DNA of 64,000 nt from an uncultured Elusimicrobia bacterium. GTDB lineage: Bacteria; Elusimicrobiota; Elusimicrobia; 2-01-FULL-59-12. Both the position numbers and the translations under genes were made by a program. Positions 1 through 64,000 of this stretch are shown piece by piece. Under the pieces are notes generated by a model. That model saw nothing but the letters and a program-made list of their open reading frames with translations. It ran no database searches and was not told the origin of the DNA. Position 1 is the stretch's first letter; each line of letters begins with the position of its first letter. The stretch is taken from positions 544,001 through 608,000 of the forward strand of contig OY969767.1 of NCBI GenBank assembly GCA_963702895.1. The letters run 5' to 3'.

Positions 1-948
1 AAGGACAGCTATTTAAAAGCGGAGACCCCCAATCCCTGTATCGCCTGTAACCGGCATGTGAAGTTCGGCGCGCTCCTGGAGAAGGCGCTCGCCCTCGGGG
101 CGGATTACCTCGCGACGGGACATTACGCAAGAATCGACAGCCGTCCGAGGTCCGACGTCCGAGGCGCCGCACAACAGGAGCCCACCAGCCGTGTGGCGGG
201 GCCGGAATCTGGCGTCGGACGTCGCACGTCGGACGAGTTTGTTCTGAAGAAAGCTGTTGATCCCGCCAAAGATCAATCCTACGTCCTTTACGGACTCGGC
301 CAGAAAGAGCTGTCTCGGTTGCTCTTCCCCTTGGGGGGGCTTATGAAGCAGGATGTTCGCAAGATTGCCAGGCGCTACAATCTCCGCACGGCTGATAAGC
401 CAGACAGCTATGAGATCTGCTTTGTGCCGAATGAGGATTATCGTCAGTTCTTGACCGAAGAAGTGCCGGAATCGCGTCGTCCCTCCGGCCCGATCCGTCA
501 TGTGGACGGGAGGGTCTTGGGCACCCACCACGGGCTTCCGTTCTATACAATTGGCCAGCGCGAGGGACTTGGGATTTCGGTCGGACGGCCTCTTTATGTC
601 ACAGCGCTTGAGCAGGCAACCAACACCCTGGTGGTGGGGTCCAAAGAGGATGTGCTCTCAACATCTTGCGTTGTTCGGGAGCTGAGCTGGGTGAGCGGCG
701 AGGCGCCCAGCATGCCGGCCGAGGTAACGGCCAAAATCCGTTCACGTCACGTGCCCTCACCCTGCACCCTCTCCCGCGTGCACGCGGGAGAGGGAGAGTC
801 CGACGCGAAGCGGAGCGGCGAGGGTGAGGGTAGAGTTTTTCTGACTTTTGGCAGCCCGCAGTCCGCCGTCACCCCCGGTCAGGTTGCTGTGTTCTATCAG
901 GGTGACGAAGTCTTGGGAGGAGGAGTTATCGATCATGCCGAAAAATAA
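1..948 (+). CDS. mnmA: tRNA 2-thiouridine(34) synthase MnmA, 5' truncated by window edge; carries two in-frame palindromic insertions
   Basis: Frame 1 open from base 1 (KDSYLKAETPNPCIACN); motifs ATGHYAR, KDQSY, DSYEICF, YTIGQR, VTPGQ, GGGVI. Confidence 0.96.
   Translation, partial: KDSYLKAETPNPCIACNRHVKFGALLEKALALGADYLATGHYARIDSRPRSDVRGAAQQEPTSRVAGPESGVGRRTSDEFVLKKAVDPAKDQSYVLYGLGQKELSRLLFPLGGLMKQDVRKIARRYNLRTADKPDSYEICFVPNEDYRQFLTEEVPESRRPSGPIRHVDGRVLGTHHGLPFYTIGQREGLGISVGRPLYVTALEQATNTLVVGSKEDVLSTSCVVRELSWVSGEAPSMPAEVTAKIRSRHVPSPCTLSRVHAGEGESDAKRSGEGEGRVFLTFGSPQSAVTPGQVAVFYQGDEVLGGGVIDHAEK
142..235. repeat. Heptamer inverted-repeat element, (CGTCCGA)3...(TCGGACG)3, in-frame in mnmA
   Basis: cgtccga-ggtccga-cgtccga at 142-162 and tcggacg-tcgcacg-tcggacg at 215-235; sister copies at 958-1022 and 28560-28640. 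Confidence 0.9.
752..832. repeat. CCCTCACCC/CCCTCTCCC palindromic element, in-frame in mnmA
   Basis: Terminal IR ccctcaccct/agggtgaggg; internal perfect 28-bp palindrome ccctctcccgcgtgcacgcgggagaggg at 767-794. Confidence 0.92.
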
Positions 949-2194
949 ACTGACAACCGTCCGACGTCCGGCGTCTGAGGCCCAAAGTCCCATGCCAGGC
1001 GTCGCACGTCGCACGTCGGACGGTCACCGTGAAATCTATTTTGATAACGCCGCCACCAGCTTCCCCAAACCTGCTGGTGTTGAGGCGGCCCTTCTCCACT
1101 ATCATCACGAACTGGGGGCTTCCGCCGGTCGAGGCGCTTATCCCCGTGCTGTGCTCACCAGTCGTCTTCTCGACGATACACGGAAGCTCTTGGCCTCCTT
1201 TTTTAATATTCGGATACCCAGCCAGATTGTGTTTACGCTCAATGCCTCAGATGCCTTGAATCTGGCGATCAAAGGCTTCGATTGGAGAGTGGGCGACAAC
1301 GCTGTGGTGAGCGCGATGGAACACAACTCCGTCCTCCGACCCCTGCATGCGCTCAAAGCCCGCAGAGGCATCAAAGTGATCAAGGTCAAGGCATGCCCCG
1401 AGGGCTTGATCCGTCCTCAGGACATCGCCAAGGCGATCACCGCGCGCACGCGACTGGTTGTGGTGGTCCATGCGTCGAACGTCACGGGCTCCATTCAGCC
1501 TATTGAGGAAATCGGCCGGATCACAAGCCACAAGGGTGTTCCCTATTTAGTGGACGCCTCCCAGTCCGCCGGGGTGCTGCCGATTGATGCGGAGGCGATG
1601 AAGATCGATTTGCTCGCTTTCCCGGGGCATAAGGCTCTCTTGGGGCCGCTCGGAACAGGTGCACTCTATATTCGGAAGGATCTCGATCTTGAAACCATAC
1701 GCGAGGGTGGTACAGGCAGCCAATCGGAGCAGGAGGTGCAGCCGGATTTCCTGCCGGACAAGTTTGAGTCGGGATCCCATAATGCGTTGGGGATCGCGGG
1801 GTGGAAGGCAAGCCTTGAGTTTCTGGCCAGAGAAACGCTGGCCAAAGTCCGCAGCCATGAAGTGCGGCTGACGGAAATGTTCCTCGAAGGGCTGCGGTCC
1901 ATCGGGAGCGTCCAAGTTTATGGGCCAAAAGACGTTGCCAAGCAAATGGCGGTGGTCTCGATGCGAGTGGGAGAGTTCGCGCCCCCCGAACTCTCGCATA
2001 GGCTTTATGAAATGGGAAAACTGATGACCCGTTCGGGTCTTCACTGCGCGCCGGGTGCCCACCAGGCGATCGGCACCTACCCGCTGGGCACCACGCGATT
2101 TTCCTTTGGCTACTTTAATACTCCGCAGGACATCGACCAAGCACTTCAGGTCCTGGGCGACATCGCTAAGAACAGTTCGATTGCCATGAAATAA
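935..2194 (+). CDS. Cysteine desulfurase family protein (PLP aminotransferase class V)
   Basis: IYFDNAATS, MEHNSV, DASQSAG, FPGHKALLGP, RSGLHCAP; ATG at 935 overlaps the mnmA end. Confidence 0.9.
   Translation: MPKNKLTTVRRPASEAQSPMPGVARRTSDGHREIYFDNAATSFPKPAGVEAALLHYHHELGASAGRGAYPRAVLTSRLLDDTRKLLASFFNIRIPSQIVFTLNASDALNLAIKGFDWRVGDNAVVSAMEHNSVLRPLHALKARRGIKVIKVKACPEGLIRPQDIAKAITARTRLVVVVHASNVTGSIQPIEEIGRITSHKGVPYLVDASQSAGVLPIDAEAMKIDLLAFPGHKALLGPLGTGALYIRKDLDLETIREGGTGSQSEQEVQPDFLPDKFESGSHNALGIAGWKASLEFLARETLAKVRSHEVRLTEMFLEGLRSIGSVQVYGPKDVAKQMAVVSMRVGEFAPPELSHRLYEMGKLMTRSGLHCAPGAHQAIGTYPLGTTRFSFGYFNTPQDIDQALQVLGDIAKNSSIAMK
958..1022. repeat. Heptamer inverted-repeat element (CGTCCGA family) in the N-terminal coding part of the cysteine desulfurase
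   Basis: cgtccga-cgtccgg-cgtctga ... tcgcacg-tcgcacg-tcggacg. Confidence 0.85.
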
Positions 2195-2225
2195 GCAACT
2201 TCCCGGGGACGTCAAGGAGCACTTT

Positions 2226-3482
2226 GTGAGGATGGGACGCAAAAAGAAAAACGCGGTGTTCGGTCTGATTCTTGCGGGGGGCAGCAGTTCGCGTCTTTTC
2301 CCCTTCAATAAGGTCCTCTCGGATTTCACGGGTTCCGGAAAATCCCTCATCCAGCAGGCGTATGAGCGCCTGGAACTGCCTGCGCAGAGGATCTTCGTTC
2401 TTACCGCCAGCGACATGCTGGCTCCGATCTCCCGTCAGCTTCGGGTCCCCCGCCAAAACATTTTTGTCGATCCGGCCCGGCGCGGGACCTGGCCGGCCAT
2501 TCTTTGGGCGATGGCCCATTTGCGCCAACAGGACCCTGAAGCGCTGATCGCGCTCGTGACCGGTGACCCTGTCATCCAAGGCAAGGGGGCCTTTCGAAAG
2601 TCGATGCATGGAGCGCTTGCGGTGGCCCGGGATCATCGCGCGTTTGTGATGATCGGGATTGCTCCGAGCCAGAATGCGAGCGACTGGCGCAGCTTCGGGG
2701 TGTTCCGCTCCGATGCCCAAGGCCGAGTGACGGATTTTGAGGAAAAGCCTTCCCTTGAGCGCGCCCAAGAGATGATGAAAGATGGGCATTACCTCTGGAA
2801 TTCCGGTATGTTCTTCTTCCGGATCTCCACCGCGGAAGAGGCCCTGGCGCGATTCCAGCCGGACATGTTCCGTGTGTATCAAGCCATGGCCGCGGCAATC
2901 GCCTCGGGGAAAAAGGACGAGGCGGCTTTTCTGTTTCAGGATTTTCCGGAGAAAGTCACGCACCCTCTGGACCCCACCCGTTACGTCGACAACTCGATCG
3001 ACTATGCCATCATGACGCCTCTTGTGAGCCGGCAAGGTTCGGGACTTGAGGCCCGGGCCGTTCAGGCCGCCCGTTTCCAATGGACCGACCTCGGGCAATG
3101 GGACGCCCTGCGTCAAGTGATCAAGCCGGACCGGGCGGGCAACATTCGACTCGGTTCTGTGAGCCTCAAGAGGGGCGTACGCCATTGTATTCTCGTCGCT
3201 GAGAAAGCACATCGTGTTCAAGTGGGCGATGTGGAGGGCCTGGTCATTGCCTTTGCGCGCAACACAGCCCTGGTCGTGTCGATCGAGCAGCTCTCCCGGA
3301 TGAAGGAGATCGTCCAGGAGGCCCTGAAGCATCCCGACCGCATCGTGATTGAACAGGATGTGACAGAATGTGAGATGGAGGTTTCTGAAGGCAGGCTCTT
3401 GGCGATAGGGCTTTCGGGCTTGCGGATCCAACTCCAGAAGAAGCAGCTTTTCGTCTCCTGCAAGCCCGGTTTTATACAATAA
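2226..3482 (+). CDS. Sugar-phosphate nucleotidyltransferase, mannose-1-phosphate guanylyltransferase-like
   Basis: LILAGGSSSRLFP, FEEKP, WNSGMFFF, SIDYAIM, WTDLGQW. Confidence 0.82.
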   Translation: MRMGRKKKNAVFGLILAGGSSSRLFPFNKVLSDFTGSGKSLIQQAYERLELPAQRIFVLTASDMLAPISRQLRVPRQNIFVDPARRGTWPAILWAMAHLRQQDPEALIALVTGDPVIQGKGAFRKSMHGALAVARDHRAFVMIGIAPSQNASDWRSFGVFRSDAQGRVTDFEEKPSLERAQEMMKDGHYLWNSGMFFFRISTAEEALARFQPDMFRVYQAMAAAIASGKKDEAAFLFQDFPEKVTHPLDPTRYVDNSIDYAIMTPLVSRQGSGLEARAVQAARFQWTDLGQWDALRQVIKPDRAGNIRLGSVSLKRGVRHCILVAEKAHRVQVGDVEGLVIAFARNTALVVSIEQLSRMKEIVQEALKHPDRIVIEQDVTECEMEVSEGRLLAIGLSGLRIQLQKKQLFVSCKPGFIQ

Positions 3483-3487
3483 CACCC

Positions 3488-4654
3488 ATGAGTATTCCGA
3501 CGGAGCATTGGCACAAGCTCACGCGCAGCTGCGCGGAAATCATTTCGGAAGAGGAGCTCAGGAACAAGCTCCAAAAAGCCAAGCCGCTCCGGGTCAAGCT
3601 CGGCGTCGACCCCACGGCGCCCGACCTTCATCTGGGGCACCTGGTGGTGCTGCGCAAGCTCAAGGCGTTTCAGGACCTGGGTCACCAGATTGAATTCATC
3701 ATTGGGGATTTCACGGCTCGCATCGGCGACCCTTCCGGTCAGTCGGTCACCCGTCCCGCGCTCAAGGCCCAGGATATCTGGGAACATTCCAAAACCTATC
3801 AAGATCAGGTCTTTCAGGTGCTCGACAGGAGTAAAACCCAGGTGCGCTTTAACAGCTCCTGGCTCAATGCCCTGGGAGTCCAGGGGCTTCTTGAGCTCCA
3901 GTACCGCTTCTCCGTGGCCCAGATGCTTGAGCGGGCGGATTTCGCCGAGCGCTTCGCGAATCATAAGCCGATTTCCATGATTGAATTTATGTATCCCCTC
4001 CTGCAGGGCTACGACTCCGTGGCCATCCAGGCGGACGTCGAGCTGGGCGGCAGTGATCAGAAGTTCAATCTGCTCATGGGGCGCGAGATGCAGATCAAGT
4101 ATTCCCAGGAGCCGCAGGTGGTGGTCACGATGCCGCTCCTCGAAGGCCTCGACGGCGTCAAAAAAATGTCCAAGTCCTACGGCAACTTTATTGCCTTTAA
4201 TGACTCGCCCCAGGATAAGTTTGGAAAACTGATGTCCATACCGGATGCGCTCATGCTCAAGTACGCGGAGCTTCTCACGGAATTGGATCTGGCGGCGCTC
4301 AAGGCGATGCACCCCCGGCAGGCCAAAGAGCTCTTGTCCAAAACGATCACGGCATTCTTTCATGGCGAAGAAGCTGCCCGGGAGGCTGCGGAGGACTTCA
4401 CGCGTGTCTTCACCAAGAAAGAAGCCCCTCATGAGGTGTCTGAATTTAAAGTGCCAAGAGCTTCCCATCGGCTCGTCGATCTTCTGGCCGCCTCAGGCGT
4501 CGCGCCGAGCAAAAAGGAGGCCCAGCGGCTGCTCGCCCAGGGGGCTGTCGAGGTGGACGGCAAGCGCGTGGGCGAAAAGGACGTGCTGGATTTGCAGTCG
4601 CCTGTTCTGGTGCAGGTTGGCAAGCGGCGTTATGTGCGCGTAATACCGGAGTGA
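3488..4654 (+). CDS. tyrS: Tyrosine--tRNA ligase
   Basis: GVDPTAPDLHLGH (HIGH), YPLLQGYD, KMSKS, C-terminal S4 domain. Confidence 0.97.
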   Translation: MSIPTEHWHKLTRSCAEIISEEELRNKLQKAKPLRVKLGVDPTAPDLHLGHLVVLRKLKAFQDLGHQIEFIIGDFTARIGDPSGQSVTRPALKAQDIWEHSKTYQDQVFQVLDRSKTQVRFNSSWLNALGVQGLLELQYRFSVAQMLERADFAERFANHKPISMIEFMYPLLQGYDSVAIQADVELGGSDQKFNLLMGREMQIKYSQEPQVVVTMPLLEGLDGVKKMSKSYGNFIAFNDSPQDKFGKLMSIPDALMLKYAELLTELDLAALKAMHPRQAKELLSKTITAFFHGEEAAREAAEDFTRVFTKKEAPHEVSEFKVPRASHRLVDLLAASGVAPSKKEAQRLLAQGAVEVDGKRVGEKDVLDLQSPVLVQVGKRRYVRVIPE

Positions 4655-5604
4655 AACTCTTTCGCGTCATTGCGGCGAAAGCCGCCCCCCTTCCACCCGG
4701 GGGACTGTCCCGACCCATCCTTCCAAAGATACGGGACGGAATCGATGAGTTCAAAGGGTGGGGCCCGGCGTGCGCCGTGATGACGGCCATCTTTCTTTCT
4801 GCTCCTTTGGCCCACGCTTTGCCCCCTACCCTCCTGCTCTCCACCACCACCCTCCTTCCTGGCGAAACACTCCGCATCGAAGTGGATGGCGCCTCCCCCG
4901 AAGCGAGGCTTAAAGTCCGGTGGATGGGGAAACTCTTCCCATTTTATTTTGTGGGGCCCAACGCGCAGCGGGCGATCATCGGCATGAAGCTCGATACACG
5001 TCCGGGCCGCTACGACCTTGTGTTCAAGGACCAAAGAGGCGTTGTACCGGAAATCCCTGCGGCACGTGTCGAGATCGCGACCAAAGTCTTTACCACCGAA
5101 CATGTCAACTTTTCGAAGGACAAGACCGCCTTGATGAAAGCGGAACACCGGGAAAGCCAGATCATCGGGCGAGCCAAGATGTATTTATCCCGAGATCAGC
5201 AGTGGGAGGGCCCGTTTATGTACCCGGTGAGCGGTGAGAAGATTGGCGAATTCGGTTTGAAGAGAATTCGAAATGGCCATATGGACGCGGGCTTCCATAA
5301 GGGGATTGATCTTCGCGGCAGTAAAGGAACGCCGGTCCTTGCGGCCAACTCCGGCACGGTGGTGCTCGCTTCCAATTTTAAAGCCCACGGGAAAACGGTC
5401 CTGCTCAATCATGGACAAGGGGTGATGACCATCTACTTACACCTGCAATCCATCTCTGTAGACCTTCGTCAAAAAGTGCGCAAGGGACAGGAAATCGGCA
5501 AGGTGGGGTCCACGGGACTTTCAACCGCTCCCCATGTTCATTTTCAGGTGTATGTGCATGGCGTTCCCGTAGACCCTGATCAGTGGGTCAACCATGAATT
5601 CTAA
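4651..5604 (+). CDS. M23 family metallopeptidase (true start may be near 4777)
   Basis: HKGIDL, YLHL, TGLSTAPHVHF motifs; signal-peptide-like segment after ~4777. Confidence 0.88.
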   Translation: MKLFRVIAAKAAPLPPGGLSRPILPKIRDGIDEFKGWGPACAVMTAIFLSAPLAHALPPTLLLSTTTLLPGETLRIEVDGASPEARLKVRWMGKLFPFYFVGPNAQRAIIGMKLDTRPGRYDLVFKDQRGVVPEIPAARVEIATKVFTTEHVNFSKDKTALMKAEHRESQIIGRAKMYLSRDQQWEGPFMYPVSGEKIGEFGLKRIRNGHMDAGFHKGIDLRGSKGTPVLAANSGTVVLASNFKAHGKTVLLNHGQGVMTIYLHLQSISVDLRQKVRKGQEIGKVGSTGLSTAPHVHFQVYVHGVPVDPDQWVNHEF

Positions 5605-5938
5605 AGCGGGACCTTCCCTCACTCCGAAAAAGGTGAGCTCCAAAGAGGGGCGTATCGAGATTGTTTGGAGCGACGCTCACCTGAGCCAGTATCGCGCTCG
5701 AGAGGTGAGGTTGGCGTGTCGATGTGCTGGCTGCGTGGAGGAGTGGACGAACGTCTCTCTCGTCAAGCCAGAGCTGGTGCCGGTGGATCTTCAGGCCAAA
5801 GCCATCGAGAGCGTGGGTCATTATGCCCTTCATATCGACTGGTCGGATGGGCATAACACGGGCCTCTATACCTATGACTACTTGCGGGAGTTGTGTGCGT
5901 GCGATGAGTGCAGGGCCACGAGAAGTTTTGCCGTTTAA
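5594..5938 (+). CDS. DUF971 / GBBH N-terminal-like protein
   Basis: WSD-H, RLACRCAGC, GHYALHIDWSDGHNTGLY. Confidence 0.85.
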   Translation: MNSKAGPSLTPKKVSSKEGRIEIVWSDAHLSQYRAREVRLACRCAGCVEEWTNVSLVKPELVPVDLQAKAIESVGHYALHIDWSDGHNTGLYTYDYLRELCACDECRATRSFAV

Positions 5939-5944
5939 ATGTGA

Positions 5945-6025
5945 CGTCATCCCCCCCGGCCGTAAGGGGGGGATCCATCATCCAAGAAGGCATCATGGAT
6001 CCCGGCTGACGGCCGCCGGGATGAC
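5945..6025. repeat. CGTC-tagged palindromic element (left plus right arm)
   Basis: cgtcatccccccc..ggggggatcca ... tggatcccggctgacggccgccgggatgac. Confidence 0.88.
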
Positions 6026-6785
6026 AGTATGGATGGTAGTTTGCGTATTTGTTCCGGTGGGGCTTTCCACCCGGCCGAATTCCGCTACACGTGCCTTCAA
6101 TGAAGGGGTCAAGCTTTTCAACGCTCGTCAGTTCAACCAGGCCGTTTCCTCCTTTGATGAGGCGATCTCAAGCGATCCTGACTTTGCGGAAGCCCTCTAC
6201 GCTCGCGGGTCTTGCAAGTACTACCTGAAGTCTACGGATGCGGCCCTCATGGATTTAAACGCGGCGCTGCGTCTTAAGCCCGATTACCTGGAAGCGCGCT
6301 CTCTTCGCGGCGCCCTTCATTACGAGGCGGACCGCTGGGATGAGGCGATACAAGACTTTAACGCGGTACTCAACAAGGATCCGAGCGAGGCGCAGGCGCT
6401 TTTGGGTCGCGGTATTATTCGACTCAAGCGCGAAGAGCTGGATGGGGCGGAACGCGACTTCCGCAACTTCCTGCGCGTTCGACCGGACGACCCCGTGGCC
6501 CCACAGCTGCGCAAGGTGCTCGCGTCCCTGCATCCGAAAGAAGGGTCGGGCGGCGAGGGGTCTCGGCCAGTCAGCTCGCGTGCTCCCTCGAGGCCAAGAA
6601 CGCCTCCCGTCGACTACCAAAAAATGGCGGATGGGCTTCTCGGGCCATCGATGTCCGAGTCCTATCACCAAAAGGTCATGCGCGGCGAAAACCCCCAGGC
6701 CGTAGGGGATATCCATTCCGTGCCGAGCGTCTCCAAGCCCCCAAAGCCCGCGGACTCTGGTTACGTCATCGTTGATCCGGAGTGA
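6021..6785 (+). CDS. Tetratricopeptide repeat protein, probably exported
   Basis: Several TPR units (AFNEGVKLF..., ALYARG, ARSLRG, ALLGRG); candidate ATG lies in the repeat end gggATGac. Confidence 0.8.
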   Translation: MTVWMVVCVFVPVGLSTRPNSATRAFNEGVKLFNARQFNQAVSSFDEAISSDPDFAEALYARGSCKYYLKSTDAALMDLNAALRLKPDYLEARSLRGALHYEADRWDEAIQDFNAVLNKDPSEAQALLGRGIIRLKREELDGAERDFRNFLRVRPDDPVAPQLRKVLASLHPKEGSGGEGSRPVSSRAPSRPRTPPVDYQKMADGLLGPSMSESYHQKVMRGENPQAVGDIHSVPSVSKPPKPADSGYVIVDPE

Positions 6786-6815
6786 GGGCTCACCGGCACA
6801 TGGCCCGTTTTGTCA

Positions 6816-6932
6816 TGCCCTCACCCCCACCTCGCCAGAAGTCCGGCGAGTCGCCGGCAGTCTTGGCGACCTCTCCCGCGTGCACGCGGGAGAGGGAGAG
6901 GCCAAGCGAAGCGAAGGCCGAGGGTGAGGGCA
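6816..6932. repeat. CCCTCACCC palindromic element with nested TCGCC..GGCGA hairpins
   Basis: tgccctcaccc...gggtgagggca; core cctctcccgcgtgcacgcgggagagg identical to the mnmA copy. Confidence 0.88.
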
Positions 6933-6934
6933 GA

Positions 6935-7975
6935 GTGGTTTCACGATCCCTCTTCAGATCCCCCGTTTCATCGCGTCTGCTCCTTGGGCTCATAGCTATC
7001 TTTCTATTCCATGCTGTGCTCTGCCGTGCTGCCGATGTCCCACGGGGATTCTTTGTCGAAGACCTCAGCCAGAAGCCCCCGGTCCCCGCCTTTTATAACA
7101 TCGAACGGCATCAGCTGGAATCCTTTCACTTCAAACAAACCTACACACAATTTATCGACGTGGTTCTCGACCGGGAGCATGGCAGGGTGTTCTTTTCCGC
7201 GCGCCAGGGGCCGAAGGACCCCTTCCGCGTCTACCTGAAACCTTGGCCCAATGGTGAGGAAGCTGTGGTTTATGAGAATCCCCTGGGGCCGTTCCGATTT
7301 CTGCTGTCCCCCGACAGTAAGCACTTGGCACTCCAGGTGATGGGACCTTCCGCCTGGCCGATTCTGGCGGTTCACGAGTGGGAAAGCGGAAAGACAACGC
7401 TTCTGGGACAGGGTTTCTCGCCGGATTGGTCGGAAGATGGAGGCCGTCTCCTCTTTCTTCAAATTCCGGGATCTCTTCCGAGCTATCTCGCCGAATATCG
7501 GGTGGACTTGGCGACCAGCACCGTGATTCTGGAGGAGCCGGTGACGGAGGCGGTCTACTCCGAAACGGCAGACAAGATCATCCTGAAAACGGTCAAACAG
7601 TCGCAGCGGTGCGATGAGTTCCAGGTTTGGGACCGGAGGCGGGAGTCGCTCATGCCCTTTTCCACAGGACCCGCCAAGAAGACCATGAAGCACTGCACGT
7701 GTCAGCGGGAGATGAACGCATTCCCCGGCCACCGCTTCTTCTATTTCAAGGAGAGTGAGTCCGCGACCGATTTGGCCGACCAGACGGTCGTGATCAGTGA
7801 CGCCGAAGGCGGCCGCCTTCAGGTGCTGCCGAACGAAGCTTGGAACCCCAAGGTCACGGCGGTGGAATCGGCGACGCTGGCGATTGGCGAGGACCCGCTC
7901 TCCGTGATGAGCGCGGATGGCACGGGTGGCGCCCAGGCGATATCCGGGGCCCGCTTCATTCGGTTTCAGAAATGA
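6935..7975 (+). CDS. Secreted hypothetical protein with TolB/PD40-like repeats (frame also open from GTG 6782)
   Basis: Signal peptide LLLGLIAIFLFHAVLCRA; LSPDSKHLA and PDWSEDGGRLLF propeller-like motifs. Confidence 0.6.
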   Translation: MVSRSLFRSPVSSRLLLGLIAIFLFHAVLCRAADVPRGFFVEDLSQKPPVPAFYNIERHQLESFHFKQTYTQFIDVVLDREHGRVFFSARQGPKDPFRVYLKPWPNGEEAVVYENPLGPFRFLLSPDSKHLALQVMGPSAWPILAVHEWESGKTTLLGQGFSPDWSEDGGRLLFLQIPGSLPSYLAEYRVDLATSTVILEEPVTEAVYSETADKIILKTVKQSQRCDEFQVWDRRRESLMPFSTGPAKKTMKHCTCQREMNAFPGHRFFYFKESESATDLADQTVVISDAEGGRLQVLPNEAWNPKVTAVESATLAIGEDPLSVMSADGTGGAQAISGARFIRFQK

Positions 7976-8002
7976 AATTGCTATTATGATGCTCATCCCG
8001 TC

Positions 8003-8860
8003 ATGCTAGGCACCTATCACCTGAACGCCCTTTTTGAAATCCTCAGCAAGCTCCATTTCGTCTATGAGCCGCGAAAACTCTGGCAGTTTGTTCTTGAGCA
8101 GGCCTGCAAAACGATACAGGCTGAGGCCGGCACATTCTTTGAGGTTTCGGGGGACGAAAACGAGATGAAAGTCAGCGTGGCCACCGGTATCAGCGAGGAG
8201 CGTTTACAAGAAATTCCTTTCCGCATAGGTGTCGGCATCAGCGGATGGGTGGCCCAATACCATCAGCCGGCTCTGGTAGCCGATATCCGCCAGGACAATC
8301 GTTTTAACCGACAGGTGGACCTCATTACGGGGTTTACGACGCGCTCGGTTTTGTGCGTCCCTGTGTTTTCACAGAAGCGCAATTATGGCGTAATCGAGAT
8401 CCTGAACCGCAAGAGCGGTCAATTCAGCCCCCAGGACCAGGAATTTATGATGCTTCTGGGACGCCAGGCGGCGGTCGCCTACCAGAACCTTGTGCTCGTC
8501 GATGAGATTTCCCATACAAAAACGCTCCTGGAGAGTATTCTGGTCAATCTTACCGGCGGACTCATCGCGGTGGGGGTGGATTCGAAAATTATGGTCTTTA
8601 ATCCCGCCGCCGCTTCGATTCTCCATCTGCCGGCCGGATCCTATACCGGAAAGACCGCCGTTGAGGCGCTCAAGGCTTTCCCATGGCTCGCCAAGACGCT
8701 CTCCGATACGCTCGCCACCTCCTCGACCGTATCCCGTCAGGAAACGACCATGGACATTGAAGGGCAAGCGGCGACCATCGGATACACCACCATCCTCATC
8801 AAGGACCCCGCCGGCAAGCTTCTGGGTTCCGGCATCATCTTCCAGAGGCTGTCCAAATAA
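8003..8860 (+). CDS. GAF plus PAS domain protein with no output domain
   Basis: GISGWVA...D-RF...TGFTTRSVLCVP...GVIEILN (GAF); FNPAA...G...GSGIIF (PAS). Confidence 0.82.
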   Translation: MLGTYHLNALFEILSKLHFVYEPRKLWQFVLEQACKTIQAEAGTFFEVSGDENEMKVSVATGISEERLQEIPFRIGVGISGWVAQYHQPALVADIRQDNRFNRQVDLITGFTTRSVLCVPVFSQKRNYGVIEILNRKSGQFSPQDQEFMMLLGRQAAVAYQNLVLVDEISHTKTLLESILVNLTGGLIAVGVDSKIMVFNPAAASILHLPAGSYTGKTAVEALKAFPWLAKTLSDTLATSSTVSRQETTMDIEGQAATIGYTTILIKDPAGKLLGSGIIFQRLSK

Positions 8861-8861
8861 G

Positions 8862-9209
8862 ATGCTCGAAAAAGGAAAGCGCATCCCGAACTGGCAAGTG
8901 AAGGACATGGAAGGCCGGCAGCATGATCTTTGGGAATACCGGCAGAAGTCGCACGTCGTGGTGCTCTACGACCCCAAGGCCACGCGCGAAACCATCGGTC
9001 ATTGGCAAAAGGCCATTCATGCCGACCGCAAGCAGTGGGAATGGCTCAACACGGTCATTCTCATCGCCCAAGACGTGCCACCGGAGGTGGTCCCGGGCGC
9101 TTACGTGGTGGACCGCTACGGCATGTTCTGGAACTATTTCTCGCCTGACCAATGGTCCTTTGACGGCCTCGAGCGCGACCTGGTCTATTACGAGGCCCGC
9201 CACTGCTAA
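8862..9209 (+). CDS. Degenerate redoxin/AhpC-like thioredoxin-fold protein without active-site CxxC
   Basis: GKRIPNWQVKDMEG, PGAYVVDRYG resemble redoxin termini. Confidence 0.5.
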   Translation: MLEKGKRIPNWQVKDMEGRQHDLWEYRQKSHVVVLYDPKATRETIGHWQKAIHADRKQWEWLNTVILIAQDVPPEVVPGAYVVDRYGMFWNYFSPDQWSFDGLERDLVYYEARHC

Positions 9210-9218
9210 GCCATAAGC

Positions 9219-9250
9219 CGTCACCCCGGCATGTAGTAAGCCGGGGTCTA
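9219..9250. repeat. CGTC-tagged repeat, left arm only
   Basis: cgtcaccccggcatgtagtaagccggggtcta. Confidence 0.8.
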
Positions 9251-9270
9251 TCATTTATTCAAATAGTTTC

Positions 9271-10200
9271 ATGAAAAAGTATTTTCTTTGTCTCTTCCTT
9301 TCGTCATTATGTCTGGCTGCCAAATATCCACGGCCAGAAGGCTACGTCTCCGACTTTGCCAACGTGATTGACCTCTCCACACGGGAGTCACTGGAATCGC
9401 AACTCCGCGACTATGAGCAAACCACCACCCACGAAATCGCGGTGGTGACTGTTCCATCCCTGGAGGGTGCTTCGGTGGAAGAGTATGCTGTCAAACTCTT
9501 TCAGGAGTGGGGTATTGGCAAGAAAGGGAAAGACAATGGTGTGCTCATTTTGGTGGCACCGAGTGAGCGGAAAGTCCGTATTGAAGTAGGTTATGGTTTG
9601 GAGCCAATCTTGCCGGATGGTCGTTGCGGCCAGATCATCCGAGAAGCGATGGTGCCGTCTTTTAAAACGGGAGACTACGCGGGCGGCATACAAGCTGGGG
9701 CAGAGGCGATTAGGAATGCTCTAACCGGTCCAAAGAAAGATAGCGGATCCCGACAGCCCGTATTTCGCTATACATTTGAACAATGGTTCTTCTTGTTTAT
9801 GGGGGGGGGTGTGCTTCCTCTGCTCGCGGCTGTAGCCACACGCAGGAGGGAGGTCGGTTTACTAATAATGTCACTGATTGGCATCGTTCTTATATTTGAT
9901 CAAACGTCTCGCATGTTCTCATTATCGACATTTGCTGTGCTCACCATTGTTGCAGTTATAGTATTTCGCATCGCTTATTACTTAACTAAAGGTCTCTCCG
10001 CGATCAATCAGAGGCGTGGCGGAGGCGATGGATTGAGTTCTTCGGGATGGAGCTGGGGAGGACATGGAGGATTTGGTGGCAGTGGGGGAGGGTTTGGAGA
10101 GATGGGGGGCGGCGGATTCGGAGGCGGTGGTGGCTTTGGCGGTTTTGGTGGCTTTGGCGGTGGATCCAGCGGTGGCGGTGGCGCCTCCGGAGGGTGGTGA
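9271..10200 (+). CDS. TPM domain protein (YgcG-like) with Gly-rich tail
   Basis: YVSDFAN, EIAVVTV, WGIGKKGKDNGVL, RIEVGYGLE, FGGGSSGGGGASGGW. Confidence 0.92.
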   Translation: MKKYFLCLFLSSLCLAAKYPRPEGYVSDFANVIDLSTRESLESQLRDYEQTTTHEIAVVTVPSLEGASVEEYAVKLFQEWGIGKKGKDNGVLILVAPSERKVRIEVGYGLEPILPDGRCGQIIREAMVPSFKTGDYAGGIQAGAEAIRNALTGPKKDSGSRQPVFRYTFEQWFFLFMGGGVLPLLAAVATRRREVGLLIMSLIGIVLIFDQTSRMFSLSTFAVLTIVAVIVFRIAYYLTKGLSAINQRRGGGDGLSSSGWSWGGHGGFGGSGGGFGEMGGGGFGGGGGFGGFGGFGGGSSGGGGASGGW

Positions 10201-10227
10201 CGATGCTGCGCCCATAAGAGCGCGCCT

Positions 10228-10603
10228 CGTCATCCCGGCACGTTGTTAGCCGGGATCCACGGATGACCAATGAAAAGGCCCTGCGTATACATTCTGGCAA
10301 ACAAGCGAAACGGAACTCTTTACACGGGAGTGACTTCAAATCTGTCTCAACGCATTGAACAGCATAAGCGCAAATCAATGCCAGGGTTTACGGACAAATA
10401 TGCTGTCGATAAGTTAGTCTGGTATGAAGCTCACGATACGATGGAAGCGGCTATTGCCAGAGAACATGCGATCAAAGAATGGAAAAGGAAGTGGAAGTTA
10501 GAGTTGATCGAAAAGAAAAATCCGTACTGGAACGACTTAAGTGAAGAAGCAGCATCAATTTAATAACGCCGCTGGGCCCCGGCTGACGACCGCCGGGGTG
10601 ACG
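10228..10603 (+). mobile_element. Putative autonomous CGTC-repeat element: left arm, GIY-YIG gene, right arm
   Basis: Left arm 10228-10259 and right arm 10573-10603 match the arms of the gene-less copies at 5945, 23043 and 23707. Confidence 0.65.
10270..10563 (+). CDS. GIY-YIG nuclease family protein
   Basis: VYILANKRNGTLYTGVT, R..QH, LVWYE, AIARE..IK.W.R.WK. Confidence 0.92.
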   Translation: MKRPCVYILANKRNGTLYTGVTSNLSQRIEQHKRKSMPGFTDKYAVDKLVWYEAHDTMEAAIAREHAIKEWKRKWKLELIEKKNPYWNDLSEEAASI

Positions 10604-10605
10604 GC

Positions 10606-11316
10606 ATGTGGGAGGTGCTTCTAATGTGGTTCTCATTGCCTTTTCGTCCAAAGCGTAACCCCGACAAGGACCTCGACAGGTTGAGCATATCCCTTCGTGA
10701 CGCGCTCGGGCCTCGCCTTAAGAGCGTGATCGTCTTTGGCTCTCACGCCCGGGGTGAGTACGATCCCAAGCGCTCCAACGTGAATGTGCTCGTGGTGTCG
10801 GATCTTTCGTACGAGTCGCTGGAGCTCATGGGGCCGGCGGTCCGGGACTGGATTCGCCAGGGGCATATCTTGCCGGTCCTCGTGGCGCCGGACGATTTGG
10901 ACGATTTCGCGCGGGACTTCCCGATCGAGTTCCTGGACATGCAGGACCATCGGCGTGTCATTTGGGGAGAGGATGTGCTGGCGAATCTCAAGGTCGACTC
11001 GAAACACCTGGAGAGCCAGGTGGAGCATGATCTGGCGCTTCTTCAGCTTCGCCTGCGCCAGTCACTCGCACTCGCCAACCGTGACGTCGGCATCGTGCGC
11101 AGGGCCTTAGAACGATCGGCCTCAAGCCTGCGGGTTCTGCTTGCTGTCGCGCGCCGACTGGGTGACGAAAGGGCGGCGGGTCTTGATAAAATGCGGGCGG
11201 ATATTCCGGATCTGGCAGCGGTACGAGTCGGGAATAAGGAAGTAGAAGTTCGTGATTTTTCAAAACGGTATCTTTCAGTCATTGATGCGGTGCTAGGGCA
11301 CCTCAGAAGGAAATAA
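10606..11316 (+). CDS. Nucleotidyltransferase-fold protein of lemA/TPM neighbourhoods
   Basis: VFGSHARGEY...SNVNVLVV, DFPIEFLD. Confidence 0.75.
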   Translation: MWEVLLMWFSLPFRPKRNPDKDLDRLSISLRDALGPRLKSVIVFGSHARGEYDPKRSNVNVLVVSDLSYESLELMGPAVRDWIRQGHILPVLVAPDDLDDFARDFPIEFLDMQDHRRVIWGEDVLANLKVDSKHLESQVEHDLALLQLRLRQSLALANRDVGIVRRALERSASSLRVLLAVARRLGDERAAGLDKMRADIPDLAAVRVGNKEVEVRDFSKRYLSVIDAVLGHLRRK

Positions 11317-11322
11317 AACACG

Positions 11323-11381
11323 GTCATCCCCGTGGAAACGGGCCCCCCACACAACTGGCGGGCCGCTTTCGCGGGAATGAC
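11323..11381. repeat. GTCATCCCCG..CGGGAATGAC palindromic repeat (CGTC-related) with nested hairpin
   Basis: gtcatccccgtg...cgcgggaatgac. Confidence 0.7.
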
Positions 11382-11395
11382 ATCAAGGAGGATGT

Positions 11396-11965
11396 ATGCG
11401 AGGACAAGCGAAAGTAGGGCTTTTGGTTTTCTTGGGCGTGGTGTTGTTTGCTGCCGGATACGGCATCTCGACCTACAACAGATTGGTCAAGTTGAACGAG
11501 CAGATCCCAGCAGCCTGGTCTCAAGTCGAAAACGTCCTCCAGCGCCGCAATGACCTCATCCCGAATCTCGTCAACACGGTCAAAGGGTATGCCAAACACG
11601 AACAGCAGATCCTCACGGCGGTTACGGAGGCCTTGAAATCGTTCAACCGGGCGACCACCGTCTCTGACAAGATCGCCGCGGATAACACGATCTCGTCGCT
11701 CCTAGGGAGAATCCTCGCGGTTTCCCTTCAGTACCCCAACCTGAAAGCGGACGCGCAGTTCATGCGCCTCTCGGATGAGCTCGCCGGGACAGAAAACCGC
11801 ATCGCGGTGGAGCGTATGCGCTTTAACGACACGGTCAAAGACTACAACACCAAGGTGAAAACGTTCCCCACAAATCTCATCGCCAGACTTGGCGGATTCA
11901 AGGCTTCCGAAGACTATTTCAAGGCTGCCGAATCCGCAAAACAAGTCCCGAGCGTCCAGTTCTGA
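11396..11965 (+). CDS. lemA: LemA family protein
   Basis: YNRLV, QRRNDLIPNLV, YPNLKA, ELAGTENRI, FPTN. Confidence 0.94.
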   Translation: MRGQAKVGLLVFLGVVLFAAGYGISTYNRLVKLNEQIPAAWSQVENVLQRRNDLIPNLVNTVKGYAKHEQQILTAVTEALKSFNRATTVSDKIAADNTISSLLGRILAVSLQYPNLKADAQFMRLSDELAGTENRIAVERMRFNDTVKDYNTKVKTFPTNLIARLGGFKASEDYFKAAESAKQVPSVQF

Positions 11966-11970
11966 ACTCT

Positions 11971-12522
11971 GTGCGCAGGTGTGGTTGGGCAGATGACGAC
12001 CCCATCCTGCGGGAGTACCATGACAAAGAGTGGGGTGTTCCGCTTCACGATGATCGCAAGCTTCTGGAAGCGATCATTTTAGATGGCGCTCAGGCGGGGC
12101 TTTCGTGGCGGACCATCCTCATCCGTCGGGAAGGGTATCGCAGGGCCTTTCACCGATTTGATGCCGCCAAGATCAGCCGGATGGGGTCTCAGGATGTGGC
12201 GCGCCTCATGAAGAACCCGGAGATTGTTCGCAATCGCGCCAAAATCTATTCCGCCATCCAGAATGCGAAGGCCTATTTAAAAATTCGAAAGGAATTCGGG
12301 AGTTTTGACCGGTATCTCTGGTCCTTTGCGCCGGCCTCCGACACGCGCGCCCGAAAAACGGATTACCGCCAATTACCCGTGAGTTCCCCCGAAGCTGTTG
12401 CGATGAGCCAAGACCTGCGCCGGAGGGGTTTTTCGTTTGTCGGGCCGACCATTTGTTATGCTTTCATGCAGGCAGCGGGTCTTGTGGATGATCATGTGAA
12501 GGGTTGTTTCCGTTCTGGCTGA
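11971..12522 (+). CDS. tag: DNA-3-methyladenine glycosylase I
   Basis: RCGW, YHDKEWG, QAGLSW, RNRAKI, FVGPTICY, DDH..C. Confidence 0.93.
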   Translation: MRRCGWADDDPILREYHDKEWGVPLHDDRKLLEAIILDGAQAGLSWRTILIRREGYRRAFHRFDAAKISRMGSQDVARLMKNPEIVRNRAKIYSAIQNAKAYLKIRKEFGSFDRYLWSFAPASDTRARKTDYRQLPVSSPEAVAMSQDLRRRGFSFVGPTICYAFMQAAGLVDDHVKGCFRSG

Positions 12523-12555
12523 TGGCTTCATTCATTAATCAAGAGGAGGTCTTTC

Positions 12556-12747
12556 ATGGCTGTCAAAGCGAACTATGTCGTGAAATCAATCGTGAAGGAA
12601 CGCATCGCGAAAGGAAAGTGTCACAGTGCTTCGGACGTCACCGTTGCCCTTAATGGCCTGGTGGAATGGTATTTGGATGAAGCGGTGAAACGCGCCAAAG
12701 CCAATGGCCGCAAAACGGTCCGCGGACACGACATCTGTTTAGGGTAA
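12556..12747 (+). CDS. Bacterial histone-fold protein (63 aa)
   Basis: Strong SD gaggagg; C-terminal A..RAKANGRKTV...D signature of prokaryotic histone folds. Confidence 0.8.
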   Translation: MAVKANYVVKSIVKERIAKGKCHSASDVTVALNGLVEWYLDEAVKRAKANGRKTVRGHDICLG

Positions 12748-12805
12748 GAGCGGGGGATAGGAAAAAGGGTGCGGGGGATCAATCATCGAGGGACATGGAA
12801 AGTCT

Positions 12806-14158
12806 TTGTCGTTGCCTGTCCCCTGGTGCTTCATGAACACGATGGATCATTCTAGACCATTGGCTCGAGGAAAAACGCGCGCGTTGCTTCTGGTCGCAGG
12901 GGAATTGTTCTTGCTTGGACTCGTCGGAGCGGGCGTGTCCTGGGAATTTGCGCGCATGAACCAAGCGGTCGATGAGCTCTCGGAACTGAAAGATCCTTCC
13001 CCGTTCCGGTCAGTCTTGATGGGAAACCTTGAAAAGGTCCATATCGCGTTGCAGGGATTCCTTCGCAGCGCTGATCCCGCGATGGAAGAACAGATCGCGA
13101 AGAGCCTTCAAGAGTTCCAATCCTCGATCCCAGAATTTCAGAAGCAAAACGCGAAGCTTTTCCCGAAACAGGCGGTCGAGGAAATTGGCCTCGCGTTCTC
13201 AGGCTTAAAAAAATCCATCGAGGAACTCTTGAAACTGAATGTTCGCCGCCAGGCCTCCCGGACGAAGCTGGAGGCCGGCTTTGCCCGTATCATCACGCTC
13301 CTTGAGCAAAATGTCCGTCCCTTGATTCGAGACCATCAGCCGGACGCGGCGGAGAGGCGTGAGGCAGCGCTCAATATTGAAAATCAAGTGCGTGCCTGGC
13401 AGCAGTCCCTGATGAGGTCCTGGACGGCGCCGGCCTCCCAGGACGCTGCGACGGTCTATGAGATTGAAAACCGTGGCGCGTCCTACCTGGAGCGTTATTC
13501 CGGGATGCAGCTCCTCGCCCGAGAGCGCAAAGTGGTCAAAGCCATACAAACCTTATGGGATGAGACCGGAAGCATGATGCCGGCCAGCTTCGCGCTAGAA
13601 AAGACTGTTCTCGAGATGGCTTCCTTTGTGAGCGCGCAGCGCGAACAGGTCGTCCTCGCCTTAAATAAATACCTTCCTGCCTTATCACCCGCGGAGTTGG
13701 AGGACCTTAAGCAAGGTTTTATCCGTTCGATGCGCATTCATGGTGTCGTTTCGGTGATCCTGGTGCTCTTGGCCCTGGTGTCCGTGTATTTTTCAGTCGG
13801 CGTTGTGGGTCGGACGCTTCGCAGCATACCGTTGAGACCTGCCAAGCCCGCCCCGGTTTCGGGCGTCATGCTCAAAATGAATCTCAAGGGGGTGCTGACC
13901 GGCTGGAGTGCCGAGGCGGAAAGACTCTACGGCTATACTTCCGATGATGTTCTGGGTGAGACGATCGACAAACTCTTTGAGTCCAAAGAGGATCTCGAGC
14001 GTCTCTCTCAAGAGCTGGCCAAGTCGCACAGCACATCCTTCGTGAGCACGCACAAGGATCAGAATGGGGTTTTCTTCAGGGCGCGTATGGACTTCCATCC
14101 TGTGATGGACGCCCAGGGGCATGTTTCAGCGATTGGAATTACCTGCCACAAAACCTGA
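12806..14158 (+). CDS. Membrane sensor-like protein: TM, helical extracytoplasmic domain, TM, C-terminal PAS (start may be 12833 or 12842)
   Basis: Two hydrophobic segments; GWSAEAERLYGY...LG PAS motif. Confidence 0.65.
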   Translation: MSLPVPWCFMNTMDHSRPLARGKTRALLLVAGELFLLGLVGAGVSWEFARMNQAVDELSELKDPSPFRSVLMGNLEKVHIALQGFLRSADPAMEEQIAKSLQEFQSSIPEFQKQNAKLFPKQAVEEIGLAFSGLKKSIEELLKLNVRRQASRTKLEAGFARIITLLEQNVRPLIRDHQPDAAERREAALNIENQVRAWQQSLMRSWTAPASQDAATVYEIENRGASYLERYSGMQLLARERKVVKAIQTLWDETGSMMPASFALEKTVLEMASFVSAQREQVVLALNKYLPALSPAELEDLKQGFIRSMRIHGVVSVILVLLALVSVYFSVGVVGRTLRSIPLRPAKPAPVSGVMLKMNLKGVLTGWSAEAERLYGYTSDDVLGETIDKLFESKEDLERLSQELAKSHSTSFVSTHKDQNGVFFRARMDFHPVMDAQGHVSAIGITCHKT

Positions 14159-14193
14159 GAGAGACCAACGTCCTCCATTTTGGACGAGACCCA

Positions 14194-17100
14194 TCAGGGC
14201 TGGAGCATGGTCGGATAAAGAGCTCCACCTTCCTGAGTGCGTAAAGTAAAGCGACTGCCGAGGTCGGCCGCATCGGGCGGCACCGTCCCCTGGACGAGCG
14301 TCTTCGACCAGAAGGAGATCCCGGCGTCGCCGTGATTGCAGGGAATCGTTCCGGGCGGGTTGTCGTGGCAGGGTGCAGGATAAAACTGAAATGTTCCCGG
14401 AGTGTCGCCCAGCTCGCTGCCCTGAAGCGTAAATGTCTTGCCCGAGGATGTGGTCAGGCTCGGTGGCAGCGGTGCTGCTTGAAGCACAAAATCAGCCCGA
14501 TTGCTGGTGCCTCGCGTCGTTTCCACAAGGATCGATGCCAGACCGGCCGGGAAGGACGTGTTCAGGGCGGCGCGGATCAAGCGATCTGACCAGGACAGGA
14601 CGGGTATGGGCACGCTGTTGCAGCTCAGGCGCGACCCGTTTTGGGCCACGCCGAAATTCCATCCCTCCACCGTGAGGGTTTGGCCGGGCTGCGAAACACT
14701 GGGTGAGACTGAAAGAATCCCCGGTTTTCCATCGGAGGCGGCTTGCAGATCAAGGCCCTTGGCTTGCAAGAGCTCCTGGATCGCGACGGTCGGAGCGTGA
14801 TAATCCGCCGTCGAGTACTTGGACAATTTCCTCTCAAGGACATCGTAGGAATCATTCCCAAAGTTCGGAAGCGCTTCGTCATAACCGGCGTGTGCGACCC
14901 ATCCCCATGTGGAGGGGCTGTCATGGTGCTTGGAGGACCAGGAGGTCCAGCTCCATCCGCGCGAATTGAAACTGGTCAGATAATAATCCCAGATTGATTT
15001 CATGTTGAATCCGTAAAATTCGCCGATCATCAGCGGCACGTTGTAATCCGGCTGGGCGACCGCCGCTGCGGCCAGCTTCTGGTCGATGAACGCTTTATGC
15101 GAGTCGAAATTTTCGTCCGTGTTGATCCGGTTGCCCTCCGCATCGGTGTCATACCAGTGATACCAATGGAATTGGTACATCACATTGGTCCAGTGGCGCT
15201 GCTTCGGCGGCGGCAGGGTGTCCCAATCAACGTATTCCGGGTCCTTCTTCCTGGGCTTAGGATTGGTAAACCAGACGCCTTCCATCACGATCAGATGATG
15301 GGGGTCCACGCTGCGGATCGTACGGTAAAGTCGGTCGTACATGTTTGCCAGAGAGGCAATCCGCGGCGTCGCGCCGATGGGCTCATTGAGCAAATCGTAC
15401 CCCAGCACCCAGGGATTGTCCCGGTAATGGAGGGCGATCTCCTTCCAGAGCTGCTCGGTGCGTTTCCGGTAGAACTCCCCGCCGGAGGCGAAGAGCTGAT
15501 TAAACCCAGCGCGACCGGTCGTTGCCTCTGCGCTCTGGAGCCCCGGTGCTCCGTGCATGTCGAGCAGCGTGTAGATCCCGCGATCCGCGAGCGCGTTCAC
15601 CACCGCATCGAGTTGACGAAAGGTGTTCGGGTCGGAAGGCGGCGAGATCCACTTGCCGTTGTCATCCTGAAAATTGCGGTAATAGAACGGCAGCCGGACA
15701 AGCGTGATCCCCCGGTCAAGAAAGCGATCGAAATCGAAGGTATTCCCATAGCTCTGTTCATAGTGTCGCAACAGTTGTTCAGTTTTGGCGGCGCCGAATC
15801 GCGCGCCCAGACGTTCGCGAATGCTCCAGTCATCGGGAAGCGGTGGGGTGTCGCCGTTGCCCAGCCCGGTCATCCAGGGTTCAATCACGAAGGCGCCCCC
15901 GAGATTGACGCCACTGAGCACAAGCGTGTCGCCGGTCCCGTTGGCATCTTTGATGACGGTTCCGGTCGAGCGGACGAAGTTTTCACCAGGGGCGTACACC
16001 TGCGGGCGGCTCCAGGGCGTCAGCGTGTTGACGACGCCGCCCGTTTCGCTGATTCCTCGAATGCGATACCACGTCCGGAGTTCCGCCTTGAGCGGAAAGA
16101 AAGGAACGCCGCCTTTGTGCACGCGGGTCCACGGTCCTGATTTGGCCGGCGCCTTCTCGACTTCGTAAAGATCCGTTTGCGAAACGGCGGTCCACGTCAG
16201 AGATCCCTGCGCCAGGCGGTTGTAGGTGAGCACCACGGCTGGTGGAAGATACTCCGTCACATCCGACCAGTCCGAGGTGTAAGGCAGACTGTTGCGATCT
16301 TGAAAGGCCTCCTCCCAGCGCACGCGCAGCCAAGATTTGGAGAGGCGCGTGGTTCGGAAGCTGGTCTGGGGGCCGCTGAAGATCGTTTTCCAGGGACCTT
16401 CCGGGCCGCTCAGGCTTTCCTGCAAGCGGTAGCGGGCGGCGCCGGGCACAGGCCTCCACTCGATCATGCCCCGTGCAAAGGAGGATTCCAGAATTTTCGT
16501 CTGAGGCCCTGCGGCGCGAATATCATCCAGGAAATAAGTGCCCGGCCAGTAGGCTTGGAACTGGATTTTGTTGATGTCGCGAAGGTTCAGATCCGGCGCT
16601 TGTGTTCGCAAATCGCTGAAGAGCACCGTGAGCCGCGACCATCGGCCGACCGTGGCGGCTGTCTTGGTCCACACTTGAACCTTGGTGTCATCCGTGAAAT
16701 GGGCGCCATTGTCATAGAATTGAACCCCGATGTTATTGTCCATCGCGTTTTCCGGAAGCCCATACATCCAGAAAGTCAGGCGGTCGTTGTTGTCCGGATC
16801 GAGGTCCACAGACCAGAAGCTCTGCTCTGCCGTCCCATTTTTGTTGACATAGCGCTTATCCTGGGATTGAATGCCGGTCCCGCCCCATCGAGCGGTGGAG
16901 AGCAGCTTCCAAGAATGCCGGCCATCATAAGACGGCTCGCTGGCCGTCGAAACGGCCACGGTGTCGTTCGAATTCCACTTCCAGCCGTACTCATGCTCGG
17001 CGGATCCGCTGCGCTCCTCTGGTTCGAACGCCTGGTACACGCGGTCTTCTCTGACGGCATGAATGTCGTCGAAATAATAGCGGCCGGGCCAGTAATTCTT

Positions 17101-17622
17101 AAACTCCACCCGGACCACCTGCCGCAGGTTGAAGTCGGGCGGGAGCTGACTGAAGAGGACTTTGAGCTTGCTCCACTGTCCGTAGCGCGCCGTCTGGGTT
17201 GTCCACACCTCAAACCCGTGGACGCGGTAGTTGGATTGGTCATAGAAGGTGACGCCGACATTGTTGTCAGTACCGGGCTCGCATCCCACGATGGTGCAGT
17301 TGCGGTTGGGGAGCGCATAGATCCAGAAGGTGAGGCGGTCGTTGTTGACCCCTTTCAAATCGGTATTGCCTCCGTTCACTTGGCCCATCACGCCGAAGCC
17401 GGTCCAATAATCCGCGCTGGAGGCTTTGACCGCCTTGACCCCGAGATGAACGGCTTCGGCCCGGTCAACGATCAGGACGGTCGCGCTTCCGACAGGATTG
17501 AGCACTGGTGGTGCGCCGTTGTCTGGCTCAAAATTCTGAAAGATTAATCCAGCCGACGCTGGCGTCGTGACGGCCATGACGAGGGAAACGATCAGAAGGT
17601 GGTTGAAATTCTTGAAGTTCAT
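14194..17622 (-). CDS. Secreted modular glycoside hydrolase family 5: two CBM-like repeats, two FN3-like repeats, GH5, IPT/TIG
   Basis: GVNLGG..IEPW, VRLPF, DMHGAPG, YDLLNEP, FHWY, IGEF; signal peptide from ATG at 17622 with SD aagga. Confidence 0.87.
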   Translation of the reverse strand: MNFKNFNHLLIVSLVMAVTTPASAGLIFQNFEPDNGAPPVLNPVGSATVLIVDRAEAVHLGVKAVKASSADYWTGFGVMGQVNGGNTDLKGVNNDRLTFWIYALPNRNCTIVGCEPGTDNNVGVTFYDQSNYRVHGFEVWTTQTARYGQWSKLKVLFSQLPPDFNLRQVVRVEFKNYWPGRYYFDDIHAVREDRVYQAFEPEERSGSAEHEYGWKWNSNDTVAVSTASEPSYDGRHSWKLLSTARWGGTGIQSQDKRYVNKNGTAEQSFWSVDLDPDNNDRLTFWMYGLPENAMDNNIGVQFYDNGAHFTDDTKVQVWTKTAATVGRWSRLTVLFSDLRTQAPDLNLRDINKIQFQAYWPGTYFLDDIRAAGPQTKILESSFARGMIEWRPVPGAARYRLQESLSGPEGPWKTIFSGPQTSFRTTRLSKSWLRVRWEEAFQDRNSLPYTSDWSDVTEYLPPAVVLTYNRLAQGSLTWTAVSQTDLYEVEKAPAKSGPWTRVHKGGVPFFPLKAELRTWYRIRGISETGGVVNTLTPWSRPQVYAPGENFVRSTGTVIKDANGTGDTLVLSGVNLGGAFVIEPWMTGLGNGDTPPLPDDWSIRERLGARFGAAKTEQLLRHYEQSYGNTFDFDRFLDRGITLVRLPFYYRNFQDDNGKWISPPSDPNTFRQLDAVVNALADRGIYTLLDMHGAPGLQSAEATTGRAGFNQLFASGGEFYRKRTEQLWKEIALHYRDNPWVLGYDLLNEPIGATPRIASLANMYDRLYRTIRSVDPHHLIVMEGVWFTNPKPRKKDPEYVDWDTLPPPKQRHWTNVMYQFHWYHWYDTDAEGNRINTDENFDSHKAFIDQKLAAAAVAQPDYNVPLMIGEFYGFNMKSIWDYYLTSFNSRGWSWTSWSSKHHDSPSTWGWVAHAGYDEALPNFGNDSYDVLERKLSKYSTADYHAPTVAIQELLQAKGLDLQAASDGKPGILSVSPSVSQPGQTLTVEGWNFGVAQNGSRLSCNSVPIPVLSWSDRLIRAALNTSFPAGLASILVETTRGTSNRADFVLQAAPLPPSLTTSSGKTFTLQGSELGDTPGTFQFYPAPCHDNPPGTIPCNHGDAGISFWSKTLVQGTVPPDAADLGSRFTLRTQEGGALYPTMLQP

Positions 17623-17883
17623 AAAGTTCCTTTCGCTGCCTGTGAACATGGGCAATCTGCTTGGGCAGACAAACGTATCGAAGTTGGCAACGGCCCAAAA
17701 ATATCCTGTTGAACAAACAAATGTGATTTTCATTTTATGTTGGCGTTCGCTTGTTGCCAAGAGGCCTTCCGGCTCAATAGGCGTGGGTGAATCGGTCTGG
17801 GTCCAACGGTCCCCGAGAGCCGGGTCTCCCCATCCTCTGGGACTTTGGACTGGAGCTCCTTAGTATAATCAAGAGAGAAATAA

Positions 17884-18333
17884 ATGAATTTATCGAGCAA
17901 CAAGGGCGTTACCGCCCTCGAGACGGTGCTGGCTGTGGCGATTCTATCCTGGGTCGGGCTGGTGATCAGCGAGGTTTTTACCAGAACCTATCGCATGGCG
18001 GACAACAACCTGCAAGCGTCTAAGGCGTTTGCCTTGGGCGAGATGGCGCTGGAACAGTACAACGCCTATGCCGCTCTCAGCGCTGAGCGCCTGCCGTCCT
18101 TCGACAAGACTCGCGCAAAACCGCGCGAATTCTTTGGTACGAACGATGATTTCGGATATGACCGTCTTCGCCTCACGACGCGTGCGGATCCCATCCCGGA
18201 GGAGTCGCTCACCCAGGTGACGATTCGCATCAGCTGGGGAAGCGGTCTGTTCGCCCCCGTATTGACATTTACAAAAATCTATCCGCATTGGATGAGCGGT
18301 GAATCAAGCGATCTTCACGCACGTGGGATATAG
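17884..18333 (+). CDS. Type IV pilin-like protein (PilV-like)
   Basis: Prepilin cleavage motif NKG|VTALETVLAV. Confidence 0.7.
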   Translation: MNLSSNKGVTALETVLAVAILSWVGLVISEVFTRTYRMADNNLQASKAFALGEMALEQYNAYAALSAERLPSFDKTRAKPREFFGTNDDFGYDRLRLTTRADPIPEESLTQVTIRISWGSGLFAPVLTFTKIYPHWMSGESSDLHARGI

Positions 18334-18889
18334 CCACTGCCCAGGCGCCACACGTCTGGCCACGTCGGTTCGATATCAACGAGGCGTGACCCTCATCGAG
18401 ATCCTCCTGTTCGGGTCTATTTCGGCGACGTTACTCTTGTGGCTCAGCTCCTGGCTGACGAAGCCAACCCTGATCCAGCAGCAGATGCTGGCGACGTTTG
18501 AAGAGCGGGAGGCTTTGCGCTTGACCGACGCCCTGGTGAATGATTTGAAACAGATGATTCCGGGCACCCTTCGCCTGGAGAGTTCCACAGGCCAAGGGCC
18601 GCTCACTTTTCAGATCGCGGGACCCGCAACCCCGCCGGGGGAAAGCCCCGGAACGCCGGTTACGATTCGCTACAGCTATGAACCTCCGACACCGGGTTTG
18701 AGCGGGTCATGGACTCGCATCGTTGATGGCACGCCGACCGTCGTTCTGAACGGACTCGAGCCGCCGATGCCCATGGAACCTATGATTCAACAGGATCCAG
18801 CCCTCCGAATCATCACGATGAGTCTCCGATTGAAAATGATGAACGGGAAACCCTTGCGTGTGGTGCGCCGTGTGGCCGTCCCGAATTAA
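18299..18889 (+). CDS. Type IV pilin-like protein (PilW/GspJ-like)
   Basis: QRG|VTLIEILL motif. Confidence 0.7.
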   Translation: MNQAIFTHVGYSHCPGATRLATSVRYQRGVTLIEILLFGSISATLLLWLSSWLTKPTLIQQQMLATFEEREALRLTDALVNDLKQMIPGTLRLESSTGQGPLTFQIAGPATPPGESPGTPVTIRYSYEPPTPGLSGSWTRIVDGTPTVVLNGLEPPMPMEPMIQQDPALRIITMSLRLKMMNGKPLRVVRRVAVPN

Positions 18890-20129
18890 CTCCGAGCGTG
18901 GTGGGGCGCTCATCGCGACGACCGTCATCAGTGTCCTCATGCTGGGACTGCTCGTTTGGTATCTCTCGCAGGCCAGTCTGACGGCGAGGCTGCAAACCCA
19001 TGAGCACTCCGCGGTGGTCGCCCTCCACTATGCGGAAACCGGGCTGCTGCTGGCCGAACAGGCGCTTCAATCTCCCAGCGTGCTGGCGGGGACAGGCACG
19101 GTGACGGAATCGCGTGAAATGCCGAATGGCCGCTGCGCCTATACCCTCTTCAGGTCATCGCCTCTCAAGGAGGATCCGAGCGGGGTCAACCCCTTCCAAC
19201 AAGTGTTGGTCGATGCGTATGCGACGGGATATTTCTATTTGGGCCAAGGCGCGGTGGTCGATCCCACCAATGGGCGTGCTGCGCAGTTGGCCGTTCTACG
19301 GGCCAAGATTGGCTTTCAGGCCGCCGGTAGTTTTCTTGTCGCTTCTCCCGGCCGCCTGCGGGTCGCCCAAGGAACGACCGCTCATTATGGCCCGATGTAC
19401 GCGCGCGAACTGATCTTCGCTCAGGATCCTGACCCTCTTCAACTCAACACCGTTATCGACGGGGCCTTTTTCGGGGACACGGTCAAACGCCATGACGGTT
19501 TCTTCGAGCCTTCCCCTGACTATGTTATTTTTGATTCGACCGGCGGCGCTCAACCCATTGGCACGATTCCTCACTTTCCGGCTCTTGGTGGGACCATCAG
19601 GGCTTATTACAAATCCCTGGCGGCCAGCGAAGGCAGCCGGCTGGCGGACGGAGCGAGCCTTGACGGGCGCACAGCGCCTCCCATCAACAACCCCTTCCCG
19701 ATCTATTACTGCCAAGGGGACCTGCATCTCGGCCGGGTGATGGGATTTGAGCCTGCCCGGAATATGATCGTTTACGTCGAGGGTGATTTGTTCATCCACA
19801 ACTCCATGCGCGAAGTGAGCCATTCGTGGGCGGCGTTTCTGGTCGAAAAAGATATTCGATTGGAAGTGTCTGCATCGGCTGCAGAGTTACTCTTGAGAGG
19901 GACCTTTATGGCCAACGGTGCTCTGCGATGGGACGGGAGTCAACCGCCTTCCAGGTCGTTCACCATCAGTCTCACCGGGAGTTTGCTCGCCGGAAAGGGC
20001 TTCGATGAATTCGCCGGCAGGACTCCCATGAAATTCATCCGCTGGCAGGTCGATGACGCCATCCTTCCGCTTCCTCGCTTGACCCAGCTGCTGGAGACTG
20101 AAATCGTGAAGGGCAAATACCGGCGATAA
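18858..20129 (+). CDS. PilX/GspK-like pilin-related protein
   Basis: ERG|GALI..hydrophobic; A..YAETGL; C-terminal repeats (YxxGDL). Confidence 0.65.
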   Translation: MWCAVWPSRINSERGGALIATTVISVLMLGLLVWYLSQASLTARLQTHEHSAVVALHYAETGLLLAEQALQSPSVLAGTGTVTESREMPNGRCAYTLFRSSPLKEDPSGVNPFQQVLVDAYATGYFYLGQGAVVDPTNGRAAQLAVLRAKIGFQAAGSFLVASPGRLRVAQGTTAHYGPMYARELIFAQDPDPLQLNTVIDGAFFGDTVKRHDGFFEPSPDYVIFDSTGGAQPIGTIPHFPALGGTIRAYYKSLAASEGSRLADGASLDGRTAPPINNPFPIYYCQGDLHLGRVMGFEPARNMIVYVEGDLFIHNSMREVSHSWAAFLVEKDIRLEVSASAAELLLRGTFMANGALRWDGSQPPSRSFTISLTGSLLAGKGFDEFAGRTPMKFIRWQVDDAILPLPRLTQLLETEIVKGKYRR

Positions 20130-20230
20130 ACGGCCATCTCGTAAGCGCCTCAACAAGTTAGACGTCCTGGTTGAACGGGTTGGTCTCACCGGCGGCCCGC
20201 CGGAGGCGAGATCCGCCATGGGCGACTCGC

Positions 20231-20590
20231 TTAGGCTGCTTGATTCGATTGGTCGATCTCGTAGGCGGCCGCGTCACGCAACATGCGGGCCGTCACGAAG
20301 TGTTCGAGGTCTCTGTACAGGGTGATGCTCGGCCATTGGGGGCCATTTTCGGGCTTGCCGCGGAACGTCAAGTGGACGACGGCGAATTCGGCGATCGGGT
20401 GACCTTTGAGCTGAAACAGAATGTCGTCCGCGTGGCAGGTGCGCCCCACGGCTTTCACTCGCACGCCGTATAGAGGATGGTCGAGACTCACTTCCATGCG
20501 AAGCTCGTTCTCATAGGCTTCGCGCCCGCGCTCGGAGACGGGCACCCAGGGATCTATCCACGGAAAATCTTTGAAGTTCTTCGCGTCCAC
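20231..20590 (-). CDS. Hypothetical protein
   Basis: 119-aa ORF with GTG start; protein-like composition (ELRMEVSLDHPLYG, DDILF, FAVVHLT). Confidence 0.6.
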   Translation of the reverse strand: MDAKNFKDFPWIDPWVPVSERGREAYENELRMEVSLDHPLYGVRVKAVGRTCHADDILFQLKGHPIAEFAVVHLTFRGKPENGPQWPSITLYRDLEHFVTARMLRDAAAYEIDQSNQAA

Positions 20591-20660
20591 CTTAGGGCAA
20601 GCTTACCCGAAGCCGGCAAAATATCAAGAGGAAATTTGATAACATAACCGCCGTCTCGCC

Positions 20661-20879
20661 GTGCAAGGAACTCCCAACATGTGGCGGCATCTCTACGCAG
20701 GCACAAGCCTGGCGCTCACGATCCTTTCCGGCACCTTTGTTGGGATTTGGATGGACCGTCACTGGCATTTCGGACCCTGGGGAACGCTGCTCGGCGTGTT
20801 TGTGGGAATTGGCGCGGGACTCTATAATTTTATCCGGGAATTTTCACATGAGTCTGAAAAGAACGATCGCGGGTCTTAG
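20661..20879 (+). CDS. AtpZ/AtpI family protein (ATPase gene 1)
   Basis: G.WMDR.W..GPWG.L.G motif; heads the atp operon. Confidence 0.8.
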   Translation: MQGTPNMWRHLYAGTSLALTILSGTFVGIWMDRHWHFGPWGTLLGVFVGIGAGLYNFIREFSHESEKNDRGS

Positions 20880-21207
20880 CTCGCTTGCCCTTGCCACGGC
20901 CCTTTTGGCGTTCCTCTCGAAGGCCTTTCACCCGTCCGGCTTTGCATGGACGGCATTCTTGCTTCTGGTCGCTGGATTTCAAAGCATGGTGGCCTTTGGG
21001 GGTCTGGGATGGGCGCTGGAGCGGCCTGGCAAAGCTTTTTTTTCCATTTTTGTGGGCGATGCTCTCTTGAAGCTCGTCTGGCTGGGTTTTGCGGTTTACT
21101 GGCTTGGGTCACGTTCGATGCCGTACGCGGCGCCGCTTCTTTCTCTCGGGTATGCCTATTTGCTTTTGTCGATTGTTCAAATCCCATTCTTTCACAGGGC
21201 AAGGTAA
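20848..21207 (+). CDS. ATP synthase subunit I-like membrane protein
   Basis: Four hydrophobic helices immediately upstream of atpB. Confidence 0.6.
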   Translation: MSLKRTIAGLSSLALATALLAFLSKAFHPSGFAWTAFLLLVAGFQSMVAFGGLGWALERPGKAFFSIFVGDALLKLVWLGFAVYWLGSRSMPYAAPLLSLGYAYLLLSIVQIPFFHRAR

Positions 21208-21956
21208 TGGACTTTGTCGAGATCCTCGAACATCACCTCCTGGACCATCCAATCGCGCCACTCTTTACCGTAGGAAAACTCACCTTCTACCTCACCAAAC
21301 ATAATCTGATGATGGTGATCGCGAGCGTGCTCCTCTTGTGTCTGTTGCTCTTCGCCCGCCGGCAGTCCGGCAAGATCAGCACCGGGTGGGCCAATTTCTT
21401 TGAGGTGTTCATCGTCTATCTCCGCGATGAGATCGTGCGGCCGAATCTTGGTGAGGCGGGCGATAAATATCTCTCCTATTTTCTGACCCTCTTCTTTTTT
21501 ATTCTCTTTTGCAATCTGCTGGGTCTGGTTCCCTATGGCGCGACGGCGACCGGCAATATCGCGGTCACCGCGGCCATGGCCATGATGACGTTTCTCTTGA
21601 TCAACGTTGCTGGGGTTCGGGAACTGGGTTTTGTTCATTACGTCCAGACTTACATTCCTCGCGGTCTCCCGTTTTGGCTCGTGCCGCTCGTGTTTTTGAT
21701 TGAAATCCTCGGGCTCTTCACGAAATCCTTTGCTTTGTGCATTCGTCTTTTCGCGAACATGATCGCCGGCCATATTGTGATTTTGGCCTTTGTCGCGCTC
21801 ATCTTTATCTTCAAGTCGATCTTGATCGCGCCCATCTCCATTGCCGCCGCGGTGGGACTGGGGCTGCTCGAGCTTTTTGTCGCTTTTTTGCAGGCGTATG
21901 TCTTTACGTTGTTGACGGCTGTATTTGTCGGAGGAGCTGTAAACCCTCAACACTGA
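21207..21956 (+). CDS. atpB: ATP synthase Fo subunit a
   Basis: NLLGLVP, ATGNI, IRLFANMIAGH, LQAYVF. Confidence 0.96.
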   Translation: MDFVEILEHHLLDHPIAPLFTVGKLTFYLTKHNLMMVIASVLLLCLLLFARRQSGKISTGWANFFEVFIVYLRDEIVRPNLGEAGDKYLSYFLTLFFFILFCNLLGLVPYGATATGNIAVTAAMAMMTFLLINVAGVRELGFVHYVQTYIPRGLPFWLVPLVFLIEILGLFTKSFALCIRLFANMIAGHIVILAFVALIFIFKSILIAPISIAAAVGLGLLELFVAFLQAYVFTLLTAVFVGGAVNPQH

Positions 21957-21962
21957 AGAGCT

Positions 21963-22036
21963 CCTTCCCCCTTGATGGGGGAAGGTGGGGATGGGGGTGT
22001 CCCCCCACCTCAGTCCTCCCCCACGAGGGGGGAGGA
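21963..22036. repeat. Double-hairpin repeat related to the CCCTCTCCC family
   Basis: ccttccccc-ttgat-gggggaagg and tcctccccc-acga-gggggagga. Confidence 0.75.
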
Positions 22037-22107
22037 AGGATAAGTTGAGGAGGTCGGACCCAGGGCGGACGGCAAAGCACCTGGAATGAACATAAAGGAG
22101 ACACCCC

Positions 22108-22395
22108 ATGCTACACATCGGACTAGGTTATTTAGGCGTGACGCTTGGCGCGGGAGTCTGTATGCTCGCGGCCGCAGGCGGAATCTCGAAGCTGGCGAGC
22201 GCCGCCCTTGAAGGCACCGCACGTCAGCCGGAAGCGGCAGGAAACCTGCGGACCTCGATGCTGATCCCTGCGGCCTTGATTGAAGGCCTTGGGTTCTTTG
22301 CTCTGGTCATCTGTCTGCTCGCCGGGCTGGCCATCAACGGCGCTGTCTCGAAGGGCGCCAGCGAAGCAGTGCCAGCGGCCACTTCAAGTCACTAG
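22108..22395 (+). CDS. atpE: ATP synthase Fo subunit c
   Basis: ARQPE loop, AALIEG; SD aaggag. Confidence 0.95.
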   Translation: MLHIGLGYLGVTLGAGVCMLAAAGGISKLASAALEGTARQPEAAGNLRTSMLIPAALIEGLGFFALVICLLAGLAINGAVSKGASEAVPAATSSH

Positions 22396-22412
22396 ATCTT
22401 GACACAAATCCC

Positions 22413-22508
22413 CCTTCTCCCGACACAAGGTCGGGAGAAGGTCGGGATGAGGGCAAGTGTTACAATTCTGCCCTCACCCTCCCCTCTCCCACCTGCGGCG
22501 GGAGAGGG
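22413..22508. repeat. CCCTCACCC/CCCTCTCCC palindromic element, inverted pair
   Basis: ccttctcccgac..gtcgggagaagg...gggatgagggca...tgccctcaccct..ccctctccc..gggagaggg. Confidence 0.88.
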
Positions 22509-22530
22509 AGTCGACTAAAGGAACTGTGAT

Positions 22531-23031
22531 ATGGAAAACCTCTTAAAACCCGACACGGGCCTCATGATATGGACGATCGTGATTTTTACGCTCCTTGTCC
22601 TTCTCTTAGGCAAGGTCGCCTGGAAACCGCTGCTCACGGCGCTTAAAGAGCGCGAAGACGGCATTCGCAAAGCGATCGAAGACGCTGCCTCCGCCAGGCA
22701 GTCGGCAGACGCGCTGAAGACCCAGTATGAGCAGGAACTTGTGCGGGCCCAGGACAAGGCCGCTGACATCCTGGCTCAGACAAAGGTCGAGGCACAACAA
22801 CTTCGTGATCAGATGATGAAAGATGCCGAAGCACAATCCCATCGGATGCTGGAGCAAACCAAGCGCCAATTGGATGATGAAAAGGTGAAGATCACGCAGG
22901 AGCTTAAGCAGGAAGTCGCGGGTCTCTCCGTGCGCGTGGCGGAAAAGCTCTTGCGTCACGCCATGAACGCCAAAGAGCAGGAGGCGCTGGTGGCGGGGTT
23001 TGTGAAGGAGTTGGAGAAGGAGAATAACTGA
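22531..23031 (+). CDS. atpF: ATP synthase Fo subunit b
   Basis: PDTGLMIWT..F..L...AWKP, coiled coil. Confidence 0.95.
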   Translation: MENLLKPDTGLMIWTIVIFTLLVLLLGKVAWKPLLTALKEREDGIRKAIEDAASARQSADALKTQYEQELVRAQDKAADILAQTKVEAQQLRDQMMKDAEAQSHRMLEQTKRQLDDEKVKITQELKQEVAGLSVRVAEKLLRHAMNAKEQEALVAGFVKELEKENN

Positions 23032-23042
23032 CGGGCGCAGCC

Positions 23043-23153
23043 CGTCACCCCGGCGTGTCGTAAGCCGGGGTCCACGGATGAAAAATATAGACATGATGGA
23101 TCCCCCGCTTACGACCGCGGGGGATGACGTCAAATGCGGCATGCCGGGATGAC
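23043..23153. repeat. CGTC-tagged palindromic element
   Basis: cgtcaccccggc..gccggggtccacggatga...tggatcccccgcttacgaccgcgggggatgacg, plus an extra gccgggatgac. Confidence 0.88.
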
Positions 23154-23164
23154 AAGCAGGGACT

Positions 23165-23701
23165 ATGAAGAACCTCGTCGTTGCAAGAAAATACGCCCAG
23201 GCGCTCTTCGCTGAGGTGCAGTCAAAAAATGAGCTCCAGGCCGTGCAGCAAGGGCTTGAGGAGTTTGTGCGCGTGGCGCGTTTCAAAGCAGAACTCAAGC
23301 AGGTGCTGGCGCACCCTTTTATTGATCTGGCAGAAAAGAAGAACGTGATTCATGCCGTTTTGGGGGGCTCCGCCATGCCGGTTCTGGAAAAGTTTCTCAT
23401 GCTTCTGGTTTCGCGGCGCAGACTCGACCAGTTGTACCCGATCGCCTTGGAGTTTAAGACGCTCGTCGGCCTATGGATGAAAGTGCAGTCGCTGAGCGTC
23501 ACGACGGCTTTTGCGCTCTCTGACACTCAGCAAAAGCTTTTACAGGAAAAGCTCGAGAAATGGTGTTCTTCCAAGGTGCATATGGACGTGCAGGTGGACG
23601 AGTCTCTCATCGGGGGGCTTGTCGTTCAGAGCCGTGACTATGTGCTGGACCAGAGTTTGAAAGGACAACTCAAGAAGCTCGAGCAACAATTGACGGCCTA
23701 G
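23165..23701 (+). CDS. atpH: ATP synthase F1 subunit delta
   Basis: ARKYAQALF, VDESLIGG, DQSLKGQL. Confidence 0.95.
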   Translation: MKNLVVARKYAQALFAEVQSKNELQAVQQGLEEFVRVARFKAELKQVLAHPFIDLAEKKNVIHAVLGGSAMPVLEKFLMLLVSRRRLDQLYPIALEFKTLVGLWMKVQSLSVTTAFALSDTQQKLLQEKLEKWCSSKVHMDVQVDESLIGGLVVQSRDYVLDQSLKGQLKKLEQQLTA

Positions 23702-23706
23702 TTGGC

Positions 23707-23795
23707 CGTCATCCCCCACGGGTGTAAGTGGGGGATCCATCGTTTCTGAAGTTGAAATCGTGATAGATCCCCCGCTGACGGCCGCGGGGGATGAC
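23707..23795. repeat. CGTC-tagged palindromic element
   Basis: cgtcatccccca..tgggggatcca...agatcccccgctgacggccgcgggggatgac. Confidence 0.88.
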
Positions 23796-23820
23796 ATCAG
23801 AAAATATTTGGGAGTGAAAT

Positions 23821-25341
23821 ATGGCAATTAAGTCCGAAGAAATTACATCCGTTATTCAAAAACAACTCGAGAGCTTCGAGGGGAAGCTCGAGCTCACGGA
23901 GGTCGGCCATGTGCTGCAGGCCGGCGACGGCATCGCTCGGATCTATGGGTTGAAGAAGGCCATGGCCGGAGAACTGCTCGAGCTTCCGAACCATGTCTAT
24001 GGCATGGTGATGAATCTCGAAACGGATACGGTGGGCTGCGTTCTCTTTGGTGAGGATCACCTTATTAAGGAAGGCGATACAGTCAAGCGTACGGGCAAGG
24101 TCATGGAAGTGCCGGTGGGAGAAGCCATGATCGGCCGTGTCGTCAACCCCTTGGGCCAGCCCATCGATGGCAAGGGTTCCATCAAGACCTCCAAAACTCG
24201 TCTTGTGGAAGTGATCGCCCCTGGTATTGTGGAGCGTCAGCCGGTGAAAGAGCCGTTGCAAACGGGCCTTAAGGCGATTGACTCGATGATTCCCATTGGC
24301 CGTGGGCAGCGCGAGCTCATCATTGGCGACCGCCAGACCGGCAAGACCGCTGTGGTGGTTGACACCATCATCAACCAGAAAAGTGAAACCAGCAACAATC
24401 GACCCATTTGTATCTACGTGGCGATCGGGCAGAAACAATCCAATATCGCCCAAGTCGTGCAGAGACTCACAGATGTGGGGGCGATGGATTACACCGTTGT
24501 GGTCGCCGCGACCGCTTCAGACCCCGCGCCGCTTCAGTATCTGGCGCCCTACGCGGGATGCGCGATCGGCGAAGAGTTCATGTGGGCTGGCAAGCACGTT
24601 CTTTGTATCTATGACGACCTCTCCAAGCATGCCCAGGCCTACCGACAACTCTCACTTCTGCTTCGCCGCCCGCCCGGCCGCGAAGCCTATCCCGGCGACG
24701 TCTTCTATCTCCATTCGCGGCTCCTCGAGCGCGCCTGTAAACTCTCTGATAAGAACGGCAACGGTTCCCTCACCGCTCTGCCGATCATTGAGACCCAGGC
24801 CGGTGACGTTTCAGCCTACATTCCGACCAACGTCATCTCGATTACAGACGGCCAGATTTATCTGGAGTCCAATCTCTTCTACGCCGGCGTTCGCCCAGCC
24901 GTGAACGTCGGGTTGTCGGTTTCGCGGGTCGGCGGTTCGGCCCAGATCAAAGCGATGCGCCAGGTCGCGGGGAAGCTGCGCCTGGACCTCGCCCAATACA
25001 ATGAGCTCGCGGCTTTTGCGCAGTTCGGTTCGGACCTCGATAAGGCGTCATTGGCGCAGCTGGAACGCGGCAAGCGCATGGTCGAATTGCTCAAGCAGGA
25101 TCAATATGTGCCCATGCCCGTTGAGCAGCAGGTGGCGGTCCTTTACGCCGGGTCCAACGGCTTTGTCGATGACGTCCCGGTGGAGGCGATCCGCCGTTGG
25201 GAGGGCGAGTTCCTGGCCTTCCTCGATCGCCGCCACGCGGAGTTGCTGAAGACCGTCCGCGAAAAGAAAATCATTGATGACACGCTCAAGCCGCAGCTTG
25301 AGAGTGCGATAAAAGAATTTAAGGGAACGTTTAAAGCTTGA
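23821..25341 (+). CDS. atpA: ATP synthase F1 subunit alpha
   Basis: [29 protein letters not shown]. Confidence 0.98.
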
Positions 25342-25346
25342 AATGG

Positions 25347-25379
25347 TGTCACCCCGGCGGATAGTGGGCCGGGATGACG
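25347..25379. repeat. Short CGTC-family hairpin
   Basis: gtcaccccggc...gccgggatgac. Confidence 0.75.
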
Positions 25380-25392
25380 CCAAAGGCAAATA

Positions 25393-25425
25393 ATGGCCTC
25401 GCTATGCGAAATCCGGCAGATCATT
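25393..25425 (+). pseudogene. Decayed duplicate of the atpG 5' end
   Basis: atggcctcgctatgcgaaatccggcagatcatt versus atpG atgccttccttgcgcgaaatccggcggaagata. Confidence 0.75.
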
Positions 25426-25429
25426 GGTC

Positions 25430-26032
25430 ATGGTTGACAGACAGACTCATCCAAAGCTCTATGTGATCGCCGGGCCCAATGGCGCGGGCAAGACAACCTT
25501 CGCGAGGGAATATTTGCCCCGGTTTGCGAAGTGTGACGAGTTTGTAAATAGTGATTTGATTGCCGTAGGAATTGCTCCTTTTGATCCAAGGTCAGCAGCC
25601 CTTGAGGCGGGTCGGATTATGGTCAGTCGGCTGCGTCACTTGGCAGAACAGAACGAAACGTTCGCTTTTGAGACAACCCTCTCGGGGACCAGTCATGTGC
25701 GGCTGCTGAAGCAGGCCAAACGGTCGGGTTTTAGGGTTACCTTGATGTATCTGTGGCTGCCCCATGTCGGGCTGGCCCTTCGCCGCGTGTGGGAGCGCGT
25801 GCAAAGTGGGGGGCATGCTGTACCGGAAGTCGATGTGCGGCGGCGGTTTGGGAGGAGTCTTTGGAATTTGTTTCATGTCTATAAGGCCATGGCAGATGAG
25901 CTCGTTGTGTTTGATAACGCAGGGCGTGTGCCGCATCTCGTAGCACATTCCTCCAGCGGTCGGTTGAAAGTGTGGGATCTTGAGCGCTGGGGCCACATTC
26001 AAGAAGGGATGGAGCTTCACCATGAAAGATAA
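25430..26032 (+). CDS. Zeta-toxin-like / AAA P-loop protein
   Basis: IAGPNGAGKTT, FVNSDLIA, FAFETTLSG, RV..GGH.VP, FDN. Confidence 0.85.
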   Translation: MVDRQTHPKLYVIAGPNGAGKTTFAREYLPRFAKCDEFVNSDLIAVGIAPFDPRSAALEAGRIMVSRLRHLAEQNETFAFETTLSGTSHVRLLKQAKRSGFRVTLMYLWLPHVGLALRRVWERVQSGGHAVPEVDVRRRFGRSLWNLFHVYKAMADELVVFDNAGRVPHLVAHSSSGRLKVWDLERWGHIQEGMELHHER

Positions 26033-26207
26033 GCCGAACAGGTTGGTGCAGGACGCTTTCAAAGCGCTCAAAATCGCGGTTGGACGTGCGCTGGCAGACC
26101 ACGCGCGCCTCGGCCATTCCGTTTATGTTTGGGAAGGCGGCAAGGTCGTGCGCATCTCTGCGGCGCGCCATCCGGCACGAAAAGCCCATCACCGGAAGGC
26201 GGCCTAG
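26022..26207 (+). CDS. Small partner protein of the P-loop gene (putative antitoxin)
   Basis: 61 aa, A..H...GHSVYVWEGGKVV; overlaps the upstream stop. Confidence 0.65.
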   Translation: MKDKPNRLVQDAFKALKIAVGRALADHARLGHSVYVWEGGKVVRISAARHPARKAHHRKAA

Positions 26208-26288
26208 TGGCATCCCTTTGCGCGCACCACTGGGGCATCGGCGGGTGTCCGCCGCGATGCAGTGGCGGACGAAATCAGGCGGAACCTA
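26207..26288 (+). pseudogene. Decayed atpG 5' duplicate interrupted by a 49-bp palindromic insert (26222-26270)
   Basis: gtggcatccctttgc[49 bp]gaaatcaggcggaac. Confidence 0.75.
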
Positions 26289-26304
26289 TGAGAGGTCTAG
26301 ACCA

Positions 26305-26640
26305 ATGATTCCCGCACTTAAGAGCAATGAAGAAATGGCTGTAAAAGAGTTGCGAGAGCGCTTGCGGGCTCTCTATGGGTCTCGTCTAAGGCAAACGATT
26401 CTCTATGGCAGCAAAGCCAGAGGTGATTCTGAGGAGGGCTCCGACATCGATGTGTTGGCGGTGATTGATAATCTGCCAGATCATCGAGCGGCTCGAAACC
26501 AGATTCTTCATGAGACAACGCCCATTGATCTGCGCCATGATGTGTTTTTGAGCGTTTTTGCTGTTGACTCTGATTATTTCAGGATGGCGGGAAAGGTCCC
26601 ATTTTACGCCAATGTGAAAGCGGAAGGGATTTCTTTATGA
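26305..26640 (+). CDS. Minimal nucleotidyltransferase (MNT antitoxin)
   Basis: LYGSKARGD...SDIDVL. Confidence 0.88.
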   Translation: MIPALKSNEEMAVKELRERLRALYGSRLRQTILYGSKARGDSEEGSDIDVLAVIDNLPDHRAARNQILHETTPIDLRHDVFLSVFAVDSDYFRMAGKVPFYANVKAEGISL

Positions 26641-27044
26641 CACCTCCCTCCGTTCCAGAGCAAATTATGGATCTTTGGAAAAAAGCGAATGAGAGCCTGG
26701 ATGCCGCGGCTGAGTTGTTGGAGAAGGGGCATGAAGAGTTTTCTGTGTCACGATCCTATTACGCCATGTTTTATGTGACGGAAGCGGTCCTAATGACGAA
26801 AGGACTCGCTTATGCCAAGCATAGCGCTGTCATTGCAACATTTGGGAAGCATTTCATTAAGACAGGTATTTTTGGAGCGGAATTGCGCGAGATGCTGGTC
26901 AAAGCTTTTGAGGATCGGACGGAAGGGGATTATGGAATGACCAATACGTTTTCGCCCGAAGAAGCGAAAGCCATTCTTCTTCGTGCAAAGGAGTTTTGTC
27001 AAACTCTAAGCCAATATCTACGAAAGTCAGGGCATATTCACTAA
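26637..27044 (+). CDS. HEPN domain protein
   Basis: SRSYYAMFY, KHSAVI..FG..F, R..GDY; ATGA overlap with MNT. Confidence 0.88.
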   Translation: MTPPSVPEQIMDLWKKANESLDAAAELLEKGHEEFSVSRSYYAMFYVTEAVLMTKGLAYAKHSAVIATFGKHFIKTGIFGAELREMLVKAFEDRTEGDYGMTNTFSPEEAKAILLRAKEFCQTLSQYLRKSGHIH

Positions 27045-27131
27045 TGGTGTCCCTTCGCGCCCACCACTGGGGCGCCGGCGGGCGTCCTCCGCGTTGCAGT
27101 GGCGGACGAAATCAGGAGGAAGATTAATTCC
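27044..27131 (+). pseudogene. Decayed atpG 5' duplicate interrupted by a 49-bp palindromic insert (27059-27107)
   Basis: atggtgtcccttcgc[49 bp]gaaatcaggaggaagattaattcc encodes MVSLR|EIRRKINS versus atpG MPSLREIRRKIKS. Confidence 0.85.
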
Positions 27132-27167
27132 ACTCTGAGATCCTATGAGTTTGGAGAGGAGATAACG

Positions 27168-27581
27168 ATGATTAAAAAGATGTCTCGTATCATTCAAGTC
27201 AAGGTGGCACTTCCTTTGTGCTTGTGCATATTCTTTTCTTCGGGGTGTACGCATTTTTCACCCATAGCCGTTTCGACGAGTTCGGTTAATCCTGAGCGTG
27301 AGATCGTCTTGGGCACCGCTCGAGGTAAGGCCACGAACATCTATTTCCTAGGGATGATTGATAGTAGCCGGATGGGGATGAAGGAAGCTATGGACGATGC
27401 TAAACGTCAGGTGGGGGCGGATAATCTGCTTAATGTGTATGTTGACCAGAAAACTACCTATTACCCTTTCATCCTGCTTCCGTTACTGGTCAAAAGTGAA
27501 ACATTTGTCACGGGTACAGCCATCCAATATAAGGACCGTTCATGGATAAAGCCCGAGCCAGCGGCTGGTAAAAAAGAATAA
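27168..27581 (+). CDS. Putative lipoprotein (TRL-like)
   Basis: SD aggag; lipobox-like SSGC; A.DA...GAD.LLNV.VD, T.VTGTAI. Confidence 0.65.
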   Translation: MIKKMSRIIQVKVALPLCLCIFFSSGCTHFSPIAVSTSSVNPEREIVLGTARGKATNIYFLGMIDSSRMGMKEAMDDAKRQVGADNLLNVYVDQKTTYYPFILLPLLVKSETFVTGTAIQYKDRSWIKPEPAAGKKE

Positions 27582-28555
27582 TGCCTTCCTTGCGCGAAAT
27601 CCGGCGGAAGATAAAGTCCGTCAAATCAACTCAGCAGATCACCAAAGCTATGAAGATGGTGGCAGCGGCGCGGCTGCGCAAGGCGCAGGCGCGTATCCTT
27701 TCGGCGCGGCCGTTTGCCCAGAAGATGGAAGAGTTTATGACGGATCTCTTGGTCAGAATTGAGGGGGAAGAGACCCATCCGCTCTTTGTCCGGCGGCAGG
27801 GGGCGCGCCGGGTGCTCCTTCTCGTCACGGCCGACAAGGGGCTCTGTGGCGCCTTCAATACGAACCTGATTCGCGAGGCGACCAAATATTTGACCAAGTA
27901 TGGCGCGCCAAATGTGGATCTCTATGTGGTGGGGCGTAAGGGCCGGGACTTCTTCCGACGTATGGGCTGTCACATCAGCAAAGAATACCTCAACATGTTC
28001 AACGCGTTGAATTTTGCCCATGCGGAGTTGATTACACAGGATTTACTGAAAGCCTACGTGCCCTCACCCAACCTCTCCCATCCTTCGGCTGGGAGAGGGG
28101 CAGCAGCAGAGCCCCCTCGCCCGCCGCAGGTGGGAGAGAGAGAGCCCGACGCTACGCGGAGAGGCGAGGGTGAGGGCAAAAACATTGTCGCAGTCGATAT
28201 GCTTTACAACGAATTTAAGTCGGTGATTCAGCAGCGCTTGATGGTCAAAACGCTCTTGCCGTTAACGCCCATCGATGAGGTCGAGGTCCAAGAATTTCCT
28301 GATTTTATTTACGAGCCCGACAAAAAAGTCCTTTTCGAGGCCATCATCAGCCGCTATTTGAAGTCCCAGGTCTTTCGTGTGTTGCTCGAGTCGGGCGCCG
28401 CGGAACTCGGCGCGCGCATGGCGGCCATGGATAACGCTACCCGCAACGCCAAGGAACTGATGGAGTCGCTCACGCTTTCCATGAACCGGACGCGGCAGAG
28501 CTCCATCACCAAAGAGATTCTGGAAGTGGTCAGCGGCGCGGAAGCCCTCAAATGA
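27581..28555 (+). CDS. atpG: ATP synthase F1 subunit gamma with a ~40-aa repeat-derived insertion
   Basis: ITKAMKMVAAA, DKGLCGAFN, ARMAAM..AT.NA, RQ..IT.E. Confidence 0.97.
   Translation: MPSLREIRRKIKSVKSTQQITKAMKMVAAARLRKAQARILSARPFAQKMEEFMTDLLVRIEGEETHPLFVRRQGARRVLLLVTADKGLCGAFNTNLIREATKYLTKYGAPNVDLYVVGRKGRDFFRRMGCHISKEYLNMFNALNFAHAELITQDLLKAYVPSPNLSHPSAGRGAAAEPPRPPQVGEREPDATRRGEGEGKNIVAVDMLYNEFKSVIQQRLMVKTLLPLTPIDEVEVQEFPDFIYEPDKKVLFEAIISRYLKSQVFRVLLESGAAELGARMAAMDNATRNAKELMESLTLSMNRTRQSSITKEILEVVSGAEALK
28059..28178. repeat. CCCTCACCC palindromic element in-frame in atpG (120 bp)
   Basis: Terminal IR tgccctcaccc / gggtgagggca; internal cctctccca..tgggagagg. Confidence 0.9.
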
Positions 28556-28559
28556 GGAC

Positions 28560-28640
28560 CGTCCGAGGTCCGACGTCCGACGCCAGGATTTCCGCGACTT
28601 TTCATAAAATGCCGCGACGTCGGACGTCGCACGTCGGACG
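28560..28640. repeat. Heptamer inverted-repeat element (CGTCCGA family)
   Basis: Arms identical to the mnmA copy at 142-235; spacer differs. Confidence 0.9.
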
Positions 28641-28649
28641 ATCAACTCA

Positions 28650-30478
<1,829 letters not shown>

Positions 30479-30493
30479 AGACTTTCCAGAGAC

Positions 30494-30590
30494 ACCTTCT
30501 CCCGCTGTAAAGCGGGAGAAGGTTGGGATGAGGGCACAATACATGACGTGCCCTCACCCTAGCCCTCTCCCGCCGATCGGCGGGAGAGGG
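30494..30590. repeat. CCCTCACCC/CCCTCTCCC palindromic element, inverted pair
   Basis: accttctcccgct..agcgggagaaggt; gggatgagggcac..gtgccctcaccct; ccctctcccgccgatcggcgggagaggg. Confidence 0.9.
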
Positions 30591-30601
30591 AAGAGAGGGC
30601 C

Positions 30602-31021
30602 ATGCCTATTACGGTTGACATCCTCACCCCCGAACGCAAGGTTCTGCAGACCCAGGCAGACTCTGTCGTCGTTCCTGCTGTTCATGGCGAACTCGGCATC
30701 CTGGAGGATCACGCGCCGCTTGTGGTGCAGCTCTCGCCGGGTGAAATCCGGTTACGGACAGGAGAGGACGTCCAGCTCTTCGCTGTTTCGGGAGGGTTTG
30801 TCGAAGTCCAAAAAAATCGTGTGATGATCTTGGTGGAAACGGCGGAAATGGCGCAGGAGATCGATGTGGAACGCGCTCGCCAGGCCGCCGAACGGGCGAA
30901 AGCCGCGCTGAACGCGCCGCTAGGATCCCAAGATTATTCCCAGGCCGAGATTGCGCTCAAGCGCGCGCTCGTCCGTTTGCATGCGGCCGAAACCACCCGT
31001 CGACGAACCGGTAAACGCTGA
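30602..31021 (+). CDS. atpC: ATP synthase F1 subunit epsilon
   Basis: ILTPER, GELGILEDHAP, VSGGFVEV. Confidence 0.96.
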   Translation: MPITVDILTPERKVLQTQADSVVVPAVHGELGILEDHAPLVVQLSPGEIRLRTGEDVQLFAVSGGFVEVQKNRVMILVETAEMAQEIDVERARQAAERAKAALNAPLGSQDYSQAEIALKRALVRLHAAETTRRRTGKR

Positions 31022-31038
31022 TATAATCCGAAGGTATC

Positions 31039-31533
31039 ATGATATACCTTGAACTATTCCGCGCATTGGAACGACAGAACATCCAATACGTGGTCGTTGG
31101 CGGGCTGGCGGTCATCTTCCATGGATTCGCGCGGATGTCTATGGATTTGGATCTCGCCGTTTCTCTGGAATCTCAGAACCTCAGACAGTTTGTTGATCTG
31201 GCAGAGCACCTCGGCTACCGACCTAAACTCCCCGTATCGTTCCGGGACTTACTCGACAAAAATAAGCGAAAAGAATGGGCTGAACAGAAGCATATGTTGG
31301 TTTTTTCTCTTTATCATCAAGAACGCCCTCAAGAGCTGGTCGATGTATTCATCCATGACCTGATTCCATTTCACGAGCTGTTCAAGAGGCATGTCCGCAT
31401 TCCTTTGGGCGAAGACATTGTGCGCGTGGCTTCAATTGAAGACTTAAAGACGATGAAGCGGATGGCGGGCCGACCTCAAGACCTGCAGGATATTGCGGCG
31501 CTGGAAAATCTCGAAAAGAAGAAATTGACGTGA
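31039..31533 (+). CDS. Nucleotidyltransferase-fold protein (toxin-antitoxin-type)
   Basis: YVVVGGLAV..HG..R...DLD; K..AGRPQDLQDI. Confidence 0.75.
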   Translation: MIYLELFRALERQNIQYVVVGGLAVIFHGFARMSMDLDLAVSLESQNLRQFVDLAEHLGYRPKLPVSFRDLLDKNKRKEWAEQKHMLVFSLYHQERPQELVDVFIHDLIPFHELFKRHVRIPLGEDIVRVASIEDLKTMKRMAGRPQDLQDIAALENLEKKKLT

Positions 31534-31751
31534 AGGTATACCCGTATCCTGAGCCTATTCGTGTACTCCAGATTTATTCACCTGAGGCCCAGGCTCAGTG
31601 GGTCCATACGACGCCGCTGGAGCGCCTTAAATGGTTAGATTTTGCATTGCAGGCGGCCTGGGCCGGGGCTGCTTATCGTACGAAAGACTTCAACCTTGCG
31701 TGTCTCCCACGCGTCGGCAAAATCACCCGTCGCCAAAGAAGACGTTCATAG
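31530..31751 (+). CDS. Small hypothetical partner protein
   Basis: GTGA overlap with the upstream gene; TPLERLKWL motif. Confidence 0.5.
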   Translation: MKVYPYPEPIRVLQIYSPEAQAQWVHTTPLERLKWLDFALQAAWAGAAYRTKDFNLACLPRVGKITRRQRRRS

Positions 31752-31821
31752 CCCACTCCCTCATAAGCGGTAGCGAGGTAACAACGAAAGATGTTGCAGG
31801 TTGGCAACAGGATTGAGCAGG

Positions 31822-33222
31822 CTAATCCAGCACCACCTCATCTCCAAAGTTCGGGCTTTCGACTTGTGTCATCCCCATCGTTTTAAGCTTTTCCGATAAG
31901 ACGTTCCTGTCGGTGGCGTCGCCGTGCACAAGGAAGATTTTACGCGGGCGGGGCTTGAGCCCCTCGATGAACCACAGGAGATCCCCCTGGTCGGCATGCG
32001 CGGAAAAGAAGGACATGGTTTGAACTCTGGCCAGCACGTCGTGTTCTAAGCCGAAAATCTTCACTTTCTTCGCGCCTTCGGCGAGGCGTCTGCCCAGGGT
32101 GCCTTCCGCCTGATAGCCGACCAGGAGGACCGTGGTGGATTCTTTGTCGATGTGCTGGCGCAGGTGATGCAGGATGCGGCCGCCTTCGCACATGCCGGAG
32201 GCGGACACAATCACCATGGGACCGGGCCGATCGTTTAAGCGTTTAGACTCTTCGGCGGACCTCAAGTAGTGGACGCTTTCAAATCCAAAGGGGTCGCCTT
32301 CCTTGGCAATGTAGTCTTTAAATTCAGGGGTGAGGTGGAAGTCGCCCAGGTGTTGATTGAAGATTTCGGTGATGTTGACGGCCATGGGGCTGTCCACATA
32401 GAGCGGAAGGGCCGGGATGCGGCCCCGGCGCCTGAGTTTTTCAAGGATGAAGATGATTTCCTGCGTGCGCTCAAGCGCAAAGCTGGGAATGAGGACCCTT
32501 CCTTTTTCTTCCACAGCCCGTCCCAGGACCTTCGCGAAGGTTTCTTCTGCGTTTTCGATCTTTCCATGGAGGCGGTCGCCATAGGTGCTTTCGATGAGGA
32601 GATAGTCCACGTTCCGGGGGGGCTCGGGGCTTTTCATGAGAAGCGTTTGTCGCCGGCCCAGATCTCCCGTGAAAAGAATTCGGCGCGGGCCTTGGTCCGT
32701 GCGGAGGTCCAGCTGGATCATGGCTGATCCCAGGACATGGCCGGCATTTAAATAGGTGGCGCTAAGGTCCGGGGCGATGGGCACCGGTCGTGCGTGACCC
32801 ACGGCCTGGAATTGCGCGAGGACCCGCTCGGCGTCTTCTTGGGTGTAGAGGGGTGCGATCCAGTGCCCTTCGGCGGCGTGGATTTTATTGAAGAAGGCAG
32901 CATCTTCCTCTTGGAGCTTGCCCGAATCCGGGAGCATGATGCCGCAAAGATCGCGCGTGGCCTCTGTGGCATAGATGGGGCCCTTGAATCCTGCTTTGGC
33001 CAAGAGCGGCAAACTTCCGCTATGATCAATATGGGCATGGGAGAGGAGCACGGCATCCAGCGCCTGGACCTCAAAGGGGAAGGCTCGATTTTTATCCAAT
33101 GCGTCGCGGCGGTGCCCCTGGAAGAGTCCGCAGTCCAGAAGAAGCTTCGCATGGGGAGTGGTAAGGTAATGCCGAGACCCTGTGACTTCGCCGGCGGCGC
33201 CGCAGAATTGGATGCGGATCAT
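31822..33222 (-). CDS. MBL-fold metallo-hydrolase, beta-CASP RNA-processing family
   Basis: GAAGEVTGS, SHAHIDHSG, AGHVLGS, ESTYG, SASGM, SAHAD, VHG. Confidence 0.93.
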   Translation of the reverse strand: MIRIQFCGAAGEVTGSRHYLTTPHAKLLLDCGLFQGHRRDALDKNRAFPFEVQALDAVLLSHAHIDHSGSLPLLAKAGFKGPIYATEATRDLCGIMLPDSGKLQEEDAAFFNKIHAAEGHWIAPLYTQEDAERVLAQFQAVGHARPVPIAPDLSATYLNAGHVLGSAMIQLDLRTDQGPRRILFTGDLGRRQTLLMKSPEPPRNVDYLLIESTYGDRLHGKIENAEETFAKVLGRAVEEKGRVLIPSFALERTQEIIFILEKLRRRGRIPALPLYVDSPMAVNITEIFNQHLGDFHLTPEFKDYIAKEGDPFGFESVHYLRSAEESKRLNDRPGPMVIVSASGMCEGGRILHHLRQHIDKESTTVLLVGYQAEGTLGRRLAEGAKKVKIFGLEHDVLARVQTMSFFSAHADQGDLLWFIEGLKPRPRKIFLVHGDATDRNVLSEKLKTMGMTQVESPNFGDEVVLD

Positions 33223-33283
33223 CGGGGCCAGCATAGCAAAATTCATTTCGACTTGATCTTGCGGCGAAAGGGGAAGGGAATTT

Positions 33284-34453
33284 GTGAAGACCCGTCAGAA
33301 AGAGTCCACGTTGGAGTCTGAACGGGGCGTTGGGGGACCCAGGAGACTCTTTCTGAAGCCATTCCAGGCATGGAAACATCCCTATTTGATTTTTTTCTTG
33401 AGCATGCTGATCTACATCGGCATGAGCACTTCGTTTGCCTCGCGCAAGCCCTTGTGGCTGGACGAGCGCCACGGCTTACAGGTGACGCTTGGGACCCCTT
33501 GGTCGACGCTCTGGCTCAAGGGCGCTGCCACGCAAGGCAGCCCAGCCCCGCTCTTCTACCTTTTCTGTAAGGCGGGCAGAGGGATCAAGGAGAAGGCGGA
33601 TGCTTGGGGGGTCTCACCTCTTGTTTCTTGGAGGTGGTCTTCGCTGTTGCCGTTTCTCGCCGGAGCGCTGATTTTCTTGAGCCGAAAGTCACGTTGTTTA
33701 GGATCCACCCAAGCCCAGCTCCTGATCGTGACGCTTTTTCTTTTCTCCAAGACCGCGTTTCGATTTTCCTACGAAGCGCGACCCTATGCCCTGTGGCTCG
33801 TTTTGAGTTTTCTTTTTTTGGCTTGTATCGCAGAAGAGGAAAAGCCGTGGTACTGGACTCTCATTTGCCTGATGATGGGATGGACGGCGACCGCTTCCCT
33901 CTTTCAGTTTGCGGCTTTTCTTGCCGTTTACGCCTTTCTTGCGCGGCGCCTGAAGAGGAGCATTTGGCAACACGTCCAAACGATCATTCCTGTTGTGTTG
34001 GCGTCTTTCATCGCCCTTTACTACGCGCAATATGCGGGACGCTGGCCTTATCAGGGCGCGAACTGGGGCACGTGGAAGGATTTCTTGATCATGGTGAGCC
34101 ATCATCTCGCACCCCTCACGGGCGCGGCGCTGTTGGTGATGGTGTCTCGGCATGCTGGGAAAGCGCAAGCCTCCCTTCTCTACATGACGACCCTGATGTG
34201 GTACCTCATGGGTCCTTTCATTTTCGCCATCACCCGGCATCAAGGATTTTTCTTTCACAGCAGGCAATACATCTACTGGACCGCGAGCACAGTCTTCATT
34301 CTGTTGGGATTGGTTGATCTTTTGGCGCAGGAGTTTCCCGCGAGACGCGCCCACCCCGTTCGCGTTGGTTGGATTGCTCTTCTGGTGTTGTTATGTTTCG
34401 ATCGAGCAGGGGTTTATTACCCGGTCCTGGGATTTTTGAAGGCTCATTTCTAG
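33284..34453 (+). CDS. Polytopic membrane protein, GT-C glycosyltransferase-like
   Basis: TM1 followed by LWLDE, PLFY, EARPYA; many TM helices. Confidence 0.65.
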   Translation: MKTRQKESTLESERGVGGPRRLFLKPFQAWKHPYLIFFLSMLIYIGMSTSFASRKPLWLDERHGLQVTLGTPWSTLWLKGAATQGSPAPLFYLFCKAGRGIKEKADAWGVSPLVSWRWSSLLPFLAGALIFLSRKSRCLGSTQAQLLIVTLFLFSKTAFRFSYEARPYALWLVLSFLFLACIAEEEKPWYWTLICLMMGWTATASLFQFAAFLAVYAFLARRLKRSIWQHVQTIIPVVLASFIALYYAQYAGRWPYQGANWGTWKDFLIMVSHHLAPLTGAALLVMVSRHAGKAQASLLYMTTLMWYLMGPFIFAITRHQGFFFHSRQYIYWTASTVFILLGLVDLLAQEFPARRAHPVRVGWIALLVLLCFDRAGVYYPVLGFLKAHF

Positions 34454-34500
34454 TCCTCGCCTCAAACTTGAAGATGTTGGGAACTGAAGAAAATAACTTC

Positions 34501-34530
34501 TTGACATATTTTCGCGGGATTTCATACCAT
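34501..34530 (+). promoter_or_regulatory. Putative sigma70 rrn promoter
   Basis: TTGACA-18 bp-TACCAT upstream of 16S. Confidence 0.6.
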
Positions 34531-34587
34531 TTCGCCAGTTCACAATGCCCCGCAACCGCGTTCGGAAGGGTTGCGCGGTTCTTTTGC

Positions 34588-34600
34588 TGTTCTTTGAAAT
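34588..34600 (+). promoter_or_regulatory. boxA-like antiterminator (second copy near 37141-37152)
   Basis: tgttctttgaaat in the leader; ggtctttgacaa in the spacer. Confidence 0.55.
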
Positions 34601-34770
34601 ACGAATATAGCGCAAGCCGATAAACGCCCCACAGGCTTGTCAGCGTAAGCTGGCAGGAATGTAAGGGGCGCTAAGGGTTACTTGAAGTGACTTTGGTGTT
34701 TCATAGAGCTAACAAGCAAACCTCTATTGGAACCTCGTGGCCTCTCTAGTTCGGGAGGTTGCAGGAAAAT

Positions 34771-36324
<1,554 letters not shown>

Positions 36325-36447
36325 TTTTTTTCCCTTCGGGGATTAGAATGGAAGTCGAACCTTACTCTCTGCCTTCATCAGCAGGGAGGATGCACAAGCA
36401 GTAGAAGTCAGACGCCTGGGGCGTTTGTCCGCTCGCGCTATAAATTC

Positions 36448-36510
36448 AGTTCCGGGTTCCTCGTTTAAATTCGTGGCACTAGAATACAGGAACGAGAAAC
36501 TAGGAACGAG
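36448..36510. repeat. Heptamer inverted-repeat element (GTTCCT/AGGAAC family)
   Basis: agttccg-ggttcct-cgttt ... aggaacg-agaaact-aggaacg. Confidence 0.65.
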
Positions 36511-36521
36511 GGGCTTTTTTA

Positions 36522-36595
36522 GGACCCGTAGCTCAGTTGGTTAGAGCGCACGCTTGATAAGCGTGAGGTCGAAAGTTCAAATCTTTCCGGGTCCA
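36522..36595 (+). tRNA. tRNA-Ile(GAT), CCA not encoded
   Basis: Acceptor stem GGACCCG/CGGGTCC; anticodon loop ttGATaa. Confidence 0.95.
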
Positions 36596-36610
36596 GGATC
36601 TCTGAGCGAT

Positions 36611-36871
36611 ATGTTTTATGTAAATGTTTTAAAGACCGTGAAAAGTGGTTGATTGTATAAGGGCTATTCGGAAAATTTGGCAAAACGGTTGGCAGAGCAT
36701 AATACTGGACATACCAAGTCGAATCGTTATTTGAGGCCGTTTGTTCTTTTATATTCTGAGAGTTACGCGACTCGATTGGAAGCTGTTCGTCGCGAACGCT
36801 ATTTGAAATCGGGTGTTGGGCGGGAGGAGTTGGCTCAGATCCTGTCTCAGCAGGCGCTCACGGGGGTGTAG
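36611..36871 (+). pseudogene. GIY-YIG nuclease with an in-frame TGA at codon 14, inside the 16S-23S spacer
   Basis: MFYVNVLKTVKSG*LYKGYSENLAKRLAEHN...EA.RRERYLKSG.GRE. Confidence 0.8.
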
Positions 36872-36934
36872 CTCAGCTGGGAGAGCGCCTGCTTTGCAAG
36901 CAGGAGGTCACCGGTTCGATCCCGGTCACCTCCA
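36862..36934 (+). tRNA. tRNA-Ala(TGC), CCA not encoded
   Basis: Acceptor stem GGGGGTG/CACCTCC; anticodon ttTGCaa; ggttcgatcc T-arm. Confidence 0.95.
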
Positions 36935-36947
36935 AAATTTAGGTTAT

Positions 36948-37048
36948 GCTGGGAGAGCGGTCGCCTGCGGCGACAGGTCGTCGGTTCGTCTGCCACAAAA
37001 CAGGCGGACGAGCGCCCGAAGTGTGGTGCTCGATCCCGATCACCTCCA
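36948..37048 (+). pseudogene. Split, degenerate tRNA-Ala duplicate
   Basis: gctgggagagcg (D-arm copy) and tcgatcccgatcacctcca (T-arm/acceptor copy) separated by hairpin-rich DNA. Confidence 0.65.
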
Positions 37049-37315
37049 GAATATTTTCGAGGGGTCTTCCCAAAGAATTCAAATTGATTTTATACCGGTT
37101 ACCCGTCAGACGCTTGGCGGGACCGCTGCGAGTCGTTGGCGGTCTTTGACAACTTAATAGATCTAAACAAAATGGGCAGTCGCCAGACGTTTTGGCGGCT
37201 GAATAGTAAACGTCAAGCACCTCAATTGTAATTGTAAGGTGTAAGAGAACGAGTGAGCGTATCCTTGATTGTCCTCCGATCCCGTTAGGGTGAAGGGGGA
37301 AGGATTAAGTGATAT

Positions 37316-40325
<3,010 letters not shown>

Positions 40326-40377
40326 TATCATTCGATCCTTAGGGTGTTTGATGTTTACACTCCTTTTGATTTAGATT

Positions 40378-40495
40378 TCCCGGTGGTATTTCCGGTGGGG
40401 CCACACCCGATCCCATTCCGAACTCGGTAGTTAAGCCCATCAGGGCCGATGGTACTCGTCGCGCAAGTGACTGGGAGAGTAGGTCGCTGCCGGGG
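40378..40495 (+). rRNA. rrf: 5S rRNA
   Basis: cacccgatcccattccgaactcgg, gccgatggtact, gggagagtaggtcgctgccg. Confidence 0.95.
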
Positions 40496-40506
40496 TTATT
40501 TTTTAA

Positions 40507-41253
40507 GTGAAATCGTCTCATAACGTCATCCTGACCCTCAGCCTGATGTTCGGCATCATGCTGATCGCTCGTGAGTCTTATGCCCGAGATCTGGGGGTTC
40601 TGGTGTTGCCCATTCATAAGGGGCGCATCACGAGCAGCCTGGTCTATGAGCATTTGAAAGTCGAAGACGATTTTGAAACGCGCGGGGAGACCGTCTTTAA
40701 GTCGCATGTCGTGGGGGCCCTCTTCAGTTACGGCCTTACCGATACGGTCTCCGTGGCGCTCAAGGGCGGATCGATCCTCGAGCCGAGAGTGGAAGCCCAA
40801 GGGGACGCTTGGGAGTCGCGCGCAGGCTACCTCTACGGCATTGATCTTTATCATGAGGTTTTCCCGTCGACCCCTCTGCGGCCGGGTGTTCAGCTTTCGG
40901 GTGGTGTGACAGGCTTTCTGGTCCCTCTCGATCGGGCCGATGTGGACGACAGCGGGATGACCCCTGTCGACCAAAAGATGTCAGGGGTCGAGTATCACGG
41001 CAGTGTGGTGGCGACTTATAAGTGGCGCATGGCCGAACCCTACGCCGGGCTGCGAGGATTCGGCAACAACGTGAGCTGGCGGGACAATTCGTCTGGAGCA
41101 AGTCCTGCAAAAATTACAGGTCATGCTCATGGCAATCTCTCGGTGGTCGTGGGACTCCCGCTGCGCCTGAGTCAAGATCTAAGAGTCTTCGTGGAAGGTC
41201 GATTTGTGAGCGAAACAGCGCTCACAGCAGGGATTACGATCGCTTCGTTTTAA
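40507..41253 (+). CDS. Putative outer-membrane beta-barrel protein
   Basis: Signal peptide, amphipathic beta-strands, C-terminal Phe. Confidence 0.6.
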   Translation: MKSSHNVILTLSLMFGIMLIARESYARDLGVLVLPIHKGRITSSLVYEHLKVEDDFETRGETVFKSHVVGALFSYGLTDTVSVALKGGSILEPRVEAQGDAWESRAGYLYGIDLYHEVFPSTPLRPGVQLSGGVTGFLVPLDRADVDDSGMTPVDQKMSGVEYHGSVVATYKWRMAEPYAGLRGFGNNVSWRDNSSGASPAKITGHAHGNLSVVVGLPLRLSQDLRVFVEGRFVSETALTAGITIASF

Positions 41254-41258
41254 CTTAT

Positions 41259-41783
41259 ATGCCAACACAACAAAAAACAAACGCGGTGCAAGATTTTGAA
41301 AAGCAGGCCCGTGAATCCAAAGGCCTGATTGTGACCTCGTTTAAGGCGCTCAAGACCGTGGAATTCAACGAGATGCGCGCGCAGCTTCGCGCGCATGCGG
41401 GCGAATACCGCGTCGTCAAGAACAGCCTGACGAAAATTGCCCTGAAGAATGCAGGGATGGAACAGCTGGCCGAGATGTTGGAGGGCCCCACCGCGATCGT
41501 CCTCGAGCGCGGGGATGCGATTGCGGCCACGAAGATTGTTTTTGAATTTGCCAGAACTCATGAGAACCTGAAAATCAACGGTGGGTTTTTGGAAGGGAAA
41601 GTTTTAACGGCCCAGGAGCTCAAGGCCATCGCTTTCCTTCCTTCCCGAGAGGTTCTCCTGGCCACGCTATTAGGGACATTGCAGGCGCCGATGGTTAATT
41701 TGGTCAGCGTTCTGCAGGCTCCGATGCGTGATCTGGTCGGCGTGCTTGACCAGATCGCGAAAAAGACACCCGAGTCGAAATAG
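41259..41783 (+). CDS. rplJ: 50S ribosomal protein L10
   Basis: VVKNSL, GPTAI, LPSREVLLA. Confidence 0.95.
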   Translation: MPTQQKTNAVQDFEKQARESKGLIVTSFKALKTVEFNEMRAQLRAHAGEYRVVKNSLTKIALKNAGMEQLAEMLEGPTAIVLERGDAIAATKIVFEFARTHENLKINGGFLEGKVLTAQELKAIAFLPSREVLLATLLGTLQAPMVNLVSVLQAPMRDLVGVLDQIAKKTPESK

Positions 41784-41861
41784 AACCAAGACCAAAGGCC
41801 TATTCTCTGATGGAGAGGAAAGGATCGATGGTCCCGATAACATGTACCCTAGGAGGACGTC

Positions 41862-42248
41862 ATGGCTGATAACACTGCGTTGGTTGAACAAATCTCAAAA
41901 CTCAGCGTTCTTGAGGTTTCCGAGCTGGTCAAGGCGTTGGAAGACAAGTTTGGCGTGAAAGCTGCCGCCCCGATGGCTTTTGCTGCGGGTGCTGCGCATG
42001 CGCCAGCCGCCGGCGGCGCAGCCGCCGCTGAGGAGAAAACGGAATTTACCGTGGTCCTGTCGAGCGCAGGTTCCAACAAAATTGCCGCGATCAAGGTCGT
42101 CCGTGAATTGACAGGCCTCGGTCTCAAAGAAGCCAAGGATCTGGTGGATGGCGCTCCCAAGACGGTGAAGGAAGGCGTCAACAAGGCCCAGGCTGAAGAG
42201 ATGAAGAAAAAGCTTTCCGATGCCGGCGCGACCGTCGAAGTGAAATAA
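41862..42248 (+). CDS. rplL: 50S ribosomal protein L7/L12
   Basis: [18 protein letters not shown]. Confidence 0.97.
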
Positions 42249-42356
42249 ACCGATTAAAAGTGACATTCGCTAGCTCCGTATCGATCATCCGTGCCCCTGC
42301 CATCAGGGAACGTATCGAGAGGGTTGGGGCTAGCGGATCGCTTTAGGAGGATCAGC

Positions 42357-45300
42357 TTGGAAAAGGTATCTTTTTCGCGAATCCCGTCTATTATTCCACT
42401 GCCAGAGCTGCTCGACATGCAGAAGAAGTCCATGGCGGAGTTCCTGCAGATCACTATACCCGCCGAAAAGCGGAAAATCTTAGGTCTTCAGGCCGCGTTT
42501 ATGGATGTCTTCCCCGTCAGCAACAATGACGAGAGCCTGACCATCGAGTTTGTGTCCTATGAGCTCGGGGAATCGCGCTATACCGTGGATGAAGCGCTCG
42601 CCAAAGATGCCATTTATTCCGCGCCTCTTAAGGCCACCTTCCGTATTCTCCATCGTGAAGAAAACGGCAAAGTGAAGCAAATCGCCGAGCAAGACGTTTA
42701 TATCTGCGATATTCCCTTGATGACAGAAAACGCGACCTTTGTCATCAACGGCGCGGAGCGTGTGGTGGTCAGCCAACTGCACCGCTCGCCCGGCGTGATC
42801 TTTGAAGAAGACGAAGAAAAGAAGATCTCCTCGTACGGAAAGAACCTCTATTTCGCGCGCATGATTCCGTACCGCGGCGCGTGGGTGGAGTTTGAATACG
42901 ATCTCAACAATACCCTCTTTGTCCGTCTGGATAAGCACAAAAAGCTTCCTGCCACGGTCCTTCTGCGGGCGCTGGGTCTTGAGTCCGACATGGACATCCT
43001 CCGAGTGTTCTACGACATGGAAACCCTGAGCGTGGACAGTCATGAGGAGAAACTCGTCGGCCGCGTTCTGGGAGCCGACGTGGTCCTGAAGACCACCGGT
43101 GAAGTGCTCTTTGAGGCCAATCGCGACATCTCCCGCGAAATGCTTGCGCAGATGCGCGCCAAAAAGGTCGGCGAAATATCCGTCCTCCTTCTTGACCCCA
43201 CCATTAATGATGTGACCATCCGCAACACCCTCGCCAAAGACAATATCCGCAGCCGAAAAGACGCGATCAACATGATTTACCGGGTCTTGCGCGCGCAGGA
43301 ATTCATCGCGGCCGATCAAGCGGAAAGCTATCTCGACAACCTCCTTTTTAAGTCGATTCGCAAGTATGATCTCACGCGCGTCGGCCGCTACAAGCTGAAC
43401 AAGAAACTGGCGCCCCTGGCGGAATGGATCGCCCATCGTCCCGGTTTCAAGTTCGAAGTCCCCAACGATCGCCGGCGGACGCTGACCCTCGAGGACATCC
43501 TCTGCACCATCAAGTATCTCATCCTCCTGAATAACGACATGAACGAGATCGTGGTGGGCAAAGAGACCTTCCCGATCGAGATGGATGATATCGATCATCT
43601 GGGCAACCGCCGCGTGCGCGGGATCGGCGAGCTCCTCGAGAACCAGATCCGAATTGGTCTTTCCCAGATGGCGAGGATCGTTCGTGAGCGCATGAACATT
43701 CAGGACAAGGCGACCCTGGCACCACGCGCCATCATGAATGCAGCGCCCGTGGTCGCCATCGTTCGTAAGTTTTTCGGAAGTTCTCAGCTGTCCCAATTTA
43801 TGGACCAGACCAACCCCCTGGCGGAGCTCACGCATAAGCGACGGCTTTCTGCTCTGGGTCCGGGCGGCCTTCATCGAAAGCGCGCTGGCTTTGAGGTCCG
43901 TGACGTCCACCATACCCACTATGGCCGCGTATGCCCTATTGAGACACCGGAAGGTCCGAATATCGGCCTGATCTCGTCGCTCGCCTGCTATGCGCGCGTC
44001 AACGAGTATGGCCTGATCGAATCGCCCTATCGCAAAGCGTCTCATGGCCGGGTGACCGATGAAGTGGAGTATCTGACGGCGGATGTTGAAAATGATCTCG
44101 TGGTCGCGCAAGCGAATGCCCCTATCGACAAATCAGGCAGATTCCAGATCCCGCGCATTCTCTGTCGTTATCGTGGCGACTTTAAGGAATTCGCCGTTGA
44201 AGAAATTGACTATATGGACATTTCGCCCATGCAGGTGGTTTCTGTCTCCACAGCGCTTATTCCGTTCCTGGAGCATGATGACGCCAATCGGGCCCTCATG
44301 GGCTCGAACATGCAGCGCCAGGCGGTCCCGCTCCTCATTGCGGACCCCGCCTATGTGGGCACGGGAATTGAAGATCGCGTCGCACGCGACTCCGGTGCTG
44401 CCATTACGGCCAAGCGCGCAGGACAAGTGGTGGGCATGAGCGCGGATGAAATCGCCGTCTACTCCGAAGACCCCCTGCCCCAGGGAGAGTCCGCCAAAGG
44501 GGACTCCCCGATCGACATCTATCGCTTAAAGAAATACCTCCGGTCCAACCAAGACACGACGGTCAACCAGGTCCCCCTGGCTCGCAAGGGCCAGAAAGTC
44601 CGCAAGGGGGACGTGCTGGCGGATGGCCCTTCCACAAGCGGTGGTGAGCTGGCTTTAGGCCGCAATCTCTTGGTCGCCTTCATGCCGTGGGAAGGCTATA
44701 ACTTTGAAGACGCCATCATTCTTTCCGATCGCATCGTTCGCGATGACCTTTTGACCTCGATTCACATTCACGAATTCCAGATGGAAGCCCGCGATACCAA
44801 AATGGGCGCCGAGGAAATCACCCGTGACATCCCCAACGTCGGGGCGGATTCCCTCATTAATCTCGACGAGGCCGGTATTGTCCGGCCAGGAGCCGAGGTC
44901 GTGCCTGGCGACATTCTGGTCGGAAAAGTAGCGCCCAAGGGGGAGCAGCAGGTCACGCCGGAAGAGCGCCTCCTGAAGGTGATCTTTGGCAAAAAGGCCG
45001 AAGACACGATGGACTCTTCCCTTCGCGTGCCTCCGGGCGTCAGCGGCAAAGTGATCTCCGTTCGTGTGTTTGTCCGCCGGGAGAAGCTCGCTGCCAAGGA
45101 AGAAAATCGCCGCAATAGGGAGATCGATGCACGCTATGAGCAATTGATTGAGGAAGTTCGTGAAGATCGCAAGCTCCGATTTGCGGATGTGGATGAGCTC
45201 TCTGAGAAGAAGAAGCTCACCTCACACGAAGCAGAACAGGAGAAGGACAAGATCAAGTCCTATATCCAACGCAAGGAACAGCAGCTCCGCCTTGAGATGG

Positions 45301-46190
45301 CGCGTGAGAAGGAATCCTTGCGTTTAGGGGACGAACTTCCCGTGACCGTGAATAAGATTGTGAAGGTTTATATTGCCGCCAAGCGTAAGGTTCAGGTGGG
45401 GGACAAGCTTGCCGGCCGTCATGGCAATAAAGGGGTCGTCTCGCGCATCGTCCCTCAGGAAGATATGCCCTACCTGCCCGATGGCCGCCCGGTGGATGTG
45501 GTGCTTTCACCACTGGGCGTGCCCTCCCGTATGAACGTGGGGCAGCTTCTGGAAACCATGTTGGGTTGGGCGGGCATGCAGCTGGGCATGCAGATGAATT
45601 CTTCTGTTTTCGATGGCGCCAAGGAAGAACAGGTTGTGGAGATGGTTCGCAAAGCCAAGGAGAAACTCCTCAAAGACGGCGTGCCGGAAGAGTTTCTGCC
45701 ATCCGATTACTGCAAGTTCACGCTCTATGACGGGCGGACGGGCGAAGCGTTTGATGAAAAGATCACGGTCGGCAATATGTACATGATTAAACTGGCCCAC
45801 CTGGTCGAAGACAAGATCCACGCCCGCTCCACCGGGCCCTACTCCTTGATCACGCGCCAGCCGCTCGGCGGCAAGGCACAATTCGGCGGGCAGCGGTTTG
45901 GCGAAATGGAAGTGTGGGCCATTGAGGCTTATGGCGCGGCCCATTGTCTCCAAGAATTCCTGACCGTCAAATCCGATGATGTGGCCGGCCGCGCCAAGAT
46001 GTACGAGTCCATCATCAAAGGTGAAACATTCTCCGAACCCGGCGTGCCGGAATCCTTTAAGGTGCTCGCGCGCGAGCTGCGTGCCCTCGGCTTAAATATC
46101 GAACTCGTCCGGGCCGAGCGCGGCAAAAATGGCTCGGGTCCTAAGTCCAGTGGAAAATCATCTGAAGCCGTAGCGGCGAAGGAGGCCTAA
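42357..46190 (+). CDS. rpoB: RNA polymerase beta subunit (TTG start after AGGAGG)
   Basis: SQFMDQ.NPL, GDKLAGRHGNKG, GGQRFGEME. Confidence 0.98.
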   Translation: MEKVSFSRIPSIIPLPELLDMQKKSMAEFLQITIPAEKRKILGLQAAFMDVFPVSNNDESLTIEFVSYELGESRYTVDEALAKDAIYSAPLKATFRILHREENGKVKQIAEQDVYICDIPLMTENATFVINGAERVVVSQLHRSPGVIFEEDEEKKISSYGKNLYFARMIPYRGAWVEFEYDLNNTLFVRLDKHKKLPATVLLRALGLESDMDILRVFYDMETLSVDSHEEKLVGRVLGADVVLKTTGEVLFEANRDISREMLAQMRAKKVGEISVLLLDPTINDVTIRNTLAKDNIRSRKDAINMIYRVLRAQEFIAADQAESYLDNLLFKSIRKYDLTRVGRYKLNKKLAPLAEWIAHRPGFKFEVPNDRRRTLTLEDILCTIKYLILLNNDMNEIVVGKETFPIEMDDIDHLGNRRVRGIGELLENQIRIGLSQMARIVRERMNIQDKATLAPRAIMNAAPVVAIVRKFFGSSQLSQFMDQTNPLAELTHKRRLSALGPGGLHRKRAGFEVRDVHHTHYGRVCPIETPEGPNIGLISSLACYARVNEYGLIESPYRKASHGRVTDEVEYLTADVENDLVVAQANAPIDKSGRFQIPRILCRYRGDFKEFAVEEIDYMDISPMQVVSVSTALIPFLEHDDANRALMGSNMQRQAVPLLIADPAYVGTGIEDRVARDSGAAITAKRAGQVVGMSADEIAVYSEDPLPQGESAKGDSPIDIYRLKKYLRSNQDTTVNQVPLARKGQKVRKGDVLADGPSTSGGELALGRNLLVAFMPWEGYNFEDAIILSDRIVRDDLLTSIHIHEFQMEARDTKMGAEEITRDIPNVGADSLINLDEAGIVRPGAEVVPGDILVGKVAPKGEQQVTPEERLLKVIFGKKAEDTMDSSLRVPPGVSGKVISVRVFVRREKLAAKEENRRNREIDARYEQLIEEVREDRKLRFADVDELSEKKKLTSHEAEQEKDKIKSYIQRKEQQLRLEMAREKESLRLGDELPVTVNKIVKVYIAAKRKVQVGDKLAGRHGNKGVVSRIVPQEDMPYLPDGRPVDVVLSPLGVPSRMNVGQLLETMLGWAGMQLGMQMNSSVFDGAKEEQVVEMVRKAKEKLLKDGVPEEFLPSDYCKFTLYDGRTGEAFDEKITVGNMYMIKLAHLVEDKIHARSTGPYSLITRQPLGGKAQFGGQRFGEMEVWAIEAYGAAHCLQEFLTVKSDDVAGRAKMYESIIKGETFSEPGVPESFKVLARELRALGLNIELVRAERGKNGSGPKSSGKSSEAVAAKEA

Positions 46191-50339
<4,149 letters not shown>

Positions 50340-50340
50340 G

Positions 50341-50718
50341 ATGCCAACAGTCAATCAGCTTGTACGCGACGGCCGAAGCCCGCTCTCCATGAAGACGAAA
50401 GCCCCTGCGCTCTCTGGCTGCCCACAGCGGCGCGGGGTGTGCACGCGGGTGTATACCACCACACCCAAGAAGCCGAACTCGGCGCTTCGTAAAGTGGCGC
50501 GCGTGAAATTGACGTCCGGTTTTGAAGTGACATCGTATATCCCGGGCGTCGGCCACAATCTCCAAGAGCACTCGATTGTCTTGGTGAGGGGCGGCCGCGT
50601 GAAAGATTTGCCTGGTGTGCGCTATCACATCGTACGAGGAACACTCGACGCGACCGGGGTGCAGGACAGGAAGCAGGGGCGTTCTAAATATGGCGCCAAG
50701 AGACCCAAGGTCAAGTAG
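50341..50718 (+). CDS. rpsL: 30S ribosomal protein S12
   Basis: [20 protein letters not shown]. Confidence 0.98.
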
Positions 50719-50732
50719 CGAAGGAGAACAAT

Positions 50733-51212
50733 GTGCCTAGAAAAGCTCTAAAGCCACGAGAAAAAAGAGGATTGCCGGACCCGCACTTCAAGTATGGGTC
50801 CGTGCTGGTCGCGCGGTTAATCAACCGCATCAACTTTTCAGGGAAGAAAAGCATGGCGGAACGGATCGTGGAGAACGCCTTCAACAGGATTCAGGAAAAG
50901 ACCAAAGAAGACCCCATGGCGGTCTTTAACCGGGCGATGGAAAACGCCAAGCCGCTCGTCGAGGTGAAGCCCCGCCGTGTGGGCGGCGCCACTTACCAGG
51001 TGCCGGTCCAGGTGCGTCCCGAGCGCGGGACGGCCTTGGCCATGCGCTGGGTCATCCACTTTGCGCGTGAAAAATCAGGGAAGCCGTTCGCAGACCGCCT
51101 TGCCGAAGAAATCTTAGCCGCCAGCCGCAAAGAAGGCTCGGCCATCAAAAAGAGGGAAGACACCCACCGAATGGCAGACGCGAACAAAGCGTTTGCCCAT
51201 TATCGCTGGTAA
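50733..51212 (+). CDS. rpsG: 30S ribosomal protein S7
   Basis: [19 protein letters not shown]. Confidence 0.97.
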
Positions 51213-51222
51213 TTCAGAGACT

Positions 51223-53343
51223 ATGCCGAGACAATTTCCACTCGAGCGGATTCGTAATATTGGCATCTGTGCGCATATTGATGCGGGCAAGACGACCACC
51301 ACCGAGCGCATCCTTTTCTACACCGGCCGCATTTACAAAATCGGCGAGGTCCATGAAGGCACGACGACCACGGACTGGATGGAGCAAGAGCGCGAACGCG
51401 GTATTACGATCACCGCGGCGGCGACGTACTGCACCTGGAAGAGCCCGGACGGTGTCGAGCGCCAGATCAATATTATTGACACGCCCGGTCACGTTGATTT
51501 CACCATGGAGGTGGAGCGCTCGTTGCGCGTTCTCGATGGCGCGGTCGTGGTCTTTGACGCCGGTAACGGTGTCGAGCCGCAGTCCGAGACCGTGTGGCGC
51601 CAGGCGGAGCGTTATCATGTTCCGCGCATCGCGTTCATTAACAAGATGGACAAAGTGGGCGCGGACTTTGACATGTGTGTGACCTCGATGCACGAGAAAC
51701 TCGCTGCCAACGCGGTCCCGCTTCAGCTGCCTATTGGCGCTGAGGATAAATTTATTGGGGTGGTCGACCTGGTGCACATGAAGGCTTTCGTGTGGAATTC
51801 CGACAAGCTGGGCACCAAGTATGAGACGATGGATATTCCCGAAGATTTGAAAGAGAAGGCGCAGAAGGCCCATGCTCATCTCGTCGAAAAAGTCGCCGAT
51901 TTTGATGATCACCTGATGGAAAAATATCTTGAGGCAAAGCCCATCAGTGAAAAAGAGCTCATCGCGGGCATTCGTAAGGCGATCGTGACCGGAAAGTTTT
52001 TTGGTGTCATGTGCGGATCGGCCTACAAGAACAAGGGTGTCCAGCCGCTGCTTGATGCTGTCTGTTTCTACCTCCCTGCTCCCAACGACATCCCTGCGGT
52101 CAAAGGCCATGACCCTGTCTCGAGTGAAGAGATGTCCCGTGAAGTCAAAGATGAAGCGCCTTTTTCAGCACTCGCATTCAAGATCCAGGTCGACCCCCGC
52201 GCGGGCGGCCGGAGGCTGACCTATTTCCGTGTCTATTCCGGCACCCTCCAAGCCGGCAGTTACGTCACCAACACCTCCAGAAACTCCGAAGAGCGCATCA
52301 GCCAGATTCTCCGTATGCACGCGGACAAATCGGAAGATGTCAAGGAAGTCTATGCGGGCGACATTGCCGCGGTGGTGGGCCTCAAAAATACGACGACGGG
52401 CAACACGCTTTGCGATCCGGACAAATCCATTGTGCTGGAATCCATGCATTTTCCTGAACCGGTGATCGCGGTGGCCATTGAGCCCAAGTCCAAGGCGGAC
52501 GAAGAACGTCTGGGAATTGCGCTCAATCGTCTGGCCGAAGAAGACCCGACTTTCCGCGTGCGCACCGATGAGGAGACCTCTCAAACCATCATCTCGGGCA
52601 TGGGCGAATTGCATTTGGAAATTCTTGTGGACCGCATGAAACGCGAGTTTAACGTCCAAGCCAATGTGGGCCGTCCTCAGGTGGCCTACCGCGAAACGAT
52701 CCGCCAGAAGGTGGAATCGGAAGGTAAATACATTAAACAGACCGGCGGTCGTGGCCAATACGGTCACTGCTGGATTACGCTTGAGCCGATGGAAGCCGCC
52801 AAGGGCTTTGAGTTTGTCGACGCGATTAAGGGCGGCCGTATTCCGCGCGAATATATTCCGGCGGTGCAAAAAGGCATTGTGGAGGCGATGGAAAGCGGCG
52901 TACTTGCCGGATACCCCGTTGTTGATGTAAAATGCACCGTTTTCGATGGGTCCTACCACGATGTAGACTCCTCTGAAATGGCGTTCAAGATAGCCGGTTC
53001 CATGGCCTTCAAAGATGGCGCAAAGAAGGCAAAACCCGTGCTTCTCGAGCCGGTCATGAAGTTTGAAGTCATCACCCCCGAAGATTATATGGGTACGATC
53101 ATCGGGGACTTAAATTCTCGACGCGCTCAGGTCAATGAGAATGAGCAGCGAGGGAATGCCCGTGTTATCCGCGGCGTTGTGCCGCTGGCGGAGATGTTCG
53201 GCTATGCCACGACGGTGCGCTCGCTGAGCCAGGGACGGGCGTCTTTCAATTTGGAACCAAGCCACTACGCGGAAGTGCCGCGTAATGTGGCCGAAGAAAT
53301 CATCTCGAAGCACAGCACAACGGGCACCGGAGCAGCAAGGTAA
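51223..53343 (+). CDS. fusA: Elongation factor G
   Basis: [25 protein letters not shown]. Confidence 0.98.
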
Positions 53344-53365
53344 AAACGTAGAAGGGAGAACGAAC

Positions 53366-54562
<1,197 letters not shown>

Positions 54563-54566
54563 CATA

Positions 54567-54669
54567 AGTTTCTAGTTTCTGGTTCCTCGTTCCTGGTTCA
54601 ATGCGAATGGCGCAAAGACAGGGAACTGGGCATTTAAAACCAGGAACTAGGAACTAGAAACCAGGAACT
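54567..54669. repeat. Heptamer inverted-repeat element (GTTCCT/AGGAAC family)
   Basis: agtttct-agtttct-ggttcct-cgttcct ... aggaact-aggaact-agaaacc-aggaact. Confidence 0.85.
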
Positions 54670-54675
54670 AAATTT

Positions 54676-55014
54676 ATGGTTACAGCGGTCCAGCCCACTA
54701 AAGTGGTAGCGCCCAAAATCCGTATTCGGCTGCGGTCGTATGACCACCGCATGCTCGACGACTCGCTTATTAAGATTGTCGATGTCGTGAAGCGCACCGG
54801 TGCCGTGCTCGCTGGGCCTGTGCTTCTGCCTGTGCAGATCAAGCGCTACACCGTGCTGCGTTCTCCTCATACCGACAAGAAATCAAGAGAGCAGTTTGAG
54901 ATGCGCATCCATAAAAGGCTGATTGATATTTCAGAGCCCACCCCGAATACGGTTGAAGAGCTGATGAAATTGGACCTGCCGGCCGGTGTTGATGTGGAGA
55001 TCAAGTCTTCTTGA
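54676..55014 (+). CDS. rpsJ: 30S ribosomal protein S10
   Basis: KIRIRL..YDH, SPH..K.SREQFE. Confidence 0.97.
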
Positions 55015-55022
55015 GATAATTT

Positions 55023-55808
55023 ATGTCTGAGCCAGCAGCGACAACAGAACAGCCCAGCGCGGCGCACGTATCCTTGAAAGCCATTTTGGCTCAAAAGGTT
55101 GGGATGACGCGCATTTACGACGCGCACGGCAATATTGTCCCCGTCACCGTTTTACAGGCCGGGCCTTGCCCTATCACGCAAGTCATTACACCGGAAAAAG
55201 GCGGTTACGCCGCGATTCAGGTGGCTTTTGGTGAAGTCCGCGAGAAATCTGTGAACAAGCCTGCTGCTGGGATTTTTAAGAAAGCCAATGCGGCGCCGGC
55301 CAAGTGGCTGCGTGAGCTGCGCACCGACAAAGCCGCTACGTTTCAGGTGGGCCAAACCATTAAGGTTGATTCTTTTTCTGCGGGCGACTATGTGGATGTG
55401 ACCGGAATATCAAAAGGGAAAGGCTTTGCCGGAGCCATGAAACGTCATAATTTTAGTGGGGGCCCTTCCACCCATGGGCAGTCCGATCGGGCCCGCGCGC
55501 CGGGGTCCTCGGGTTCGAACACCTACCCCGGGCGGGTCTATAAAGGCAAGCGCATGCCCGGTCATTTGGGAGCGGAAAAAGTGACCGTCCAGCACCTGGA
55601 AGTCGTGCAGGTCCTTCCGGAAAGAGATTTGATCCTGATCAAGGGGGCAGTCCCCGGAGCCGTGAAATGTCTCTTGACCATCCAGGAAACAGTCAAACGC
55701 GTGAAAAAGCGTGTCCTTCACGCTCCGGAGCATGGCAAAAAAGAAAAGAAGAAAGAAGCCGCCAAAGCTGCGGCACCTGCCGCGGCCAAGCCGAAGGCGG
55801 CAAAATAA
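55023..55808 (+). CDS. rplC: 50S ribosomal protein L3
   Basis: [20 protein letters not shown]. Confidence 0.97.
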
Positions 55809-56443
55809 TGGCCAATTTCGAAGCCACCCTTTACGCGCCGACGGGAGAGTCCAAAGGCAAGATCGCGCTCCCCGAATCGATTTTTGGCGCGCCGGGTTCA
55901 CGGCGCGTCCTCCACGATGTGATCGTGGGGCTGCAAGCCAATCAGCGTCGTGGCACCTCCGCGACCAAGACGCGAGGCTTGGTGTCGGGCGGCGGCCACA
56001 AGCCGTGGAAGCAGAAAGGCACCGGCAACGCCCGCTCGGGATCGATTCGTTCTCCGCTTTGGCGCAAGGGCGGCATTATTTTTGGGCCGCTTCCACGTTC
56101 TTATCGAACGGGTCTTGATCAGTCGAAACGATTGATCGCCTTGCAGACCGCACTTTTTGAGAAGGCGAGAGCCTCGGAGCTTGGCGTGATTGAGTCCATC
56201 AAGATAGACCAACCCAAGGCTCGCGAAGCGCAGGCGATTCTGACCAAGACGGGCTTGTCTGGAAAGACGCTGCTGATTGTGAGTCACAAAGACGACAAGG
56301 TGAGCCGGGCCTTTGCAAACCTTGCTGAGCTCAAGCTCCTGGATGTCGCAGAAGTCAACGCTTGGCAGCTCATGGCGGCTCGACAAGTGCTCCTGACGAA
56401 AGACGCGCTCGAGGGGCTCGAGAAGCGCTGGCCGAAAGGTTAG
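55808..56443 (+). CDS. rplD: 50S ribosomal protein L4
   Basis: KPWKQKGTGNAR.GS.RSP. Confidence 0.97.
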   Translation: MANFEATLYAPTGESKGKIALPESIFGAPGSRRVLHDVIVGLQANQRRGTSATKTRGLVSGGGHKPWKQKGTGNARSGSIRSPLWRKGGIIFGPLPRSYRTGLDQSKRLIALQTALFEKARASELGVIESIKIDQPKAREAQAILTKTGLSGKTLLIVSHKDDKVSRAFANLAELKLLDVAEVNAWQLMAARQVLLTKDALEGLEKRWPKG

Positions 56444-56444
56444 T

Positions 56445-56741
56445 ATGGACTCTCTTTACGCCATCGTCCAAAGGCCCTTGATCACGGAACGCGCCACGAA
56501 CTTGCGCGCGGAGGTCAATCAATATGTGTTCCGTGTGGCGACGGGTGCGACGAAAAGCGATATCAAGTCTGCGATTGAGCAGCTTTTCAAAGTCCAAGTG
56601 CTTTCGGTCAATACCATGCGTGTGCACGGGAAGTTTCGCCGAATGGGTGGCGGACGCGGCGCGCATCGAGCCGACTGGAAGAAAGCGATTGTGTCCTTGA
56701 AGAAGGGCCAGGAGATCAGGGTTGGGGAAGAGGCCAAATGA
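56445..56741 (+). CDS. rplW: 50S ribosomal protein L23
   Basis: PLITE, VNT, WKKAIV. Confidence 0.96.
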   Translation: MDSLYAIVQRPLITERATNLRAEVNQYVFRVATGATKSDIKSAIEQLFKVQVLSVNTMRVHGKFRRMGGGRGAHRADWKKAIVSLKKGQEIRVGEEAK

Positions 56742-56775
56742 TCCGTTCGACTCGCGCCAAGCGCCCGCTCAGGAT
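56742..56775. repeat. CC(G/C)TTCGACT..CGCTCAGG repeat
   Basis: ccgttcgact...cgctcagga; sister copy at 59508. Confidence 0.55.
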
Positions 56776-56796
56776 CATGGTGAGTGAAATTAAACT

Positions 56797-57636
56797 ATGA
56801 AAAGCTTCAATCCATACACACCGTCACGCCGCTTCATTACCGTTGAGGATTTTTCTCAGCTGACCAAGAAGGAGCCGGAAAAAAGTCTGACTCGTCCTTT
56901 GCGGAAGAAAGCGGGTCGTAACAATTTTGGACTCCTGGTCGTTCGACATCAGGGCGGCGGCCACAAGCGGTCCTATCGCGTCGTGGATTTCAAGCGCGAT
57001 AAAGTCGGCGTGCCTGGCAAGGTCGCAGCCCTGGAGTACGATCCCAACCGCAGCGCGCGGCTGGCGCTCATCCATTATGCGGACGGGGAAAAGCGTTACA
57101 TTTTGCAGCCTGAAGGGCTCAAAGTCGGCGACCCGGTGCAGTCAGGCCCGGAATCGGACATCCGGCTGGGCAACGCGCTGCCGCTGGACCGCATCCCAGA
57201 AGGCACCACGCTTCACAACATTGAGCTCATGCCTGGAACGGGCGCGAAGCTCGTTCGTTCCGCAGGCGCCTCGGCTCAACTCATGGCGAAAGAGGGACGA
57301 TTTGCGCAGGTGCGCATGCCTTCTGGAGAAATTCGACAGTTTTTTCGGGAGTGTATGGCAACCATTGGCCAGGTGGGCAATGTCGACCATGAAAACAGGA
57401 TTTTGGGCAATGCAGGGCGCAGCCGCCATTTGGGCATTCGCCCGGTCGTTCGCGGTACGGCCATGAACGCCGTGGACCATCCACATGGCGGCGGACGCGG
57501 CCGGTCGAAAGGGAATAATCAACCTCGCTCGCCTTGGAACCAGCCAGCGAAGGGTTATAAGACGCGCTCGAAGAAAATCTGGGATTGGATGATTCTGAAA
57601 CACCGGTCGAAGCAGCTTGTCGCGACCGGCGTCTAA
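56797..57636 (+). CDS. rplB: 50S ribosomal protein L2
   Basis: [19 protein letters not shown]. Confidence 0.98.
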
Positions 57637-57648
57637 CAAGAGGACATT

Positions 57649-57936
57649 ATGGGACGATCAACGAAAAAAGGCCCTTACGTCGACCAAAAACTTCTGAAGA
57701 AAGTTCAAGGCTTAAATAAGAATCGCGAGAAAAAGGTCCTCAAGACTTGGGCGCGCGCCTGCATGGTGACGCCTGAATTTGTCGGTCATACCTTCGCGGT
57801 TCATAACGGGAACAAATTTATCAACGTGTTTATCACGGAAGAAATGGTCGGGCACAGGCTGGGCGAAATGGCGCCCACGCGCTTCTTTAGGGGGCATGGC
57901 GCTGCCCACACCAAAGAAGCAACCGCCACAACCTAA
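57649..57936 (+). CDS. rpsS: 30S ribosomal protein S19
   Basis: [15 protein letters not shown]. Confidence 0.97.
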
Positions 57937-57946
57937 GGATGCCTTG

Positions 57947-58300
57947 ATGCAAGCGATTGCCAGAGCGCGGTATGTACGAATTTCGCCCAGGAAGGTGGAT
58001 CAAATCCTGATGCTGGTGCGAGGCAAGTCGGTGGCCCGCGCCCTGGCCACGCTTCGCCTTGTGACCAAAGGGGCCAGACCCCTCGTGGAGAAAATCTTGA
58101 ACAGCGCCTTGGCCAACGCGGGCAGGCAGGCCAATGCCGAGGCGTGGCATGTGGCGCAGGCTTGGGTGGGCTATGGGCCCACCATGAAGCGCATGCGGGC
58201 GCACGCGATGGGACGTGGCGCCACCATTCGTCACCACAGCGCGCATGTGACGATCGTCTTGTCGGATGAGCGCCGCAAGTCAAAATCGGAGGCAAATTAG
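57947..58300 (+). CDS. rplV: 50S ribosomal protein L22
   Basis: RISPRK, GPTMKR, AMGR. Confidence 0.96.
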   Translation: MQAIARARYVRISPRKVDQILMLVRGKSVARALATLRLVTKGARPLVEKILNSALANAGRQANAEAWHVAQAWVGYGPTMKRMRAHAMGRGATIRHHSAHVTIVLSDERRKSKSEAN

Positions 58301-59091
58301 TGGGACAAAAAATTCATCCTCTCGGCCTACGTCTTGGGTACATCAAGGACTGGGATTCGAAGTGGTTCAATCTTCGCCAAATGCCCGATCTTCTCGAGGA
58401 AGACCGTCGCATACGGCACTATCTAAAATCCAAGCTCCAGGGGGCGGCGGTTTCCAAAGTCGTCATTGAGCGGGCCGGCAAGCACTTGCGCGTCAATATT
58501 CATACCGCGCGCCCAGGCATTGTGATCGGCAAAAAGGGCGCGGACATCGAGAATCTGCGCAAGGACATTGAGGCCATGACCGATCGTAAGGCGTTTGTCA
58601 ACGTCATGGAGATCAAGCGGCCTGAATTGGACGCTCATTTGGTTGCTGAAGGGATCGCGATGCAGCTCGAAAAGCAGGTGGGGTTCCGCCGGGCTATGAA
58701 AAAAGCAATTGAGCGCACGATGGCCGCTGGGGCCCTCGGGATTAAGGTGCGCGTGTCGGGTCGTTTGGGCGGCGCGGAAATCGCTCGTGTGGAGTGGATG
58801 AAAGAAGGACGCGTGCCGCTCCAGACCTTCCGGGCGGATATCGATTACGGTCTTTATGAAGCGCTCATCCCCATGGGCCGCATTGGTGTCAAGGTATGGA
58901 TTTTTAAGAAGGAACTCTTCAAGAAGACGCGTGAAGATCTGATGGAAGAGGTCAAACTCATTCCCAAAGAAGAGATTGAGAAAATTGCGCAGTCCGAAGT
59001 CGCCGTCCCTGTTCCGGCGGTTGAGCCTCTTGAGCCCGCGACGGCGGGGGAAGAAGACATCCTCCCTGAGGAAGAAGGGGAAGGCAAGTAA
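58300..59091 (+). CDS. rpsC: 30S ribosomal protein S3
   Basis: [22 protein letters not shown]. Confidence 0.97.
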
Positions 59092-59093
59092 CC

Positions 59094-59507
59094 ATGCTGA
59101 TGCCGAAGCGCGTGAAATACCGTAAGTCCCACCGGGGTCGCCTCAAAGGGCGCGCCAAAGGGGCCACGACGGTGGACTTCGGCCAATACGGGCTTCAGGC
59201 GCTGGAGTCCCACTGGATCACCAGCCGGCAGATTGAGGCGTCACGCGTCTCGCTTTCACGCGCTATTAAAAAAGGTGGAAAGCTCTGGATCCGGATTTTC
59301 CCGGATAAACCCATTTCCAAGAAGCCCGCGGAAACCCGTATGGGCAAGGGGAAGGGCGCACCGGAATTCTGGGTGGCGGTGGTGAAGCCCGGCCGGATTA
59401 TGTTTGAGCTCGAAGGCCTGCCGCCGGCGGAAGCGATGGAAGCGATGCGCATTGCCTCCCATAAGCTTCCGATCCGGACCAAATTTGTTGTGCGCGAGGG
59501 ATACTAA
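59094..59507 (+). CDS. rplP: 50S ribosomal protein L16
   Basis: RMGKGKG. Confidence 0.97.
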
Positions 59508-59566
59508 CCCTTCGACTTCGCTCAGGGTTGTCCGGAGCGACTGATCGCAGGGAAGGAGCCGAAGGA
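59508..59566. repeat. CCCTTCGACTTCGCTCAGGG repeat with partial inverted arm
   Basis: cccttcgacttcgctcagggttg...gagccgaagga. Confidence 0.65.
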
Positions 59567-59568
59567 TC

Positions 59569-59775
59569 ATGTCGAAAAAGAAGAAAAAAGACAGGCTTCA
59601 GGATTTGTCGACTCAGGAGCTTGAAGCCAGGCTTCGCGAGTCTCGGGAGCATAGCTTTAAGATGAAATTTCAGCACGCGACCAATCCCTTAAAGAATCCG
59701 ATGGAGATTCGCCAGGCGCGTCGAGAAATCGCCAGGCTCCTGACGCTCTTGCACAAGAAAGAGAAGGTTGCTTAA
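59569..59775 (+). CDS. rpmC: 50S ribosomal protein L29
   Basis: LKNP..IR..RREIAR..T. Confidence 0.94.
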   Translation: MSKKKKKDRLQDLSTQELEARLRESREHSFKMKFQHATNPLKNPMEIRQARREIARLLTLLHKKEKVA

Positions 59776-60062
59776 TGCAAGCTACAAAAACAGCCGAAGT
59801 GCCGACTGGACTGCGTTCCGCGAGGAAGGTTCGCGAGGGGGTTGTGCTGACGGACAAGATGGACAAGACCCGGGTGGTGCTGGTCTCCTGGAACACGACG
59901 CACGCGCGCTATCATAAAGTCCTTCGCCGGAAAAGCCGGTTCTATGCGCACGACGAGAAGAACGCAAGCCATGTGGGAGACCGTGTGGAAATCGTTGAGA
60001 CAAGGCCCCTCTCCAAGCTCAAGCGTTGGCGCATCTCTCAGATTTTGGAGAAGAGTGCATGA
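59775..60062 (+). CDS. rpsQ: 30S ribosomal protein S17
   Basis: KMDKT, AHDE, ETRPLSK.KRW. Confidence 0.96.
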
Positions 60063-60427
60063 TTCAAGAGAGGTCCATCTTGAATGTGGCCGATAATTCG
60101 GGCGCGCGCAAGTTGCGGTGTTTCCGCATCCTGGGAGGCACACGGCGTCGCTACGCGGGCCTGGGGGATATCGTGGTTTGCTCCGTGCAAGACGCGCTTC
60201 CTACGGCAACCATTAAGAAAGGCGACGTGGTGAAAGCGGTGGTCGTGCGCACCGTCCGAGAACATCGTCGTTATGACGGCAGTTATGTCAAGTTTGACGA
60301 CAACGCGGTTTGCCTGATTGATGCCGAAGGGGAGCCCAAAGGAACACGCATTTTCGGGCCTATTGCCCGCGAGCTTCGCGAACGGAACTACTTGAAAATT
60401 ATTTCTCTGGCGCCAGAGGTTGTGTGA
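60059..60427 (+). CDS. rplN: 50S ribosomal protein L14
   Basis: VADNSGA, GTRIFGP, SLAPEV. Confidence 0.97.
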
Positions 60428-60741
60428 TGCTCACCATTCATAAAAAAGACAAGGTTCTCGTTTTATCCGGACGCAGCCGCGGCAAACAGGGCGAAGTGAT
60501 CAAGGTGCTTCGGGAGGACGGGCGCATTCTTATTTCCAAGATCAATTTTGTGAAGCGCCACGCGCGACCCACGCAGACGACGCCGGGCGGCATCCGCGAA
60601 AAAGAGGCCTCCGTCCACATGTCCAATGTGATGCTGGTCTGCCCGAAATGCAATCGTCCCATGCGCCCGAAAACGGATCTCCTTTCGGACGGGACCAAGG
60701 TGCGGGTCTGCCGCAAATGCGGGGAGATGCTCGTTTCATGA
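60427..60741 (+). CDS. rplX: 50S ribosomal protein L24
   Basis: KOW motif, GGI..KEA..H.SNV. Confidence 0.95.
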   Translation: MLTIHKKDKVLVLSGRSRGKQGEVIKVLREDGRILISKINFVKRHARPTQTTPGGIREKEASVHMSNVMLVCPKCNRPMRPKTDLLSDGTKVRVCRKCGEMLVS

Positions 60742-61352
60742 CCAAGAAAACGCACGTTCCCAGACTCAAAGAGCACTACCGCAGCGTGGTCATTCCTGGG
60801 ATGATGGAGCGCTTTAAGCTCAAGAATACCTACCAGGTGCCCTGCCTGGTGAAGCTGGTGGTCAATATGGGCGTGAACGACGCCAAGGAAGACATCAAGG
60901 TGCTGGACATCGCCAGCGCCGAGCTTTCCGCAATCGTCGGGCAAAAACCGCAGGTCCGCCGCGCCAAGAAGTCGATTTCCAATTTTAAGCTCCGCATGGG
61001 CATGCCCATCGGGCTCCGGGTGACCCTTCGCGGGATGAGGATGTATGAGTTTCTTGACCGTCTGATCAACGCGGCGGTCCCGAGAATACGCGACTTTCGA
61101 GGACTGGACCCTCGCGCCTTTGACGGCCGCGGCAATTACAATCTCGGGCTCAACGAGCAGCATATCTTTCCCGAAGTCAATCTGGATAAATCGCCGAAGG
61201 TGCGCGGGATGAACGTCACCTTTGTGACCAACGCTGGCTCGGATGACCAGGCGCGCGAGATGCTGGCTCTCTTTGGATTTCCATTTAAGTCGAATGAACG
61301 CGCGCCGTCGAAGAAGGCGCCAGCCCAGGCGGCCAACGCCGCCGCCTCATAA
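60738..61352 (+). CDS. rplE: 50S ribosomal protein L5
   Basis: PRIRDFRG, FDGRGNY. Confidence 0.97.
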   Translation: MTKKTHVPRLKEHYRSVVIPGMMERFKLKNTYQVPCLVKLVVNMGVNDAKEDIKVLDIASAELSAIVGQKPQVRRAKKSISNFKLRMGMPIGLRVTLRGMRMYEFLDRLINAAVPRIRDFRGLDPRAFDGRGNYNLGLNEQHIFPEVNLDKSPKVRGMNVTFVTNAGSDDQAREMLALFGFPFKSNERAPSKKAPAQAANAAAS

Positions 61353-61361
61353 GGAGAACTT

Positions 61362-61547
61362 GTGGCTCGAATTGCAACCGTCGCAAAAATGCGCAAACGC
61401 CTCAAATTCGCGACCCGGTTTCGGAATCGCTGCCGAAATTGCGGCCGTGGCCGGGCCTTTTATCGGGACTTCGGACTCTGCCGGCTTTGTTTCCGGCAAA
61501 TGGCTCATCGGGGCGAAATCCCCGGAGTCGTGAAAGCCAGTTGGTGA
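61362..61547 (+). CDS. rpsN: 30S ribosomal protein S14, Zn-binding (type Z)
   Basis: RCRNCGR...LCRLCFR, PGV.KASW. Confidence 0.95.
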
Positions 61548-61551
61548 ACCT

Positions 61552-61947
61552 ATGACTGATCCAATTTCTGATCTCTTATCGTCTCTACGAAATGCTTCTG
61601 GACGGCTCTTTGAGAAGGTGGATGTGCCCTCCTCGCGTCTCAAGGTGGCGGTGATCCGCATTTTGAAAGCGGAAGGCCTGATTGCCAACTACAAGGTGAT
61701 GGAGGACGCAAAAAAGCACTCGTTCGTCAGAATCTATCTCAAGTATGGAGCGGGGAAGCAGCAGGTCCTCCAAGGCGCCCAACGTGTGTCTCGGCCGGGT
61801 CTTCGCGTTTATCGTCCCTACGCGGCGTTCGCGCGTCGCGGCGAGGCCGGGGCCATCAAGATTATTTCGACCTCCAAAGGGCTTTTGACAGACCGCCAGG
61901 CTTTCCAGGCCAAAGTCGGCGGAGAAGTGCTCTGTGAGGTGAAATAG
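61552..61947 (+). CDS. rpsH: 30S ribosomal protein S8
   Basis: TDPISD, SRPGLRVY, STSKG, GGE. Confidence 0.96.
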   Translation: MTDPISDLLSSLRNASGRLFEKVDVPSSRLKVAVIRILKAEGLIANYKVMEDAKKHSFVRIYLKYGAGKQQVLQGAQRVSRPGLRVYRPYAAFARRGEAGAIKIISTSKGLLTDRQAFQAKVGGEVLCEVK

Positions 61948-61953
61948 AGATTT

Positions 61954-62535
61954 ATGAGCCGCATTGGAAGAATGCCTGTGGTCATACCCGATAAGGTCAA
62001 AATTGAGCCCCATGGGAATTCGGTGGAGGTGTCCGGCCCCCTCGGAAAACTCACGCAAACTTTGCCCCCCGGCATCGTGATTAAAGTGGAGAAGAATCAA
62101 GCGGTGCTCGAGAAGACCGAGACAGCCGGAGAGAAAGGTGCGTCGCTTCACGGCCTGGCGCGCTCGCTTGTTCAAAATGCCGTTTTGGGTGTCACGCAAG
62201 GGTTCAAGAAAGAGCTGGAGATCGTCGGTCTCGGTTATCGTGCTCAAGTGGCTGGCGATAAGCTGACGATGACCCTCGGTTTTGCTCACCCGATCGAGTT
62301 CAAGCTTCCACCGGGCATCAAGGTCGCGATTGATCCCAAAATGACCTTCCTGACGATTATGGGGAGTGATGCCTATGTGGTGGGCGAAACCGCCGCGCGC
62401 ATACGCAAGCTCAGAAAGCCGGAGCCTTATAAGGGCAGTGGAATTAAGTATGTGGGCGAGCACATTATCCGCAAGGCGGGCAAAGCGGCCGCGGGCGCGG
62501 CCGGTGGAACAGCGGCGGGAGGAGCGAAGAAATAG
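61954..62535 (+). CDS. rplF: 50S ribosomal protein L6
   Basis: MSRIG, PEPYKG.GI. Confidence 0.97.
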
Positions 62536-62537
62536 TT

Positions 62538-62903
62538 ATGCAAGGCGCAACATTGGAACGTTACGAATATCGTTTGTCTCGTACGCGCCGCAACATCAAG
62601 GCGTCCCAAACGGGGCGAGCACGATTGTCCGTATGCCGGACACTCAAACATATTTACGCCCAGCTCATCGACGACGCCAAGGGGCAGACCCTGGTGGCGG
62701 CCTCTTCCCTCTCGCCGGAGTTGTCCGGAAAGCTCAAGAGCGGGGGAAATATCTTGGCGGCCGAGGCCGTCGGTAAACTGGTCGCAGAAAAGGCCCTCGC
62801 CAAAGGTGTGAAGCAGGTGGTCTTCGATCGTGGCGGACATGTCTACCACGGCCGTATCAAGGCGCTCGCAGAGGCCGCTCGCAAGGCCGGCTTGGATTTT
62901 TAG
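62538..62903 (+). CDS. rplR: 50S ribosomal protein L18
   Basis: [18 protein letters not shown]. Confidence 0.96.
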
Positions 62904-62940
62904 CCCGCCACTCGAGGATTGGCGGATCAAAGGAGAATGT

Positions 62941-63447
62941 GTGGCAAGAATTAACCCCGATGGTTTAGAGCTCGCAGAAACAGTGGTCGCGATTAACCGA
63001 GTGGCCAAAGTCGTTAAAGGTGGAAAGCGTTTCTCCTTTAGCGTACTGGTGGTTGTCGGAGATAAGAAAGGCCGAGTCGGCTCCTCCATCGGCAAAGCAA
63101 AAGAAATCCAGGCGGCCATTCAAAAGGCCGTCGCTCGCGCGAAGAAAGAGCTGGTGGCGGTCCCGCTGCATGGTGTGACCATTCCCCATAGCGTCACCGG
63201 GACCTTCGGAGCCGGTCAGGTTCTGCTCAAGCCAGCAGCCCCCGGGACAGGCGTTATCGCGGGGGGGAGCGTCCGCGCGGTGCTTGACGCGGTTGGTATT
63301 AAGGACATTTTGTCGAAGTCACTCGGCTCCTCGAATCCTTACAACGTGGTTTATGCGACGCTCGAGGCGCTCAAAGGCCTTCGGACCAAAGAGGACGTGG
63401 CGGCTTTGCGCAGCAGCAAAGAAACGGTGGGCGCTCATGCGGCTTGA
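62941..63447 (+). CDS. rpsE: 30S ribosomal protein S5
   Basis: [20 protein letters not shown] aaggag. Confidence 0.97.
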
Positions 63448-63889
63448 TCAGCTTCACCATGCTCCCGGCGCCAAGCATCGGCGCAAGATCGTCGGTCGTG
63501 GCATTGGCTCAGGCCATGGCGCACAATCGACGCGCGGCATGAAAGGCCAACGCTCGCGCGCCGGATTTTCCGGTATGACGGGTTTCGAAGGCGGCCAGAT
63601 GCCGCTCATCCGCCGGGTGCCCAAAAGAGGTTTCCGGCATACACGATTTGATGATCGTATGGGTGTCGTCAATGTGGGAGACTTGGAGAAGTCTTTCCGG
63701 GCGTCTTCGGACGTCAACCCTGCCTCGCTCGTCGAGGCGGGACTCGTGAAAGGCTGTGACCGGGTGAAGGTCTTGGGCGACGGGGTGTTGGCCAAGGCTT
63801 TGACGGTTCAAGCGCACGCCTTCTCTTCGTCCGCCAAAGCGAAAATCGAAAAGGCTGGCGGCAAAGCGGAAGTCCTTAAGGCCTCATGA
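63437..63889 (+). CDS. rplO: 50S ribosomal protein L15
   Basis: [23 protein letters not shown]. Confidence 0.97.
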
Positions 63890-64000
63890 CGAGCGAGCTC
63901 AACAACCCGATCAAAGACATCTTTAAGGTCCCGGAGCTTAAGCGCCGCATTTTCTTCACGCTGGCCATCCTCGCGGCGTACCGGGTGGGCGCTACCATAC
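63886..64000 (+). CDS. secY: Preprotein translocase SecY, 3' truncated by window edge
   Basis: IFKVPELKRRIFFTL..LA.YRVG; canonical position after rplO. Confidence 0.9.
   Translation, partial: MTSELNNPIKDIFKVPELKRRIFFTLAILAAYRVGATI

Follow-up and report, generated by a model that had tools for sequence, protein, structure and literature searches.

Small toxin–antitoxin-like and membrane genes are often found wedged into core operons in uncultured bacteria, without any mobility gene beside them. The 64,000-nucleotide stretch analysed here (the window), from an uncultured Elusimicrobia bacterium whose genome is assembled as one contig of 2.72 Mb (G000), raises the question of how such genes enter an essential operon, as three unrelated cargo modules lie between the end of atpA at 25341 and the start of atpG at 27581. 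In a sequence-only reading of the window, each module was described as preceded by a decayed copy of the atpG start, which was proposed to be a repeated insertion point. The features of the interval are as follows.

23821..25341, + strand: atpA, the upstream flank, a 506-aa ORF named from its sequence and operon order.
25343..25393, + strand: dispersed hairpin repeat with a mini-ORF of 16 codons, its stop overlapping stub 1's ATG.
25393..25437, + strand: stub 1, atpG codons 1–9 (20/27 nt), heading a 14-codon mini-ORF.
25430..26032, + strand: zeta-like P-loop protein, 200 aa (Pfam Zeta_toxin, E 1e-8; AAA_33, E 6e-7).
26022..26207, + strand: small basic partner, 61 aa, a putative antitoxin; no family.
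26207..26308, + strand: stub 2, atpG codons 1–10, split by a 49-nt palindrome (26221–26269).
26305..26640, + strand: minimal nucleotidyltransferase (MNT), 111 aa (Pfam NTP_transf_2).
26637..27044, + strand: HEPN protein, 135 aa (Pfam HEPN, E 1e-19).
27044..27131, + strand: stub 3, atpG codons 1–13 (30/39 nt), split by a palindrome (27058–27106).
27168..27581, + strand: putative lipoprotein, 137 aa, whose stop overlaps the atpG start; no Pfam or NCBIfam family.
27581..28555, + strand: atpG (F1 gamma; Pfam ATP-synt).

The cargo consists of unrelated toxin–antitoxin-like and membrane genes, and atpG remains whole, although in G000 it carries an in-frame hairpin insert of ~38 codons near 28058–28185 (query residues 161–200 are absent from the relatives); atpA is 69–88% identical to the genes at the same place in relatives. 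The adjacent MNT and HEPN genes have the arrangement of a type VII MNT-HEPN toxin–antitoxin pair and may form one: the MNT gave the sole strong PADLOC match (PDC-S09, E 2e-24) and scored 23 bits with the MntA model, under the cut-off of 60. The small partner has a homologous placement in that it follows the zeta homolog in the related genomes G005 and G007 too, while a TRL-like/DUF6567 assignment of the lipoprotein (Atlas score 0.93) serves as a lead only. Searches of genome contigs and family homologs found no donor sequence for the arrays; the lipoprotein had no homolog among the genome contigs, the zeta-like protein had one at 51%, and the family homologs of the G000 cargo occupy other junctions and have no stub beside them, one of them, in G004, between perfect repeats of ~160 nt.

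Alignment and shuffle tests confirmed the three decayed copies of the atpG start, each upstream of one module. With the 49-nt insert skipped, identity to atpG is 74% for stub 1, 73% for stub 2 (22/30 nt) and 77% for stub 3. When both strands of the 2.72-Mb genome are searched with the atpG start, the top match other than atpG itself is stub 1 plus the four bases before its ATG (24/31). None of 1000 dinucleotide shuffles of the atpA–atpG interval gave an equally good ungapped 27-mer, and none gave three equally good start-anchored split matches; among 2434 equal-sized genome segments, the third-best score was equalled in only one. Each stub by itself stands out less: 41 of the 1000 shuffles and 118 of the 2434 segments reach a best score of 21. 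A possible fourth copy at 25343 turned out to be the left arm of a hairpin (arms 25344–25358 and 25368–25382) belonging to a family dispersed over ~20 places, and was rejected.

Translational coupling is seen at nine of the ten atpA-to-atpG junctions in G000, and at three of these it runs out of a mini-ORF. The mini-ORF of stub 1 overlaps the zeta-like start by 8 nt, and that of stub 2 (33 codons) begins on the partner's stop and finishes on the MNT start; that of stub 3 (27 codons) finishes 40 nt upstream of the lipoprotein gene, which has its own Shine–Dalgarno-like site. Stubs were coupled in 9 of 10 cases against 3.8 expected (p 5e-4) under a null that is crude, and in 5 of 6 when those recognized by eye were removed (p ~0.01, by hand). 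The pattern suggests that stubs persist as mini-ORFs or N-terminal fusions that may keep ribosomes moving from atpA across the cargo and into atpG.

The proposal of a repeated insertion point with variable cargo was borne out by the atpA–atpG intervals of relatives. Among nine family genomes having both flanks, four are filled, each with different cargo and three with significant stubs, and five are empty, with gaps of −1 to 107 nt; two of five close metagenome contigs having both flanks are filled as well. Stubs exceed every shuffle in G000, G002, G005 and L055, whereas those of G008 and L058, not above shuffles, and stub 1 of L055 were recognized by eye only. L055 has a third cargo gene without a stub; L054 repeats L055 and was left out of the counts, and the atpA end was not found in G001 and G003, which are drafts 73% and 89% complete. 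A stub of the atpA 3' end lies in the G005 gap as well, scoring 42 where shuffles reach 34 at most. An atpA-end flag was recorded in L058 (30 versus 25). The metagenome loci numbered 80, of which 74 were scorable: 59 with short gaps, 3 with long gaps and 12 without atpA. Ten genomes of other families with gaps of 920–2775 nt gave no stub above shuffles, and most of them hold an epimerase-like gene (labelled by eye). A survey of the phylum with atpG codons 1–45 matched 362 of 401 genomes, five with more than one match. G005 has a true stub; G285 (a contig break and second copy) and G257 (a second operon) were rejected, G348 is a weak and unconfirmed match, and both matches in G338 lie at contig ends. 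As this survey misses G000's own stubs, it shows only the rarity of long fresh stubs outside the family.

The further suggestion that stub and gene stem from different atpG alleles, with synonymous third positions among their differences, is supported by the relatives and not by G000 alone. Synonymous and non-synonymous codon changes number 2/3, 2/4 and 4/2 in the three G000 stubs, which are too decayed for an allele signal, so that the argument rests on the relatives. There three fresh stubs differ from their own atpG by 8/0, 16/0 and 15/1 such changes, a total of 39 synonymous to 1 non-synonymous where neutrality predicts a synonymous share of 0.22 (p 5e-25), from which we infer that two working alleles met. 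The G005 stub is nearer to the atpG of other lineages (64/72) than to its own (54/72), and both stub and working start have the lineage-typical residues D6 and N16. A homologous anchor from a second allele, as in single-crossover integration or homology-facilitated illegitimate recombination (HFIR), is therefore seen in the relatives and not in G000; the alleles are only 75–88% identical, which is low for RecA. Which copy is the resident one is weakly indicated by GC3, which favours the stub in G005 (0.77 versus 0.36) and G002 (0.61 versus 0.35) but not in L055. GC3 as proof of a foreign start is weakened by controls, in that G004 and G006, which have no cargo, dip in a similar way at the 5' end and the atpA and atpD starts fall by up to 0.34, against 0.37 for G005 atpG. 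The low-GC3 patch of G005 ends near codon 22, approximately where its stub ends.

The array had also been predicted to gain each fresh start beside atpG and to leave the old one stranded. Indeed, the atpG-proximal stub has the highest nucleotide identity in all four multi-stub arrays (about 1 in 24 by chance, by hand), and the array seems to grow next to atpG; the margin in G000 is small, its three values being nearly equal, and the G008 stubs are not ordered by non-synonymous changes.

Duplicated gene ends are not confined to this interval. A genome-wide scan for other duplicated 5' ends gave none that was convincing; its one further hit was repeat sequence where a giant gene begins. At the opposite end of genes, seven short, unique, intergenic 3'-end copies lie downstream of their gene (2021 genes) versus none in each of four control geometries, and at least six cargo islets in G000 have mirror-image gene-end duplications. 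The copy keeps its stop at the same place in 7 of 8 islets examined, one 3' stub is 63/64 identical, and similarity begins at the start codon or finishes at the stop codon. The scan was ungapped, used our own gene calls (2352 genes) and would miss stubs split by a hairpin insert (plug).

We consider that the interval is probably an accumulation of recombination scars where two essential genes meet, made without a site-specific enzyme; on our best reading, recombination was anchored in a conserved gene end, by single crossover or HFIR, and filtered by essentiality. DNA of a related bacterium, with cargo just upstream of its atpG start, would enter the cell, probably by natural transformation; G000 has ComEC (E 3e-48) and DprA (E 5e-77), which, both being common genes, lend weak support to DNA uptake. 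Recombination through the highly conserved first 10–35 atpG codons, either by single crossover of a recircularised fragment or by a homologous crossover in atpG with an illegitimate or short-homology join upstream, would give the outcome observed, in which, of the two atpG starts, one leads the gene and its counterpart is left behind before the cargo. The survivors would be only those events that leave atpA and atpG whole and, because these genes abut or overlap when the gap is empty and both are needed, the scars would be gene ends. The next event would again strike the working start, in keeping with the polarity seen, and the array would grow beside atpG while older stubs decay, gather hairpin repeats and are kept as mini-ORFs or fusions that may relay ribosomes. 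The same process acting on gene 3' ends would explain the integrase-free islets elsewhere in G000. Among the points against this explanation, independent strandings do not account for one insert at one position in stubs 2 and 3, and it does not explain the cargo's first placement before a donor atpG, the homologs elsewhere being stub-free.

A possible alternative, which we advance tentatively, is a self-seeding, enzyme-free cassette system in which a unit of start copy plus cargo moves between species and genera. Since stub and working start form a direct repeat, the unit could pop out, or could pair at both ends with the recipient's atpG start. With similar reserve, the dead start might double as recombination site and ribosome relay, the plugs marking where a crossover stopped. 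Consistent with self-seeding are the end of the GC3 patch in G005 and the G002 stub, which is pristine through codon 25, is then interrupted at codon 26 by a hairpin plug of 48 nt, and resumes as a decayed tail. The same can be said of stubs 2 and 3, whose palindromes are of the same family and at the same position; these stubs are 86% identical over 81 nt, and their common plug and tail match at 56/63 nt (plug 43/49, next stretch 13/14), versus only 10/14 for the first 14 nt.

We think it unlikely that mobility was driven by the hairpins themselves, with a trans-acting HUH/Y1-like nuclease opening the atpG start or moving the cargo and the stubs arising as by-products of repair. Hairpins do interrupt or end stubs 2 and 3 of G000 and the stubs of G002 and G005 (after the G005 plug, 14–15 of 24 positions match atpG, not clearly a stub tail), the palindrome family of the 49-bp inserts has 43 pattern matches in the genome, and hairpin repeats lie also at the atpH/A, atpG/pilZ and atpD/C junctions. 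However, the plugs sit inside atpG-derived sequence rather than bordering the cargo, their sequence and position vary from genome to genome, and stub 2 of L055 and stub 1 of G000 have no clear plug. Moreover, G000 has only one weak Y1_Tnp fragment (89-aa frame, E 1e-4), and the hairpins would leave the two diverged alleles unexplained.

Somewhat more doubtful is accretion by an integrase, whereby elements restoring the atpG 5' end later lost their integrase, as in CIMEs, or were served by one in trans. IMEs are described as restoring target gene ends, rarely 5' ones, and decaying to tandem CIMEs (PMC5704250); the near-identical 3' stub (63/64) would fit such an origin, and G000 has four tyrosine and two serine recombinase matches. 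Yet XerC and XerD make up two of the tyrosine matches, the other two being weak and set among phage-like genes, and none reaches the integron integrase cut-off (best TIGR02249 score 146 bits, cut-off 265), in agreement with the initial observation of no integrase in the window. The ORFs of the filled atp intervals, judged by eye, showed nothing left of a recombinase, none of 18 scanned islet cargo proteins is one, and this small sample of relatives had no cognate integrase at the site. Nor was there a constant att core at one crossover position; the fixed recombination site implied by an integron-like array is contradicted by stub lengths of 9 to more than 30 codons and by the atpA end stub in the same G005 gap, and the target genes are many and unrelated.

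That the resident start was duplicated locally, in tandem or as a target site, and that the cargo came in separately is improbable. Such a course accounts for the sister stubs 2 and 3, for D6 and N16 in both G005 stub and working start, and for the G004 cargo homolog between perfect repeats, but similarity bounded by a start or stop codon speaks against it, and a neutral copy cannot gather changes at 39:1, a ratio that refutes it for the three fresh stubs and leaves it only for the stub 2/3 pair. Misassembly or a chimera is highly improbable since, although two read runs gave only short cargo pieces and bridged no module junction, the stubs are diverged rather than identical, the same design recurs with other cargo in independent assemblies, the reading-frame relay is intact and the genome is one contig.

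Minimal mobile elements replace through both flanks and are not known to leave a duplicated gene start, and in this they are unlike the atp arrays, which are additive. Those of Neisseria resemble the arrays in that different small cargo occupies the same syntenic position between conserved genes (PMC1797815). With integrons carrying ORF-11 and attC mini-ORF relays the arrays would share promoter-less cargo served by a host promoter and short junction-spanning ORFs that hand ribosomes to the next gene (PMC8876359); unlike integrons they have no IntI, and their separators are dead gene starts. As to attC sites bounding the cassettes, an Rfam search of the junctions gave no relevant match, and the hairpins present lie within stubs and are members of a dispersed family. 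As in CIME/IME accretion, tandem cargo lies between copies of a target gene end, the target is restored and the integrase is sometimes absent, but CIMEs have an integrase-bearing origin and fixed att sites (PMC5704250), whereas no cognate integrase or constant core was found in the atp arrays.

The array was at first thought to match no named system, a view that two published precedents do not support. Single-crossover integration of recircularised fragments and HFIR in E. coli (Amarir-Bouhram et al., 2011; PMC3240628) gave the duplication product in 56 of 60 clones (14 sequenced, 109–950 bp), HFIR joins usually having 3–10 bp of microhomology. There too, an insert is flanked by a partial duplication of the anchor gene with no dedicated enzyme; but that was a laboratory plasmid system with identical homology, against 75–88% identical alleles and stubs of 27–100 bp here, and classical HFIR usually deletes ~1 kb, whereas no deletion is visible in the atp arrays. 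The other precedent is the sequential displacement arrays of T6SS effector-immunity, Rhs and CDI loci (Kirchberger et al., 2017; PMC5361080), which their authors liken to integrons. These are likewise additive and integrase-free, are proposed to form when one end is anchored by homology and the opposite end is joined illegitimately, and have older parts that are pushed from the anchor and stay as truncated remnants; at the atp locus, too, the best-kept stub is the one next to the anchor. Unlike those arrays, the atp arrays are anchored in an essential housekeeping gene, at its 5' end, with cargo upstream that is unrelated to it, no effector-immunity cargo replaces a domain of the anchor gene, nothing resident is lost and the remnants keep reading-frame coupling. 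Our best reading is that the atp array works like these displacement arrays and not like an integron. A literature search covering few subscription papers found no paper on start-duplication arrays in the atp operon.

The chemistry is probably that of ordinary recombination, which would make the array a variant of known recombination scars rather than a new machine or enzyme system. Such arrays would nevertheless be a readable record of integrase-free cargo entry through the conserved ends of essential genes, with exchange between alleles approximately genera apart and the scar reused to keep translation coupled, and gene-end copies with synonymous-only differences would provide a searchable signature of transfer without integrases.

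The interval between atpA and atpG in the studied Elusimicrobia genome (G000) holds three cargo modules, each headed by a decayed copy (stub) of the atpG 5' end, in the following order on the forward strand of the window.

25341: end of atpA
25393: stub 1, identical to atpG at 20/27 nt, ahead of a zeta-like P-loop gene and its 61-aa partner
26207: stub 2, 22/30 nt, ahead of an MNT-HEPN pair
27044: stub 3, 30/39 nt, ahead of a 137-aa putative lipoprotein
27581: start of atpG

The identities of stubs 2 and 3 skip a 49-nt insert, which belongs to a palindrome pattern with 43 matches in G000. The degenerate atpG start claimed by the sequence-only reading before each of the three modules is borne out. 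A lone score of 21 is commonplace (118/2434 genome windows); the trio lies far beyond chance, since its third-best score was equalled in 0/1000 shuffles and in 1/2434 genome windows. A possible fourth stub after the atpA stop, at 25343, was rejected, this sequence being an arm of a dispersed hairpin repeat.

The family sample comprised nine genomes, including G000, with both flanks on a single contig; G001 and G003, which do not have this, were left out. The gap between atpA and atpG measured -1 to 107 nt in five of the nine, and the comparison across relatives that the sequence-only reading had proposed revealed cargo in four (G000, G002, G005 and G008), each carrying a different set (relatives' cargo labelled by eye). 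Of the close metagenome contigs, five have both flanks; three of these were empty and two (L055 and L058) filled. The stubs of G000, G002, G005 and L055 beat all 60 shuffles; in G008 and L058 they fail to do so and were identified by inspection. In G005 one cargo gene in the gap is also fused to a duplicate of the final atpA codons. No stub was found in ten long gaps outside the family, and a 401-genome survey, which also missed the stubs of G000 itself, yielded no additional long fresh (well-kept) stub. Immediately before atpG, L055 and L058 each encode a small exported protein that contains cysteine (TIMP-like by eye); the two are related, and the one in L058 takes its N-terminus from the stub. 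In G008 (L036, oriented position 5329) the C-terminus of the cargo protein is similar to atpG codons 3-10 and may represent one more stub that was absorbed. In several other families the space between atpA and atpG is occupied by a fixed epimerase-like gene (by eye; L040-L050).

That the copies come from different atpG alleles was upheld by the fresh stubs of relatives, whereas the stubs of G000 are too decayed for a synonymous/non-synonymous allele test. Between three fresh stubs (25, 24 and 31 codons) and the atpG of the same genome, 39 codon differences are synonymous and one is non-synonymous, against a synonymous share of 22% expected from random change. In these relatives stub and working start therefore both diverged as functional genes and came together only afterwards. 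Their identity to their own atpG (75-88%) falls within the spread of values for working alleles from separate genera (50-64/75 to G000). The atpG-proximal stub has the highest identity in all four multi-stub arrays, by a small margin in G000, an order that fits growth at the atpG end. By codon usage, the resident copy would be the stub in G005 and G002 and not in L055, a signal weakened because comparable 5' dips occur in cargo-free genomes and other atp genes.

Along the stretch from atpA to atpG, the next start lies within a span reaching from 11 nt upstream to 1 nt downstream of the preceding stop at nine of ten junctions, and this chain passes through a 16-codon ORF of the hairpin and the mini-ORFs of the first two stubs. 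The third stub follows on from the HEPN stop and ends 40 nt short of the lipoprotein gene, which has its own ribosome-binding-like site. Of ten stubs that possess a start codon, nine either overlap the following start or are fused in frame, whereas a crude null predicts 3.8 (G005 stub 1, whose start is lost, was excluded); among six stubs at well-supported places the figure is five. From this arrangement we infer that stubs may act as translational relays, for which integron ORF-11 offers a tested precedent (PMC8876359).

A gene-end scan of G000 covered 2021 genes of at least 300 nt and excluded duplications longer than 150 nt, dispersed repeats, scores below 17 and targets within called genes. 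Duplicated 5' ends, for which the sequence-only reading had proposed a genome-wide scan, were confined to two upstream copies, one being that of atpG and the other a repeat located at a giant gene. Duplicated 3' ends lying downstream of the gene concerned numbered seven, one of them an 82-nt tandem without cargo. Four control geometries gave zero copies in the same scan. Eight islets elsewhere in G000, six from the scan list and two added by eye, were examined.

L131, L132, L133, L134, L135, L136, L137, L138: islets of 0.8-4 kb, each delimited on the downstream side by a duplicate of the host-gene 3' end

The stop is kept at the same place in the copy in seven of the eight, and codon differences summed over the copies are 25 synonymous and 17 non-synonymous. 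The 18 cargo proteins scanned include DUF433/DUF5615, Fic, AAA_14-DUF4143, a two-component pair, a DDE transposase and a reverse transcriptase, and no recombinase. For the islet at the ABC-F gene, an empty site is seen in G008.

Other features of the operon were also recorded. A hairpin repeat inserted in frame in atpG (28058-28185) adds about 38 codons and has about 20 related places in the genome; atpG of another genome, G011, seems to carry different in-frame inserts. Dispersed hairpin repeats at the atp junctions 23702-23800, 28556-28650 and 30480-30600 have about 79, 47 and 54 related places. Between atpG and atpD, most family members have a PilZ-domain gene (28650-29042), which is therefore fixed, not array cargo. 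A DUF6036 nucleotidyltransferase and small partner lie immediately after atpC (31039-31751), and the gene-end scan found no atpC end copy.

The sequence-only reading likened the array to an integron, a membership that tests did not support; tests for CIME (integrase-type element) membership failed likewise. The array works similarly to displacement arrays and to CIME accretion as outlined in PMC5704250. G000 encodes XerC, XerD, two weak tyrosine recombinases among phage-like genes, two serine recombinase matches, ComEC and DprA. Stubs 2 and 3 share one insert at an identical place, which simple stranding of old starts does not explain; either one of the two was therefore copied from the other or both go back to a shared donor stub. 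This prompts a less likely, self-seeding reading in which stubs would guide enzyme-free growth of the array. In G005 and G007, homologues of the zeta pair are placed between two glycine-cleavage genes, and in G004 MNT-HEPN homologues precede lepA, all without stubs (labels by eye); first arrival of cargo before atpG therefore needs another route. In G004 a lipoprotein homologue (L157:1294-2080, oriented) is flanked on each side by a perfect direct repeat of about 160 nt, either a recent duplication or an assembly artefact.

Growth would proceed by single crossover, linear homology-facilitated illegitimate recombination (HFIR) or stub-guided double crossover, three routes that the data do not separate. 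In an E. coli one-anchor experiment (PMC3240628), 56/60 clones yielded the product that marks a partial duplication, which was attributed to a recircularised fragment integrating by single crossover, and 4/60 were HFIR; Vibrio T6SS arrays have been proposed to grow through repeated HFIR (outlined in PMC5361080). A literature search of incomplete coverage found no account of start-duplication arrays in an atp operon. The stub-cargo array is real and is a variant of already known recombination arrays, and it is best explained by recombination that uses a conserved gene end as its anchor and is filtered by essentiality.
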